A stretch of DNA of 64,000 nt from an uncultured Phycisphaerales bacterium (GTDB lineage Bacteria; Planctomycetota; Phycisphaerae; Tepidisphaerales; Tepidisphaeraceae): the NCBI GenBank assembly GCA_963755915.1, contig CAVWLP010000002.1:3200001-3264000 (forward strand), written 5' to 3'. Positions 1 to 64,000 of this stretch are shown in pieces. The notes under the pieces are model-generated. The model was not told the origin of the DNA, made no database searches, and saw only the letters and a list, made by a program, of their open reading frames with translations. The position numbers were made by a program, and so were the translations under genes. Each line of letters starts with the position of its first letter. The first letter of the stretch is position 1.

Positions 1-2709
1 CCCTCCTGGATGATCAGATTACACTCTTCGGGCAACGCACCTCGGAATCCTTTCGGCCAAGCAAGCCCCACAAGTTTTCGTCCCAGCGGTTTACCTGCGA
101 GAATCCTCAAACTCCTTTGCCCTACGAAAAAGGGCTTGTCGTTTCCGATTGCCCACTCAACTCCCGCCTCATAGGGATGCGTCAGCGCATCCGTATCCTG
201 ACTGATTATCAGATGTCCTTTTTCCAGTCGAAGCAGTCGCTGTGCTTCGACTCCAAAGGGTTTTACTTCAAACTCTTTCCCCGCATCGTAGAGCGTCTGC
301 CAGACATGCTGTCCATACGCCGCCGGCACGTGCACCTCATATCCTAGCTCGCCGACAAAACCAACCCGCATCACAATCGCCCGGACGCCTGCCACGACTC
401 CTTCGCGCACTCCCAGGTAGGGAAAGGCATTTCCCGCGAGGTCGATGTTCGTCAGTTTCGACAATACCGCCCGGCTGTTTGGTCCGGCAAGATTCATCGC
501 CGTGAGATTGCCCGTTGCGTTGCTCATTAAGACGTTCATTTTCCAGATCTGAGCCCACCGCAGCGCCTCGCGGTAAAAGGCCGCAACGCCACTGCTTGTT
601 GCCGTAACGTAAAATCGATCCGCGGCCAGCCGGGCAATGACTCCATCCTCAATCACAATCCCGCTCTCATCGAGCGCGATACCGTACCGATATTTTCCCA
701 CCGCCAGCTTGTCGAACTTCCCGGTATAGATTCGCTCCAGAAACGCCGCCGCATCCGGCCCATTAACTAATATCTTGCCCAGCGTTCCCACATCAATCAA
801 ACCGAGGCTGGCGCGGACCTGCTGGGCTTCCTTCAAAATGCAATCCTCGCGAGGCGCCTTACTGTTCTTGTAGTACTCCGGCCGATACCAATCACCCGCG
901 TGAAAGAAAATCGCCCCGCTCATTTGATGCCAATCGTGCATTGGGGTGCGGCGCATGGGATGAAATCGTCGCCCCGCCAGGTGCCCGATCGGCGCGGGCT
1001 GATAAAACGGCCGCGCCGTTGTCGTCCCCGTTTCGTTGATCGACTTGCCGTTCAGCTTCGCCAGGATCCGCACCGCATTCATATTCGAGAGCTTCCCCTG
1101 GCTCGGGCCCATGCCGACGGTGCTGTAGCGCTTCATCAGTTCCACGCTGTCATAGCCCTCCTGTCGCGCGTTCACGAAATCGGTCAGGTGCACATCTTCG
1201 TCAAAGTCGACAAAATTCTTTTTCTTCGCGTGTTTGAAAACTGGATAGGGATGATTTGGCGGCGAGCCCATCTGTATCGGCTGGGCGGCGATTTCGTCCG
1301 CGAAACGACCGAGAAATTTCGCCGCCGCGAGCCCCGCCCGCCTTCCGTCGCGAAACTGATCATTGAGCGGATAAACCCCCGCAACCCGTCCTGCCAGAAA
1401 TACACCTTCGGGCAAAGAGGCCGGCACGAGTTGGTGAAGATTCTCATCATATCGATATTTGACACCGCCCTGGCTCGTCAGTGACGAGTTTGGCGCCCAT
1501 CCCACCGATACCGCGATTCCATCCGCCGAAATTGTCTTTGCGCGACTTAAATCCGCTTCCCCCTGTGCGTTCAGCGGCGCAATTACAGCTCCTCTCACAC
1601 CGCTTCTTTCCGGGTTCGGCTGCGCTTCATAGATCGTTGAGCCGCGTTCCACAGGCACGCCCGCGCGAGCTACTTCTTGCCCGATTTCCGAATCCTCTCC
1701 CCCCGGCCGCAGATCCGCGATCGAGCTGACTCTCACACCAGCTTCAATCAAGTCCAGGGCCGCCCGATATCCGTCACTGTTGGCTGCAAGAACAACTACT
1801 TCATCAAACGGCTTTACCGCAAAAAGACGGATCAACCGCTGCGCCGCCGACGCTAGAATGACCCCCGGAAGATCGTTATGCCCGAAAACAGCCGGCTGCT
1901 CTATACTTCCGGTTGCATAAATTACGGCTCGCGCCGCAGCTTCGTCATTCGCGTGCCATCAAACAGCGCAATCCAATTATCTGCGTAATGCCCGCCCGCC
2001 ACTGTCGCGCAGCGAATCTCAACATTCGTGAGCGAGTGCAGCGCATCGACATTCTCGCGCATCAACCGATCGGCCTGCTCATCGCGAGCGTGCTGCCAAA
2101 GCAAACTTCCCCCCGGCGCGGTTGCTCGTCAATCAGCAGAACATTGAGCCCGCATTCCCCTGCCGCCCGTGCGGCCGAAAGCCCCGCCGGTCCTGCGCCA
2201 ACCACGAGCACGTCGCACCACGCGTAATCCTTCGGACTGTGAGCCGCCGCAAAGCCCGGGTTAATTTTCCCCAATCCCGCGACCGCGCGGATCTTTCGTT
2301 CGTGAAACGGAAACAACCAGCTCGGCCGGTGAAATGTCTTGTAATAAAATCCCACGGGCATAAACCGGCTGAACTTCTCCGTGATGTTCATCCAATCTTT
2401 GCGAAGGCTTCCATACGTATTGACGGCACGCAGGTCCATCCCTGGCGCAATTGGAACGGAATCGCCGCGCAAGTTAGTTCGCCTTCCATCCGTGAACATC
2501 GCATTCGAATCGTGCCCCGCAAAACTGTAGCTTCCTCGCGGCCGATGATACTTAAAGCTTCGCCCAACCAGCCGGACATCATTCGCATATAGCGCGCTGC
2601 AGATTACATCGCCCGCAAAGCCGCGAAAACTCTCCCCTTCGAATTTGAATTCGACGGGGCGTCCGCGGTCGATCCATTCGTTGCGCTGCTTGCTCAGTCG
2701 GCGATTCAC
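1..2709 (-). CDS. mgdC: Sarcosine-oxidase-alpha-like subunit of N-methylglutamate dehydrogenase; runs off the left edge, frameshifts near 2100 and 1920
   Basis: GTG at 2709 gives ...GRSFKYHRPRG and DVLVVGAGPAGLSAA. Read manually further downstream: ATGSIEQPAVFGHNDLPGV, KNFVDFDEDV, ELMKRYSTVGMGPSQGK, then an aminomethyltransferase-like region. Confidence 0.9.
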
Positions 2710-2969
2710 TTGTGCGACTCGCTCCCGAATAAATACGTGCGAAGAATTTCGTCGGTTACAATGTTTCTCTCCGCAACCAACCAGGTATTGCTCGCCAGGT
2801 GAAACCACCACTCCCGCTTGATTCCCGGCTCTCCATCGCGATTGAAAATGTAGTCCGCCCACTGCGAATCCGTCGCCGTTTCCGGGTCGGGCATTTCCCT
2901 CAATTCCCCGCCGAAAACAAATTCCTGGATCGGCCGCGGTCCATTTATCGGGCAATTTAATATCTTCAC
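2706..2969 (-). CDS. mgdB: Sarcosine-oxidase-delta-like subunit (N-methylglutamate dehydrogenase)
   Basis: MKILNCPINGPRPIQEFVFGG...WADYIF...EWWFH...ERN; lies between the beta and alpha subunits. Confidence 0.9.
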   Translation of the reverse strand: MKILNCPINGPRPIQEFVFGGELREMPDPETATDSQWADYIFNRDGEPGIKREWWFHLASNTWLVAERNIVTDEILRTYLFGSESHK

Positions 2970-2985
2970 AACTTGCGTCCTTTCA

Positions 2986-4228
2986 TCAGTGTCCAACAGA
3001 CGCGGCTCCCTTTTCGCCGACCAGCGCAAAGTCGCCAAAACGACTCAGATTGAACGGCCTGATCAATTCATGATCTTCATCGCGTGCCACCGTGTGCGCC
3101 ATCGTGTACCCGCACACCGGTGTCGCCTTGAATCCCCACGTACCCCAGCCGGCATCGATATAAAATCCCTTGATCGGGGTGGTGCCCATGATCGGCGAAA
3201 AATCCGGCGTCATGTCCGACATCCCCGCCCATTGCCGAAGTATCTTTACATCCGCCAGGAATGGAAACAGGTCCACGAGATGACCCGCCAATCCCTCCGC
3301 AAAATCCAGGGTCGATCGCATCGACATTAACTCATACGGATCCAGCGACGCCCCCGTCACAAGCTCTCCCCGTGACGACTGGCTCACATAGGTATGCAAT
3401 CCCGCTGACACCACGATCGAATCCAGCCAGGGCTTCAGCGGCTCGGTTACCATGGCCTGAAGCGGATAAATCACCAGCGGAGTCCGCAGGTTGACCATCT
3501 TCTGTATCCGCGTCGTCCATCCCGCCACCGCGGATAAAACCTTTTTTGTTCGGATATACCCTCGGCTTGTGTGCACGCCTTCAACGCACCCATCCCGCAC
3601 TTCAATTCCGCTCACCGAGGTCTGCTGATGGATCTCCACTCCCTTGCGGTCGGCCCCGCGCGTAGGCCCAGGCGACCGCGTCATGACGCGCGATCGACCC
3701 TGGCGCATGATACAGCGCCCCGACAATCGGCGGCTGATGCCCGCCGCACGCCAGGTCAATTTCCGGAATCGTCTTCTTGATAAATTCGGGACCCACCACT
3801 TCCGAATCGATCCCCAGGTGCTTGTTCACTTCCGCCCGCCATCGTTGCGTGCGCAACGACGCCGTCGAATGCGCAATCGTGAAGTGGCCGCGTTGTGAGT
3901 AAAAAAGATTAAAATCCAGCGTCCTCGAAAGATCGCGAAACAGATCGACGCTGAACTGGTAAAATTTGGCCCCCTCCTCGGTCAAATAATTGGATCGCAC
4001 GATGGCCGTGTTCCGCCCCGTCCCGCCGTGCCCGATATAGTTACTCTCGATGACCGCGATATTCGAAGTATTGTGCAGATTCGCGAGATAATACGCCGCT
4101 GCCAGCCCATGTCCGCCTCCCCCGATGATGACGACGTCATAACTGTCGCGCAGCGTTTCGGGCGAACGGAACATCCGAGGTTCTGGATATTCCCGGCTAA
4201 GCGCAAATCTCAAGAGTTGGATCGGCAT
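2986..4228 (-). CDS. mgdA: Sarcosine-oxidase-beta-like FAD subunit (N-methylglutamate dehydrogenase); frameshift near 3650
   Basis: YDVVIIGGGGHGLAAAYYLA, GGTGRNTAIVRSNY, ARHDAVAW and GWGTWGFKATP, split over ORFs 3602-4228 and 2986-3759. Confidence 0.92.
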
Positions 4229-4249
4229 GCGGCGCGATTTCCGAACTTT

Positions 4250-5105
4250 CTATTTGAACACGACCGTCTTATTGGAATTCAGCAGCACGCGATCCTCCAG
4301 GTGATAACGCAAGCCGCGCAAGCACGGCTTTTTCCACGTCCTGGCCCGTTCGCATCAACTGCTCCACGGTGTCCGAGTGGTCGCTCCGGAAGGCGTCCTG
4401 CTCAATGATCGGCCCCTCATCGAGTTTCTCGGTAACGTAATGACACGTGGCCCCGACAAATTTCACCCCGCGCGCATGCGCCTGCCGGTAGGGGTGCGAG
4501 CCAACGAACGACGGTAGAAAGCTGTGATGGATATTGACGATGCGTGCCGGAAATCGTTCGCACATCCAAGCCGGCAAAATCTGCATGAAACGCGCCAGGA
4601 CGATCACATCCGCCCGCGCCTCGTCGATAATCGCCGCGATTCGCCGAAACGATTGCTCGCGATTCGGGCTTTCCATCGGCACGTGATGAAACGGCACTTT
4701 ATGCCATTCCACGTAACTTCGACTGTCGTGGTGATTCGAAATCACCGCGCCCAGATCGAAGCTCATCTCCCCGCTGCGCCACCGATACAGCAGATCGTCC
4801 AGACAATGCGTCTGTTTGCTCACGAGAATCACCACGCGTTTCCGCACCGACGTGTCGGAAATATTGTGCTGCATCGAAAATTCCCGCGAAATCGGACCAA
4901 ACCGCTGCCGAAGTCCTTCGATTCCAAACGGCAGGGATTCCGCGAGCGTCTCTTGCCGCATGAAAAATCGCTTCGAATCCGGATCCGCGTGATTCTGCGA
5001 TTCAACGATCCATCCGTTGTGCTGCGCGAACAGCGAACTGACCGAGGCCACGATTCCCACCCGATCCGGACAGGACAGCGTTAGGATGAATCGACGGGAA
5101 TTCAT
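4250..5105 (-). CDS. purU: Formyltetrahydrofolate deformylase; 1-bp frameshift near 4315
   Basis: LTLSCPDRVGIV ACT domain, VLARFMQIL, NIHHSFLPSF and GATCHYVT.LDEGPIIEQD. The shifted frame continues RGLRYHLEDRVLLNSNKTVVFK* to a stop at 4250. Confidence 0.95.
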
Positions 5106-5118
5106 AAACCTCGCGTAA

Positions 5119-6478
5119 TCAGATAGAGGTCAGGTATTCGTCGATCTCCCACCGGCTGATCTGGCGGTGATACGTATCCCACTCCGCCGACTTAAAATCG
5201 ATGAACTCCTTCGCGATCGGCCCCAGCGCCGATTTCACGACCTCATCGCGCCGCAGCTCCTCTATCGCTTCAAAAAGCGATTGCGGCAAAAGCTGCACGC
5301 CCTTGGCCCGGATTTCATTCAGTGAAAGCGCGTACATATTCCCCAGGTTCGGCTCGCCCGGATCCAGCTCCCGCCTAATCCCATCCAGCCCCGCGCTGAG
5401 GTATGCCGCCAGTGCCAGGTAAGGATTCGTGCTCGCGCTGATTGCCCGATCCTCAAAATGTCCCGGCCCAGCGGTTCGGATCATTTCTGTCCGATTGTTG
5501 TCTCCATAGGTAATAAACGCCGGCGTCCACGTATAGCCCGACCGGCTTGAATAGAGTCCCGCACCTATCTGGAGCCGCTTATAACAATTCGCCGTTGGAC
5601 TTGTCACCGCACAAAGCGCCCGTGCGTGATGCAGAATCCCGCCGACAAAGTGATACGCCAGCTTCGAGCACCCCAGCCCGCGCTTGTCTTCCTTATCCAC
5701 GAACAAATTCTTCCCTGTCTCCCTGTCCGCCAAGTGATAATGCGCATGCAGCCCCGAGCCCGTGCGATCGCTGAAAGGCTTGGGCATAAACGTCGCGATC
5801 GCGCCAAACTTCTTGGCAATCTGCGACGCCGCCATCTTGAAAAACGTGATACGGTCGCAGGTCGTCAGCGCATCGCTGAATTTAAAATTCACTTCGAACT
5901 GTCCGTTGGCATCCTCATGATCGCACTGGTAAACGTCCCAGCCCAGCTCATTGAGCGCGACCGTCAACTCCTGCAAATACGCCATCGCCGGCGCCATCGA
6001 CCGAAAGTCGTAGCACGGCTTGGCCAGCGTGTCCGCGCCGTCCGGGTTCCACGGCTGAATCGACCCATCCGCACTCCGAGTCACCAGAAAATGCTCCGGC
6101 TCCATCCCCACATTGAAGACATACCCCTCTTCCTTCGCAGCATTCAAGACCCGCTTAAGATTCGTCCGAGCGCAATAAGGATACGATTGCTCATCCACAA
6201 ACAAATCGCTGGCAAAACGCACCGTGTTGGGTTGCCACGCCAAACGGGTATACGTCGCCGGATCGATCCGCGCCATCATGTCGTGCGAAATGCGCTCCCT
6301 GTCCGACGCCGCGCACGGCGCCCCCCGCAAATCCGGCCCCCGAATCCACCGCTTCGTCGAAGCACGAAGCCGGCATCATCTTCACCTTCGCGCCTCCCGT
6401 GACGTCGACGAACTGCACGAGGATGAACTCGATCTTCTCTTCCTTCAAACGGTTTTTAATTTCAGACCGGCTGGGCAT
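5119..6478 (-). CDS. gmaS: Gamma-glutamylmethylamide synthetase (glutamine synthetase-like); frameshift near 6290-6330
   Basis: FVDVTGGAKVK, GAGFAG, HEDANGQFE, TFMPKPF, GDNNRT and NPYLALAA; flanked by mgs and mgd genes. Confidence 0.88.
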
Positions 6479-6556
6479 GATCGCACCTCTTCGTTGGAAG
6501 CTTGCCAATGAGCGCGGTCAGATTCTCTTTCGGTTGGTCCATCTCAAAATCCAGCG

Positions 6557-7896
6557 CTAAAGATTCCCCACCCCGGGAATCCAGTTCGTTCCCGCCAGCG
6601 GTACCTTCGCCATCGCTGCTGACTCAATCGTCAAGGCTACGAGGTCATCCGGCTCGAGGTTGTGCACGTGCGACTTCCCGCAAGCCCGCGCGATCGTCTG
6701 ACATTCGAGGGTCAGCACCCGCAAATAGTTTGCCAGCCGCCGTCCTCCCGCGATCGGGTCCAGCCGCTTCGACAGCTCTTCATCCTGCGTGGTGATCCCA
6801 GCGGGGTCTCTTCCGTTTTGATAGTCATCGTAAAATCCTGCCGCCGACCCCAGTTTGCGATACTCCTCATCCAGCGCCGGATCGTTATCGCCAAGCGCAA
6901 TCAGCGCCGCCGTCCCGATCGAAACCGCGTCGGCTCCCATCGCCAGCGCCTTGGCGACGTCCGCGCCGCTGCGAATTCCCCCCGAAACAATCAGTTGCAC
7001 CTTCCGGTGCATGTCCAATTCCACCAGGGCCTCAACTGCCTGCCGAAGCGCCGGCAGCGTTGGAATGCCGACGTGTTCGATGAAAACATCCTGTGTTGCC
7101 CCGGTTCCGCCCTGCATTCCGTCCAGCACAATCACATCCGCCCCAACTTTCACGGCCAGCGCCACATCGTAATAGGTTCTTGACGCGCCAATCTTCACGT
7201 AAATCGGCACGCGCCAGTCGGTGATCTCGCGCAACTCGGTAATTTTGATCGCCAAATCGTCCGGCCCCGTCCAATCCGGATGCCGGCAAGCCGAACGCTG
7301 ATCGATCTCTTTCGGCAGAGTTCGCATCTGCGCCACGCGGTCGCTGATCTTCTGCCCTAGCAACATGCCCCCACCGCCAGGCTTTGCCCCCTGTCCCAGC
7401 ACGATCTCGATTGCGTCAGCCTTGCGAAGATCATCGGGATTCATTCCATAACGCGAGGGGAGTAGCTGGTATACCAGAATCTTCGAGTGTTCCCGCTCCT
7501 CGGCGGTCATTCCCCCGTCCCCGGTTGTTGTGCTGGTGCCTGCTTCGCTCGCCCCGCGCCCAGCGCTTCCTTGGCCTGTGCTGACAGCGAACCAAAACTC
7601 ATCCCCGCAATCGTGATTGGAATGCTTAGCTTAATCGGATTCTTCGCATACCGTGTCCCCAGCGTTACCCCACAATCGCACTTCTCCCGATATCCTTCCA
7701 ACGGATATCTCGACATGCTCGCCCCCAGAAAAACCAAGTCATCAAAATTAGGCAATCGCCTCTTCGCGCCAAAACCCCGGATGTGGTAGATCCCCGTCTC
7801 CGCGGCCCGCTGGATCTCCCGGATCACGCCCCGGTCAAACGTGGCGGATTCCCGAAGTATGGGAGCGGCTGCCTTGGTGGAATTCGTATCAAGCAT
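6557..7896 (-). CDS. mgsC: N-methylglutamate synthase FMN subunit; frameshift near 7555
   Basis: IAGMSFGSLS, GQGAKPGGGG, RSACRHPDWTGPDDL and DGMQGGT. Confidence 0.92.
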
Positions 7897-7911
7897 GGCT
7901 CTTTCCGATGG

Positions 7912-8625
7912 CTAATACATCGATGCGTGATCCACGTGAAAGTTGTAGAGCTTCCGCGCCGAACCATAGCGACGGAATTCTCGCGGTTTAACGTCGGGAA
8001 CTTTTGCCTTTTCCAACAGGCCTGCCAGAAGCGCCATATGCTCTTCCCCCATCGGCTTCTCTACGCAATCGGCCCCGAGGCTCTTCGCCCGGCCGCGCAC
8101 GAAAATCTTCGCCTCGTAAAGTGAATCGCCGATCGTCTCGTCAGCGTCTCCGCAAACAACAAGATTCCCCGCCTGCGCCATGAAACAAGCCATGTGTCCC
8201 ACCGACCCATGGACGACAATGTCGATCCCCTTCATCGAAATCCCGCAGCGGCTGGATGCATTTCCTTCAATAACCAGCAGCCCCCCATGTCCCGATGCCC
8301 CTGCGCATTGGCTGGTGTGCCCCTTCACCCAAACGACGCCCGACATCATATTTTCCGCAACTCCGACTCCCGCCATACCATGAATAGTGATCTCCGCCCG
8401 CTGATTCATTCCCGCGCAGTAGTAGCCGACCGGTCCTTCAATATCGATCTTCACTGGAACCCTGACCCCCGCCGCGACCGCATGTTTTCCCCTTGCATGA
8501 AGAATCCGCCACGGTGCTGCTGCATCCTGTTCCGTCAGATTGTGCAAGCGCTGGTTCAGTTCGCGAAGGTCACCTTTCCCCAGATCGTAGGTTTCAACCG
8601 AAGTCTCTATGGATATGGCCGACAT
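7912..8625 (-). CDS. mgsB: N-methylglutamate synthase GXGXG subunit
   Basis: ATG at 8625 (MSAISIE); GYYCAGMNQ, GVAENMMSG, RCGISMKG and YGSARKLYNF. Confidence 0.92.
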   Translation of the reverse strand: MSAISIETSVETYDLGKGDLRELNQRLHNLTEQDAAAPWRILHARGKHAVAAGVRVPVKIDIEGPVGYYCAGMNQRAEITIHGMAGVGVAENMMSGVVWVKGHTSQCAGASGHGGLLVIEGNASSRCGISMKGIDIVVHGSVGHMACFMAQAGNLVVCGDADETIGDSLYEAKIFVRGRAKSLGADCVEKPMGEEHMALLAGLLEKAKVPDVKPREFRRYGSARKLYNFHVDHASMY

Positions 8626-8626
8626 G

Positions 8627-9526
8627 TTAATTCTGTGTCCACGTATAAACCGTGCCCGGCTTGGGTTCCCAGATATTGGCGTCATCGATTCCCGGCAAAT
8701 GCGCCAGCGCCTGATATTCACTTGCCATCCCAACATAACCGCTGGTTTCCACGATCACGGCCGGCTTGCAGGCAATCGGATCCCGCAGCACCGCAAATCC
8801 ATCCGCTGTTCCCACAGCAAACGTATAGAACCCATCCAGATCGCTAATCGCAGACTCCAGCGCCTCCTCAAGCGTTTTATTCTGCCGCATCTGCCACATC
8901 AGATACCCCGCCGCCACCTCCGAATCATTCTCCGTTCGAATGTCGATCCCCTCGCGCACCAGTTGCCTCCGCAGCCGGTTGTGATTACTCAGGGACCCGT
9001 TGTGGACCAGGCATAGATCCATCCCCGTTGAGAAAGGATGCGATCCATCTGTTGTGACCGCGCTTTCAGTTGCCATCCGCGTATGCCCGATGATGTGCGT
9101 GCCCCTCATTTTTCTGACCCCGAACCGATCGGCGATCAACCGCGGCGATCCCACTTCCTTCAGTATCTCAATGCTTCTTCCAACGCTCATGATCCGCACG
9201 GACCCATCCAATTCGGCCAATTGTTTCTGAAACTCTGATTGCTTCGCTTCTAATTTGAAAATCGCGTAATTGCCGTTGGTCGCAAAATCGAATTGACCGT
9301 CGAATTTTTCCTGGAGTTTGTCAGCCAGCGTTTTCCAGTCGTGCTCCATCGACCCATGCCGGAGTGTGATCTTGATGCACCCCTCAGGTACCACGTTCCC
9401 GTACAGGGCAAATCCCGCGCTGTCCGGCCCGCGGTTGCCCATGCAATCGAGCATCGGGGCAAACATCTCCCCCAGCCGCTCCGACAGCGTCTTGTCCTTC
9501 AAAAATAGCCCGATGATCCCGCACAT
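8627..9526 (-). CDS. mgsA: N-methylglutamate synthase class II amidotransferase subunit
   Basis: Ntn start MCGIIG at 9526; RGPDSAG, GHTRMATES, HNGSLSN and RDPIACKP. Confidence 0.92.
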   Translation of the reverse strand: MCGIIGLFLKDKTLSERLGEMFAPMLDCMGNRGPDSAGFALYGNVVPEGCIKITLRHGSMEHDWKTLADKLQEKFDGQFDFATNGNYAIFKLEAKQSEFQKQLAELDGSVRIMSVGRSIEILKEVGSPRLIADRFGVRKMRGTHIIGHTRMATESAVTTDGSHPFSTGMDLCLVHNGSLSNHNRLRRQLVREGIDIRTENDSEVAAGYLMWQMRQNKTLEEALESAISDLDGFYTFAVGTADGFAVLRDPIACKPAVIVETSGYVGMASEYQALAHLPGIDDANIWEPKPGTVYTWTQN

Positions 9527-9541
9527 TGACAGTACCAAGCG

Positions 9542-9558
9542 TGTTCAATAATTGAACA
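9542..9558. promoter_or_regulatory. Palindromic operator, copy 1 (TGTTCAATAATTGAACA)
   Basis: Perfect 8-1-8 palindrome between the predicted mgsA promoter and its start codon. Confidence 0.8.
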
Positions 9559-9581
9559 TAGCGGCCTTCCAAGTCAGGCGA

Positions 9582-9610
9582 AGTGTAAGGCCGACAATAT
9601 AGAAAGTCAA
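9582..9610 (-). promoter_or_regulatory. Sigma70-type promoter of the mgs-gmaS-purU-mgd operon
   Basis: TTGACT, 17-nt spacer, TACACT on the minus strand. Confidence 0.7.
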
Positions 9611-9647
9611 AAGAAAATGGCTGAAACAATCATGTCATGGTTTTAGC

Positions 9648-9680
9648 TTGACAAACCGCCAACGTGTTCAATAATTGAAC
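9648..9680 (+). promoter_or_regulatory. Sigma70-type promoter of the regulator, overlapped by operator copy 2
   Basis: TTGACA at 9648, 16-nt spacer, AATAAT at 9670. CGTGTTCAATAATTGAAC at 9663-9680 is identical to 9540-9557. Confidence 0.7.
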
Positions 9681-9684
9681 GGTC

Positions 9685-10290
9685 GTGAAAATCCTCCACT
9701 ACAATGACGAGGAGAAAGAGCTTCACAAATATCTCGCCGACCGCGGACAAGAAAACGTGATCCTACCCGCCGGCGCTGATGTCTTCTCGCTCGTTCGCCA
9801 AGAGGCGTTTGATGCCGCCTTCATCGGGCTGCATCCCCACGGCCTGCAGCTCATCCGACTTCTGCACCGAAAAAATCCCGATTGCCTCGTCACCATGATC
9901 ACTGCCGACCGAAACGCCCGCATTGCCGTAGATGCCATGAAGCTCGGCGCGTTCGACTATCTGCTCTCTCCCCTCGATTTTTCTGAGGTGGAACGCGCCG
10001 TGATCATGATGGCCCGTGAGCAGCAGGGTCAGGACGAACGTCGCGGCCTCGAAGGCCAACTTGCCGGCGTAAACGACGGTTCCAGTCTCGGCTTCCCCCG
10101 CCCACCCGCCCTCGATAGCGTGCCTATTCGTGGCCGCCTCTGCGATATCACTGCTGAATTCGAATCCAAGGCGATCTGGCAGGCGCTCAAGGACAATCAG
10201 GGCAACCTCTCCGAAGCTGCCAAAACCCTCGCCATTAGCAGGACCACCCTCTACGCCAAGATGGAGCGCTACGGCATCCCTAGACAGTAA
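9685..10290 (+). CDS. Atypical receiver-domain + Fis-type HTH regulator (NtrC-like, no AAA+ domain)
   Basis: TMITA...AVDAMKLGAFDYL receiver C-terminal half; C-terminal GNLSEAAKTLAISRTTLYAKM HTH_8; only 201 aa. Confidence 0.85.
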   Translation: MKILHYNDEEKELHKYLADRGQENVILPAGADVFSLVRQEAFDAAFIGLHPHGLQLIRLLHRKNPDCLVTMITADRNARIAVDAMKLGAFDYLLSPLDFSEVERAVIMMAREQQGQDERRGLEGQLAGVNDGSSLGFPRPPALDSVPIRGRLCDITAEFESKAIWQALKDNQGNLSEAAKTLAISRTTLYAKMERYGIPRQ

Positions 10291-10310
10291 CCGCGGTACC
10301 CTAATAGAAC

Positions 10311-10335
10311 CGTCACCAATTGCATAATTGTGACG
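10311..10335. promoter_or_regulatory. Candidate GntR operator A
   Basis: CGTCAC-N13-GTGACG inverted repeat; 20/25 identical to 12089-12113. Confidence 0.55.
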
Positions 10336-11028
10336 ACACGATACGATGGTCCTTCGGACACTACTATGGAAGGCACCGTCGCTTCATCAATTCAGCGCGA
10401 GCAAGCCTACGGCTCTTTACGCCGGCTCTTGGTGTTGCAGCAACTGCCTTCCGGCCGCCGACTCCGCGAGCCAGAATGGGCCGTTCGGCTGGGCGTGCAT
10501 CGAACCGCTCTTCGTGAGGCTTTCGCTCGCTTGGAAGCGGAGGGACTCATCGTCCGCGGTCCCCAGACCGGATATTTCGTCCCCGCTCTCACCGATGACG
10601 ACCTGATCGAAATCACCAAACTCCGACTTGCCCTCGAATCGTTCGCCATCGACGAAATCTGTACCCTTGAGGAGAAATCATCCTCCCTCTCCGAGAGCCT
10701 CGCTCCGTTAAAAAAAGCCTGCGACGAATTCGAGCAGTTTGTAAACGGCGGTTATTTGCTCGGCGTCGTCGAAGCCGATCATCGATTCCACGAATCCCTC
10801 GTCAACGCGGCCGGAAGCCGTCGCCTTTCGATGCTCTACAATCGTGCGCCTCTGCCGCTCATCCAGCGTCAAATGGAAGAGCCCGAGGTCTGGATGGAAG
10901 TGTGCCGCGCCGCGCTCGCCGAACACCGCCAGATCCTGGCGGCACTCGCCCGCCGCGATGCCCCCCAGGCCCGCCAGCGCCTCCACGAACATATCACCAA
11001 GCGATCGCCTGTTTCTATCGCCCGCTGA
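10330..11028 (+). CDS. GntR/FadR-family regulator with FCD domain (start may be slightly downstream)
   Basis: LGVHRTALREAFARLEAEGL HTH; DHRFHESL and EHRQILAAL FCD motifs. Confidence 0.9.
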   Translation: MTTRYDGPSDTTMEGTVASSIQREQAYGSLRRLLVLQQLPSGRRLREPEWAVRLGVHRTALREAFARLEAEGLIVRGPQTGYFVPALTDDDLIEITKLRLALESFAIDEICTLEEKSSSLSESLAPLKKACDEFEQFVNGGYLLGVVEADHRFHESLVNAAGSRRLSMLYNRAPLPLIQRQMEEPEVWMEVCRAALAEHRQILAALARRDAPQARQRLHEHITKRSPVSIAR

Positions 11029-12094
11029 TGCGCTTCCGATGCCCAACCTCAACCCAGCGACTGCCCGCAATACTCTCGAGGATTGCCAAATTACACTCCA
11101 GGTTCATCACCCCCTCCTCAAGCCCACATGGTGGCCGCGCCTTTCCTTCAATCGCATCCAGAAATCCATTCGCCTGCCGAATGAACAATTGATCCCGCTC
11201 CTGCGGGCCAGTCGGAAAATCCGACCACGCAGAATCCGGTTTCTCCATGCAGCGCCATCGCGAACGATGATATTCAAATCGCGCGATTCCCCGCTCACAG
11301 ATCACGCTGATCGTCGCCTCATTCGCCGCCTGATGCTGATTGAGGCTATAGGTCCCGGGAACATCCCCATGCCGCGCCAGCACGTGCACGGTGTCTTCAA
11401 CTTCAACATTCTCCAGCGCCTGGTGCGAGGAATCGGCCACCAGCCGATCGATCGGTCCCGCAAGCCATTGGCCGGCATCGAGGAAATGCGTCAATGCATC
11501 CTGCACCGCTCCACCGCCGCTCGCTCGCGAGGCGTAATAGGTTTGCGGGTAATTCGGTCGATACGTCGGAAAATGCTGCCCCGCGACGCAGACAATCTCC
11601 AGCACGTTTCCAAATCGTCCCGAAACGATCGCCGCCTGCATCTCCGCCAGCGCTTGATGCGCACGATATACGTACCCGACCGCCGCAACACGATTCTCGC
11701 TCGCCGCTCGCTCGCTCAGCGCCTCGATTCCATCCAGCGAAACAGAAAGCGGCTTTTCGATCAGCACGTGCAGCCCCGCATCAACGAGCCTCATTGCCAG
11801 GGGCACGTGCGTGGGCGCTGGAGTCGCGATAACCGCGCAGTTCACCCCCGCTTCAATCCCTGCATTAAGGCTCTCAACCCTTCGGGCGCTCGAATACCGA
11901 AGCGAAATTTCATTCCCCAGCGCGGAATTCGTATCCGCGAAAAGCACCTCCGCTCGGTTCGTGCTCAAAAAGCACCGAAGATGCCGCTCCCCTATCGACC
12001 CAACACCGACTACCAGGACTCGATGGCGTGCGACATCGCGGTTGGCGCCTCTATCATCAACTGTACGGCACATTTTTGGAGATTTGAACGTCAC
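11015..12094 (-). CDS. Gfo/Idh/MocA-family oxidoreductase (true start probably near 12035)
   Basis: VLVVGVGSIG, IATPAPTH, HVLIEKP and GGGAVQDALTH. Confidence 0.9.
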   Translation of the reverse strand: MTFKSPKMCRTVDDRGANRDVARHRVLVVGVGSIGERHLRCFLSTNRAEVLFADTNSALGNEISLRYSSARRVESLNAGIEAGVNCAVIATPAPTHVPLAMRLVDAGLHVLIEKPLSVSLDGIEALSERAASENRVAAVGYVYRAHQALAEMQAAIVSGRFGNVLEIVCVAGQHFPTYRPNYPQTYYASRASGGGAVQDALTHFLDAGQWLAGPIDRLVADSSHQALENVEVEDTVHVLARHGDVPGTYSLNQHQAANEATISVICERGIARFEYHRSRWRCMEKPDSAWSDFPTGPQERDQLFIRQANGFLDAIEGKARPPCGLEEGVMNLECNLAILESIAGSRWVEVGHRKRISGR

Positions 12095-12113
12095 AATTTA
12101 CATAACTGTGTCG
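12089..12113. promoter_or_regulatory. Candidate GntR operator B in the divergent region
   Basis: CGTCACAATTTACATAACTGTGTCG, similar to 10311-10335. Confidence 0.55.
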
Positions 12114-12131
12114 TCAGACTATCATCCCGGA

Positions 12132-14532
12132 ATGTCGCGGGCAAGCCGACATTCCTGTAGCCCTCACCGTCCCCGTATTGCGCAGATTCCTCTCGCCGCA
12201 TTGATTGCTCTGGTGTTTGCCGCCCCAGCATACGCCGACGATCTTCACCAGATTTTCGTATCCCCCTGGTTCGAAAACCCGCAGAGCGTCCACAACGCCT
12301 GGACACCCGTGCGCCTGACTTTGACCAATCTCAGTGATGGGGATCCGCCCAATCAGTTTGTCGTCGCCGAAGTCCCCGGCCCCGATGGCCTCTTTGACGT
12401 GCAGATCGCAGTTGCCGTGCCCGGCGCACGCGCTGGACACAGTTGGTCTTACTTCCTCCATTTCCTCCTCAAAGAACCGAAAGCCCCACGATCTTTCGCT
12501 GGCAGATTTCCGGTGCCAATGTAGCACAGACCGATTTGCTCCTGCACCATTCTCCGGACTCCGATGATGCTGAGCGCCGCACGACGATCTTGAATCTCGC
12601 TGGCGACGACTTTGAGGAAGATTCCAGCAGCGATTTCGGCGCATTCGCAAAAACCCTATCGAACATCACGGGAACCACCACGATCCCCTGGCACGCCGAA
12701 CTACAACACGCCCTTCGCAACCCCGCTGGATACGACAGTTGTCGCCTGATCGCCCTGGCCGGTGGATCGCCCCAGATCCTCGACTCCCTTCAACGTCATG
12801 CCCTTCTCGAATTCGTGCGCACCGGAGGAACCCTTCTGGTCTGCGATCCCAAGCCTCAGGTCTCGTGGCTCGATCGATATCTCCCAGTACGGCTTATCGG
12901 CTCGCGCCTGGCGACCCACATCGGGCAAGTCGCCCTGAAAAATCCTGAGCAGATTTGCGAAGCAATTCCCGCTGGCGGTGAAGCCGTACTTTCGGACGGT
13001 TCTTTCGTTTACGCAGCTTACGCGTCGCTGGGACTCGGACGAATCTCATTCATCGGCTTCCCGATTACGTCACTGACATTGGACCAAGCTGCATCCCGGC
13101 GTCTCTGGTCCGATTTGCTCGGCCTCGCCGCTCCCGACCCATCATGGTCGGCTAGCGCCTTGCCCGCCCGCCAAAATGCGATCATCGGTCAAATGATCGG
13201 TACCCCCGTTCCCTCACGAGGCGTCGCATTTATTCTCGCCATCGGTTTCGCCGCTTTCGTGCTCGTAACCCAATTGATCTGGCGCACCGCTAATCGCCCG
13301 TTTGGCTACGTCATCACATCCATGGCCGCCATCGCCGGTTCTCTCGCCTTGCTGATCCTGGGCATGGCGCACCAGCGATCCGCGCCCCTCGCCGCCGCCG
13401 CAGTGGATGTCGCGCACCTGAGCGACAGCGGCGGCTTCGTTCAGGAATTTGCCGCATTTACCGGAAATGAAAGTAATCTCGAACTTACCACCTCTGACTG
13501 GCAATCAACCCTTCGCCCATCGGCTTACGACGATTCCCATCCCCCGATTCTGTGCCTTGCGCCCTTCTCCGCCCCTGATGCCGGAGCAGCTCCGCGCCGC
13601 GTCGATCGGATCTGGGAAGCCTCCTCTCCGATCCCCGCCGGAACTTCTGCCACAGCATATGGCACGTTCGATCAATCCGGCCTCAATCTTTCGGTGAACA
13701 ATCAGATCAACTCACCGCTTCTAAATCCTGTGCTCGTCTACGGCACAAGCGTCTATCCCCTGAAATCGCTTCCAATTGGTGTCTCAAGAACAACGCTCAC
13801 CGCCAGATATAATCGCTCGCAGTCAGACCCGTTCGTCAACGCCGGCCCCATCATCAACGAATCGGACATCCTCTGCACCAAATCCTCCGATCGCTCCTGA
13901 CCATCTCTCAAACGTCAGAAACTCCTGCCGACATTTCATCTCGCGCCTGGGTTGCTGGTTGGACGGGTTCTGAGCCGTCTCTGATTGCCTCCTCGATCCA
14001 GCCAGCGCTCAATCGCTCGCTGAAACTGGCAATCTTCCCCTTTGTCATTCACCCCTCGCCGCCAGGTTCGGCCATTAAGGTCGATTCCGGCTTTAACGAA
14101 GTCCTCATCAATACCGGCTCCATCCCAATCTACGATTCCTGGAAGGGCGACTGGGTCGGTTGCAACCAAGGCGGCCTTTGGGAAATCGGAATTCGCCCCC
14201 CTCGAGCAATCGGTCCTGCGAATTGGACCCGCGCCACCCTTCACGCAAGCATCGAGCTTCCCATGCAGACGATGACAATTCGTCACGAGCAGGTCCAGAA
14301 CGGAAGCGTTCAAATCAACCCTGCCGGCGCCGAGGTCGCAACGTGGTCAAACACATTCGGCTCCCAACCTGTAGCATCCTTCGATCTCTCTTCAAACGAC
14401 ATCGATCGCAACGGGACACTTTGGCTCCTGGCAAAAGTCAACGCGCCTTCCGATTCCAGTTCCGCCCATCTCTGGCAATTCACGGAATTCGGCGTCGACC
14501 TCTTCGGCCAGACACCATCGGAAAACCACTAA
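12132..14532 (+). CDS. Large exported/membrane accessory protein of an ABC operon; several frameshifts
   Basis: Signal peptide ending AAPAYA-DD, an amidotransferase-like GGTLLV...GLGRI segment and two TM helices. Spread over ORFs 11811-12524, 12443-13900 and 14263-14532; the stop overlaps the next ATG. Confidence 0.6.
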
Positions 14533-15468
14533 TGTCCAAGGATCCAAACCAAGTCGTGCTTCAGACCCGAAATCTCTCCAAGCGCTACGGCGAGCACGTC
14601 GCACTTTCTGATCTCAATCTCCAAATTCATCGCGGCGAAGTATTCGGTTACATCGGCCCAAATGGGGCCGGAAAAACGACCACCTTCCGGATTCTCTGCG
14701 GCCTACTGGAACCATCTGAAGGCAGCGCCTTGATCGCCGGGGAGGACGTCACCCGCAACAAGGACCGCATCAAGCAGCTCGTCGGCTTCCTTCCCGATAA
14801 CTTCGGCGTCTATCCCTCCTTGCGCGTCTGGGAATATCTCGACTTCTTTGCTGCCGCATACAATCTTCCCAGAAAGGCGCACCCCGATCGGATCAATCAC
14901 TGCCTCCAGATCGCCAACGCCAAGGAATTCCGTGACAAGCTTCTCGGTGGACTTTCCCGCGGCATGAAGCAGCGCGTAGGAATTGCCAAGACCCTCCTGC
15001 ACGATCCACAGGTCCTGATTCTCGACGAGCCTGCCGCCACGATCGATCCGCGCCCGAATCGAAATGCGACGACTTCTCCGCCAGCTCGCGGACCTCGGCA
15101 AGGCCGTGCTCGTCTCCTCTCACATTCTTCCCGAGCTGGCCGACGTCTGCGACACCGTCGGCATATTGCAGGAGGGCAAGCTGGTCGCTAACGGCACCCT
15201 CCACGACATCATGCTCAATATCCGCCAGAAGCGCCTGATGCAGATTCAGGTCGTCGGAAGCCTCGAGAAGGCCCGCGAACTGCTCTCCGCCAGGGGATGG
15301 GAACCCATCCAATCGCCCGAACCCGATGTCCTTCGATTTGAAGTCCAGGCGGATGAACCGCAATTAGCCGAAGCGCTCGCCGAACTCGTTCGCGATGGCG
15401 TCACGGTGTTTGGATTTACCGAAGTTCCCGCGGATCTCGAGGATGTCTTTATGTCCCTCACCCGGTGA
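14532..15468 (+). CDS. ABC transporter ATP-binding protein; frameshift near 15050
   Basis: GPNGAGKTT, LSRGMKQR, ILDEP and VSSHILPEL. Confidence 0.93.
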
Positions 15469-15497
15469 GGAATCTTCAGGACTGTCTCGAATAAAAG

Positions 15498-17165
15498 ATG
15501 AACATCATTCTCCTTAAAGATCTTGTCGAACTCCTTCGCCTTCGCCGGGTGGCCGCCATTCAGATCTCATTTGTCATCGTGCTGTCTTTCCTCACCTTGG
15601 CGACCTGGCCGCAAAGCGGTGTACTCGCCGTCGCCGCGCAGGGGCGCGACACCCTTCTCTTCGGCCTGGTCATCGGCCAGCTCGCCCTGCTCACCCTGTT
15701 CGTCCCCAGCATGGCCGCAACTGCGATCTGCCGGGAACGCGAGATGAACACCTTCGAAATGCTCTACGCATCGAGCCTCTCTCCCAGGCGCATTGTGATC
15801 GGCAAAACTCTCTCCGCAGTCAGCTTCCCGTTTCTCCTCATCATCGACGGGTTGCCCTTTCTATCGCTGTTGGTTTGGCGCGGAGATGTCGATTTTCGTC
15901 AGTTGCTGCTTTCCTACTCCGTTCTGGTCGTCGCCGCCATCATGCTGGCCCTGATCTGCCTCGCCGTCTCCGCATTCAGCCATCAAACTGCAACGGCCAT
16001 CATCGTTTCCTACATTCTGGTTCTGACTCTTTTCGGCGGCCTTCTGGTCCCAGCGTCCCTGCTCCTTCACGAATCTTCTGGGTTGCTTGCGATGGTCCTC
16101 CACTACGCTCGATCGCTTTCCCCTGTCGCAGCCGCCCTCAGCCTGCTCAGGCCGGATTTCGGCGACGCCCTTTTTGGTGGCCGCGCCCAGGACGGATTGC
16201 TCCCCATCTGGCAAGTCTTCCTCCCCCTTGCCGGTCTCACCATCATCGGCTGCTTCTGCGCACTGGTCGCGCATTTGCAAAAACCTCCCGCGGAAAAGCA
16301 GCAGAAATTCGACCCCGCCCTTGCCGGTGAGGATCGTACTTTGGTCCGCAAAGTGGTTTTCCTCATCGACGACCGCAAACAGCGCAAGCCCCTCGGATCG
16401 CTGAATCCCATCGCCGGCAAGGAGCGACGCACCCACGGGATTCGCAGCGGACGCTGGATGATCCGCACCTTTTACGCATCACTCGTTTTCGCCCTCGCCT
16501 TGGCCGTAATGGGCCTCTACGGCGGAATCGAACACGCCGATCTGCTTGCCCATGTTGCCACAATCCTTGTCGTGCTCCAGCTTTGCTTGGTAGCCATCAT
16601 CGACCCAATCCTTACCTGCTCCACCATCAGCAATGAAATCGAAACCGGCACGTTCGAAATGCTGCGGCTTACGCCGCTCAAAAGTTCCACGCTGTTCTGG
16701 GGCAAACTTCTTCCTGCGCTTCCCGCGGCACTTTTGCCGGTCGTGGCGCTACTGCCCGCTTACGGTGCAATCGCTTATGTTGATCCGGGATACCTCTCCC
16801 GCTTTCTCGTCCTTCTTCCCGTCGTCCTTTTGTCCGCGCTCTTCTGCTGCATGGTTGGCCTGGCCGCCAGTTGCTTCTTCGATCGCACCGCCCGCGCCAC
16901 CGTTGCGGCTTATCTATGCTGCGCCGCGATCTTTCTGATCCCCGTCTTCCCATACCTCGCGTCGGGCGTTGAGATCAGCTCGACCCTGGGCGCCTGGCTC
17001 GGACTTACTAGCCCCCTCGTCATCGCCCTTAACTTCATGCCCGGCGGGCTGCCCGATGTGCGCACGATCTGGCTGGTTCATCTGATCGTAATCGGCATCA
17101 TGTGCATCGTTCTGCTGTTCGGCTCTCGATACCGATTGACCGTCCTGATGCGCCGTGGAGACTGA
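15498..17165 (+). CDS. ABC-2-type permease with duplicated halves
   Basis: Two E(R/I)E..TFEML motifs and many TM segments. Confidence 0.85.
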   Translation: MNIILLKDLVELLRLRRVAAIQISFVIVLSFLTLATWPQSGVLAVAAQGRDTLLFGLVIGQLALLTLFVPSMAATAICREREMNTFEMLYASSLSPRRIVIGKTLSAVSFPFLLIIDGLPFLSLLVWRGDVDFRQLLLSYSVLVVAAIMLALICLAVSAFSHQTATAIIVSYILVLTLFGGLLVPASLLLHESSGLLAMVLHYARSLSPVAAALSLLRPDFGDALFGGRAQDGLLPIWQVFLPLAGLTIIGCFCALVAHLQKPPAEKQQKFDPALAGEDRTLVRKVVFLIDDRKQRKPLGSLNPIAGKERRTHGIRSGRWMIRTFYASLVFALALAVMGLYGGIEHADLLAHVATILVVLQLCLVAIIDPILTCSTISNEIETGTFEMLRLTPLKSSTLFWGKLLPALPAALLPVVALLPAYGAIAYVDPGYLSRFLVLLPVVLLSALFCCMVGLAASCFFDRTARATVAAYLCCAAIFLIPVFPYLASGVEISSTLGAWLGLTSPLVIALNFMPGGLPDVRTIWLVHLIVIGIMCIVLLFGSRYRLTVLMRRGD

Positions 17166-18838
17166 TGATGTTCCTGGCCCGGACAATTTTTCTCTTCCTA
17201 TTGAGCGCAGTCGCCTCCGCAGGCGCATCCAGCGTAATTCTTCCCTCCATTGAGACACCCCTACCCTTTGGCATCAATGTCATTTCGCTGCCACCACCCG
17301 CCCGCGTGAACCTCACTAGCCCCAGAACCGTCGATCTGCTCACCGCCGAATTACGTAAGCCCGAAACGACTCCAGATCGTAAGGCGGAACTGATCGCCGA
17401 TCTCGCCCGAACCCAGCTCCAATCTGCCGCAATTCCCCTGATCAACGCCGCCGGCGATCCCGACCCCGCGATCCGTGCATGTGTTGCCCAGGCCCTCGCG
17501 TCGCTCGCCGATCCGTCCACATCCGATGCGATCAAGCGCCTTTCAATCGACAACGATCCTGAAGTCCGCGCCGAGGCCGACCGCGCCGCCGGCGCACTCC
17601 ATCTGCAAGATCTAGTATCCGCAGGCATACGCGACCCCGAATCCGAGGTCGTCTGCGCTTCTCTCTCAGTTGCCGCCGACCCGCAAGCCGGCGAAATCGC
17701 CGCCCGATTGGCCGACCCAGAGATCAATATCCGCGTCGCCGCCATCAACGCGGTCGCCCGCGCGGATCTTCAGCGCCGATTCCGATGCCGTCGCTGCGCT
17801 CCTCGACAAGGATCTCGCCACGAGCATCGCAGCCGTCCGGGCATAGGCGTCATCGGCGCCGCCTCCCACGCAAACGACGTCGTCAAACTTCTCTCCGATC
17901 CACATCCCACCGTACGCCGTGAAGCGACCATGGCCCTCGTGGGCGTTCTGTCGCCAGCCGATGCCCAGTCGCTCGCGATCAAAATGCTTGCCGACGATGA
18001 CGAATCTGTCAGAACGTCTGCCGCCCTCACCCTTGCAAAAGTACCCGGCCTCGCCGCCGTCGTTCCCTTGGTCAAACAGCTTTCGGATCCGTACGTCCCA
18101 TTGCACGACGCCGCACGTTCCGCGCTTCTTGCCGCCGGCAGCGCGGCCATTCCCGCCGCTGAAAATCTCCTGGATGATCCAAATCCCCGCCGCCGGGAGG
18201 ACGGCTCCTGGCTGCTGGGAACTCTTCACAACCCGACCGCCTTCCACCGGCATCTTGCGTTACTCAATGATCCTGACTGGAATGTCGTCGCCCAGGCCGC
18301 CGAATCTCTCGGCGAAATTGGCGATTCCAGCGCCGGTCCCAAACTCCAGCAAACCTTCGAGCGCGCCTGCAATCTCATCTCCGGGACCGAGGTGCCGACT
18401 GCGCCCGCCGCAGTGGCCGCGACGAATGCGATTGTGTCCGCCGTCCAACTCCGTTTTGCCCCCATCGTTCCCGAGGTAACTCCGCTGATCCTTAAGCGGG
18501 GCGACTATCCTCCGAACGTTCGTGCCGCCGCCATTTGGGCGGTTGGCATCCTCGGCGCTCCCGACGAGTCAAATATTTTCCGCCAACTACACAACCTCAT
18601 CGAAGACCCGTTCGAAGCCGGCGACGTAAAGATCGAATCCGTCAAAGCGGTCGGAAACCGAAAATCACTTGACGGCAAATCCGTCTTCGACTCCGCCGCC
18701 GCCGTGATGACGTCCGACGAGCAACTCGCAATAGTACACTGGTCCGAGGACCGCCTGTATGGCTCTGTCACTCCGTTTTCGCTGCCCGTCGAAAAGTTCA
18801 TCGCCGACACAAGCATCACGGACCAGGTCGGCAACTGA
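17165..18838 (+). CDS. HEAT-repeat protein with signal peptide
   Basis: Repeated L.D.DP.VR..A..AL motifs; an out-of-frame patch near 17770-17850 suggests compensating indels. Confidence 0.85.
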   Translation: MMFLARTIFLFLLSAVASAGASSVILPSIETPLPFGINVISLPPPARVNLTSPRTVDLLTAELRKPETTPDRKAELIADLARTQLQSAAIPLINAAGDPDPAIRACVAQALASLADPSTSDAIKRLSIDNDPEVRAEADRAAGALHLQDLVSAGIRDPESEVVCASLSVAADPQAGEIAARLADPEINIRVAAINAVARADLQRRFRCRRCAPRQGSRHEHRSRPGIGVIGAASHANDVVKLLSDPHPTVRREATMALVGVLSPADAQSLAIKMLADDDESVRTSAALTLAKVPGLAAVVPLVKQLSDPYVPLHDAARSALLAAGSAAIPAAENLLDDPNPRRREDGSWLLGTLHNPTAFHRHLALLNDPDWNVVAQAAESLGEIGDSSAGPKLQQTFERACNLISGTEVPTAPAAVAATNAIVSAVQLRFAPIVPEVTPLILKRGDYPPNVRAAAIWAVGILGAPDESNIFRQLHNLIEDPFEAGDVKIESVKAVGNRKSLDGKSVFDSAAAVMTSDEQLAIVHWSEDRLYGSVTPFSLPVEKFIADTSITDQVGN

Positions 18839-18913
18839 AAACCGAGGATTCCCATGCCGGAAATCGAATCGTCCAACGACACGCAGCTGTTTGTCCCCTG
18901 TTCGTCGCTCGCT

Positions 18914-20344
18914 CTATACGCCACTCTCGTCCTCATACACCGGCGCCACGTAATGTTGGCTTCCCCCCAGCCGCACCCAATTACGATATAAAACCAACCA
19001 TAAAACCAGGGATATGGCCGTTAAGACCGCGCTCCACCAGTAAATCACCTTGTAGGACCCCATCCGGTCCACGACCAATCCGACCACATAGTTCGAAACA
19101 ATCACAAATATCGATTGCGTCAGCGAAACCGCCGAGGTGAATTGCCCAAATTGAGTCTTCGGGAATATCGCCGGCAGCAGCGGCCCGCTTGCTGAAACCG
19201 CCAGCGCCGCAGCCACCGCCGCGAGCGTCGTCCACACAAAAAAGCTCCGCTCGGAATGGATTCCCAGCGCGCTTCCCAATCCGACCGTCAGCGTCACCAT
19301 AAACCCAATCAGGCTAAGCCGCATCGGATGGATCCGGTCGGCCAGCCACCCAAACGGATAAAATAAGATTACGCTGATGACCGATCCCCAACTAAGTATC
19401 TTCCCATAGTCGTCCAGCGTCATCCCCAGGTCTTTGGCGAACAAGATTCGAAACAAAAGAATCCCCGATCCTCCCGCCGTTGAAAGCCCAAACGCCAGAT
19501 AAAGCGTCCAGTAAAACCGGACGAAAAAACACTCGCGGATAAAGGTCCGCACGCCCGAAAATCGCGATCCCCCATCGACAGCCGGAGCCGGCGCTGGATA
19601 TTCCCCCTCCTTCACTCGCCAACTCATGACCAGAAATACCGAAAGGTAAATGATCGCAATGGACAAAAATACCGCATGCGGATGTTTTTCGGCGGCTCCC
19701 AGAAAATACCTGCTGAATACGATTCCTCCGCCCGCCCCAACCACTCGAAACAAAGCATAAAATCGCCCCAGGAATTGCTGCGGAATTACGTCATTGAACA
19801 GGTAGTAATAAACGTAATAAACGAACACGTTAAAGAATTGAAACAGAATCGAACACACCGCCACCGAGAAAAAAATAACCTGCCCATTTGAAATCGAACC
19901 GAACCGCGCAAACAGCATCCCATGAAGCCCCGCCCCGATGCTCGGCGCATACCCCGTCAGAACCACACACCCCGCCACAATCGGCGAAAATAAAACCAGG
20001 TACGGAATTCTGCGGCCCCATTTCCCCCGATGACGGTCGCTCCGGTAACTCACCACCGGTGCAAAAAGCAGGTTCAAAATATTCGGAATCGTCCCCGCGA
20101 TCAGCCCGATTGTTGCGTTGGATATCGAAATATCCTTCAGCATCACCGGAACGAGCGACGGTACCACCCCTTCCATCATCGTGAAGCAGAAATCCCCAAA
20201 CAGCATCCAGAAGAAAACGATCACCAGCCCCCGGTAGGTGTAGACGAGCGTCCCGACGCGAAAGAGGCGTTCGCCGCCGTCCGCCAAGTCCCTGCCGGCT
20301 CTTGCCTCAATCGGATTCGTCACCGGGCTGTCCTTTGCCTGCAA
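18914..20344 (-). CDS. MFS transporter (glycoside/sugar symporter-like)
   Basis: SDRHRGKWGRRIPY motif, GWLADR and about 12 TM segments. Confidence 0.88.
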   Translation of the reverse strand: MQAKDSPVTNPIEARAGRDLADGGERLFRVGTLVYTYRGLVIVFFWMLFGDFCFTMMEGVVPSLVPVMLKDISISNATIGLIAGTIPNILNLLFAPVVSYRSDRHRGKWGRRIPYLVLFSPIVAGCVVLTGYAPSIGAGLHGMLFARFGSISNGQVIFFSVAVCSILFQFFNVFVYYVYYYLFNDVIPQQFLGRFYALFRVVGAGGGIVFSRYFLGAAEKHPHAVFLSIAIIYLSVFLVMSWRVKEGEYPAPAPAVDGGSRFSGVRTFIRECFFVRFYWTLYLAFGLSTAGGSGILLFRILFAKDLGMTLDDYGKILSWGSVISVILFYPFGWLADRIHPMRLSLIGFMVTLTVGLGSALGIHSERSFFVWTTLAAVAAALAVSASGPLLPAIFPKTQFGQFTSAVSLTQSIFVIVSNYVVGLVVDRMGSYKVIYWWSAVLTAISLVLWLVLYRNWVRLGGSQHYVAPVYEDESGV

Positions 20345-20403
20345 GCGAAAGCCCTTATTTCCTGATCGCCAGTCTCACCCGCCAACATTAGCGCTTGGCA
20401 AAA

Positions 20404-21962
20404 TCATATCTCTCCGCGCTCTGCGCCAGGTCGCGGGCCGGTGATTTGTTGCGGGCTTTCAGACGTGAAGACCTGCGCGAGCTTGCGCTCATGCTCATCC
20501 TGCGTCATCGCATGAATGCGCGCATCCGACATATAAAACTTCAGCCGGATTTCCTTCCCTACCAGCCGGCCCAGCCCACCGTTCTGTCTCCACCGCACCG
20601 GATGCGACAGCGCATTTCCCTGAATCGGTATCGAATCGCTCTCTAGGAACCCGTCGATCGGTTTCCAGTCCCGGCTCAGCGCTTCCACCCGAATGCTCCC
20701 CGATCCCCACGTGGCCGCATTCAGAAAAAGATTCGGATAGCGGACCACGAACGGTTTGGTCGCAAACCGGCACGGCAAATCGTGCGTCGCCGCCTCCATG
20801 CTGACGAATCGGTCTCGCTTGAACGTGACCAGCCCCATTGCCGTCCCCGTGTACTGCGGCGATTTGTTATCTCCGCATTCCACGTTGTGCGGATAGTTAA
20901 CGCCCTCGTAATAAATATAAACAGTATCGTCCACGACCAGTGGCTCCGGCTGAAAACCCGTCATCACCATGTAATCGAAATATCCCAGGTCCCCCGAAGG
21001 AATAAACACCTCCCGCCGGCAAACACGCGAAAAATCCGTTCCATTGCGGCTCGTGATCAGTTGCACATCAATATTCTCAGGCCCCGGAACCGCGTAATAG
21101 ACCGACATGTACCCAATGTAAACCTGCTCGTAGTTCATGCACGAAAGGTTGTAGATATCCGAATTCACCGGATCGTCCGCATCCATCGAAACGATCACGC
21201 GATAGTTTCCCCAATCCTTCAGGTTCTCGCTGTCCGTGTACGAAAAAACCCGCACATAGCGATCCACCGCCTTCGAATTCTCATCCCCCGGCGCGGCCAT
21301 CATTCGTTCCCCCTCCTGCGGAATCACCCGGCGGTAAACCACCCACTTCTTCTTCGCCTTGTCGTAGATCAGTTGAATCAGGGCATCGTCCCCCCACGAA
21401 GCGACGTCCAGGTGCGTCTGCCAAAATGGATTCTCATCAAAGTGCCAGTGAATCCCATCCGGCGAGGTCCCCAGCCGCGCCCGCGCTTTTTCATCGAGAA
21501 GGCCAACCCCACATATTTCTCCCGCTCATTCCTGGGATGCGGATGGCGCACCACCGACACGATGAATCCCTTGTTCCCCTGGACCACATTGTTGTGCTTC
21601 GCCGCGGCCCGGTCTCCCAGAAAAACGACGTTATGATCCTTCCTGCCCCCCAAATCCGTCGCGCCCAGCATCGGCCGGTCCCAGTGGATTCCATCGGTCG
21701 ACGTGTAATACGCGCTATACGCCGCGTGGTCTGCGACATAATGCTCCCGGAAATCCGACCCGCATCGGCACCACAGCTTGAACAGCTTTTCCTCCGAATC
21801 GTAAAGCGTCGCATACGGCAGGAGCTGATTCCCCTCCCACCACTTGTCCGGCCGCAAGACCGGGTTTAAGAGATGCTTGCGCGGACGATGCACCCTTCGC
21901 CCTACCCCAGCAACCATTTCAATCAGGTGATCATCAAGAAATAACTCGGTGATTGAGGCCAT
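20404..21962 (-). CDS. Beta-propeller glycoside-hydrolase-like protein; frameshift near 21480
   Basis: NPVLRPDKWWE, repeated S.DG.HW boxes and a C-terminal RFVSM...KEIRLKF domain. Confidence 0.6.
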
Positions 21963-22083
21963 GACGTCTTATACCTCGTATAAAAGGCTCAAAATCGCCC
22001 GCCACTTGAAATTCTTTGCATATCGTAACGTGGGCGATACTATATCGGCCATGGGCGGTGGATCAAAGAAAAATGCCAAACAA

Positions 22084-22878
22084 ATGGCCCTAAAACCGGA
22101 TCGAAAGGTCTGCCTGGCATTCATGGCCCACCCCGACGACGCTGAGATTTTTTGCGGCGGAACACTGGTGCGTCTGGCGTCGCTGGAGTGGGAGGTGCAC
22201 ATCGCCACCGCCACCGCCGGCGACTGCGGGTCCACGAGCCTCCCGCCCGATCGAATCGCTCGCCTTCGCCGGCGCGAAGCGGCCGAAAGCGCCGAACTGA
22301 TCGGAGCCGCCTATCACTGCCTCGATGAGCGCGACGTCGACGTCATTTTCGACCACAAGGCCAACCGCAGGGCGATCGATCTGTTCCGCCGGATCGCCCC
22401 CACGCTGGTCTTCACCCATCCGCGCATCGATTACATGCTCGACCACGAGCAAACCCACTTGCTCGCCCGCAGCGCCGCATTCGCCTTTCCAATCCCAAAC
22501 GCATCAAAGCTGCCGCTTCCTGCGGGCGCTGCGCTTCCGTGGCTCTATTATGTAGACCCGATGGAAGGGTTAGACCTACAGGGCAGCCCGGTTCTGCCGA
22601 CGACCATCGTCGATATCACGAACTCGCTCGAAAAAAAATTGCAGATGCTCGCCTGTCACGCTTCGCAGCGTCAGTGGCTTCGTGCGCATCATGGCATTGA
22701 CGAATATCTGGAAGCAGCCAAACGCCACGCGAAAAATCGCGGGAAACTAATCCGCAGCCCCTATGCCGAGGCCTTCATCCAGCACCGAGGCCACGCATTT
22801 CCGCGTGATGACCTGCTCAAAAATCTGCTTTCCAAACACGCACTTAAAAAGGATCCGGCGTTATGGCCAAAGAACTGA
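22084..22878 (+). CDS. PIG-L/LmbE-family N-acetyl deacetylase
   Basis: AHPDDAE, RRREA, DYMLDH and CHASQ. Confidence 0.9.
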   Translation: MALKPDRKVCLAFMAHPDDAEIFCGGTLVRLASLEWEVHIATATAGDCGSTSLPPDRIARLRRREAAESAELIGAAYHCLDERDVDVIFDHKANRRAIDLFRRIAPTLVFTHPRIDYMLDHEQTHLLARSAAFAFPIPNASKLPLPAGAALPWLYYVDPMEGLDLQGSPVLPTTIVDITNSLEKKLQMLACHASQRQWLRAHHGIDEYLEAAKRHAKNRGKLIRSPYAEAFIQHRGHAFPRDDLLKNLLSKHALKKDPALWPKN

Positions 22879-23825
22879 ATCTCCTTTCAACGCTCAAAGG
22901 TTCCCTTCTCGAAAACTTCTATCCCAAAGGATGGGATCTAAAGAAAATCGACAAGTGCTGCGCGATGAATCTGGTCCAACTCATCCGGCCGGCGAAATTC
23001 TGGCACGCGCAGTTCAAGCCAAGCGTGGTGGCCGATGTTGCCGAGATGGACCGAAAAATGGGCGACGCGATCGCCGATGAGATTGAAACCACCGCTCGCA
23101 GGCACCAGACGCTGGCGCTGATTCTGCCCGTCGGGCCGATGGGAATGTACCAAACCGTCGTCAATCGCCTGAAAAAGAGCCGGACAGGTTGCGCCCACGT
23201 CACAACGTTCAACATGGACGAGTGGGCTGACGCCAAGGGCAACACAATGCCAGGCGACGTTCCCGGCGGCTTCGAACATGCGATGTCCGAGGCTTTGTTT
23301 AGTCCATTGGGCGAGCTCACGGTTCCCAAATCTCAACGCAATTTTGCCACGCAAAAAAATCTTCCAACGTATCCCGGCAAAATCGCCTCAGTCAAAAAGC
23401 AGGGCGGACGCCTGGTCACTGTCTATGGCATCGGCAGGGTCTGCCACATCGCCTTCTGGGAACCGCACATGGCTTCCATGTACAGCGTTACAGAGTGGAA
23501 GAAACAAACGCATCGCATCGGCATGAAGCTCCATCCGCTTACGGTCGAGCAGAACGCCATCACCAGTTTCAACAGCCGCTTTACGCTCGTCCCCTGTTTT
23601 GCCAACACGATTGGGCCCGGTCTGTTTCTCCAGAGCGACTTCTGCATCGGTGGTTGTGACGGCGCCTACCCCGACCGCGGCGCCCAGTGGCAGGGAATGA
23701 GCCTGTGCGTAACGCTCCAGCACAGTCCCACGCCGTGGCTGACAAGCACGTTCATGCCCACCCTAGCGGGAAAACTTTTCTTCGTAAAACCTCTGGCAGG
23801 TCCTCTATTGCCCGACGCTCACTAA
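22863..23825 (+). CDS. Glucosamine-6-phosphate deaminase/isomerase-like protein
   Basis: LILPVGP, TFNMDEW and GIGRVCHIAFWEP. Confidence 0.8.
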   Translation: MAKELNLLSTLKGSLLENFYPKGWDLKKIDKCCAMNLVQLIRPAKFWHAQFKPSVVADVAEMDRKMGDAIADEIETTARRHQTLALILPVGPMGMYQTVVNRLKKSRTGCAHVTTFNMDEWADAKGNTMPGDVPGGFEHAMSEALFSPLGELTVPKSQRNFATQKNLPTYPGKIASVKKQGGRLVTVYGIGRVCHIAFWEPHMASMYSVTEWKKQTHRIGMKLHPLTVEQNAITSFNSRFTLVPCFANTIGPGLFLQSDFCIGGCDGAYPDRGAQWQGMSLCVTLQHSPTPWLTSTFMPTLAGKLFFVKPLAGPLLPDAH

Positions 23826-24970
23826 CGCCTAAGTTTCCCCGGGTTATCTCTTCTCGCTTTCTCAATCATGTTTTGCGAAAGCCACCGCGGCCGGTAGACC
23901 GCTGCAAGTGCCAGCCATCCCGCAATCTCTGCCGATCGCAGTGCAGGCTGCTCCCAGAACTGCATCTGAATCCGACTCGCCAGCGCCTTGAGGGTCTGAT
24001 CGCGGATTGAGCGCGTCACTGCGTCGTGCGCCATCGGATGGCTCAGGATTTCCCCAACCAGCACCAGCCGATGCGGCCGCAGGAAATTCATCATGTTCGC
24101 AATCCCGCACCCCAGCAGCGAAATCAGCGGCCGCAGTTTTGATTCAAACTCCGAAAATCGGCCTAGCGCCGTAGCCAGCGGCATCCTCTCGTCAACCGTA
24201 TCGCGCAGGTAATCGCTGCTGAAAATTCTCTCGAGGCACCCCAATTGGCCGCAGTAGCAGCGCCGGGTTTTCACCGGAAAACGGCTGTGCCCCAACTCGT
24301 GCGACCCGATAACACACCCGGGAGTTGGATGTCCATCAACCAGCAGCGCCGAGCCGATCTGGCCATCCGCGATGAACACCATCAACACCGTTTCCTGCTC
24401 GCCGTTCGTCTGCGAGAGGAGCCATTTTGCCGACATCGCATGAACGTCATTTTCAACGACAAGCGGTGTTTTCCCCGCCGCCGCCAGTAGCGGCTTGATA
24501 CTGCGGTAGGGGGGCCCCGGATCGAGAATGCCCATCATGACTTCCCGTTTTTCCAGATCGAGTAAACCGGGAGTCGCCAGACCAATCGAAAAAGTCTCTA
24601 GCGATTTCGCTTCAGCGAGCAATTTGGCCGCGGCAGGGATAAGAGCTCGAGAACCGCGGACCGCGGCACGCCGAGGCTCGCCGATGACTTCTCCCATGAG
24701 ATTAAGCAGGCAGATTTCAGCTCGACCCGCCTGCATCGACAAACCAATCACATGCCTCGAAACAGGATCAATCTCAAGACTCGCCCGCGGTCGACCTCGC
24801 TTCAGCCGCTGCGGTCCGCAAATTCGCACCAGCTTCAGCGCGATCAGCTCCGCGATGTCATCACTGATGGTGTTTTTACGGATGCCAAGCATTTCATGGA
24901 TCTGCGCCTGGCTCGGCCGCCGATGTTGCCGAATGGCAAAAAGAATCTGCTGCTGGCGTGGGTTCAACAT
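23822..24970 (-). CDS. ROK-family transcriptional regulator
   Basis: N-terminal HTH with RGRP; VENDV, ELGH and CYCGQLGCLE. Confidence 0.92.
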   Translation of the reverse strand: MLNPRQQQILFAIRQHRRPSQAQIHEMLGIRKNTISDDIAELIALKLVRICGPQRLKRGRPRASLEIDPVSRHVIGLSMQAGRAEICLLNLMGEVIGEPRRAAVRGSRALIPAAAKLLAEAKSLETFSIGLATPGLLDLEKREVMMGILDPGPPYRSIKPLLAAAGKTPLVVENDVHAMSAKWLLSQTNGEQETVLMVFIADGQIGSALLVDGHPTPGCVIGSHELGHSRFPVKTRRCYCGQLGCLERIFSSDYLRDTVDERMPLATALGRFSEFESKLRPLISLLGCGIANMMNFLRPHRLVLVGEILSHPMAHDAVTRSIRDQTLKALASRIQMQFWEQPALRSAEIAGWLALAAVYRPRWLSQNMIEKARRDNPGKLRR

Positions 24971-25292
24971 AAATGCAGTTCAAAGACCAACCCTTACCTC
25001 CGACGTTGTATCCGACGAGCACGTAGGCGCTCAACCGGTTGTCCTCATTGTGAACATTCCGAGGCACCCCGTCATGCGCGAGGACTCTTCCTGACAACTG
25101 GGGAAAAGCTCGGCGTCGCCGTCAAAGCTGTCGGCATCCACCATTAATATTCTTGATCAACACCTCTATCGCTATAATCGCTGGCGGGAAGAGAATTTGA
25201 TCTGCAAACTTTTCGATCTCTAATTGCTTGTGCTCTGCGCCAAGCGGTGATCAAATTCAAAGACCAAACTCAAAAAGGTAAGGAGGATTGCT

Positions 25293-25688
25293 ATGATCAC
25301 ATTGAACGATGCTCGAAAGGTCATTTCCGCCGCGTCCAAGAAGGCCCAGGAGCTGAAGCATCCCATGAATATTGCCGTCGTCGATGCTGGTGGAAATCTG
25401 CTGGCGTTCGAGCGAATGGATGGCGCGTGGCTGGGAAGCATCGACATTTCGATGAAAAAAGCCTGGACGTCCCGGGCATTCGACATTACCACCAGGGACC
25501 TGGCATCTGTCAGCCAGCCCGGAACCGATTTTTTCGGAATTCACGTATCAAATGGGGGCAAAGTAATGATTTTTGCCGGGGGCATCCCGTTGAAACGTGG
25601 AAATGAAGTCGTCGGAGCCATTGGCGTGAGCGGCGGATCAGGTGAACAGGATCACGCCGTCGCGGAAGCTGGTGCCAAGGCAATTTAA
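25293..25688 (+). CDS. GlcG/HbpS-family heme-binding protein
   Basis: IAVVDAGGNL, KKAWT, GGIPL and GAIGVSGG...D; AAGGAGG RBS. Confidence 0.9.
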   Translation: MITLNDARKVISAASKKAQELKHPMNIAVVDAGGNLLAFERMDGAWLGSIDISMKKAWTSRAFDITTRDLASVSQPGTDFFGIHVSNGGKVMIFAGGIPLKRGNEVVGAIGVSGGSGEQDHAVAEAGAKAI

Positions 25689-25710
25689 ATCTGTCATCAT
25701 TCGGACATGA

Positions 25711-25931
25711 TTACGCCGCGATCATCCCATGCGGATCGATAACGAATTTCTTGGCGGCGCCTTTGTCAAAATCCTTGTATCCGCGCGGCGCTTCGTCGAG
25801 CGTGATTGTGCTGACATTAACCGCCTTGGCGATTTTGATTTTGTCGCGAAGAATGCACTGCATCAATTGACGGTTGTATTTCATCACTGGGCATTGACCG
25901 GTGTGAAGGCCACGCCGCGGTTAGAAGCCAT
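25711..25931 (-). pseudogene. fdhA: Glutathione-independent formaldehyde dehydrogenase remnant with a large internal deletion
   Basis: GGAG RBS and MASNRGVA are joined out of frame to HTGQCPVMKYNRQLMQCIL...LDEAPRGYKDFDKGAAKKFVIDPHGMIAA*. These match the N- and C-termini of Pseudomonas-type FdhA. Confidence 0.88.
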
Positions 25932-26075
25932 AGTGATTACTCCCTCAAGAAGGATTTAAGAGCGCACATTCCCGCACGGCCGAACCAAATTTTCCTCCAC
26001 CGCGCGCTAAGAATTCAGTGTTGAATTCTTCGTGAAACCCTACCTCCGAACACCCCACCCGACAAACAAAACTTC

Positions 26076-26092
26076 TGTTCAATAAGTGAACA
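26076..26092. promoter_or_regulatory. Operator copy 3 (TGTTCAATAAGTGAACA), upstream of the fdhA remnant
   Basis: 16/17 match to 9542-9558; 145 bp before the fdhA ATG. Confidence 0.75.
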
Positions 26093-26323
26093 AAGCCGCG
26101 ACGCCAATTCATGCTCGGCGATCCCGGCGGGATGACGTTTGTCGATCAACGTGGCGCCTTGGGGCTGCGCATTAACCGAACAACTCCCTATGTAATCGCC
26201 GGGAAACTAGGCGTTCAAATTTCGTTACGGCGCAATGCAGATGAGCAGTTAATGAAAAACCCAGATCGGCCGGTGGCAAGCGGCGGACCTGGGTATTCTC
26301 AAATCGAATACTGAACCATCGAA

Positions 26324-27874
26324 TCAAGCGATCGCGGTCTTGGCGTCGGGCGGTTCGGCAACGCCATCGGGTTCGGCGTGCAGGATGGGTTCCTTGCCGG
26401 TGCCGTAGCGACTTGCGATCCCTTCCAGATCGGTCTCGATCATCTTGATCACGCTGCTACGCATGCCCCGTTGCACGAAGAGGAAGATGACGCCGAGCGC
26501 CAGATATCCCGCGAAAATGTATGGGTAATAGCGGATCGGCGGATCAGGCAGCGGGTAGAAGCTGCCGACGATCGGCACGATCATGAACAACAGCCCCAGC
26601 ACGGAAATCACAATGGCGCTGGGCGTGAGTTTTCCAAGCCGCTTTAGATAAACCGGAGCCGCGATACAGATCAATACGAAGCCGACCAGGAAGCCGAAGC
26701 TGGCCATGGTGGCGACATCGTTCAATATATCCGTGAGCGCACATTGCCAGTATTTCATGCAGAAGAATCCGATGATCAGCGAGATCGCGGCGCAAACGGT
26801 CACCGAGACGTGCGGCGTTTCGTGCGTCTTGTGTGCCCCAGCGACCGATTTGTGGATCACGCCGTGATGCGCCATGGCAAACATGATTCGGCAGGCGGCA
26901 TTGAAGCTGCCGAGCGTGCATCCCAACGCGCTGACCAGGACCATGATGGTCATGATCGGCCCCAGCCAACCCATGTGCAGGTAACCAGTTAAAGTCGATA
27001 ATACGTCAGCATTTCCGTCCAATGTCGTCCCGGACGCGGCAAAACCGCCGACGATCGCGAAGCTGCTCAGCACGTAAAACGTTGAACCAATCGCAACCGC
27101 GCCGAGGACCGCCCGCGGTATGGTCTTCAGTGGATTTCTTGCTTCTTCGCCCAGTGAAGTGGCGCTTTCAAATCCGATATTACAGAACACAGCCAACACG
27201 ATCGCCAGGAAAAATCCCTGGAAAGTAAATCCTTCGAGCTTGATCTGCGGGACGTACACTTTAAAGCCGGTCTTGGCAAAGACCCCCAGGACCACCAGCG
27301 TGAGAAGCGCGATACTGGTGAATTCCAAAATCAACATCAATTTTGCGGAGAGTTTGATGTCGCGGTAGGCGACATACCAGGGGATGAGGATAGCAAGAGT
27401 ATAGGTAATATACGGCCACGCTGCGCCGGTCGGTGAGTGGAAAAGCAGCAGCATGAAATTCGCGGCCGCCCCGGCAAGGGCGATGCCGCAACCCACATAG
27501 GCAACCAACCAGCCCCAACCCACCATCACGCCCGCGGCCGGCCCTAACGCCATGGTTGTGTAGGAGTAAAGCGATCCGGGTGAAGCCGACAACCGCGCAA
27601 ATTGGTTGATGTTCAACCCAACGAATCCCAGTCCGATTCCGGCAAACAGATACGATAGCCACGTGGCATTACCGGACGAGACAAATGCCAGGCAGATGAT
27701 CGCCGCCATCGACGCTGATGGCGCAATTACGGCGATCGATTGCGCCAGCGTCTACACCGGCGTAAGGCAACGAAACCTCAGCCCGTAGACACCCGTTTTC
27801 TTTTCATCGGGGTTGTCAGTTCTGTTGTAATCGGCCACAGTGGCCACATTGCCGGGTGCAGTGGTAGTAGACAT
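26324..27874 (-). CDS. APC-family amino acid/amine permease with an in-frame TAG at codon 41
   Basis: AGGAG RBS and ATG at 27874 give ...LTPV*TLAQSIAVIAPSA, continuing in frame into ORF 26324-27709 (GSLYSY, GFESATSLGEEARNP). Confidence 0.85.
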
Positions 27875-27972
27875 AAAACTGGACTCCTGGAGCTGTTTGC
27901 AGAATCCACCGGTGAATTCGAGAAAGGCAGTTTTTTGTCACCGGACGGAGAGCGGATGGTTAATTTGCAAAT

Positions 27973-27988
27973 CGCAACTCGCATACCA
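27973..27988 (-). promoter_or_regulatory. Sigma54-type promoter of the permease
   Basis: TGGTATGCGAGTTGCG has GG-N10-GC spacing and lies about 100 bp upstream of the ATG. Confidence 0.6.
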
Positions 27989-28047
27989 TTCGCGCGAGGC
28001 GATACATGCGTGAGGCAAGAATCAAGCATTTAAGCTCGTCCATGCTT

Positions 28048-28470
28048 TCATTGTTGACGTGAAATCCGCCAGGCGTTGTCGGCCCATTCAAATCCCAGCG
28101 GCTTGTAGTAGTCCTTAGCTTCCGGAGCCGCGAGCAAGAGGATCGTCACATCGCGGCTTAGCTGTTTCTGAACGAAGTCGATGAGCGCCTTGCCAATCCC
28201 CATCCTCTGGCAGGCTCGATCCACCGCAAGATCGGATAAATAGCAGCAGTAACTGAAATCGGTCAGCGCTCGGACGACGCCGACCAGTTGGTCCCCTGTC
28301 CAAGCCCCCGCGAAAAGATTCGCGTGTTGAATCATTTTGGTCAGCCTCGGTAAATCATCCGTCGGACGGCGGATTCCGGACCGCGCGAATACGTCTCCGA
28401 GCTGCGCGGCGGAAATGGGCTTGTCCCGCGCATCTCGGATAGCGAAATTCAACGGCTTTTGATTCGTCAT
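28048..28470 (-). CDS. GNAT N-acetyltransferase
   Basis: YLSDLAVDRACQRMGIGKAL and YYKPLGF. Confidence 0.92.
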   Translation of the reverse strand: MTNQKPLNFAIRDARDKPISAAQLGDVFARSGIRRPTDDLPRLTKMIQHANLFAGAWTGDQLVGVVRALTDFSYCCYLSDLAVDRACQRMGIGKALIDFVQKQLSRDVTILLLAAPEAKDYYKPLGFEWADNAWRISRQQ

Positions 28471-28699
28471 GGATTATTCGAGTTTTTCCACGCCCGCAGA
28501 GGAGCGACCTCACGATCTTCCTTCAGTGCTACTCCGCTGATTCGTCTGCGGAGGCTTACTATAAAAAGGTAGTGCAATGTTTCACTTGCTACTGCTGGAG
28601 GCAGACCCTGTGGACCGATATTCGAGACGCAATTCCGGTTGCCGTCTGATAGACGAGCAGTTTCTCAAAGGCAAAGGACATTGGCGGGATCGTACCGGA

Positions 28700-28796
28700 A
28701 GAAAGTAGAGAGTAGAAAGGAGACCGCAGGAGTTTGCCCGTCAAGCCAGTTGGTCGTCGAATGCTGGTCTTGCCTTTGCTTTCCTCTCTACTTTCT
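28700..28796. repeat. Long imperfect inverted repeat / hairpin
   Basis: AGAAAGTAGAGAG (28700-28712) pairs with CTCTCTACTTTCT (28784-28796); inner AAAGG/CCTTT and AGACC/GGTCT also pair. Confidence 0.55.
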
Positions 28797-28833
28797 ACAC
28801 CTCTCCTGCTCTATTTTTCGCTGCCGCGAAAAA

Positions 28834-28875
28834 TCGGGGCGACAGGATTCGAACCTGCGACCTCTTGACCCCCAG
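28834..28875 (-). mobile_element. 3' half of tRNA-Pro(GGG), an att site of an integrated element
   Basis: CTGGGGG-TCAAGAGGTCGCAGGTTCGAATCCTGTCGCCCCGA contains the anticodon loop, T-arm and 3' acceptor strand; the 5' half is absent. Confidence 0.85.
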
Positions 28876-29311
28876 AAGCAATTTTCCACAGCCGAAAAGC
28901 AGCGGAATCACTCGGATTTTGTAGCATTTTATGAATGTCGGGTCCTATTGCAAGTGCTTGCAGATCGCTTCCAGTATTTGCAAGCACTTACCGTAATCGC
29001 CGCGTGAAAAAACCGTAGAAGCGATGATCGATTGGCGCAGAATTTCAGTCATCAGTGGTAGGGCGGTCGGTTTAACAATGTGCAATCATCCCTTTTCTCA
29101 TCTGTCTATCTTGCAAAACGCCGCCAAATCCGCCAAATCCGTCGACGACGCAGCTCAGTCGTGTTGTTAATAAGCAGCAAGCTAAATCCGCGCTAAATTT
29201 CCGCCCGTTTTGCGTCAATATATTTGAGCGGTTCCGATCGCCATCAGCGGTCGTGACTTTCCTGTATTTCCCGTCGCATTTCACCGCCCCAGCGGGCAAA
29301 GGAGACCTCGC

Positions 29312-29758
29312 ATGCCCTTATCCATCAACGTGGGCCTCAGCCGGAAGGCCTCAAAGGATTATCAATCCACCGGCGTCAGCATCAACGTCACCGCGGAGCT
29401 TGATCAGGCGCTGCTGGCAAAGCCGGATCAGCTGCAAAAACAGATTGGATATCTCTATTCGCAGGCCCACCAGGCGTTGGACGGCCAGATGAACCAGCCA
29501 GCGGGATCCGAAAACGCCAGCTCCGGAAGATCAGCCCCTAAATCAGCTGCGGTTAATGGCAACGGTCGTGGCTCTGCAGCCATGACCGCCAGCCAGCGGC
29601 GGGCGATCCTGGCGATCGCCAAGCGCTGGGATTTCAACGTGGACTATGAATGCCGGGAGCGATTCGCCACGGCATTCGATGATCTGTCAATCCGGCAGGC
29701 CTCGGAGCTGATTGACCATCTGAAATTGTCCACGCCCACCAGCGACTCCCGGAGGTAG
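29312..29758 (+). CDS. Hypothetical protein, first gene of the element operon
   Basis: AAGGAG RBS and a 148-aa ORF with a helical C-terminal domain. Confidence 0.7.
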   Translation: MPLSINVGLSRKASKDYQSTGVSINVTAELDQALLAKPDQLQKQIGYLYSQAHQALDGQMNQPAGSENASSGRSAPKSAAVNGNGRGSAAMTASQRRAILAIAKRWDFNVDYECRERFATAFDDLSIRQASELIDHLKLSTPTSDSRR

Positions 29759-29810
29759 TCCTGCCGCGTCGTTTTTGATCTCCGATATCTAAAAAAAAGG
29801 AGTTTTCGCC

Positions 29811-30189
29811 ATGAGCATGCTCACGGCGCCGGCAGTCCCTGCGCCAGCGGTTCTCAATCGCCCGCCCAACCGCCTGGCGGAGCTGATCACCGGCAGAACC
29901 TATCTGTCCCACTCCAGCTTTCCACGATGCGATCGTGCCCCAGGAAGTTCGCCTTCCAATATGTGGAGAAAGTTCCGGCGGATTTCATCCCCAGCAGCCT
30001 GATCTTCGGCGGCTCGATTCACTCGGCGCTGGAGTTTTATTTCCGGGCCCGGCTGGAAGGATTGGAGGTAACCCAGGACGCCCTGCTCTCGGCGTATCAC
30101 GACGGCTGGAAGAGACAGAGGGGGACCACCGGTCTCAATGTCCCGGTTAAGTACAGCAAGGATCAAACGGCTGATTCTCTCCACGCCCT
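29811..30189 (+). pseudogene. PD-(D/E)XK (RecB/AddB-like) nuclease, N-terminal part only
   Basis: AGGAG RBS; YLSHS, a frameshift, then CPRKFAFQYV...LIFGGSIHSALE; truncated before the catalytic motifs. Confidence 0.75.
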
Positions 30190-30727
30190 GTGCGTATGGC
30201 CCTTAAGGTGCAGCGGATCCTGGAACGATACAGCGCCGATCCCAGTGACTGCCTTCACCGGGATGTGAAGAACATCCTGGTCATGACCCGCCTGCTCAAA
30301 AAGCAGCACAAAATCCTCACCCTCGCCCGCGAGCACCACTGGCAATCGGCATCCCGGCAGCTTCACGAGAACCTGCTGGTCCGAGTCCGCGAACTCCACG
30401 AGGCGGCAAGCCAGATCATCTTCCGCCGGGCGCCGATTTCCCGGCTCTACACCCTGACCCTCCGGGACCTTTGCGATGAGATCCGGCAGCTGGAAGAGGA
30501 GTTCACATCCGTCAGCCTGGACCTCAAAGCCGGGATGATCTCTGTCGATACCGACGAGATCGAGCTTCAGAGGCTGTATCTGGGAAGCTTCCGCATAAAA
30601 CTGTCCATGGTGTCATGGGGCGCGCAAAACCGGCCAATTGAGGGCGCGCCAAAACCGGCCATTTTGAGGCACAGGAGATTGGGTTATCGACCTTGGCTTT
30701 CGGCGGTTGCCGCAAGCCAATGGTGGG

Positions 30728-32456
30728 ATGGCCAATCAACTCAAGATGGCGGAAGTACAAGCAATTTTGGCACTTGCGCAGCGGCTGGTCCAATCGGAAC
30801 ATCGCCCGCCAACTCGGCGTTCACCGGGAGACCGTTGGACGCCACATCCGGTTGTCGGGCGGCGATCCTGCGGCGCCCGGATCGGATTCAAAACCGGCCA
30901 GCGCCCTCGGCTCGAGGTGCTCGCCGCAGGCGGCTCGACGGTGCTCGCCGCAGGCGGCTCGACGGTGCTCGCCGCAGGCGGCTCGACGGTGCTCGCCGCA
31001 GGCGGCTCGACGGTGCTCGCCGCAGGCGGCTCGGAGAGCGCGCCGCACCGGGTTATCCGGCGCGCCCATCGGGTCGGTCAGTACGGCATCGCCCTGGCGT
31101 GAGGTCATTGTTCAGAAGTTGGAAGCCGGGCTGACGGCCCAGCGGATTTATCAAGACATCTCCAGCGATCACGGCTATGCCGGCAGCTATTACAGCGTGC
31201 GCCGGTTCATCAAGAAGCTCTCGGCTGCCGCGCCGGCGCCCTTTCGCCGGATGGAATGCGAGCCGGGAGCCGAGGTGCAGGTGGACTTCGGCCGGGGTGC
31301 GCCCTGGTCGGTCCTGACGGCAAACGCAAAGCAACCTGGGTCTTCCGCATTGTGCTGAGCCACAGCCGCAAGGGGTACGCCGAGGCGGTGGAGCGGCAGA
31401 CGACCGATGATTTTCTGCGTTGTCTGGAAAATGCCTTTACGCACTTCGGCGGGATGCCGTCAGCGCTGGTGATCGACAATCTTCGCGCGGCGGTGACGCG
31501 GGCGGACTGGTTCGAGGCGGAGTTGTGTCCCAAGGTCCGGTCGTTCGCCGAACATTATGGAATCGCCATTCTGCCCACCAAGCCGTACACGCCGCGGCAC
31601 AAGGGGAAGATCGAGCGGGGCATCGGCTATGTGAAGAGCAATGCTCTCAAAGGCCGGCAATTCGCCTCGCTCTCGGATCAGAACTGCGCATCTGCTGACG
31701 TGGGAGAAGAGCGTGGCCGACACGCGCATCCACGGCACGACGCGGCGGCAGGTGAAGGAAGTCTTCGAGCAGGTAGAGAAGCCGGCACTGTTGGCTCTGC
31801 CGCCGGTGCGATTCGATCTTTTCACCGAGGCGTTGCGCAGTGTTCACCGCGACGGGCACGTGGAGATCAAGGGGGCGTACTATTCGGTCCCGCCGGAGTT
31901 TTTGGGCCAGCGGGTCTGGGCGCGGTGGGACGGGCGCACGGTCCGGCTGTTCGATCAGAAGATGCGTGCGATCGCTCTGCACGCGCAGCGTCCGCCGGGC
32001 AGGTTCTCGACGCAAGACGCCCATATCCTGCCGGAGAAGATCAGCGGCATCGAGCGTGGAACGACCTGGCTTCTCCAGCGGATCGAATGCATCGGGCCGC
32101 ACGCCACGCAGTGGGCGCAGTCAATGCTTCAGCATCGCGGCATCGAAGGCGTGCGCGTGTTGATGGGGCTGCTGTCGCTGGCCAATCAGCAGCCGCGACC
32201 GGCCGTGGAACGAGCCTGCGAGATTGCTCTGGGGCATGGCGCGTATCACCTGCGCTCCCTGCGGCAGCTCATCGAACACCAAAACGGCGCGCCGGTTCAA
32301 CAACACTTCGAGTTTGTTCAGGAACATCCAATCATCCGCGGACTGGCCGATTACGGACAGTTCGTACGCGACGCAATCACCCAAGCGGAGGCTTTGCCTG
32401 CCGCACAACCTTTACAGGCCTGCCCTGAGCAGAGCCGAAGGGAGTCCACCCCATGA
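30728..32456 (+). CDS. istA: IS21 transposase (frameshifted)
   Basis: MANQLKM...IARQLGVHRETV HTH, QVDFG, IDNLRAAV, KGKIERGIGYVK, RIHGTT and YYSVP. Confidence 0.92.
30908..31033 (+). repeat. 24-bp tandem repeat, about 5 copies, inside istA
   Basis: Unit GGTGCTCGCCGCAGGCGGCTCGAC starts at 30916, 30940, 30964, 30988 and 31012. Confidence 0.95.
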
Positions 32457-33343
32457 GACCTTCGTTGATGCAGACGCTCAAGCAACTTCGGCTTTCAGGT
32501 CTGGCGAGCAGCCTTGAAGTTCGCCTGAGCGAGGCGGCCGGCAATCGGCTCGACCACAGTGAGTTTTTGGAACTGATCCTTCAGGATGAACTGAACGTCC
32601 GATCCAGCCGGCAGATCGGCCGGCGCGTCAAGGCGGCGATGTTCCGCGACACCAAAAACCTCGACGAGTTCGACTTCTCCTTCAACACCTCCATCAAACG
32701 CAAACAGATTCACGATCTGGCCGCCGGCCAGTTCATTCGTGACAAACGTGACGTGCTCTTGCTGGGTCCGCCCGGCGTGGGCAAATCGTTTTTGGCCCAG
32801 GCCATCGGACACCAGGCGATCAAGAGCGGCTTGGTGGTCCTGTACCGATCCATCTTCGACCTGGCCCGCGACTTTTTAGGCGACGAGGATCTGGGAGCCC
32901 AGGACAAGACGCTGGCCCGGTATCTCAAGCCTGATCTGCTTATCATCGACGACATGGGAATGAAGCAGCTTCCGCGGCGCAGCGGCGAATGCCTGCTGGA
33001 GATCGTCATGCGCCGGCACGAGAACCGCTCGACGATGATGACCAGCAACCGTCCACTGGAGGACTGGGCCAAGCTGATCGGCGACGTGCCGGCGGCCACG
33101 GCCATTCTGGATCGGTTCCTGCAGCACGCCACGATCATCAACATCACCGGCAAGAGCTACCGCCTTCGGCATGGGGGCCATTCGACTTCGCTCACGGCAG
33201 GCCAATCCGGGACACCGGAAAAGACAAATCCAAAAGGACGGCGGAGTACCGCCGGCGATGAAGGGTGCTCCCCCCCGGAAGACACCGTGACAGAGCCGCC
33301 GTTGTCTTCTGATGTGGGGGTATCCGCCGGCCAGACGGCGTGA
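32453..33343 (+). CDS. istB: IS21 helper ATPase
   Basis: GPPGVGKS, LLIIDD, TSNRP and AILDRF...GKSYR. Confidence 0.95.
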   Translation: MRPSLMQTLKQLRLSGLASSLEVRLSEAAGNRLDHSEFLELILQDELNVRSSRQIGRRVKAAMFRDTKNLDEFDFSFNTSIKRKQIHDLAAGQFIRDKRDVLLLGPPGVGKSFLAQAIGHQAIKSGLVVLYRSIFDLARDFLGDEDLGAQDKTLARYLKPDLLIIDDMGMKQLPRRSGECLLEIVMRRHENRSTMMTSNRPLEDWAKLIGDVPAATAILDRFLQHATIINITGKSYRLRHGGHSTSLTAGQSGTPEKTNPKGRRSTAGDEGCSPPEDTVTEPPLSSDVGVSAGQTA

Positions 33344-34002
33344 ACGGGGACCAATAACTCAAGGAACAGTTGCGTCGGATAGAACGGATGCGGTATAGAA
33401 TACGTCAGCACATTGGCCGGTTTTGAAGCGCCCCGCCCTGGCTGGTTTTGGTGCGCCCCGTGACACCATGGCCAACCTGGGCCGGTATGCCGAATCCCGG
33501 GCGTTTGTGATTGAGGCCCTGGATCCCCAGCCCGCGGCCAGCAATGAGGAGGTCATCCACCCCCATGTACAGAGCGGGGCCCTCTGCGCCGGGGATGCCA
33601 TGGCTCCCATAGCCAGCGCCCTTAAGGAGGGGCGGCTGGCCGATGCCTTCCTGGCTGTTAATTCCGTCCTTCACAACTACAACCCCTCCTCCCCCTACGT
33701 TGCCATTGAGGACTGGGAGGGCACCCGCTGCAACGACTGCGAGTGCCTGGTGGATGGGGATCGCAGCTACTTCTGCCACGGCTGTGAAAACAGGGTCTGT
33801 GATGAATGCTCCCGCTGCTGCGATGTCTGTGATGATGTCTATTGCCTCAACTGTCTGGAAACGATCGAGGACCCGGAGCTGAAGTACCTGTGTGAACACT
33901 GCCGGGCCCGGTGTGAGGGATGTGACGGTTTTGCCGTTGCAGATGAACTCAAGGAGGGTCTTTGTCCCAACTGCTTTAATCAACAAGAACAGGAGAATAC
34001 CG

Positions 34003-34388
34003 ATGAACAGTCAAACTCTGATTCCGCCGCCCAGGATAGCGGCGCAGCGATCGCCGGTGCCGGCGGAACTAATCCCGGCTCGCCTCAAACAGCAGTCTCG
34101 GCGCCAGCCTGAGAGGCGTCAAAGTGTCCTGCGCTTTGCTCCTCTGGCGTGGCTGAAGCTGCGACTCTTTCTTCATGCCGGAGAGACGGAGGATGGATGA
34201 GTATGGGAGCGGCGGTGTTCCCGGAGGAATTTGTGCGGCCTACGGTACGGGTTTCGGCTCCCCATCCGTCACCCCGCACTCTTCTGGACCGCCCGGACAT
34301 GCTGGATGAACTGTATGACCGGGCATTCCTGGATGAGCGGATGGAGGAGCTTTACCTGGCGTCCATGCCGGAGGAGGCATGCTCATGA
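34003..34388 (+). pseudogene. Probable JAB/MPN peptidase remnant with its catalytic core deleted
   Basis: AGGAG RBS and ATG at 34003; LRFAPLAWLKLRLFLHAGETE breaks near 34191 and jumps to an acidic tail whose stop overlaps a ThiF ATG. No HxH motif remains, so the call rests on the N-terminal pattern and gene position. Confidence 0.5.
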
Positions 34389-35062
34389 CCACGGTAACAG
34401 AGGTGCCTGATCTATCCCTTCGGGATATCCGGCAGAGAGATTTGGTGCCGCCTGAGAAGCTCGCCGGCTGTCATGCCCTTGTTATTGGCGTGGGAGCCGT
34501 GGGCCGGCAGGTAGCTCTACAGCTTGCCGCGACGGGAATATTCCGGATGACCCTGATCGATCACGATGTCGTGGCGGTCGAAAACCTCGCCCCCCAGGGT
34601 TACTGGCCGGACGATTTGGGCAAAGTCAAAGTAGAAGCGATGGCCCAGCTGTGTCGGAAGATCAACCCGCAAATCGAGCTTGATCTCTATACCGAGCGGT
34701 TCCGCCGTTCGTCGGTAAAGAGCCTGGGCTGCTTTACACAAAGCGATCGCAGGCTCGCGGTCTTTTGCTGCGTTGATTCGATTGAGGTCCGGGCCATTGT
34801 CTGGGAAGCGGTTCGGCATCTGGCATCATTTTTTGTCGATGCGCGGATGGCGGCGGAGGTGGTGCGGGTGCTGGCGTCGGAATGACCGAGTAGTGACACC
34901 CATTACGGCACGACTCTGTTTCCGGCGGCTGAGGCGCATACCGGCTCCTGCACGGCCAAAAGCACGATCTATACCGCCAGCATTGCCGCGGGATTGATGA
35001 TGGCTCAGTTTACGCGCTGGCTGCGGGGATCGGCCAGCAATTTGGCCAGCTCTTCATCATAA
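34379..35062 (+). pseudogene. ThiF/E1-like adenylyltransferase with an in-frame TGA at 34883 and a clipped C-terminus
   Basis: VIGVGAVG, IDHDVV..ENL..Q, GKVKV and CCVDS. The same frame continues past the stop as [31 protein letters not shown]. Confidence 0.85.
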
Positions 35063-35400
35063 GGCTTCGCGTTTTCGGATGCGCGGCATCGGGCGCGCTC
35101 TGCTTCAAGCTTGTTGATGATGTAGTTGCGGACGGCCCGCGAGATAGTTGCGGAACCGGCCGACAGGCGAAGCGTGTTCAAATAGCTTGCCCGTCAGGAA
35201 ATGAGACAAAAGAAAATCCTGTTTCCAGTCCTCAGCATCCTGTGGGCGATGTGGAATCCGCTTCTGAAAAAGTCGCAGGAGGGGGTGATCGTATAGCTCA
35301 ATAAGCGTCCTCCGAGCAGCTTGCGCCGGCGATCTCAATTCCTCGTGCCCGAACGATCTTTGTCCACGCAGTCGGTGGACACATCTCTTCCAACACAGAC
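35035..35400 (-). pseudogene. ECF sigma factor-like fragment
   Basis: ARRTLIELY...DAEDWKQDF...GRFRNYL resembles sigma region 2; broken reading frames. Confidence 0.5.
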
Positions 35401-35585
35401 GGACGATCTCCCCCTGTTGCCCTCCCGGCAGATCCGGCGGTGCCCATTACAATCTGGTGATTGTCCATTATTCGGTCGCTCCTGGGTGCAAATCACACGA
35501 TTACATTATCGCTTGATGCGTAAATCGCTTCAAGATGGTTATGCTTAAAGCGCATCAACTTCGCTTTGGCGGATAGTTCCCGCCG

Positions 35586-35831
35586 ATGCCGACCAAGCGA
35601 AATCAGGCCCTGATTTACCGAAAGGTTCCGAGTTTTTTACGGGAAATGCGGGAAAAGGCCCGACTGACCCAGCGACAGTTAGCGAATCGAATTCATCAGA
35701 GCCAATGGTGGGTCGCGAGGTCTGAAACGGGAAGCCGGCGATTGGACGTGGCCGAATTCATTGAATTCTGCATCGGCTGTCGGCGCGATCCTTCCAAGGC
35801 GCTCACAGAATTGGCCGAAATGCGTCGTTGA
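35586..35831 (+). CDS. XRE-family HTH regulator
   Basis: LREMREKARLTQRQLA...ETGSRRLDVAEF. Confidence 0.88.
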   Translation: MPTKRNQALIYRKVPSFLREMREKARLTQRQLANRIHQSQWWVARSETGSRRLDVAEFIEFCIGCRRDPSKALTELAEMRR

Positions 35832-35899
35832 TCTCGCGTTGCGATACTGGTGGCGTTTTGTCGCCGGCGCCGGATTGTCGACGCAATTGGGCAACCGCG

Positions 35900-36096
35900 T
35901 GGAATCATCGCAACGGCAATTGGCTGAAGCGCTGGGGCGTGAACAAAATCTGATTGGCCGCATCGAGACGGGTCAGCGGCGAATCGATTTAATCGAGTGG
36001 GTGGGAATCTGCCGGGCCTGCAAGGTGGATCCGGAAGTTGAAATCGCGCGGCTGGTGCGGCAGATCAAGCCGCTGGTGCCCCAGCGGCGGCGATGA
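35900..36096 (+). pseudogene. Second XRE HTH paralog with a degraded 5' end
   Basis: SQRQLAEALGREQNLIGRIETGQRRIDLIEW; no convincing start codon. Confidence 0.65.
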
Positions 36097-36205
36097 GATG
36101 GACAACTGCCCGGGCAACTTGCAATTAACAATCGCGGCTTCAACCTTTCTGGTCGCCGTAGCTTTATATTGACATTGTTATAGCAAACCGATAAATGCCT
36201 CCACA

Positions 36206-36655
36206 ATGACCAGCGCAACCACCCTCTCAAAAGCCCTAAACGCGATCAAAACGGAGTTGGAAACACTGCGTCGGAAGAAAGTGGAGGCCATCCTTCGGCC
36301 TCTTCACCGCGAGCGGCGGAAACTTCAGGCGAGAGTCGAAAAGATCAACCAGTTGATCGATCGAGCACTCGGTAAGGCCGTGGTCGGAAAAGCAATTGCT
36401 TCAATCCCGGCAACAAACGGGAGAGGGCCCAGAAGTAGAAAACGTATCCGCCGAAGCGGCGAGGAGTTGAAAAAGATCGCCAATAGCGTCGTCGAATTCA
36501 TCAAATCAAAGGGTACGGCTGGCGTAACTCCCGCGGAGATCAAAGCAGCGTTTGGCCAGCTATTTCCAAGTCCACCGCAATTCGTCAAGAAGCACGCTGG
36601 AGTGCAGCTTAAGCGAAAGGGACACGCCAAGCGGCCGAGGTATTTCCATAGCTGA
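36206..36655 (+). CDS. Basic coiled-coil + putative DNA-binding domain protein
   Basis: N-terminal amphipathic coil, RSRKRIRRS linker and a small basic C-terminal domain. Confidence 0.7.
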   Translation: MTSATTLSKALNAIKTELETLRRKKVEAILRPLHRERRKLQARVEKINQLIDRALGKAVVGKAIASIPATNGRGPRSRKRIRRSGEELKKIANSVVEFIKSKGTAGVTPAEIKAAFGQLFPSPPQFVKKHAGVQLKRKGHAKRPRYFHS

Positions 36656-36718
36656 ATGATTTCGTATCGGCTGCACGCTTAATCACAGAGGCAAGCAACG
36701 CGAAAAGGGGAAAATAAG

Positions 36719-36955
36719 ATGGCGTCCGGAAAAAGCATTATTCGTATATCGCTCAGCGCAGAGGATATCCGCGCGCTTGAAAAGCTATGTGAAAAGCGAG
36801 GCATGACACAGATTTCACTGGTTTCCCGAATGGTAGAGTGGCTGGCGCGCCAGGATTATGACACCCAGAGCGATATCCTCACTTCCGGCTCGGAAGATGC
36901 GTCGAAGAAAACCCTGAAGTTGCTGAGGCGGATGGCGGCTCCGCGAAAAACATGA
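36719..36955 (+). CDS. Ribbon-helix-helix (CopG-like) small protein
   Basis: IIRISLSAEDIRALEKLCEKRGMTQISLVSRMVEWL has a strand-helix-helix pattern. Confidence 0.65.
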   Translation: MASGKSIIRISLSAEDIRALEKLCEKRGMTQISLVSRMVEWLARQDYDTQSDILTSGSEDASKKTLKLLRRMAAPRKT

Positions 36956-36989
36956 GTCGGCGTACGGCGCGACTTGCCTTACCAAATCC

Positions 36990-37100
36990 GTGAGCGATGT
37001 ATGAACCGCACCCACTCCTGCCCTCGACGGCATCGGGTTCCTCCGGAAGGTTCGTCATCAGATGCGCGAGGAAATGCTGGGGATCGATGCGATGCCGCTT
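36990..37100 (-). mobile_element. IS66 remnant (transposase C-terminus and right end)
   Basis: KRHRIDPQHFLAHLMTNLP, then an IS66-like terminus reading GTGAGCG on the + strand at 36990. Confidence 0.6.
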
Positions 37101-37498
37101 CAATGGGCCCGGCTTCGTCACCCTCAAAAGACGAAACTCAGAATGACATTCCCCCGACTGCCCTCGGCCCTGTCAGCGATTCGCATGGCTGAGTCTGGTG
37201 AGATTCTAAAAAACGTTTTTAGACTCAGCTGATCCAGTTACCAACTCCCCAGGACGGTTTACGGCCCAAGCTCGGCTTTATTGGGCCGCCAGGGCCTCCA
37301 GAACGAAGCCAGAGCAGTTAAGGAGTGGAAAAGGCGTAGGAACATTGGGGCATCAGGGTTCGTCTGGCGGGGGGGAATAGGGCGGGCGATAGATTTACCC
37401 TCGCGGCGAGTGCCATCTCAACTTCCACTCGTCGGGCTGCCAATCGGCGTGGATGATAGATTCTGCTTCTAAATTGCGGTCCCCGGCAAATTCGCCGC

Positions 37499-37921
37499 CT
37501 AGAGCGATCGAAGCGCCTTGGCCGCCTTGTTGGCGTCGGCCGGGTTATCCATGCCGAGGTAGGCGACGAAATTCCGCCCGATAACGGCCATGGAAATGCC
37601 GCGAACGTTCACGCCGGCCTCGGCGATCGCCGCGGTGATTTTGCCGCCCAGGCCAGGCTTATCGGTTCCCTCGATCCGCAGCGTGACAATGTGCGCCGCG
37701 GCTGACAAGCCCGCAGCCTTGGCCGCGGCAGTCACCTTGCTTCCCTTGATCGGCGTAACAAAAACGCTCCCTTGTCCAGGGCTCGCCGGATTGCGCCTGG
37801 CGATGACACATTCGAGGTCTGCTCCCGCAGCCCCGATGATCTGTAACACTTTAGCCAGGCCGCCGGGTACGTCGCTGATTTCCCCAGCCCACACATCCAC
37901 TTTGGAAATCTTTAATGACAT
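37499..37921 (-). CDS. Tandem ACT-domain protein
   Basis: DVPGGLAKVL...GADL and DKPGLGGKI...AGVNV. Confidence 0.88.
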   Translation of the reverse strand: MSLKISKVDVWAGEISDVPGGLAKVLQIIGAAGADLECVIARRNPASPGQGSVFVTPIKGSKVTAAAKAAGLSAAAHIVTLRIEGTDKPGLGGKITAAIAEAGVNVRGISMAVIGRNFVAYLGMDNPADANKAAKALRSL

Positions 37922-38646
37922 GGCTTCTCCTTTCACTGTCGGGATCGAGAAATGTTTCTGCAATTCAGGCATTCTAACACGGCATGTCTCGGGTAACACA
38001 GCTGCGGCGCCGGTATGAATGGAGATGGCTCAGATTCCAGGGGGAGCCGGCAGCACAAAGTTTCTTTCAAAGGATTCGTCGGTGCCTGCGGATCGGCAGT
38101 TGATTGCCGGTCCGCGGCATCGGCGATAACGATGGAGTGCACAGAAACGCGAAACTCTTTTTCTTTAGCCGTTGTGGGGCACAGTGACCCCTGATTCACG
38201 TTCGCTAAGGTCCGTCAGTGGCGGAGTGTGCCAGGTAAGAGCGAGGCCAGTGTCGCCGTGACGAACCCAGCGCATCAGGAAACTGAGCGGGGCGGTGGCT
38301 CGGGCGCGGAAGATCAGGAACTGGTTCGGCGCACACAAGCGAACACCACGGAAGCGCTGATGACATTCATTGGAGCGATCGCTTGGCCTGCTCAAGTTCG
38401 AAGGGGTGCCGCACCTCGGTCGGCCAGCTAAGCGCGGAGCGAGGCCGAGATGATCTACTTCATCCAATGGCGAGTTTTTCCATTTAGGAAGCCTGGGCGA
38501 GCGCATCAGGCAAGCGAAAGGCCGAAGGCTTCCATTCATGGAAAGCGGCCTTGGCAGCTTGCCGGGCCTGGCGGCGGTTTTAGACGTCGCCGTCCATAAA
38601 GGCCGCGTGTCGCGGATCGCGGCAGCGGGAGGGTATAAGCCTCCGA

Positions 38647-41600
38647 TTACGGACGCAAATGCTTCGGCGGAGGGGAGGCCGTAATTGTGAACGGATTGGA
38701 AGTGTCGGCGACGCAAAAGTCGAGGAACACTTCGAGCCTGTAGGTGCCGCCCGCGTTCACGGAGAGATTGCTGAACGTGGCGACGCCATTCACGGCCCGA
38801 ACCCGGGTTGTGCCGGAAAGAATTCCCTGATGACCGCTCGTTTCCAGGAAGAGCGTGACCGTTGAGTTGAAGCCGGTTTCGAGATTGCCGTATTGATCCT
38901 CGACATCGACGACGACCGGGCCGATCTGGTCTCCCGCGCCGGTGCTATTGGGCTCATCGACAAACACGAGCCTGGCCGGCGCGGCGGGAGTGATCTTGAA
39001 GCTGTCGGTGAGCGCCGAAGTGTCGGTGCCGTCGGTGGCCTTGAGGGTGTAAGTGCCGGCGGTGGTGAGGTAGAGATTCCAGAAGATGGCAACGCCATGG
39101 AATGCGCGGACGCTGACCTGGCCGTGGAGATTTCCAGGGCCGGAAACGACGCTGAGAGTTACCGTGGAATCGTCGGAAGTCGCCAGTTTGCCCTTGTTGT
39201 TTTCGATGTAGACGACCACGGGTCCGAGCCAGCCGGCCTCGGTCGTGCGCGGCTCGACCAGGAACTCGAGTTTGTTCGTCGCCGGAGCAGGGGTAATCAC
39301 GAACGTAACCGCGGTGCTCATCACCGGCGCGTAGTCCGTGCTGCCGGCGAACGAACCTACGAAGGTGTAGGTGCCGGCGGTGCTGGGCGCGTCGCTCGTG
39401 CCGTTTCCATTTACAGTGCTGCCGATGTAGTAGGTGAAGGTTGGGCTGACGCCCTCGAGGCTGCCGGAGGGTGACACGCCGAGCGCGCTGAGCGTCGCCG
39501 TCGCCGGGTAGGTTGAGCCGTTGGCAACACCGCCGGCGTCGGAGACGGTAAGTGTCGGTGTAATCAACTCACCTTGCTGCTGAATCGATCCGGTGAATCC
39601 GGTTGTGCCGCCTGGAGTCGAGAACGTGGAGCCGTTCTCAACGATGATGGTTCCGCCGCCGGTGAGCGCGCCGGAGGTGACGATCTGGCTGCCGGCGCCT
39701 TCGATTTCGAGCGTCGCGCCCGCAGCAACCGTGATACCGGCTGGGAACGTCAAAAGGCCGTCCAATATCAGCGTGCCGCTTTCCAGATCGATCGGATTTC
39801 CGACGATGGGATCGGTAATGGTGGCCACAGTCGTGAAGTTCGATGTGGAAGATTGCTGCCGGCCGACACCGATGGTTCCGATGAAATAGGCGATCACACC
39901 GGGGGGCGCAATTGGGGCACCGAAAGGATAGTTCTGGGAGGCTAAGACTAAGATTGTGCCGCCGCTGCTGTTCACCTGGCCGGTGTAGCTCGGATTGCTG
40001 CTGGCCACTTCAAGAGTATCCAACCCGTTCTGAAGTGAAATATTTCCGGCGCCCGACAGAGTGCCGAATAACGCAATATCGCCGGTGAGAAGCAGCGTTC
40101 CATTGGTGATGGTTAACGAGCCTTCCAGTTTAAACCGCGTGGTACCGGCGGCGATTGTGGGACTGTTCGTCGCCACGATTGGGTTGCTGACGCCCGTGTA
40201 ATTGGTGCCGTTGGGATTCGACGCGACGGCGTTCAGGAGGGTGGCGCCGTTGAGCGTCAGAGTACCCGATCCAAAGGGGTGAACGTCGGCAATGTCATTA
40301 TCAATGGCAACTGCGCCAGCAGCGAGGGTAATCGGACCGGTGTAATCGAAATCGCCGGTATACATCCCGGCGGCGTCGGTGGTGAGGGTGCCCGCCTGCA
40401 TGTTGATGCCGCCGGCGCCGGTGATGGTGCCGAGATTCGAGCCGGCTCCCTCCAGTATCACCTTTCCTGTGCTTACCGTGATCTGGTTGGCTCCTCCGTT
40501 CAAGATGGCGCCGCCGATGATCAACGAGCTAAGCGGGCCTCCCGATGTCTGCGGCTCATCGGGTATGGCGATGGGGGCCGTGCTGGTGCCCGACAAAATC
40601 GCCGAGCCGATTCCATAGATATTCAGCGTGCCAGTTCCCTGAACGCCACCGGCGAGATTCAGAACGTCCGACGCGGAACTGGTGAAGATGTGGTCGTCGC
40701 CCGTTCCGGTCATCACCGGATTGCTGAAGGCGATCGAACCTTGCGTTTGCAGGAAGGTGCCGCTCTGGTAAACAAGGGTGTTATCCAGAGTCACCGTTTG
40801 AGAATTGCCCTGGGTATTGATGAGCAAGGGAACGATGGAACTGGGGCCCTGTGGATTGGCGATGATGAGCTGACCGGCGCCGAGGACGGATGTGCCTGGG
40901 GTGGCGTTGATAACGTCCTGAACGTTCATTCCCTGGTCGATGATGATGTTGCCGGTAAATTGGCCGACGGAGGCCGAAGAAGCGAGGGTTCCGACCTTGA
41001 GTTCGATAGCGCCGGTGCTCTGGAGGTTGGTCAATAGATTTACGGTACCGGCGTCGATGACGATCTGGCCATCGCTGGTGCTGGTTGCGCCATTCAAGGT
41101 GCCGGAGAGGTTGAGAACGGGTGCGGTACCATTGAGGTCGAAGACGACGCCGTTGGCAACGGTGCCACTGATGGAAACGGTGTTCGAGGTGAGGGAGGAG
41201 TCGAGGGTGGCAGTTCCGGCAAGGGTGCCGGTGAAGGAGAGGTTGGTGCCGGCGGTGGCGGTGAGGGTGCTATTGGCGTTAACGGTGACTGTACCGGCGA
41301 AATTTGTATTGCCGGTGACGTTGACGGTGGCGCCCTGGAACACGATGGGGGTGTCGATTGCGAGCGAGGCAGTGGAGGAGCCATCAACGAGGTATGGGCC
41401 GGTGGTTCCAGAGGTGTTTGTCGGGGCGGCAAATATGAGTTGACCGATGCCAAGGACGCTGGTGGCGGTGGTGGCGAGGACTTCGGCGGTGAGGCCGGTT
41501 TGCGGGGTTTCGGCGGAGATATTGCCGCCGTAGTTGGGAGCGCCGGCGGCGATGAGTGTGCCGGACTGGATGTCGATGCCACCGTTGCCAGTGAGAGTGT

Positions 41601-44600
41601 CGAGCAATTGGACGTTGCCGCTGGCCAGGACGATCTGGTTGGCGCCACCGACGTCCCCCTGGAGGGTAGCGCCGAGGTTTACGGTTCCGGAGGCGGCCTG
41701 GACGACGAGTGTTGGGGCGATGGTTCCGGTGATGGAGGCGGTGTTGTTGCTCATGGACATCGCGAGGGTGCCGGTGCCGTTCATGGTTCCGGTGAAGGAA
41801 AGATTGGTGACGAGACCGGCCGAAATCGTGTTGTTTTGGGTAACGGTGATGGGGCCGTTGAAGACGGTGTCGCCGGTGACGCTGAGGGTGGTTCCATTGA
41901 AGAAAACAGGATCGCTGAAGTTGAGGGGGGTGTTATCCTCGGAACCGACGATGGCAGGAAACGCGGTCGGGGATGTTGGCGCGGCGGAAAAAATCAGCGG
42001 GGCGCTGCCGAAGTCTTTGGCGTCGGGTGTGACGACAAGCGATGTGGATTCGCCAGTGTCGTTTGGTGTTTGGACCGTGATATTTCCGGTGAAGCTGGGG
42101 AGCGAGCCTGCCGCGAGGGTGCCGTATTGAATATCAATTCCAGTATTGCCGGTTACGGTGCTCAGGAGCTGGACTACGCCGCCGGAATCGGTGACCTGGT
42201 TGGCGGTGGCAGCGCCGAGAAGGTTTCCGGCGAGGGCGAGGGTGCCGTTGGAGTCCTGTGCGGTGAGGGTTACGGAGGCGTTGACGTCGCCGCTGACACT
42301 GAGGGTGCCGTCCATGTTGTCGGTGAGCTGGCCGACGCCCTGGATTCCGTCGGAGAAGGTGAGGAATGCGGGGGTTAAGCTGCTGTTTATATATGACTGA
42401 GTGCTGTTGACTGTCACCATTTTTTCGATCGTGACGTTGCCGGATACTTCGAGATTGCCGGAGGTTTCAAAATCGAGGGTGTTATTGAGCAGAAGAGACC
42501 CGACGACGCCGACTTCAGAAATGGTTGGCGTCAGGGGGTTGCTGCCCGTGGGTGTGGCGATGACGATTGTGCCGGTGCCAAGGGGATCGGTGACGACGGA
42601 GAGCTGTACCTGTGCCTGGCCGGTTGGTGTTCGTTCGAGGGTGATGGTCCCGGTGTAATCAGGAACGCCAGCGGAGTTGAGTATGCCGCTCTGAACGTTG
42701 ATGCCGCCGGTGCCGCTCATGCCGGTTTCGAGGACGAGTGTGCCGCCGTCTACGGTTACCTGGTTGTCGAGGCTGTCGAGTTTTCCGGAAAGATCGAACG
42801 TTGTGGCAGGGACCTGGATCTGTACGGTTTCGGCGACGCTGCCGCTGATGGTGACCACTCCGGCGCCGAACAGGGTAAGGGTGCCGTTGCCAGCAATGTC
42901 ACCCTGCAAAGCCATGGTGTCGCCCTGGCGCATGGATTCGCCCACGTCCTGACCGTTGACGGTGATGCTTCCGGCAAACAGGACCGTGGGATCTGTGGCC
43001 AGCGTGGCGCCGTTTTGGAAAGTAAGATCGTTGTCCAATTCCGCCGATCCGCTGCCCGAATCGTCGATGGAGACGGGACCCGAGCCCGCTCCGATCGTAA
43101 GTGCCCCATCACCAAAAGCGTCGTCGGCGGCGCCGTCATCAATCGTGACGCCCGCCATAAGCGTCGTCGAGCCGGTATAGGTGTCGGTGTCGTCAAACGT
43201 AGCGATCCCCGCGCCGATACGGTGAGGCTCGCCCCGCTAAGCACCGATTCTATCGTCAGATCGCCCGTCTGGTCATCAACTGTTGGTGAGCCAACGAGCG
43301 TGGTGGCGATGTCATACGTGTTATTTCCGGATTCCGAAGTGAGGCCGCCCGTCAGCGAGATTGCATTGCCGCCGAGCGTGTAGCCGGCGCCCTGAATTTC
43401 GATGTTTGCGACGGATAGACCGGTGATGTCGTTGTTCGGCGAAAGCGTCCCACCTGCCGCAAACACCAGGCTGTCGCCGGAAACGGGAGCAACATCCTCC
43501 GACCAGTTCTTGGCGTCGCTCCAGCTCGTTCCATCGCCACTGCCAGTCCACGTCAGGCTGTTGGCGATGCTGAACTGATTCGAGGTCGCGTTGGCGGCGG
43601 GGCTGTCACTGCCGGTCTGATCCGCGGTGAGGGTGTATTCACCGTCGACTTCAATCGCCGGCCCCCCGGGGTCAGTGAACGTCGCCTGGCCGTTAACGAT
43701 CGGGGCGAACGTCGTGCCGGTCAGCGCGGCGCCCTCGCCGCCGGAAATCGTGTTCAGCGACAGGGTGATTGTTCCGGTGGCCTCTGTATCGACCGTGTTG
43801 TTTGAATCATCGACCGAGACGACCAGGGGAATCTGCGTGTTCGGCGCGGCACCCATCGGTTGGGACGTAAAGACGAGATGTTCGCCGGTGATCTGAAAGC
43901 TATTGCTAATGACATCGCTCGTGTCGGAACTGCTGGCGTCGAAGGTGTAGTTGCCGGCGAGGTTGACGGATAGGCTGTTGAACGTCGCGACTCCATTGAC
44001 GGCATCGACGGTGGTGTTTCCGCCGAGGGTGCCGCTGCCGCCCTGAAGCGCCAAGGTGATTGCGCCGGTTTCGTTGGTGTCGATGTTTCCGTTGGAATCG
44101 AGAAACTCGACGGAAACGGGGGCCATCGTGTCGCCGGTGGGAGTGCTTGCTGCCGGTTGCGCAACCCATTGCAGCGTGTCCTGGGGAACGAAATAGCTCT
44201 CCAACTGGTAGGTAACAGATATATCGCCCTCGTCAGTGCTCTCCTCCTGCACGATTCCGACATTTGGGGCCCACCAAATGTCGGTACCGAATGTGGCGGT
44301 GTCGTTGGGATCGCCATCAGTGTCGGTTTCGGAATATTGAATTTCGTAGGAGTTGAATGTGCCGGCTGGCACGGTGAGTGGCGAGGGCGTCTCGGAAACG
44401 AGCGTGAAGGTCTGTGCGTCGCTCTCCTGCGATTCGGTCGTGTCGTCGGAGTCCGAAGTGTCGGTATCAGTAGATGTGTTGCCGATCGGCTGTCCCGCGG
44501 AGAGATTGGCGGGCATGATGACCTCGGGCGGGGAATAGGTATCGGTATCGGTTCCGTCGTCGTCTGCATATTCAACGATGCCCGCGCTGGTTGATCCGAT

Positions 44601-44929
44601 GTAGAGGCTGTCCGACGAGGAGTTGTCATTGACCTCGATGGTCGACTCCAACTCGACGGAGCTCTGTCCGCTGGGCGCGGTTGCAGACCCGATGACGTCG
44701 TAGGTGAGAGTGCCGGTAGCGCCGTTGCTACCGGTGGCGGCAAGGGTAAAACTCGCCCCGGGGATCAGATAGGCCCCGGCAAGCGAAAATCCGCTGACGC
44801 TCAGCATCGTTCGTTGCTCGAGCATCTCGATGGTGGGCGCCGTCGCCGCCTTCAGCCTTCTCAGTCGCGATCGGTTGCATCTTCGATTTTAGAAAACGAC
44901 GTATGGGTCTCGCAGTTTCTCCCAAGCAT
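38647..44929 (-). CDS. Giant secreted/surface protein (about 2,100 aa) with beta-helix-like and Ig-like repeats; frameshifts near 44890 and 43200
   Basis: Arg-rich leader with IEMLEQRTMLS, WTGSGDGTSWSDAKNW, long G/T/N-rich passenger-like repeats and repeated AVNGVATF..L Ig-like modules. Confidence 0.8.
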
Positions 44930-45412
44930 CTCAACTCTCCCTGCAAACTGATTTTTTGCCCGAATTGCCCGAATTGACCAGCAGTTTCAGCAGAATCGTA
45001 ACAAAGGCTTGCGGCAAGACAATACGTTGTTTTGCGTACAACGCATTTTTGGATGGAGGCTGCAGGGAACGCTGGCAAGCCGCGTAGGCTGAATCGCTTG
45101 TGAGGCCGCCGACCAATACGCCCGAGCTCGGTACCGTGCCGCTGGGATCCGCGCACAGATCCGCACACGCAGTAGTCGGGATCCGTTCTGTTAACGGCAT
45201 TCGTCCCAACACTCAACCGACGACCAATCCATAAAGCACAATTAAGTCCCTTCGCACGGAATGGAATGCATTTTCTGTGAACGATAGCTTTACCCTGACG
45301 GCGAGCGCCTTCTCAACTTCCGCTCGCAGCGCGGCAAATCGGACAAGCGGCCGATCGGCATTACCCATAACTTTCCTTTTGAATTCCCGTCTGCGGACTT
45401 CGCTGTCGTCAA

Positions 45413-45760
45413 TTACGGAATTGAGGCCACGCCGGTTGCGGACACCGTGTCCGGCCGCGTAAATCTTCTCCGCCGCCAAGCCAGCGCTCGAAGACCGGCA
45501 ATTGCGATCAACCCCACACAGGCCGGCTCGGGCACCGCTGCAATCGTCGGCAGCGGCAATCCGTTAGCGAGGGCAAAGGAATCCAACGCCGCGATGTCGG
45601 CTTGAGACACATTCACATCCGCGCCGCTGTCGCCCTGGCCAAAGTTGGCGGCGAGGGCGGAGAAGTCGGAGCCGTTGACGGAGGAACTGAAAAGGAAATT
45701 TCCCTGGTCCCAGTTGGTGACCCCTTGGCCGAAGTTGGCGGCGAGGGCGGAGAAATCGGC
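45413..45760 (-). pseudogene. Orphan C-terminal tail of a PEP-CTERM protein
   Basis: DFSALAANFG twice, then VPEP-TM-RRRR; the 5' part is replaced by an IS66 fragment. Confidence 0.85.
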
Positions 45761-45761
45761 G

Positions 45762-45892
45762 GGCAGACGGTGGCGATCCTGTCGAGCCTGACCAGCACGC
45801 GCAAGTGGCACAGGATCGATCCGCAGCGATACCTAACTCAATTGTTGACGAATCTGCCGACGATGACGATCAGCCAACTTGAACAATTGCTG
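45762..45892 (+). mobile_element. IS66 transposase C-terminal fragment
   Basis: GQTVAILSSLTSTRKWHRIDPQRYLTQLLTNLP. Confidence 0.7.
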
Positions 45893-46430
45893 CGGCGAAA
45901 TCCGGCCTCTCCAGCGTATCAATCCGCCCGGGCGGAAGTGTGACTTCAAACCACATCATGCCGTCGAATTCGATCCGGCTATCAACTTTGATCGCACCCT
46001 GGGTCATCTGGAAATGGACGACACCCGGTTTTGTGTCCCCCATGACCAGCGTGGCCAGCGCGGGAGGAGTATCAGGGGCGGGCGCCACGAGCAGTTTAAT
46101 TGGGGCCGCAAGGAGTTGGTTGTTAAGAGCCGTGATCTGGCTGGGAAAGAGGCCACCGTGATACTGGTAGCTCCGCCCCCAAACCTTAAAGGTGGCGTTG
46201 CCATCGGAGGAAGCCTTTGCCTCGACCGGCGACCACGGTTTAGGCACCTTATCGGAGACGCCGATTTTGTTTCCGAGCCAGATGGGTTTTTTAGTCGTCC
46301 CGGCATCCGAACTTCCGGTTTTCCCCACCGCCGGATCTCCCTGAGCCTGCAGCGAAAAGACGTTCCCAAAGATAACCAGGAAGGAAAGAACGGCGAGAAG
46401 TTGGAGGCCGCGAATTGAAAAAAAACTCAT
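45893..46430 (-). pseudogene. N-terminal fragment of a secreted glycoside-hydrolase-like protein
   Basis: Signal peptide, VPKPWSPV, VWGRSY, FPSQI and IEFDGMMW; cut off at the IS66 scar. Confidence 0.55.
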
Positions 46431-46691
46431 GGGCAATGACCTTCCCGCGCAGCAATGGCATACCCCCAAAACGACATCGGCCATCAATGGATCGCCGATG
46501 GCATATCGAAAGCTACCGAATGAGACGACGCGATTACACGGTCCGAATCTCGCTCAATCGCTTGCGACATCTCTATTATGGTAGACATTACAACCGGTTG
46601 GATGAATAGATGCTTAAAAGCCCTACGCCTTCCATTCCCTTTGTTTATCTGCTTTCGGGAAAGCTCTTTGGAACAACTGAAACTGTATGGT

Positions 46692-49416
46692 TTAATCGGC
46701 GGTTAGATGAACGTTGTCGACGCAAACGAAATTCACCAAGGGTGATCCATCCGCACTACTGCGAAAAACGTTATCCGTGGCTGTTGTCCGAATAACCAGA
46801 TTTTCCGCCGCAGCGCCGAACGCAACCGACACCGTTCCTTCCGTTAGAACAGCCGGCATTTCGCCAACCGGTTGGAGCACAACTTTGTACGATCGGTTCG
46901 TATTGTTGATCGTTAACTGAAGGTGATTCCAACAATCCAAAGCGACTGGCACCGATGATTTTGTGTAGACGCCATTTTGCAAGGAGCTCCAAAAGCCATG
47001 GTCGGTATTGATTGCCAGCCGATCGGGTTCATCATTGCCGCCGTTCAGGCCAATCTCCACGCCTTCGTTCGCTTCTGACGCAGCGCTCGGCATGATATCC
47101 ACGTAGGGGGAATTCGATCTGATGAAAACGTCCATATCTAAAACACATTTCTGGGAAGGGCGGGTATCAGCGGTCTGGCACAAGAGGGCCATATTGCCCC
47201 AGATTCTGAGGCATTTTGTGCCCTCTCCATAGGACGAATTGCTTTCAATCACCGCTTGTGTGGCGTCGCCACCCTTGAGAACCCATCGACTGCCAATCTG
47301 CGGTTTTTGCCACAAGGGACTCAGACCCGGATCAAATCGTTCGAAGTCGTCGGCAAAAAGGACATGCGTTGCCGGTTTCTCATACGGAATAAGCGGTCTC
47401 CACTGGACGATTACATCGTCGAGATACGTGACCGCCCCGATTTTTCCTTCTGGGACAAAATCAAGCTGATTCAACATTTTGCAGGTCTTCAGCGTCACGG
47501 TCCTTCCGCTGCCGTCGTCAGTCGGGATTACGCGTGGACCTGCGGGCATATAGGGCACCGAGCTGCAGATCGCGTCAACTCTCTGATTGACGAGGGACGC
47601 TGAGTATGATCCCGTTGAAAAATCTACACCAATCCGAATTTGCATCCAAATCTGTTTCGGCAGGAAGATGTTGGCGGTGCGCCATGTGCCCAAGACTGAA
47701 TACTCCAATGCGCCGGTTCCGGGCGTTATCCTGACAGCGATATCTGGTTTCACGTCCGACCCGTCCTGGAAATATGCAATCAGGCCGCTTTCATCGGATT
47801 GGCGAAAGACCCGGAAGTGGAAATCAGCGTGGCCGTTCTGAATTGCCGGCTCAATACAGGCGTAATAGAGGCTGCGGTCGCAATTACTCGAATGCCGCGC
47901 GATCAATTCAGTGGATTTGGTGGGATCGCTGGTAAGTTTGACGGCGTTACCCTGCAATCCATATCGAACCTGACTCTGCACGCATGGGAGGGAATTGCTG
48001 CCGTCTCCCATGCGATACCACAGACCAGGGCAAGGCGCAGAGCGGGAACATATCCCTTGTTCCCATAGCCCCCGGAATAATAGGAACTGTTGGCGGGAAA
48101 GCCGTCAAACGATTGGTCGAAGAACTTGATATAGCCAAACTCGTGAAGGTCTTTCATCAATTGGTTCCATCGCTGGAACCACGCCATTTGATAAGAATCG
48201 TACCAGTCGGTGGTGCGCCAGCTATCGCCATTTGCAGGCGGATTCTGAAAGAAATAGGAACCGCCGCCGGAAATGAGGCGGATATCGGGATGCTTGCTGG
48301 ATTTGATGTAGTTTCGAAAGACGGCGAGCGGAACGATGCCCCGGCCCTGTTTTACGCAGGTGATATAGGTCTTCAAGATATCCGCAGACGTGGGCCACGC
48401 GTCAAAATCACAAGGGGTGATGATCGCGTCGATGAGGCCCTGGTCGACCCAGGTCCGCCAATCGGTGAACCAGTTTCCCATCGGCGGCCCGATTCGTTCG
48501 CCCGCAACTGAAACGCAAATCTGGATTTTTGGATCGACCCCATTGAGCGCCGTGCGAAGCTCCTGCAAGAATTGCGTAAAGTATTCTCCGCGCAATCTGT
48601 GCCAGTTCTCAACCATGGGATCGAGTGCGTTGAATTTGGGGCTGTCAACATCGAACCGGGGATCGGTGAGTATGTTGACGCCATAACGTCGCTGCATGTC
48701 CTGAACGACGATGTCGTTGAACCCGAACCGGTCGGCGTTGTCCGGCGGATCCTGCATTTGCGATGCTTCGCTTCGGTTTTCAACCACAAAATGCTTAAGC
48801 CCCAGGTTCCTGGCCATATAAACAAACTCGGCAATCTTGGTGGCGCGTGCCGCGGGGTAGCCGTATTCGCGGACCATCCATTGCTTTTTGGTGTGAGTGC
48901 GATCGGTGGTAACCGCCTCGGGATGGGTGTAGGTGTACATGGAAACATAAGACCATGGCCAGATTCGCCCAGGTCCAGGCCCGCCGGCGGTTTCGGGGCG
49001 CCGTCGCTGAAGGTATGGGCATGCCAGGCCCAGAATTCGAAGCCGTCTTTCTCGCTGATCTGGTTGCCGATTTTATGGACATTAAAGCGGTTTGAAACCT
49101 CATCGATATAGGCCCACGCTTGTGCAAGGGCCGGATTTTCCTGGTTGCCGAGGGGATTCCGCCGGATGGAATTGGGATCAAGTTGGGCCAAATCCGTTCG
49201 CAGAAAGACCCCGCGAAAACCCCGGCCTTGCCAGTGCCGCACCATGTGCTCGAAGGCGGCTGGACTATCGAGCGAAGGATCGACGCCCGGCCCGTAGCTG
49301 TAGACAATGTCCCCCCAGCTCGGAAGCACGTAATCTCGGCCCTCAACGGCCTGCCCCATCGACATTTCCGCAATCGCCAGGGTCAGCGAAACGAAGACAA
49401 AAAAAGCGACTCTCAT
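46692..49416 (-). CDS. Large secreted protein with a glycoside-hydrolase-like barrel and beta-sandwich domains; frameshifts near 48950 and 48030
   Basis: Signal peptide, FTQFLQELR and DWRTWVDQGLID (GHL10-like), then FADDFE...DNV lectin-like modules; three overlapping ORFs. Confidence 0.55.
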
Positions 49417-49575
49417 TTTCCAGATCTTTCGTGAGCATCATCTCGTCCAACGCGTTACGGAGCAGGACGGAGACTTCGGCGTTTCCAACTTCGTTGATGC
49501 GTTGGCGGGAGCCGACGGCGATTGTACAACGCCCGTATGCCGGCAAAGGCGAGAAACAGTGTCTCGCTGAAGTGA

Positions 49576-50157
49576 TTAGCGTGCGTTGGCGAAATAGAGC
49601 ATCATGCCGATGGCGTAACCACAGCTCGCAATGAGGCAGACGATTCCCAGTGCGTGATTTTTCATGCGCTGCCACCAGAGGTAAATGCCTGTGAGAGCAA
49701 AGAGAATCATCGAAACGCCGGCGAGGTCGCAGAAGAACGCATATAGATCGAAGAGGGGTTCGTTGTCGTAACCGGCGATTTTGTGAAGCATGATCAAGGT
49801 TCCGATCCAGCCGGCGGGTTGCGTGGTCAGACGTACAGTATGGTTTTGCGAGAAGACATCGACGCGAAGCATCGTGCCGGGATGATTGATCCAGAAGAGG
49901 GCTTCATCCGGCGGCTGGGTTTGCGGAAACTGAATTCGCCCCGGTAAAAAGAGATCTTTCTTGACGGATTCCGCAAGCTGAGGCAGGGGAAGAGAGCTGT
50001 CGGTGTCGAGCGGCACTGTCTTGCTGGTGCGCGGAAGCGCCGGTGGCAGGAACCAGGGTCGATGTGCCATGATGTAGCCGCTCACGAAATACATCAACAG
50101 AAACATCAAAATGATGAGTCCGGCGTGTAAGTGAATTTTGCGAATAAGGTTGTACAT
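49576..50157 (-). CDS. PepSY-associated TM-helix protein
   Basis: IRKIHLHAGL...SGYIMAH...MLHK...TGIYLW. Confidence 0.8.
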   Translation of the reverse strand: MYNLIRKIHLHAGLIILMFLLMYFVSGYIMAHRPWFLPPALPRTSKTVPLDTDSSLPLPQLAESVKKDLFLPGRIQFPQTQPPDEALFWINHPGTMLRVDVFSQNHTVRLTTQPAGWIGTLIMLHKIAGYDNEPLFDLYAFFCDLAGVSMILFALTGIYLWWQRMKNHALGIVCLIASCGYAIGMMLYFANAR

Positions 50158-50159
50158 GG

Positions 50160-50816
50160 CTATCCGTGAAACGTGACGAACAGCATGAGGGTGAGTGAGA
50201 GGACTGTCGCGATGCCGATTACGAGCAGTCCGATGCGACGTTCGCGTCTGCGGCGGGTCCAAAGATAAATTCCGCTAATGCCGGCGAACACGACCACGAA
50301 CGTGCAAAGATCGGTGTACAAACTCCACGTGCTGGCGAGGACGGAATCGGCATAGGCGAAATACGAACCGTGGAGGTCCCGAATGAGCGTCCATAAACCT
50401 GTCTTTGTTTGGGTGACGGTTTGAGTTCCTTGATCGACATGAACGTCGATTTCGTACTCTTTGCCCGGGCGAACGAGGTGGGCGTGGTAGGTGCCGGGGC
50501 TGGTCCAACTGCCGTTGGAGTTCGGATATGACTCCGCGAAGGATCCCATGGCGTGAAGAATCGCGGCATCGTTCAGCCGCTGCATCGCGTCGGGCGGCGT
50601 TTTACTGTCAGCCTTAACAAGAGCTGGAATCGAGATGGGCAGCGTCCAGGTGGTCTCATCGGCCGATGGCTTGGTGAAGGCAAAAGGGTGGTTGAAATTC
50701 AAGACGCTGATTCCAAGGAGAATCAGATAGCTGAAGCAAAGCAAGCCGCCGTAAATGTGGATGTAAAGGACGGTTTTGCGAAGCACGCACACCTCCGGCA
50801 ATTGGGTTTGGATCAT
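50160..50816 (-). CDS. PepSY-associated TM-helix protein (paralog)
   Basis: IHIYGGL...LNFNH...RDLHG...SGIYLW. Confidence 0.8.
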   Translation of the reverse strand: MIQTQLPEVCVLRKTVLYIHIYGGLLCFSYLILLGISVLNFNHPFAFTKPSADETTWTLPISIPALVKADSKTPPDAMQRLNDAAILHAMGSFAESYPNSNGSWTSPGTYHAHLVRPGKEYEIDVHVDQGTQTVTQTKTGLWTLIRDLHGSYFAYADSVLASTWSLYTDLCTFVVVFAGISGIYLWTRRRRERRIGLLVIGIATVLSLTLMLFVTFHG

Positions 50817-50856
50817 TTTCTGTCGGAGCCGCCGTCGATGGGCGCTGGCACTTCGG

Positions 50857-51285
50857 TTAACGGTGGTTGCTGTTCCCAGCAGATTTTTTCGCGGTTTTCA
50901 TTGCCGTTGAGTAGGCCACCGCGTCGATTTCGAATTTCACGACCGTTCCAAGGCAGTTTACGAGCGTCGTCCTGGATGGATATGGCTCCGAGAAATAATT
51001 CCGGTAAAGGCGATTATATTCGGCCAGATCCTTCTGCCTGGCGAGGTAGGATCGAACATTGACGACATCTTTGAAGCCCAGGCCGGCGGCCTTCAAAATT
51101 GCGCGAAGATTTTCCATCGATCTACGCATCTCGCCTTCGAAAGTGTCGTGCACAACTTCACCGCCGGCATTGACTGATGCCTGACCGGCCACGAAGAGAA
51201 ACGGCCCGGCCTGGACCGCGGGTGAGTAGGGAAGCTTTGGTTTGGGGACACCGGACGTGATGTGGTTGATAGGGCCGTTTTTCAT
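50857..51285 (-). CDS. RidA/YjgF family enamine deaminase
   Basis: PYSPAV, FVAGQ, YPSRTT and FEIDAVA. Confidence 0.9.
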   Translation of the reverse strand: MKNGPINHITSGVPKPKLPYSPAVQAGPFLFVAGQASVNAGGEVVHDTFEGEMRRSMENLRAILKAAGLGFKDVVNVRSYLARQKDLAEYNRLYRNYFSEPYPSRTTLVNCLGTVVKFEIDAVAYSTAMKTAKKSAGNSNHR

Positions 51286-51322
51286 TCCTTTTCCTTTCGA
51301 TAATTGGATTCGATCTGCTCGA

Positions 51323-52432
51323 TTAGAAGATTCCGCGGGGGCAGGAAAGCAGATTCTCGAGGCCGGTGGGAGTGACCAGGTATTGATCTTCGATTCGTAT
51401 TCCCCCACCGAGATCATCGCCATATATCCCCGGCTCTACGCAGATTACTTCTCCCGCCATGAGGACGTCGTCCCACATCGAATTGAGGTGGGGAAACTCA
51501 TGCGGTTCCAGGCCGACGCCATGGCCAAGATGATGGGGCAAGCAGCGGCCGACCCTGGCTTGGAGATTGTTGTTGATGGCCGCGACCAAATCGCGGCAGC
51601 GCGTGCCCGGTTTGGCCGATTTCTCGACGATGTCGAAACAGGAAAGAATCGCCTCATACGCCCGCTGTTGTTGAGACGTGGGTTTTCGATTCACAACAAA
51701 ACTTCGCGCGTTATCGGCGAAATAGCCGCGATAAGAGGGGCTCAGATCGAGGATATATATTTCGCCCTCCCGGGCCTTTCGCCCGGCCCTTGGCGGACCA
51801 CCGATCACTCCGCACGCAAAATCGTTCCCCAATAGATCGGTCAAAGGCTCGCCGGCCGCCTGGACTGCGACGCGCTGGAGCTGGGCGAAAACTTCCATCT
51901 CGTCGATGCCGGGCGCAATAATCTGACGGGCGTGCTCATACATTTTTTCGCTTATCGCAATTGCCTTTTTCATCAGCTCCAGTTCATCGGAGTCCTTGCA
52001 GCGCCGCATTTGCCAGATTTCCGAATCGACCAGCTCGGTTTCGGCATTGGTGTTTTTGGAAAGATGAAGCGACACGAGCGAAGTGTCGAGCCCAAGCCGG
52101 CGAATGTTTTTCCATGCCAGCCACTCGGCGGACCTATGCGCCGCGATCGAGGGTTGTTCCTGCCGGAGGGTTGCCATGAACTGCGCGGGATATGCGATGT
52201 TGTCATCGACCGCCTTTGAATCCGCGGGATTGTTGGCTGCGATGAGGCAAGATCGGCCGTCGGCAGTCAGAATAAGCGCCGCCTGATGGACCCAGTGGGG
52301 GTGAAACGCCGAAAAATAATAGACGTGGCGCGGGCGGGCGATGACGACGGCATCGAGCCGGCGACGCTGCATGATTAGAAGCAATCGGCTTTGCCGTTGG
52401 CGCGATAGTTCGTGGTCAAGCACGATAGTCAC
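51323..52432 (-). CDS. M24 Xaa-Pro peptidase/creatinase-family protein
   Basis: GYFADNAR, HHLGHGVGLEPHE, EPGIY and GIRIED; the GTG start overlaps the upstream TGA. Confidence 0.9.
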   Translation of the reverse strand: MTIVLDHELSRQRQSRLLLIMQRRRLDAVVIARPRHVYYFSAFHPHWVHQAALILTADGRSCLIAANNPADSKAVDDNIAYPAQFMATLRQEQPSIAAHRSAEWLAWKNIRRLGLDTSLVSLHLSKNTNAETELVDSEIWQMRRCKDSDELELMKKAIAISEKMYEHARQIIAPGIDEMEVFAQLQRVAVQAAGEPLTDLLGNDFACGVIGGPPRAGRKAREGEIYILDLSPSYRGYFADNARSFVVNRKPTSQQQRAYEAILSCFDIVEKSAKPGTRCRDLVAAINNNLQARVGRCLPHHLGHGVGLEPHEFPHLNSMWDDVLMAGEVICVEPGIYGDDLGGGIRIEDQYLVTPTGLENLLSCPRGIF

Positions 52433-53388
52433 GCCTTCTTTTTGCCAATTGACGCGGCTTTCTCGTTCATCTTCTGAACGAGCCAGACATTCTCGACAAA
52501 TAATTTCTCCCACTGCTCGACTTCTTCCGGGGTGTAATCGTAAAAGCCTTTGCCGGTAGAGATGCCGTTGGCGCCGCTTTCGATGATTTTGCGAATTGTT
52601 TCGGGAACCTCGGTTGAATTCTTCAAAGTTGGAAAAAGGCGTTTCATCACAGCGGCATAGGCCGAGACGCCGGTGAGATCCATCCATCGAAAGGGCCCGC
52701 CAATTGCCGCCCACAATCCCACCGCGCTTCGGAATGAGCGGTCGATGGTCTCGACATCGGCAACTCCGCTCTCCAGCAGATTGAAGGCCTCGCGATAGAG
52801 CGCATAGTTCATCCTATTCACGATGAACCCGGCAACATCCTTGCGCACCAGCGAAGGATCCTTTCCCGCGGCTTTGGCGAGGGCCATGGTGGCCTCAGCC
52901 GTCGCGTCGTCCGTGAATTCCCCTCTGATGACTTCAAGAAATCGTGTGATGTGGCAGGGATCCGCCCAGTGCATTCCGATGAATCGCCGCGGAAAGCGCC
53001 GATCCTTCTGGAGGACCGAAATTGGAAATGCGGAAGTATTGCTGGCGATCGGCGTGGTTGAGGCGACAATTCCCTCAAGCCGATCGAAAACGGATCGCTT
53101 GAGTTCGAGGTCTTCGTTCACGCTCTCGATAACGTAGTCGCAATCGCGCAGCGCATCGATGGACTCTGGATCGCTATAAGTGTTTTGCCATCGGGTGGTC
53201 AAATCCCGGGAAACCCGACCGTGCTCAAAGAGGTCTTCGATTGCCGTCTGGACATATTTGCGTGCATTGTGCCGCGCCTGAGGATCGCGGTCATAGGCGA
53301 CGACATGAATCTCCTTGGCCAGCAAGCAAGTAGCGATCCCCCGCCCCAGCAAGCCAATCCCGACAACGCCTACGCTCCGAGCTATCAT
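52429..53388 (-). CDS. 3-hydroxyacyl-CoA dehydrogenase-family protein
   Basis: VVGIGLLG, ESVNEDLELK, ASNTS, GMHW and GFIVNR. Confidence 0.92.
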   Translation of the reverse strand: MIARSVGVVGIGLLGRGIATCLLAKEIHVVAYDRDPQARHNARKYVQTAIEDLFEHGRVSRDLTTRWQNTYSDPESIDALRDCDYVIESVNEDLELKRSVFDRLEGIVASTTPIASNTSAFPISVLQKDRRFPRRFIGMHWADPCHITRFLEVIRGEFTDDATAEATMALAKAAGKDPSLVRKDVAGFIVNRMNYALYREAFNLLESGVADVETIDRSFRSAVGLWAAIGGPFRWMDLTGVSAYAAVMKRLFPTLKNSTEVPETIRKIIESGANGISTGKGFYDYTPEEVEQWEKLFVENVWLVQKMNEKAASIGKKKA

Positions 53389-53680
53389 TATGCCGCTCTT
53401 TATTTCGGATGCATTTTGTTGAACACAACAGGAAGCTTTTTAACATGGCGGTGCCGTCAACGCCTGGCGAACGCGAATGTTTTTTGGGAATTTATCGCAT
53501 ATATGTCGGGGCGGGCAAGACAGTATCTGTGTTGTGGCCCGGCAATGGATTTATGGGGTCGTTTCGTATAGCGGAACGCGTCATTCGTCGACGTGAGCGA
53601 CGGGGAGGAAATGGGGCCAATATTGCACGCAGGCGAGTATATTCACGATTGAACCAGATATAGTCACTTCGACGATAGTC

Positions 53681-54769
53681 ATGAGTGAAGTTCCGCAAAC
53701 GCCTGCGCTTGTTATCGATGAAACAGTCGTCGCGAGAAACCTTTCGCGTATGGCAAACTATCTCGCTCAGCACCGGATCAATCTTCGGCCGCACACAAAG
53801 ACACATAAATCGATCGCGATGGCCAAGCGACAAATGTTGGCCGGCGCAATCGGTTTGACCGCGGCAAAAGTCGGCGAGGCGGAATGCATGTCCGCGGCGT
53901 CGAACGATCTATTGCTTGCCTACCCGGCGGTTGATAGCGGGCGATGCGTGCGCCTTGCAAACCTGGCGAAACAGAACACGATTCGCGTTGCGGTCGATTC
54001 CGAAGCAGCTCTGGACGCACTTTCCAGCGCGGCCGCCGAAATTGGGACGAGGCTGGGAATCCTGGTGGATTTTGATGTGGGCATGCACCGTACGGGCGTT
54101 CAAACTCCCGCGGCCACTCTCGCGCTGGCACAGGCGGTGAGCCAATCCCCGTATCTGCGGCTTGATGGGCTGTTCATCTATCCGGGCCACGTTTGGGATC
54201 CGGCGCCAAACCAGCAGAAGCCGCTTCAGCTAATCGCCTCACGCCTTGAGGAGACTCTAGCCCTTTGGTCGCGGAGCGGCCTGGCGGCAAAACTTGTGTC
54301 GGGCGGCTCGACGCCGACCGCCTTTCAATCGCACTTTATCCCCCAACTCACGGAAATTCGCCCGGGGACGTACATTTACAACGATATGAACACGGTCCGC
54401 GGAAACTTTTGCAGGTTGGACGATTGCGCGGCGAAAATCGTTTCGACCGTCATCAGTGATGCGGTGCCCGGAAAAGTGGTCATTGACGCGGGAAGCAAAA
54501 CTCTAAGCGGAGATCGCAATGCGATGGAGCCCGACAGTGGATTCGGGCATTTCGTCGAATATCGAAACGCTAAAATCACTCGATTGACTGAAGAACACGG
54601 CGAAATCGATGTAACTGCCTGTGAGCACAAACCGCAAATTGGGGAGCGCATTGGGGTAATTCCCAACCACATTTGCCCGTGCGTGAATCTGCAGGATTCG
54701 GTCTGGCTTAGAACGGCCGATGGCGACCTGCAAGCGTTGAAAATCGATGCTCGTGGAAAGCTTTTCTGA
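53681..54769 (+). CDS. D-threonine aldolase / D-serine dehydratase-like PLP enzyme (fold III)
   Basis: TPALVID, LRPHTKTHK, RTG, GGSTPT, EIRPGTY and PNHIC. Confidence 0.9.
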   Translation: MSEVPQTPALVIDETVVARNLSRMANYLAQHRINLRPHTKTHKSIAMAKRQMLAGAIGLTAAKVGEAECMSAASNDLLLAYPAVDSGRCVRLANLAKQNTIRVAVDSEAALDALSSAAAEIGTRLGILVDFDVGMHRTGVQTPAATLALAQAVSQSPYLRLDGLFIYPGHVWDPAPNQQKPLQLIASRLEETLALWSRSGLAAKLVSGGSTPTAFQSHFIPQLTEIRPGTYIYNDMNTVRGNFCRLDDCAAKIVSTVISDAVPGKVVIDAGSKTLSGDRNAMEPDSGFGHFVEYRNAKITRLTEEHGEIDVTACEHKPQIGERIGVIPNHICPCVNLQDSVWLRTADGDLQALKIDARGKLF

Positions 54770-54806
54770 GGCACTGCCCGCCTCGGCATCTTGATGGAGA
54801 GCACTG

Positions 54807-55890
54807 GTGCGCTTGATCATTGACTCGCATCTCGACCTTTCGTGGAACGCGCTTTCCTGGAATCGCGATCTCACGGTGCCGGTCGCGGAAGTGCGAAAAA
54901 TCGAAGCGGAAATGACGGATGACGATGCGCGGACACGGTACCGTGACGCTGCCGGAGATGCGACGCGGCGGCGTTGCGGTTTGCTGCGGAACTCTGCTGG
55001 TGCGCGCCAAACCGAACGTAAAACCGACTCGAAAGATTGATCTTGATGTCGCCACGCAGGAAATCGCATGCGCAACCGCTCGCACGCAGTTGGAATACTA
55101 CCGCCTGCTTGCCGAGCGAAAAGAGATCGCATTCATCGGTAGCCGGCAGGAATTGAAAGCGCACTGGTCGCGATGGCAACATGCCGAAGAAGAGTCTGCC
55201 CCGTTGCCAATCGGCTTGATCCTTGCAATGGAAGGCGCAGATCCAATTGTCTCCCCGTCTCAAGCAGAGCGTTGGTGGATGGATGGGCTTCGGCTCGTAG
55301 GCCTTGCGCACTATGGGAAAAGCCATTACGCAGTCGGAACCGGCGACAACGGGCCGCTAACGGCCAAGGGCATTGAGCTGCTTAAGGAGATGGATCGCCT
55401 CGGTTTTGTGCTCGATGCGACGCATAGCTCAGATTCGTCATTCTTCCAGGGCCTGGATCTTTACCGCGGTCCGGTGCTCGCGAGCCACAACAATTGCCGG
55501 GCACTTGTGCCCGGTGATCGACAGTACTCCGATGAGCAGATCAGGCTGTTGATTGCGCGAAACGCGGTTATCGGCGTTGCGTTCGACTCCTGGATGCTCA
55601 AGCCGGGGTTTAAAATCGGCCAGACTCCTGGAAGCGTGGTGAGTCTGGCTGCCGTCGCCGATCACATCGATCATATTTGCCAACTGGCGGGCAATACCAA
55701 TCACACCGCTTTCGGCACCGATCTCGACGGTGGATTCGGCACCGAACAATCTCCCGCGGGGCTTGAGACAATCGCCGATGTACATAAGCTGGAACCGATC
55801 CTCGCGGAGCGTGGCTATACATCTGCCGACATCGATCGGATCTTTCACGGAAACTGGCTGCGATTCTTCCTGGCGGCACTACCGAAATAA
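54807..55890 (+). CDS. Membrane dipeptidase (M19); frameshift near 54925
   Basis: IDSHLD, MEGAD, DATH, ASHNN, DHIDH and GTDLDGG. Confidence 0.9.
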
Positions 55891-55897
55891 GTGGGGG

Positions 55898-56647
55898 TCA
55901 ATAGGTAGCCCTTCCGCCCGAAAGGTCGAAAATAAAGCCGGTCGTGAAGCTGCATTCCCGCGAGGTGATCCAGGCCGCGGTGGCGGCAACTTCGTCGAGT
56001 GTTCCCAGGCGATTCATTGGAATCTTCGACGTCATATACTGGACCTGTTTCGGATCGATGCCGTGAACCATATCAGTCATGATCACAGCCGGGGCCAATC
56101 CGTTTATCGTGATACCGGTTTCCGCATACTCCTTGGCGACGCCTTTAACCAATCCGATGACGCCCGACTTACTGGCCGAGTATCCCACCATTCCGGGATT
56201 GCCCTCCTTGCCAGCGATCGAGGCAATCAGCAGAATTCGCCCGTAATTGTTGCGCAGCATCGAAGGCAACACCGCTTGCGTCATGATGAAAGAGCCCAAC
56301 AGGTTCACCCGGCATACCTCGTCGAATTTTTCCGGCGGGTAATCGACAATCCTGGTGCTGGTCGGCCCAACGATGCCCGCGGAATTTACCATGACGGCGG
56401 TCGGGCCCAGTTCTTTTTCAACCCTGGACACGGCAGACGCAACCGAGGCCATTTGTGAAATATCCACAGCGTATCCGTGAGCGGTTGAACTTCTGATGGA
56501 AGATAGGGCCGATTCGATGCGGGATGCATCGCGATCAAACAGGGCAATCTTCGCGCCTTCAGATGCCAGTCGCTGTGCGATCTGCAAACCCAACCCAGTC
56601 GCGGCGCCCGTGACAATCGCCACCTGATCTTCGAATCGTTTTGACAT
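55898..56647 (-). CDS. SDR-family oxidoreductase
   Basis: TGAATGLG, NSAG and YSASK. Confidence 0.95.
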   Translation of the reverse strand: MSKRFEDQVAIVTGAATGLGLQIAQRLASEGAKIALFDRDASRIESALSSIRSSTAHGYAVDISQMASVASAVSRVEKELGPTAVMVNSAGIVGPTSTRIVDYPPEKFDEVCRVNLLGSFIMTQAVLPSMLRNNYGRILLIASIAGKEGNPGMVGYSASKSGVIGLVKGVAKEYAETGITINGLAPAVIMTDMVHGIDPKQVQYMTSKIPMNRLGTLDEVAATAAWITSRECSFTTGFIFDLSGGRATY

Positions 56648-56672
56648 ATTCTCTCCATCTGGAATTCTTCAC

Positions 56673-57060
56673 TCAGGCGTTTTTGCAGATTTGACGCTGC
56701 TCGCCCAACCCTTCGATCTGCAATTCGATGACATCCCCCTCTTTTAGAAACTGGGGCGGCCTCATGCCAAGCCCGACGCCTGGGGGCGTGCCGGTCGAAA
56801 TAATGTCGCCTGCCTCCAGGGTCATGAATTGGGTGAGATAGTGAACGAGATAATTGACCCCGAAAACCATATTCGCGGTCGTGCCATTCTGGCGGACAAC
56901 CCCGTTCACTTTTAGCGACACCTTCAGATGCCAACATTACGGATATCGTCTGCGGTTGAGAGCCAAGGCCCCAGCGGATTGAACGTGTCGCAGCTTCCCC
57001 CGCAGGCGTCATGATCCCCGGCAATTCCTGGCCTGCTTCTCCGAAACGAATTAATCGCAT
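56673..57060 (-). pseudogene. Fumarylacetoacetate hydrolase-family gene with an internal deletion
   Basis: MRLIRFGEAGQELPG is joined near 57000 directly to SCDTFNPLGPWL...GDIISTGTPPGVG; the middle of the protein is missing. Confidence 0.85.
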
Positions 57061-57192
57061 CGAAAATCTCCATCATAACGAACCAGCTTCGAATTCCGTG
57101 ACGCGCTCTGTGCATTGAATTGTGATTGAGCGCCGATTTTACATTTGCAATGCCTGCAGAGCCGGACAGGGAACAGACCATCACGACTCGTG

Positions 57193-58157
57193 TTATTTCT
57201 CGGCTTCCATCACGGTTTGGTGAGGCAGCATCGCCGACGTGCCAGGTGGCGAGGTTCGATGCCTTTCCATGCCAATCGAACCGTGAAGCAACTCGCGCAC
57301 GACAGGCTCGTTCAATACTTGAGCGACTTGCGATTCGCTGAGGCTTGCAAACGGAGCGGGCATAAAGTTGCCCGGGATTTGCCTGGCATTGGCGAGCAGC
57401 GAAAATGTGGGGAAGACTCCATATTTCTGCAGGACGCTTAGAAGCGAGGAAAGTCTTTTCTGTGAGACGGCCGCAGCTTCCCAGTCCTGAGCCTCGGCAG
57501 CTCTCTGAATCGCTTTCGCCCAAGTTGCGCAAGCGAAAATACGCCATCTAAGTGGTGTCGGATCCCGTGATGAAGCAGGACATCTACCAGATGGGGTTGG
57601 GCAACAACAACCCTGAAACCCGGCGGTACCGAATCGATTAATTGCCGGGCAAGCCCTAAGTCACCCGAGCATTTAATTCCGCGGATTTGGGGATGCCTGG
57701 CGAGTTCACGAACAGTGTCGAACTCTAACCCGACTTTCGTCAGAACGGGGAGATCGTAAAGAAAAACGGGAGTGCGCGACCGATCGGCAAGAGTTCTAAA
57801 ATAGGCGAGAAGCTCGGCCTGGCTGAAGCGAAAAAAATAGGGAGTGAGAACGACAATGGCATCAACACTCCGCTCGTTAAGGAACCGGATTCGCTCAAGG
57901 GTTCGGCTTAGGCTTGTGTCGCCGACTCCGACCATCACTTCCCCCCGCCCGCAGGAAAACTGAATGGCGTGGTCGACAAGGGAACGATAGGTGGCGTCAG
58001 TAAGCATCTGCATTGCGCCCATAGTTCCGCCGACGAGAACGCCCGCCATTCCTGCGTTCCATTGGTCTGTCAGATGTGCTTCGAGGCCTTCGATGTGAAG
58101 GGATTCACCGTCAGTGAGTGGAGTTCCGATGGCGGCGATTAACGAAGTTTCGTTCAT
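57193..58157 (-). CDS. DHDPS/NAL-family aldolase; frameshift near 57525
   Basis: GTP, GGTMG, LYDLP and GIKCS; the shifted frame continues to a stop at 57193. Confidence 0.88.
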
Positions 58158-58676
58158 TTGTGTTCCGATCACGCCGGCATTTGGGGCCGAAGGCCGATGA
58201 GTTGCAAATTGCGAATTTTGCGGCTCGTCGCCGTGGACATAGACCTGAGGAAACCGCGACTCCAAAACGTGCCGCGAATAGTACCAGTAATAACCGCGAA
58301 ATTCCCTCAAAAATCGTCATGCGGACTAATTTGCAGCAAATAAGCGAATTGGGAGCGCATATTTAGGCTTTTGGGACTATTTGTCACATTTTTTGTTTGA
58401 CAGCAAAAAATGCTCCGTTAGACTCTCCACCGAGCCAAGTCCGTCGAGAGGTTTGTAGTATGGGTGCTCGTTCACGAAAACCTCGAAGCCAATGGTTTTT
58501 TGAGTCATTCACCGACCATGCAATTGTCCGCCGTGATTTCATTGCGATCTCGATGGAAGTCATAGTGCATATCGCTCCCACCCCCGCACCCATGTAGATG
58601 GCGAAGCTGAATGCGACGATCCTTCGATCAGTAGATTGCGCTGAAGCAGAGTGGTTAGAAGAGGAGAAAAACCACC

Positions 58677-60554
58677 GTGGAGAAAATGCACTTTCTGTCT
58701 AACAGGATTTTACTCATGAAGAAAGCAACACCCCTGGGTCTGGCAGCCATTGCGTCCTGCATATACGCCTCGCATGCGTGCGGCCAGTACACCTATTTCT
58801 CAGATAATTTCGACAACAAGACGAATCCGCTGGATCCGCCTCAGGTCGGGTTTGGTTACAACGGTTCAGAGAGCACGGGAAGTCCATTCAGCCTGTCGAC
58901 GAATCCGGCGCTCGGCACGCAATCGCTGCGACTGGTACGCAATACTAACGGCAGCCCTCCGTACCCGAACCCGACCCTCGAGTGCATAAGCCTTAACGGA
59001 GTATTGGTCGATCAGAATACCGTTACTTTCAGCTGGGACGAGTATATCGGATATCAATACAACGCACCGGTTCAAGTTAACATCGGATACACACCGTTAA
59101 GCACGGGGTCCCTTCAGTTTCTGGGGGTTAACGATTTTAATGGGGCAAATCCTGGTACATACTTTTTCTACGAAGATCAGGACGGTGATCAGGTCAGCAC
59201 GGGCGTAAAGCCGACGATCGATGGATGGGATCACCTGTCGCTGACGTTGAGCCTATCCGAGTTTTATGTGGCTGGCGGTCCGAACTACATGACGGGCACG
59301 ATGACCGATTTCACCGTTGCTGAAAACGGTGGGCCCACTCAAACTCTCGCCTCCAATATTGCGCTGCCCTATGCCCAGATTCCGACGCTGGATCCGGAGT
59401 CGCCATACGATAACACCTCGGTTGCGACGATGCAGCTTCAGATGGGTCCCAGCGGCGACACGTACTACGATAATCTGCTGATGACCGGCACCGATGCACC
59501 GACCGCCGCCTTCACGCCGCATCTGGTCTGGAACAACAGCGGTGCATCCGCGCCGGACGACGGGGTAACCTGGGATACGACGCAGAATAATTGGAACAAC
59601 GGGGTCGATGCGACGACCTATAACGACAATGCGATCGTCGACTTCTCCGATTCAAATAATGGGCACTATAATGTTACCCTGAACACGACGGTTAAGCCCA
59701 CATCGGTCAACGTGAGTAACTCATCGGGCAACTACGTCATCAGCGGTTCGGGATCAATTGCCGGCAGTGCTTCGTTGGCAATGAGCGGCTCAAAAATCCT
59801 TACGCTGGATACGGTCAACACCTACAGCGGCGGTACGACAGTATCAGGCGGTTTGCTGATAGCCGGCGTTCACGGAGCGCTGCCGGATGGGGCACTGAGT
59901 ATCACCGAGGGAGCTGCGGTGCAGCTTGCCGCGGGCACCGGGGCGACCCAGCTCACGTCGCTCTCGATCTCGTCGAACAGCACGCTCGATATCACGAATA
60001 ATCATGTGATCATCTCGTACGTGAGTGGGTCGGATCCCATCGCCGCGATCCAAGGCTACCTGCAAACAGGTTACAACGGCGGCGGGTGGAACGGGCTGGG
60101 GATCATCTCTTCGACCGCGCAATCACCGACGAACGGTGCACATTATGGCATCGGATGGGCTGATGGAGCCGATCACGTTGTCACCGGCCTTTCCTCTGGT
60201 CAGATCGAACTCAAATACACCCTGCTGGGTGATGCCAATCTGGATGGGAGCGTGAACGGCTCCGATTTCAGTATCCTCGCCGCCAACTTTGGTCTGGGCA
60301 ACACCAACTGGGATCAGGGCGATTTCCTCTTCGGTTCCTCGGTAAACGGCGCCGATTTCAGTGCTCTCGCCGCCAACTTCGGCCAGGGCGACAGCGGCGC
60401 GGATGGGGTTACCCAGGCCGACATCTCTGCTCTCGAAGCCTTCGCCGCCGCCAACAGTCTGGCGCTCCCCACCAGTGTTCCCGAGCCGGCTTGTGGAGCA
60501 ATGGTGGCTTTGGGTATCGCCGGTGCCGTTGCGCGGCGCCGCCGAACGCATTGA
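58677..60554 (+). CDS. Secreted PEP-CTERM protein with an autotransporter-associated beta repeat and a dockerin-like tail
   Basis: Signal peptide, NTYSGGTTVSGGLL, GDANLDGSVNGSDF and VPEP-TM-RRRR. Confidence 0.9.
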   Translation: MEKMHFLSNRILLMKKATPLGLAAIASCIYASHACGQYTYFSDNFDNKTNPLDPPQVGFGYNGSESTGSPFSLSTNPALGTQSLRLVRNTNGSPPYPNPTLECISLNGVLVDQNTVTFSWDEYIGYQYNAPVQVNIGYTPLSTGSLQFLGVNDFNGANPGTYFFYEDQDGDQVSTGVKPTIDGWDHLSLTLSLSEFYVAGGPNYMTGTMTDFTVAENGGPTQTLASNIALPYAQIPTLDPESPYDNTSVATMQLQMGPSGDTYYDNLLMTGTDAPTAAFTPHLVWNNSGASAPDDGVTWDTTQNNWNNGVDATTYNDNAIVDFSDSNNGHYNVTLNTTVKPTSVNVSNSSGNYVISGSGSIAGSASLAMSGSKILTLDTVNTYSGGTTVSGGLLIAGVHGALPDGALSITEGAAVQLAAGTGATQLTSLSISSNSTLDITNNHVIISYVSGSDPIAAIQGYLQTGYNGGGWNGLGIISSTAQSPTNGAHYGIGWADGADHVVTGLSSGQIELKYTLLGDANLDGSVNGSDFSILAANFGLGNTNWDQGDFLFGSSVNGADFSALAANFGQGDSGADGVTQADISALEAFAAANSLALPTSVPEPACGAMVALGIAGAVARRRRTH

Positions 60555-60755
60555 TGTCGACGCAATTCCCTGGTTCCGGCACCGAGCGCAACCGAGAATT
60601 GACGGTTCGCTCGCGAAAGTTGACAGACACCCGCAATCCGTGACTCTGAAGAGGCAAGTCCGATTCGCCTGCCATTGGCCGCTCTGCCGCGTCGAGCGCA
60701 TATTATCTGCGTGCCCCAACACTGGGGCGACTACTCCCGCCGATGAAGGGCATGC

Positions 60756-62036
60756 ATGGTCATACAGCCGTCTCGGCATTACCGATGGTATCTGGTAGGT
60801 CTGCTGACGACGATTGCGGCGTTAAATTACGCGGATCGGTCTGCGCTGGCGGCGACTCTCCCGCCGGTCCGCGACGAATTGCACATGTCGCCCGTCATGT
60901 TGGGTACAGCGGGATCGGCGTTTCTTTGGGTTTATGCGATCTGCTCGCCGGCCAGCGGTTACTTTGCAGACCGCTGGCCACGATCGAAAATGATCCTCTG
61001 GAGCGTTTGCGCCTGGAGTGTGGTTCAGATATTGACCGGATTTGTCGAACGGTCATGGCAGATGATCGGCGTGCGCGCGTTGCTGGGAATCGCGGAATGC
61101 GCGTATGTGCCGGCGGCAATCGCGCTGACCGCGGAATATCATAAACATAAGACGAGGGCCTGGGCTATTGGGATTCAGATCGCGGGATACAATCTTGGGG
61201 TCGTGCTGGGCGCGGCAGTGGCGGGTTACATTGGCGATCGCTGGGGCTGGCGGGCGGCGTTCTGGACATTGGGCGGATGCGGGCTTCTACTGGCGCTGGT
61301 AGCCCGCTCGGTGCTTCCTCATGAAGCGAGAGATCTCCCGGAGGCGACGCGGACACCAATTCGGATCGTCGACGCATTTCGTATTTTGCTCAAAATTCCG
61401 ACGTTCAACATCGTGCTGGTGGAGTCGACAATTATCTCTGCGGGTGTGTGGGTTTTCCTGTTTTGGCTGCCGCTTTATTTCAAAGATAGCTTCGGGCTTT
61501 CGCTCGCGGCTGCTGGAATCGCTGGGACGGCAGGCCTTCAGACATCGGCGACGGTGGCATCACTGGCGGGGGGATTTTTCTCGGATCGGTTTGCGCATCG
61601 CCGGCGGGAACGGCGAATGCTCTTTCAGTTTCTGTGCTTCACCAGCGCCATTCCAATGCTGATGATTTTTTTCGGTAACCCTTCTTTTGGTGCGGCGTCG
61701 GTGGCTATCCTGCTTTTCGCATTTTTTCGCAGCTTGGGAAGCTCGAATGACAATGCGGTCATGTGCGACGTGCTGCCGGAGCGCGTGTGGTCCACCGCTG
61801 TGGGCTTCACTAACGCCATGAACTCAGGCGCCGGCGCTTTGGGGGTGATTTTGACGGGGTATCTGCAGAAAACATTGGGACTGGGGGGAGTATTTGGCGG
61901 GCTTTGGGTCACGGTTGCAGCTGCCGCCTGTGTTGTACTGATCGGATATCGATATTTTATTCGCGACGATTTGATACGGGCGGGGGCCGGGCCAGTGGCT
62001 GTCGGCACGATATCAGCAGTTGGAACGACAGGTTAA
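60756..62036 (+). CDS. MFS transporter (ACS-like, sugar acid)
   Basis: LNYADR, GYFADRW, RALLGIAE and GWRAAF. Confidence 0.92.
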   Translation: MVIQPSRHYRWYLVGLLTTIAALNYADRSALAATLPPVRDELHMSPVMLGTAGSAFLWVYAICSPASGYFADRWPRSKMILWSVCAWSVVQILTGFVERSWQMIGVRALLGIAECAYVPAAIALTAEYHKHKTRAWAIGIQIAGYNLGVVLGAAVAGYIGDRWGWRAAFWTLGGCGLLLALVARSVLPHEARDLPEATRTPIRIVDAFRILLKIPTFNIVLVESTIISAGVWVFLFWLPLYFKDSFGLSLAAAGIAGTAGLQTSATVASLAGGFFSDRFAHRRRERRMLFQFLCFTSAIPMLMIFFGNPSFGAASVAILLFAFFRSLGSSNDNAVMCDVLPERVWSTAVGFTNAMNSGAGALGVILTGYLQKTLGLGGVFGGLWVTVAAAACVVLIGYRYFIRDDLIRAGAGPVAVGTISAVGTTG

Positions 62037-62050
62037 GGCACCCGGCGCTC

Positions 62051-63046
62051 CTATGCGCCGCGCGCTTTGAAACCGGAAGCATTTACGAGATTAAGGGGAT
62101 TTCCAGCCTCGAATGCGGTGATGTTGCCAGCGACCGTACGCATGATTCGGCGACGGGCTTCCAGCGTCGCCCAGGCCATGTGGGGAGAAATGATGCAGTT
62201 GCGGGCGGTGAGGAGTGGGCTATCGGCACGGGCGGGTTCCTTTGACAGGACATCGACCGCCGCGCCTTGAATTACTCCGGTATTAAGAGCTTCGGCGAGA
62301 TCTGATTCGTCAATCAAGCCACCGCGCGACGTGTTAATAAGAAACGCCCGATTTTTCATGCGGGAAAGCAGTTGACGATTAACCATACCCGCATTCTCGG
62401 ATGTGAGCGGGCAATGAAGACTAACAACATCGGCTTCGGCAAACAGCCGCTCCAGTGATGTCCAGGCGAATCGCGGAAATTCGGGAGGAATTTTATTGGC
62501 GCGGCTACATGCTATGACATTCATCCCAAAGGCATGGGCGATTTCGCCAACCTGGCGACCGATGCGCCCGAATCCGACGATGCCGATCGTGCGACCGGCG
62601 AGCTCAATCTGCGGGGTTTTCCAGTAACACCAGTCTGAGGATTTTTGCCATTCTCCATTTTTCACGGAGGTATCGTGCAAGCCGATTCGATGACACAACT
62701 CGAGCAGTAGAGCGAAAGTGAACTGGGCCACGTTATCTGTGCCATAGACCGGCACATTGGCGACAGCGATGCCACGCTCACTGGCATCCGCGACGTCGAC
62801 AATGTTGTAGCCGGTAGCGGCGACGGCGATGAACTTGAGCTTTGGCAGTTGACGCAGCGTTTCCGATGTCAGTTCAACCTTGTTTGTGATAATGACTTGA
62901 GCGTCACAAGAGCGAGATATGACCTGTGTGGGTTCAGAGCGTGGATAAATGGTTGTGTCGCCAAGTTCCTGGATTGGGGTCCAAGGATTGTCGCCATCCG
63001 GGTTCAGCGTGTGACCATCCAGTACCACTATGCGTCGTTGTGTCAT
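62051..63046 (-). CDS. D-2-hydroxyacid dehydrogenase (glycerate dehydrogenase/HprA-like)
   Basis: ATGYNIVD, GIVGFGRIG, SLHCPLT, INTSRG and PHMAW. Confidence 0.93.
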   Translation of the reverse strand: MTQRRIVVLDGHTLNPDGDNPWTPIQELGDTTIYPRSEPTQVISRSCDAQVIITNKVELTSETLRQLPKLKFIAVAATGYNIVDVADASERGIAVANVPVYGTDNVAQFTFALLLELCHRIGLHDTSVKNGEWQKSSDWCYWKTPQIELAGRTIGIVGFGRIGRQVGEIAHAFGMNVIACSRANKIPPEFPRFAWTSLERLFAEADVVSLHCPLTSENAGMVNRQLLSRMKNRAFLINTSRGGLIDESDLAEALNTGVIQGAAVDVLSKEPARADSPLLTARNCIISPHMAWATLEARRRIMRTVAGNITAFEAGNPLNLVNASGFKARGA

Positions 63047-63063
63047 CCCTTCCCTCGGGGGTT

Positions 63064-63525
63064 CTATTCAGGGGTTACGCGCATACCGTTTGGATGTCCG
63101 ATTTGCCGAAGATCCTGGACGTGCCTCGCCTGGGGATCCGTGCAGGGCAGCCAGCCGCTATCGCCTGTGCCGGGGGCTTTAACTTCGATACATTCAAACA
63201 GTGAAGATCCTAATTCTCCGGCCGAGGTACGGCTTAGCTCGAGGCGCTGCTTTCCTTCGTCGGTATAACGGAAAAGCCAGCCGACGTATTTTGTTTTGCC
63301 ATTATCGTCGGTGAAGACGTAGCAGCCGCACGCGGTTTGCCCGTCGTGATCGAACGGAGGGATCTTATCGGCGGAGTCCTCGAAAAAGGTTTTCCCGTCA
63401 TCGGTCGTAAAGAATCCCTGCTTCGGCATCCCCGTCGGCCGGCCCATGTTTCCCCGCAAAAATATGAAGCAGAGGAGTATTGCCAGTGCGGTTATAGTGA
63501 CCGCAATCTTCACTTTGTTTCCCAT
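63064..63525 (-). CDS. Hypothetical membrane-anchored protein
   Basis: N-terminal TM helix and two TDD.GKT motifs. Confidence 0.7.
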   Translation of the reverse strand: MGNKVKIAVTITALAILLCFIFLRGNMGRPTGMPKQGFFTTDDGKTFFEDSADKIPPFDHDGQTACGCYVFTDDNGKTKYVGWLFRYTDEGKQRLELSRTSAGELGSSLFECIEVKAPGTGDSGWLPCTDPQARHVQDLRQIGHPNGMRVTPE

Positions 63526-63596
63526 TGATTTTCCGGGGCTCACGGCAACATTCCTTTCTAAGACTGATTTCATGTGATGGTTTCTCCAATTGTGGA

Positions 63597-64000
63597 CTAT
63601 TCAATCCTCTGGGTTAATCGCAGGTCAGCGACTTGTGTTTCCGTATTGGGGTTTCCCAGAGCCTCGAGGATTATTGCGCGATAGTGCGGGTCGGTGTCGA
63701 AAGAGAATTCCGCGGCCGCGCTGCCGTCACCCTCCTGCAAGGATGCCTTGCCTGCGGAAAAATCGAGCCTCAAAACGAAATGTTGCCATCCATCTTTTGC
63801 AGAAACTGTCATTGATGAGACGGAGGACCCAGGGTTTTTCTGGTTTACTTCCGCTTGCACTTGCCCATCTTTGGCGATGATTACACCAACGGATTGCGCC
63901 GTTGAGGTGTCTGAACCGAGCGCGAGCTCAATTGAGTCGCCGGCATTGGATTTCAGGACATCGAAAGATAGTTCGACAATTCCGTCAGCGACGCCATATT
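63597..64000 (-). CDS. C-terminal part of a beta-sandwich-containing (probably secreted) protein, partial
   Basis: The frame appears open to the window edge; DGWQHFVLRLDF...VADLRL*. Confidence 0.5.
   Translation of the reverse strand, partial: YGVADGIVELSFDVLKSNAGDSIELALGSDTSTAQSVGVIIAKDGQVQAEVNQKNPGSSVSSMTVSAKDGWQHFVLRLDFSAGKASLQEGDGSAAAEFSFDTDPHYRAIILEALGNPNTETQVADLRLTQRIE

Follow-up and report, generated by a model that had tools for sequence, protein, structure and literature searches.

The stretch at 30190-34112 of the window (the whole 64,000 nucleotides of DNA analysed) is, in our judgement with fair confidence, an inactivated copy of a protein gene that joins a two-helix hairpin to a minimal UBC/E2-like core and an array of eight CxxC pairs. 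The gene would come from a Ubl-E2Zn-JAB-E1 tagging operon, in which the array would serve as a built-in platform. The split gene is a member of a large bacterial family without a name, here called E2Zn, whose protein has no model in Pfam, NCBIfam or PADLOC. The window copy itself is a pseudogene, and its operon has decayed: an insertion sequence (IS) splits E2Zn, no Ubl gene is present, the JAB core is deleted and the E1 gene carries a nonsense codon. The features were as follows.

29927-30268, + strand: PD-(D/E)XK nuclease gene fragment (profile positions 11-77 of 247)
30190-30610, + strand: E2Zn ORF, 5' part, codons 1-140 and the first base of codon 141 (family profile positions 8-147 of 353)
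30605-30610, unstranded: left copy of the target-site duplication CCATGG, by sequence reading
30611-33465, + strand: IS21-family insertion sequence, 2855 bp, by IstB_IS21 and IstA-type domains, repeats and genome copies
about 30693-32456, + strand: istA, with frames that shift along the gene
30908-31033: 24-bp tandem repeat inside istA
32453-33343, + strand: istB, within the IS21-family element
33466-33471, unstranded: right copy of the target-site duplication CCATGG, by sequence reading
33472-34112, + strand: E2Zn ORF, 3' part (family profile positions 146-335)
33558-33587, + strand: active-site stretch, HPH at 33558-33566, six residues, then the invariant Cys at 33585-33587, by family alignment
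33729-33974, + strand: eight CxxC pairs (16 Cys), by family alignment and array model
34033-34373, + strand: JAB/MPN peptidase gene remnants, by matches to the intact JAB
34379-35029, + strand: gene for a ThiF-type E1, interrupted in frame by a TGA at 34883-34885

Conservation of the family and its E2-like core

The window protein was aligned with 232 family proteins of 300-460 aa (n=233). HPH and the Cys were found together in 232/233 sequences, the lone exception having HLH, and the Cys was conserved in 233/233. All eight CxxC pairs were present in 206/233. The remaining 27 sequences lacked a CC pair at one or two columns only, mostly at pairs 7 and 8, where alignment slippage is possible. 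The patterns of joint loss of pairs 7 and 8 were too few and too mixed to infer metal pairing. The HPH-x6-C core and the eight CxxC motifs had been read in the initial annotation, which proposed to check the Cys at 33585-33587 and the CxxC number across homologues; both were borne out by this alignment.

One search for relatives gave 125 matches. In metagenomes, representative clusters numbered 3329 at E<=1e-3, 2036 at E<=1e-10 and 1306 at E<=1e-30, which gives at least 1306 clusters counted at 50% identity. Up to 5 copies occurred per genome, and the distribution was patchy. In the ESM Atlas, a full-length member recovered its own unnamed cluster of 2546 members and a weak viral lead at 0.89. 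The E2 core alone gave zero usable matches among the named clusters there, and a scan of viral contigs with the paralog, by a method that reaches close relatives only, gave zero relatives. None of the E2Zn members scanned matched a curated E2 model of Pfam (UQ_con, Prok-E2_A to E) or NCBIfam (0/100 at E<=1), and PADLOC returned nothing for the paralog. Since no model in these three collections covers the protein, current annotation and defence-finder pipelines miss E2Zn. The architecture had been called unusual, which holds only in a relative sense: an E2 with a CxxC array is common in some bacterial phyla, with 3518 relatives of the canonical UQ_con form besides the 3329 E2Zn relatives.

The fold was examined in an AF2 model of the intact paralog (pLDDT 90.0, pTM 0.74). 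The model showed the order helix, beta-meander, HPH, Cys and two helices. N-terminal helices were placed at 33-83 and 86-114, in agreement with the helical N-terminus proposed at the outset, and the usual C-terminal E2 helices were replaced by the zinc array. A Foldseek search of the PDB with this model gave nothing at E<=0.001; the top match was the E2 3we5_A (probability 0.97, E=0.018, target-normalised TM 0.47), and E2s or E2 fusions were 28 of the 48 matches listed. When the family profile was compared with PDB sequences, E2s were 0 among the 60 matches listed.

Profile alignment with hhalign gave a weak match that was specific to the active site. The strong full-length score between E2Zn and the UQ_con E2 alignment came mostly from the zinc arrays. 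The E2 core alone gave a score of 27.6 (P=7.4e-4) with 113 bacterial UQ_con E2s, and the best score among the controls was 16.0 (20 column shuffles, the reversed alignment and two unrelated alignments; n=23). HPH fell on HPN and the Cys on the catalytic Cys, and the YNxxSP motifs of the two coincided. The hhalign probability for the core alone was 16-26% over 43-46 columns, with 26% for the alignment just given, whose score was above all controls but below family-level confidence. In addition, E2Zn has the E2 traits of an invariant Cys after an HP[NH]-type motif and of being encoded beside an E1 and a Ubl. Because of the structure neighbours, the weak, specific UQ_con profile match at the active site and the conserved Ubl-E2Zn-JAB-ThiF/E1 operon, an E2-like identity is the best-supported reading of this minimal UBC-like core, and E2Zn is a probable Ubl-conjugating enzyme. 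The same Foldseek neighbours, controlled hhalign scores and operon content sustained the E2-like label of the initial annotation.

The zinc array and its possible role

In the array model, the CxxC pairs lay at the turns of short beta-hairpins. The eight pairs probably bind four Zn at the predicted sites. The array folded alone with a pLDDT of 85.4, and in the AF2 model of the paralog it packed rigidly on the core (pTM 0.74 for the whole protein, pLDDT >90 through the junction). No PDB neighbour of the array model was found at E<=0.001. Its best structure neighbours were TFIIH Ssl1/p44 (Ssl1 E=0.03), Stc1, and FYVE, PHD and LIM fingers, with no RING E3 in particular among them. The best sequence-profile matches were MID1 B-box1 (2ffw_A, E=5.5e-5) and p44 (1z60_A, E=0.0072), and the first three Cys pairs had the p44 spacing CxxC-x11-CxxC-x4-CxxC. 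The array differs from the B-box and C4C4 RING-like fingers in having eight pairs where they have four, and in lacking His ligands. Pfam zf-B_box remained below its cut-off even in stand-alone array relatives (22 bits vs 24.1). Among 100 E2Zn members scanned, Prok-RING Pfam models gave no match, and weak matches were obtained to the ANCHR-like B-box (4/100) and Siva (12/100). The comparison with RING and B-box folds that had been suggested gave MID1 B-box1 as the best profile match and no structure match at E<=0.001.

The array also occurs in stand-alone and embedded versions and, in homologous form, directly behind the core of canonical UQ_con E2s (hhalign, Zn part: probability 96.1, E=2.9e-9). 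At two loci of such E2s, the neighbours were Prok-RING_1 proteins with a trypsin-like peptidase or DUF4190; Ubl, JAB and ThiF were absent. Because UQ_con E2s with a homologous array have separate Prok-RING_1 neighbours, it is disfavoured that the array merely stands in for a RING, and the array alone does not make an E3 unnecessary. Given this, and as the fold matches no specific RING or B-box, the E3-like module suggested at the outset is a hypothetical role of the array.

It is possible, though we would not expect it, that E2Zn is a true E2 whose array is a domain for structure, oligomerisation or docking, for example of the E1, of the upstream AAA ATPase cassette or of another E3. The rigid packing on the core, the coexistence of the homologous array with Prok-RING_1 neighbours, and the stand-alone and embedded versions are all consistent with such a domain. 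B-box, p44, LIM, PHD and FYVE fingers, the nearest neighbours of the array in sequence and structure, are mostly protein-binding or assembly modules. However, neither the operon nor the upstream cassette contained a recognisable RING or other E3 candidate, although three or four of the conserved proteins there lack a family assignment, and a position beside the active site fits target binding equally.

The built-in platform, our preferred reading, has a bolder form that we regard as rather doubtful. E2Zn may be an undescribed large class of E2/E3 hybrids, in which a UBC core and a four-zinc B-box/RING-like platform that chooses targets would ligate a ThiS-like Ubl without a separate E3, in mobile operons that are often AAA+-coupled. 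If this were true, E2Zn might work in bacteria as a 'tag and unfold' system or against phages, and could serve as a living model for the first union of E2 and E3 functions.

The intact operon and the decayed copy in the window

Intact operons had the order Ubl, E2Zn, JAB/MPN peptidase and ThiF-type E1, with E2Zn second of four. Among 17 loci with a full-length E2Zn, Ubl and JAB were each present in 17/17 and E1 in 16/17 (two cut by the locus end; none seen in L031). An AAA ATPase cassette lay upstream of the E2Zn operon in other genomes. Family matches were found to ThiF (E=1.1e-25) and, weakly, to Prok-JAB (5e-05). The intact E1 was compact, at 231 aa, and consisted of one ThiF domain without additional E1 domains. 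The only family match of the Ubl was ThiS, and it was weak (E=0.0046 and 1.4e-4). Its C-terminus was K-I-[ES]-G-A followed by 0-30 variable residues in 17/17. A complex prediction of the E1, the mature Ubl and E2Zn residues 118-350 scored 0.01 against a mark of 0.32; run without controls, it says nothing either way. A PRTRC system was rejected, as PRTRC_ThiF reached 27.7 bits where its cut-off is 144.75, and none of the other PRTRC models matched.

From family knowledge, we infer a scheme for the intact operon. JAB would cleave off the Ubl tail and expose the conserved C-terminus. The Ubl would then be adenylated by the E1 and handed to the E2Zn cysteine as a thioester, from which it would be moved to targets with no need of a separate E3. 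Beside the active site, the zinc array may act as the built-in platform that binds targets or partners, and the mark may also be reversible by JAB.

It is unlikely that the operon instead serves a pathway of the ThiS/ThiF or CysO/Mec type, for sulfur carriage or biosynthesis, in which the Cys-rich protein would be a sulfur-relay or metal/Fe-S protein and no E2. ThiS as the sole, weak match of the Ubl and the minimal ThiF-type E1 would suit such a pathway. JAB peptidases act in CysO-type sulfur pathways too, and other metals are in principle possible on sixteen Cys. However, no biosynthetic enzyme was found in the conserved operon or the cassette, and the multiple copies with patchy spread resembled mobile systems. 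Both the UBC-like neighbours in the fold search and the alignment at HP[HN]-Cys favoured an E2. CxxC pairs spaced regularly at the turns of hairpins are a mark of zinc knuckles rather than of 4Fe-4S motifs. The variable tail past Gly-Ala resembled that of the Type II Bil Ubls that need trimming, as described in PMC10557695. These results were more consistent with an E2 in a tagging operon.

In the window, the entire operon copy has decayed, a point that the initial annotation had not mentioned. The 5' part of the split E2Zn encodes the helical hairpin, followed by helix alpha1 and the opening strands of the UBC-like beta-meander; what remains of the core is encoded by the 3' part, together with the zinc array and a tail that is acidic and of low complexity, before the stop codon. 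The PD-(D/E)XK fragment abuts and overlaps the 5' end of E2Zn, at the spot of the Ubl gene in intact operons. The JAB remnant at 34033-34191 corresponds to JAB residues 2-42, and that at 34260-34373, in another frame, to residues 201-240; the part bearing the JAMM motif was missing. The intact JAB has HTHPGTSPIPSYTD. The E1 was 65% identical to the E1 of the intact paralog over 209 aa, and its frame carried on with E1 sequence beyond the TGA. The assembly (3 contigs, completeness 81%, contamination 8%) may have indel errors, as the copy-specific indels in the IS also hint, so the frameshifts in the JAB remnants are read with caution; the large JAB deletion and the E1 nonsense codon are independent of such errors. 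A tRNA-integrated island was unsupported, with zero tRNA genes at 27000-38000. The window copy matters solely as an example of operon decay under a burst of IS activity.

The element at 30611-33465 is a discrete IS of the IS21 family. Domains of IstB_IS21 (E=4.9e-66), an IstA-type HTH and a Mu-transposase C domain were matched. There were 15 full-length single-HSP copies in its own genome. The target duplication was 6 bp in 10/15 of them, 8 bp in one and lacking in four, and indels differed from copy to copy. The element shares with the IS21 family the IstA and IstB proteins, TGTCA terminal inverted repeats with internal repeats, the 6-bp duplication and the many copies. Its sole departure is the variable 24-bp tandem repeat inside istA.

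When 30190-30610 and 33472-34112 were joined by script, a frame of 353 codons and a stop, with no internal stop, was obtained. Both halves matched one unbroken ORF of the same genome in the same frame (C2:1642292-1642708, then 1642712-1643215), and the rejoined protein was 38.9% identical to this intact paralog (130/334 aligned positions). The intact operon of the paralog spans C2:1641946-1644718, and the invariant Cys of the paralog is Cys212. The continuous frame of about 353 aa that the initial annotation had expected on removal of the IS and one CCATGG copy was therefore confirmed by the rejoined frame and its colinear paralog, and the halves, which could have hit unrelated families, both fell in one family (E=3.7e-26 and 2.9e-71 against the family profile). 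Although the assembly may carry errors at this completeness and contamination, a chance open frame or an artefactual split, with no real gene, is extremely improbable and already contradicted by the restored colinearity, by the matches of both halves to one conserved family, and by IS ends that are exact with the 6-bp duplication seen in most full-length copies.

Comparison with known conjugation systems

The canonical UQ_con E2s with a CxxC array, which occur in Planctomycetota and other phyla and are named 'ubiquitin-conjugating enzyme E2' by NCBI, are found in the same phylum as E2Zn. The H-P-[HN]-x6-C-x-G-D stretch and YNxxSP align between the two. However, 5/5 of these E2s were above the UQ_con cut-off, whereas 0/100 E2Zn members matched any E2 model at E<=1. 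They have no N-terminal hairpin and longer arrays, and the Asn of their HPN is His in E2Zn.

Recent work has established that the bacterial Ubl conjugation systems CBASS Cap2, Bil and Bub are genuine enzymatic cascades. Several of them serve in phage defence, and Bil operons are anti-phage systems. How targets are chosen without E3s in bacterial Ubl conjugation is an open question in the field. With a conserved rigid zinc module beside the active site, a simple operon and a minimal E1, E2Zn offers a compact test of target selection by an E2.

The E2Zn operon shares with Bil (BilABCD, Types I and II) the Ubl, E2, JAB and E1 activities encoded side by side in a compact operon that lacks a recognised E3, and a patchy, multi-copy distribution. 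Ubl residues past the conserved Gly are also shared, according to PMC10557695, and because residues follow this Gly the Ubl of the E2Zn operon probably needs JAB trimming. The Bil Type I E2 has no His before the Cys but one after it (PMC1779556, Table 1, row 6d), and the Type II E2 is a 'CEHH' protein (PMC10557695). By these published descriptions E2Zn is set apart from BilB, since it keeps HPH-Cys and adds the hairpin and the zinc array. The Type II E1 is described there as having several domains, including an inactive and an active adenylation domain (PMC10557695), in contrast to the single 231-aa ThiF domain of the E2Zn operon. The putative E2Zn tagging operon is classed with the bacterial Bil-like conjugation systems.

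Eukaryote-like archaeal and bacterial Ub operons that encode a small RING E3 of its own include the Caldiarchaeum type and, reportedly, the prokaryotic RING systems treated by Burroughs, Iyer and Aravind in 2011. Operons of the Caldiarchaeum type hold, like the E2Zn operon, a Ubl, E1, E2 and JAB together, with JAB/Rpn11 as the peptidase and a treble-clef-type zinc module that takes part (PMC5654768). In these operons the zinc finger is a separate small RING protein, whereas in E2Zn the array is fused to the E2.

The split gene and its insertion sequence

In the window, an element of the IS21 family divided a gene of the E2Zn family, whose members combine a helical hairpin, a UBC/E2-like core and eight CxxC pairs. 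The element and its target duplication were located as follows.

30611-33465: insertion sequence (IS), 2855 bp, with IstB ATPase and IstA-type transposase
30605-30610 and 33466-33471: CCATGG target duplication of this IS copy

When the IS and one CCATGG were removed, 30190-30610 was joined in frame to 33472-34112, giving 353 codons without an internal stop, which agreed with the frame of about 353 aa in the initial annotation. Both halves matched adjoining parts, in a single frame, of an unbroken ORF of 379 aa in the same genome (C2:1642190-1643326, the paralog). This meant that the rejoined frame was not a product of chance. The family profile detected the halves at E=3.7e-26 and 2.9e-71, showing one family and not two unrelated ones. 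Identity of the rejoined protein was 38.9% to the paralog and at most 48.8% to any homologue retrieved, which makes it a separate lineage and not a recent duplicate. Among sites of at least 90% conservation, it was substituted only at two, with Ile replacing Thr169 and Leu219.

Encoded in the IS were IstB, an ATPase (PF01695, E=4.9e-66), and an IstA-type transposase that carries HTH and Mu-transposase C-terminal domains; the element ended in imperfect inverted repeats starting TGTCA. BLAST found 15 copies in the genome as single full-length alignments, and many more split at an internal repeat. A 6-bp direct duplication flanked 10 of the 15 full-length copies, one had 8 bp, and four had none. 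Within istA, a 24-bp tandem repeat was present at 30908-31033 (5.3 copies, 99% matches); its unit number varied among the IS copies, with more units in the copy at the paralog locus, L001. The istA frame (window 30693-32456; L001 5696-7516) passed from frame 0 to frame 2, in the integrase core, and back to frame 0, and the shift points differed by copy. These shifts could reflect either decay or indel errors of the long-read assembly (3 contigs, completeness 81%).

Family conservation and the E2-like core

Of 2819 candidates from a word-indexed search with the paralog, 125 proteins passed E<=0.001. Most were about 350 aa, those with names were hypothetical, and a precomputed Pfam domain was present in one alone (P0072, Siva). 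The few source names were Planctomycetota, Tepidisphaeraceae and Roseimicrobium. An exhaustive HMMER search of 1.84 billion cluster representatives with A1, a 100-sequence family alignment, gave 3329 matches at E<=1e-3; tightening the cut-off to 1e-10 and 1e-30 left 2036 and 1306. In the ESM Atlas, an E2Zn member belonged to a 2546-protein cluster without a name. The second-best feature match there (0.89) was a 55-member cluster labelled Viruses/Uroviricota, a weak lead that relatives may exist in phages. A distant 478-aa relative (L023 1456-2889) carried HPH-x7-C and a Cys array of another kind, rich in Asp and Tyr, which suggests that the family is broader than the 350-aa form.

Conservation was assessed with the window protein and 232 of the 253 family proteins (P0001-P0253), those of 300-460 aa; the other 21 were excluded by length. 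The HPH-x6-C core and eight CxxC pairs proposed for the joined frame were confirmed and were conserved in the family. H-P-H with a Cys six residues on was found in 232 of 233 sequences, the exception having HLH, and the putative catalytic Cys (window 33585-33587) was found in all 233. All eight pairs were present in 206/233. In the remainder the missing pair was mostly the seventh or eighth, a region of variable spacing in which the alignment may have slipped. The same pattern had been seen in an earlier alignment of 101 sequences.

AlphaFold2, run on the paralog with A1 as its alignment, gave a confident model (mean pLDDT 90.0, pTM 0.74). The elements of the model were as follows.

33-83 and 86-114: hairpin of two long helices
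124-137: helix
140-189: beta-meander
203-205 and 212: HPH and Cys
214-225 and 229-241: two helices
after 241: short hairpins with the CxxC pairs, then a final helix

The hairpin bore out the helical N-terminus predicted from the sequence, and the modelled element order appeared to be that of a UBC core minus its last helices. Foldseek against the PDB gave no match at E<=0.001. The top match was an E2 (3we5_A, prob 0.97, E=0.018, target-normalised TM 0.47), and E2s or E2 fusions made up 28 of the 48 matches listed. No E2 was present among the 60 best PDB sequences for the family profile. Pfam, NCBIfam and PADLOC gave no E2 or other informative family for the halves, the paralog or the 100 A1 members; the commonest Pfam matches in A1 members were weak (Siva, 12/100; ANCHR-like B-box, 4/100).

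When the phylum was scanned, the family profile also picked up other proteins through its zinc part, and five of them (L019, L021, L022, L025, L027) exceeded the Pfam UQ_con cut-off (31.9-42.1 vs 27 bits). These had a canonical HPN...Cys core followed by a longer CxxC array. Profile-profile comparison of A1 with the five gave a probability of 96.6% (E=5.6e-10), with THPHVxxxxLCAGD aligned to FHPNIAPHAICIGD. Most of this signal came from the arrays, as the zinc part alone gave 96.1% (E=2.9e-9) and the core alone 15.7% (E=0.0017). Against 113 UQ_con relatives of 280-335 aa, out of 120 listed, the E2Zn core alone scored 27.6 (P=7.4e-4, probability 25.7%) over 43 columns spanning HP[HN], Cys-x-G-D and the YNxxSP motif. 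The control maximum was 16.0 (20 column shuffles, the reversed alignment and two unrelated alignments). This pointed to a weak but specific sequence link to UQ_con E2s at the active site. Together, this link, the fold neighbours and the gene context support well, though not conclusively, that E2Zn is probably E2-like, as initially proposed; no curated E2 model matched, and the evidence falls short of strict family membership.

The zinc array

In the window protein the pairs were spaced CxxC-x11-CxxC-x4-CxxC-x3-CxxC-x4-CxxC-x12-CxxC-x3-CxxC-x13-CxxC, and they probably form four zinc sites. In sequence-profile comparison, the closest domains of known structure were MID1 B-box1 (E=5.5e-5) and the TFIIH p44 C4C4 finger (E=0.0072), which matches the array's first three pairs in spacing. 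When the window array was folded by itself on A5, the family alignment, the model was confident (pLDDT 85.4) and showed short hairpins with CxxC at every turn. Its PDB neighbours were Ssl1/p44 (E=0.03), Stc1, FYVE, tandem PHD and LIM fingers, with nothing at E<=0.001. Of the RING and B-box folds proposed for comparison, the B-box had the profile match above, and no RING E3 was prominent in the structure search. This makes the array a tandem treble-clef-like zinc module in its own right.

Arrays of this type recurred on canonical E2s, as small stand-alone acidic-tailed proteins, and inside larger proteins. It is a mobile module repeatedly associated with E2 cores. Stand-alone arrays with a strongly acidic tail were seen at L017 1495-2022, L018 1459-1776 and L020 1498-1788. 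Canonical array-bearing UQ_con E2s had 3518 relatives, and their genes adjoined Prok-RING_1 proteins in both loci examined (L040, L041). This indicated that an array on an E2 does not alone replace a RING. One to three such proteins, their Prok-RING_1 domains fused to trypsin-like peptidase or DUF4190 domains, lay next to the E2 genes (L040 6149-8436 and L041 7763-11895), an arrangement that resembles a separate E2-RING-protease system. No RING was recognised in the E2Zn operon, and the paralog model placed the array rigidly packed at the site of the usual E2 C-terminal helices. For these two reasons, a built-in target- or partner-binding platform is favoured over a RING-type activator.

Operon decay, the intact operon and related systems

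No Ubl gene was present in the window operon, and the genome's sole Ubl gene was that of the paralog. A PD-(D/E)XK nuclease gene fragment adjoined the 5' end of the window E2Zn. Of the JAB gene, only residues 2-42 and 201-240 were recognisable, in different frames, and the part with the metal-binding motif was gone. The E1 gene was 65% identical to that of the paralog and carried a TGA (34883-34885) in place of the paralog's Arg codon; E1 sequence continued beyond it. Small frameshifts alone were unconvincing because the assembly may carry indel errors (three contigs, 81% marker-gene completeness; IS copies vary by indels). The IS insertion, the deletion of about 470 bp and the nonsense substitution stand independently of such errors. 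The window E2Zn is a non-functional pseudogene in a decayed operon. A 1503-aa ORF on the minus strand (38647-43158) had no Pfam match at E<=0.001.

The paralog's intact operon, in the same genome, consisted of four closely packed genes.

Gene 1: ThiS-like Ubl, 75 aa
Gene 2: E2Zn
Gene 3: JAB/MPN peptidase, motif HTHPGTSPIPSYTD
Gene 4: ThiF-type E1, 231 aa

Domain scores were E=1.1e-25 for ThiF, 5e-05 for Prok-JAB and 0.0046 for ThiS. In the phylum scan, 27 of 401 genomes had E2Zn profile matches, up to five per genome (four of those full-length). Fourteen genomes carried full-length E2Zn, and 12 of these belonged to a single family (12/20 of its genomes scored). All 17 loci with full-length E2Zn had Ubl and JAB genes. 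E1 was found in 16, twice cut by the locus end, and none lay within the L031 flank. In 17/17 the Ubl C-terminus was K-I-[ES]-G-A followed by 0-30 unconserved residues. Type II Bil Ubls have the same trailing residues, which their JAB peptidase must trim (PMC10557695).

In 7 of 8 20-kb loci from other genomes, the four genes were preceded by a conserved cassette that includes an ATPase of the classical AAA type (PF00004, E=1.4e-26) alongside several family-less proteins (L033 3474-9043; also L032, L034, L035, L036, L038 and L039). Its members included the 497-aa ATPase, a 325-aa protein and several small family-less proteins; one further protein had a weak PtuB match (E=0.0078). The cassette was absent from the window's own genome. 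In its place, another copy of the same IS lay at L001 4687-7569 (G000:C2:1638687-1641569), upstream of the intact operon's Ubl gene by about 380 bp.

The 2011 publication of Burroughs, Iyer and Aravind is the likeliest place for an earlier mention of an E2-array fusion. We found no account of an E2 fused to such an array in full-text searches or in passages on prokaryotic Ubl systems from Iyer et al. 2006 (PMC1779556), Aravind et al. 2012 (PMC3417536), the Chambers et al. preprint (PMC10557695) and the two 2024 Corbett-laboratory preprints (PMC11601596, PMC11601603). On this literature, the fusion provisionally counts as undescribed. The E2Zn operon is a variant of the known Bil-like conjugation operons of bacteria, and its E2-like enzyme, which carries the zinc array, is unannotated.
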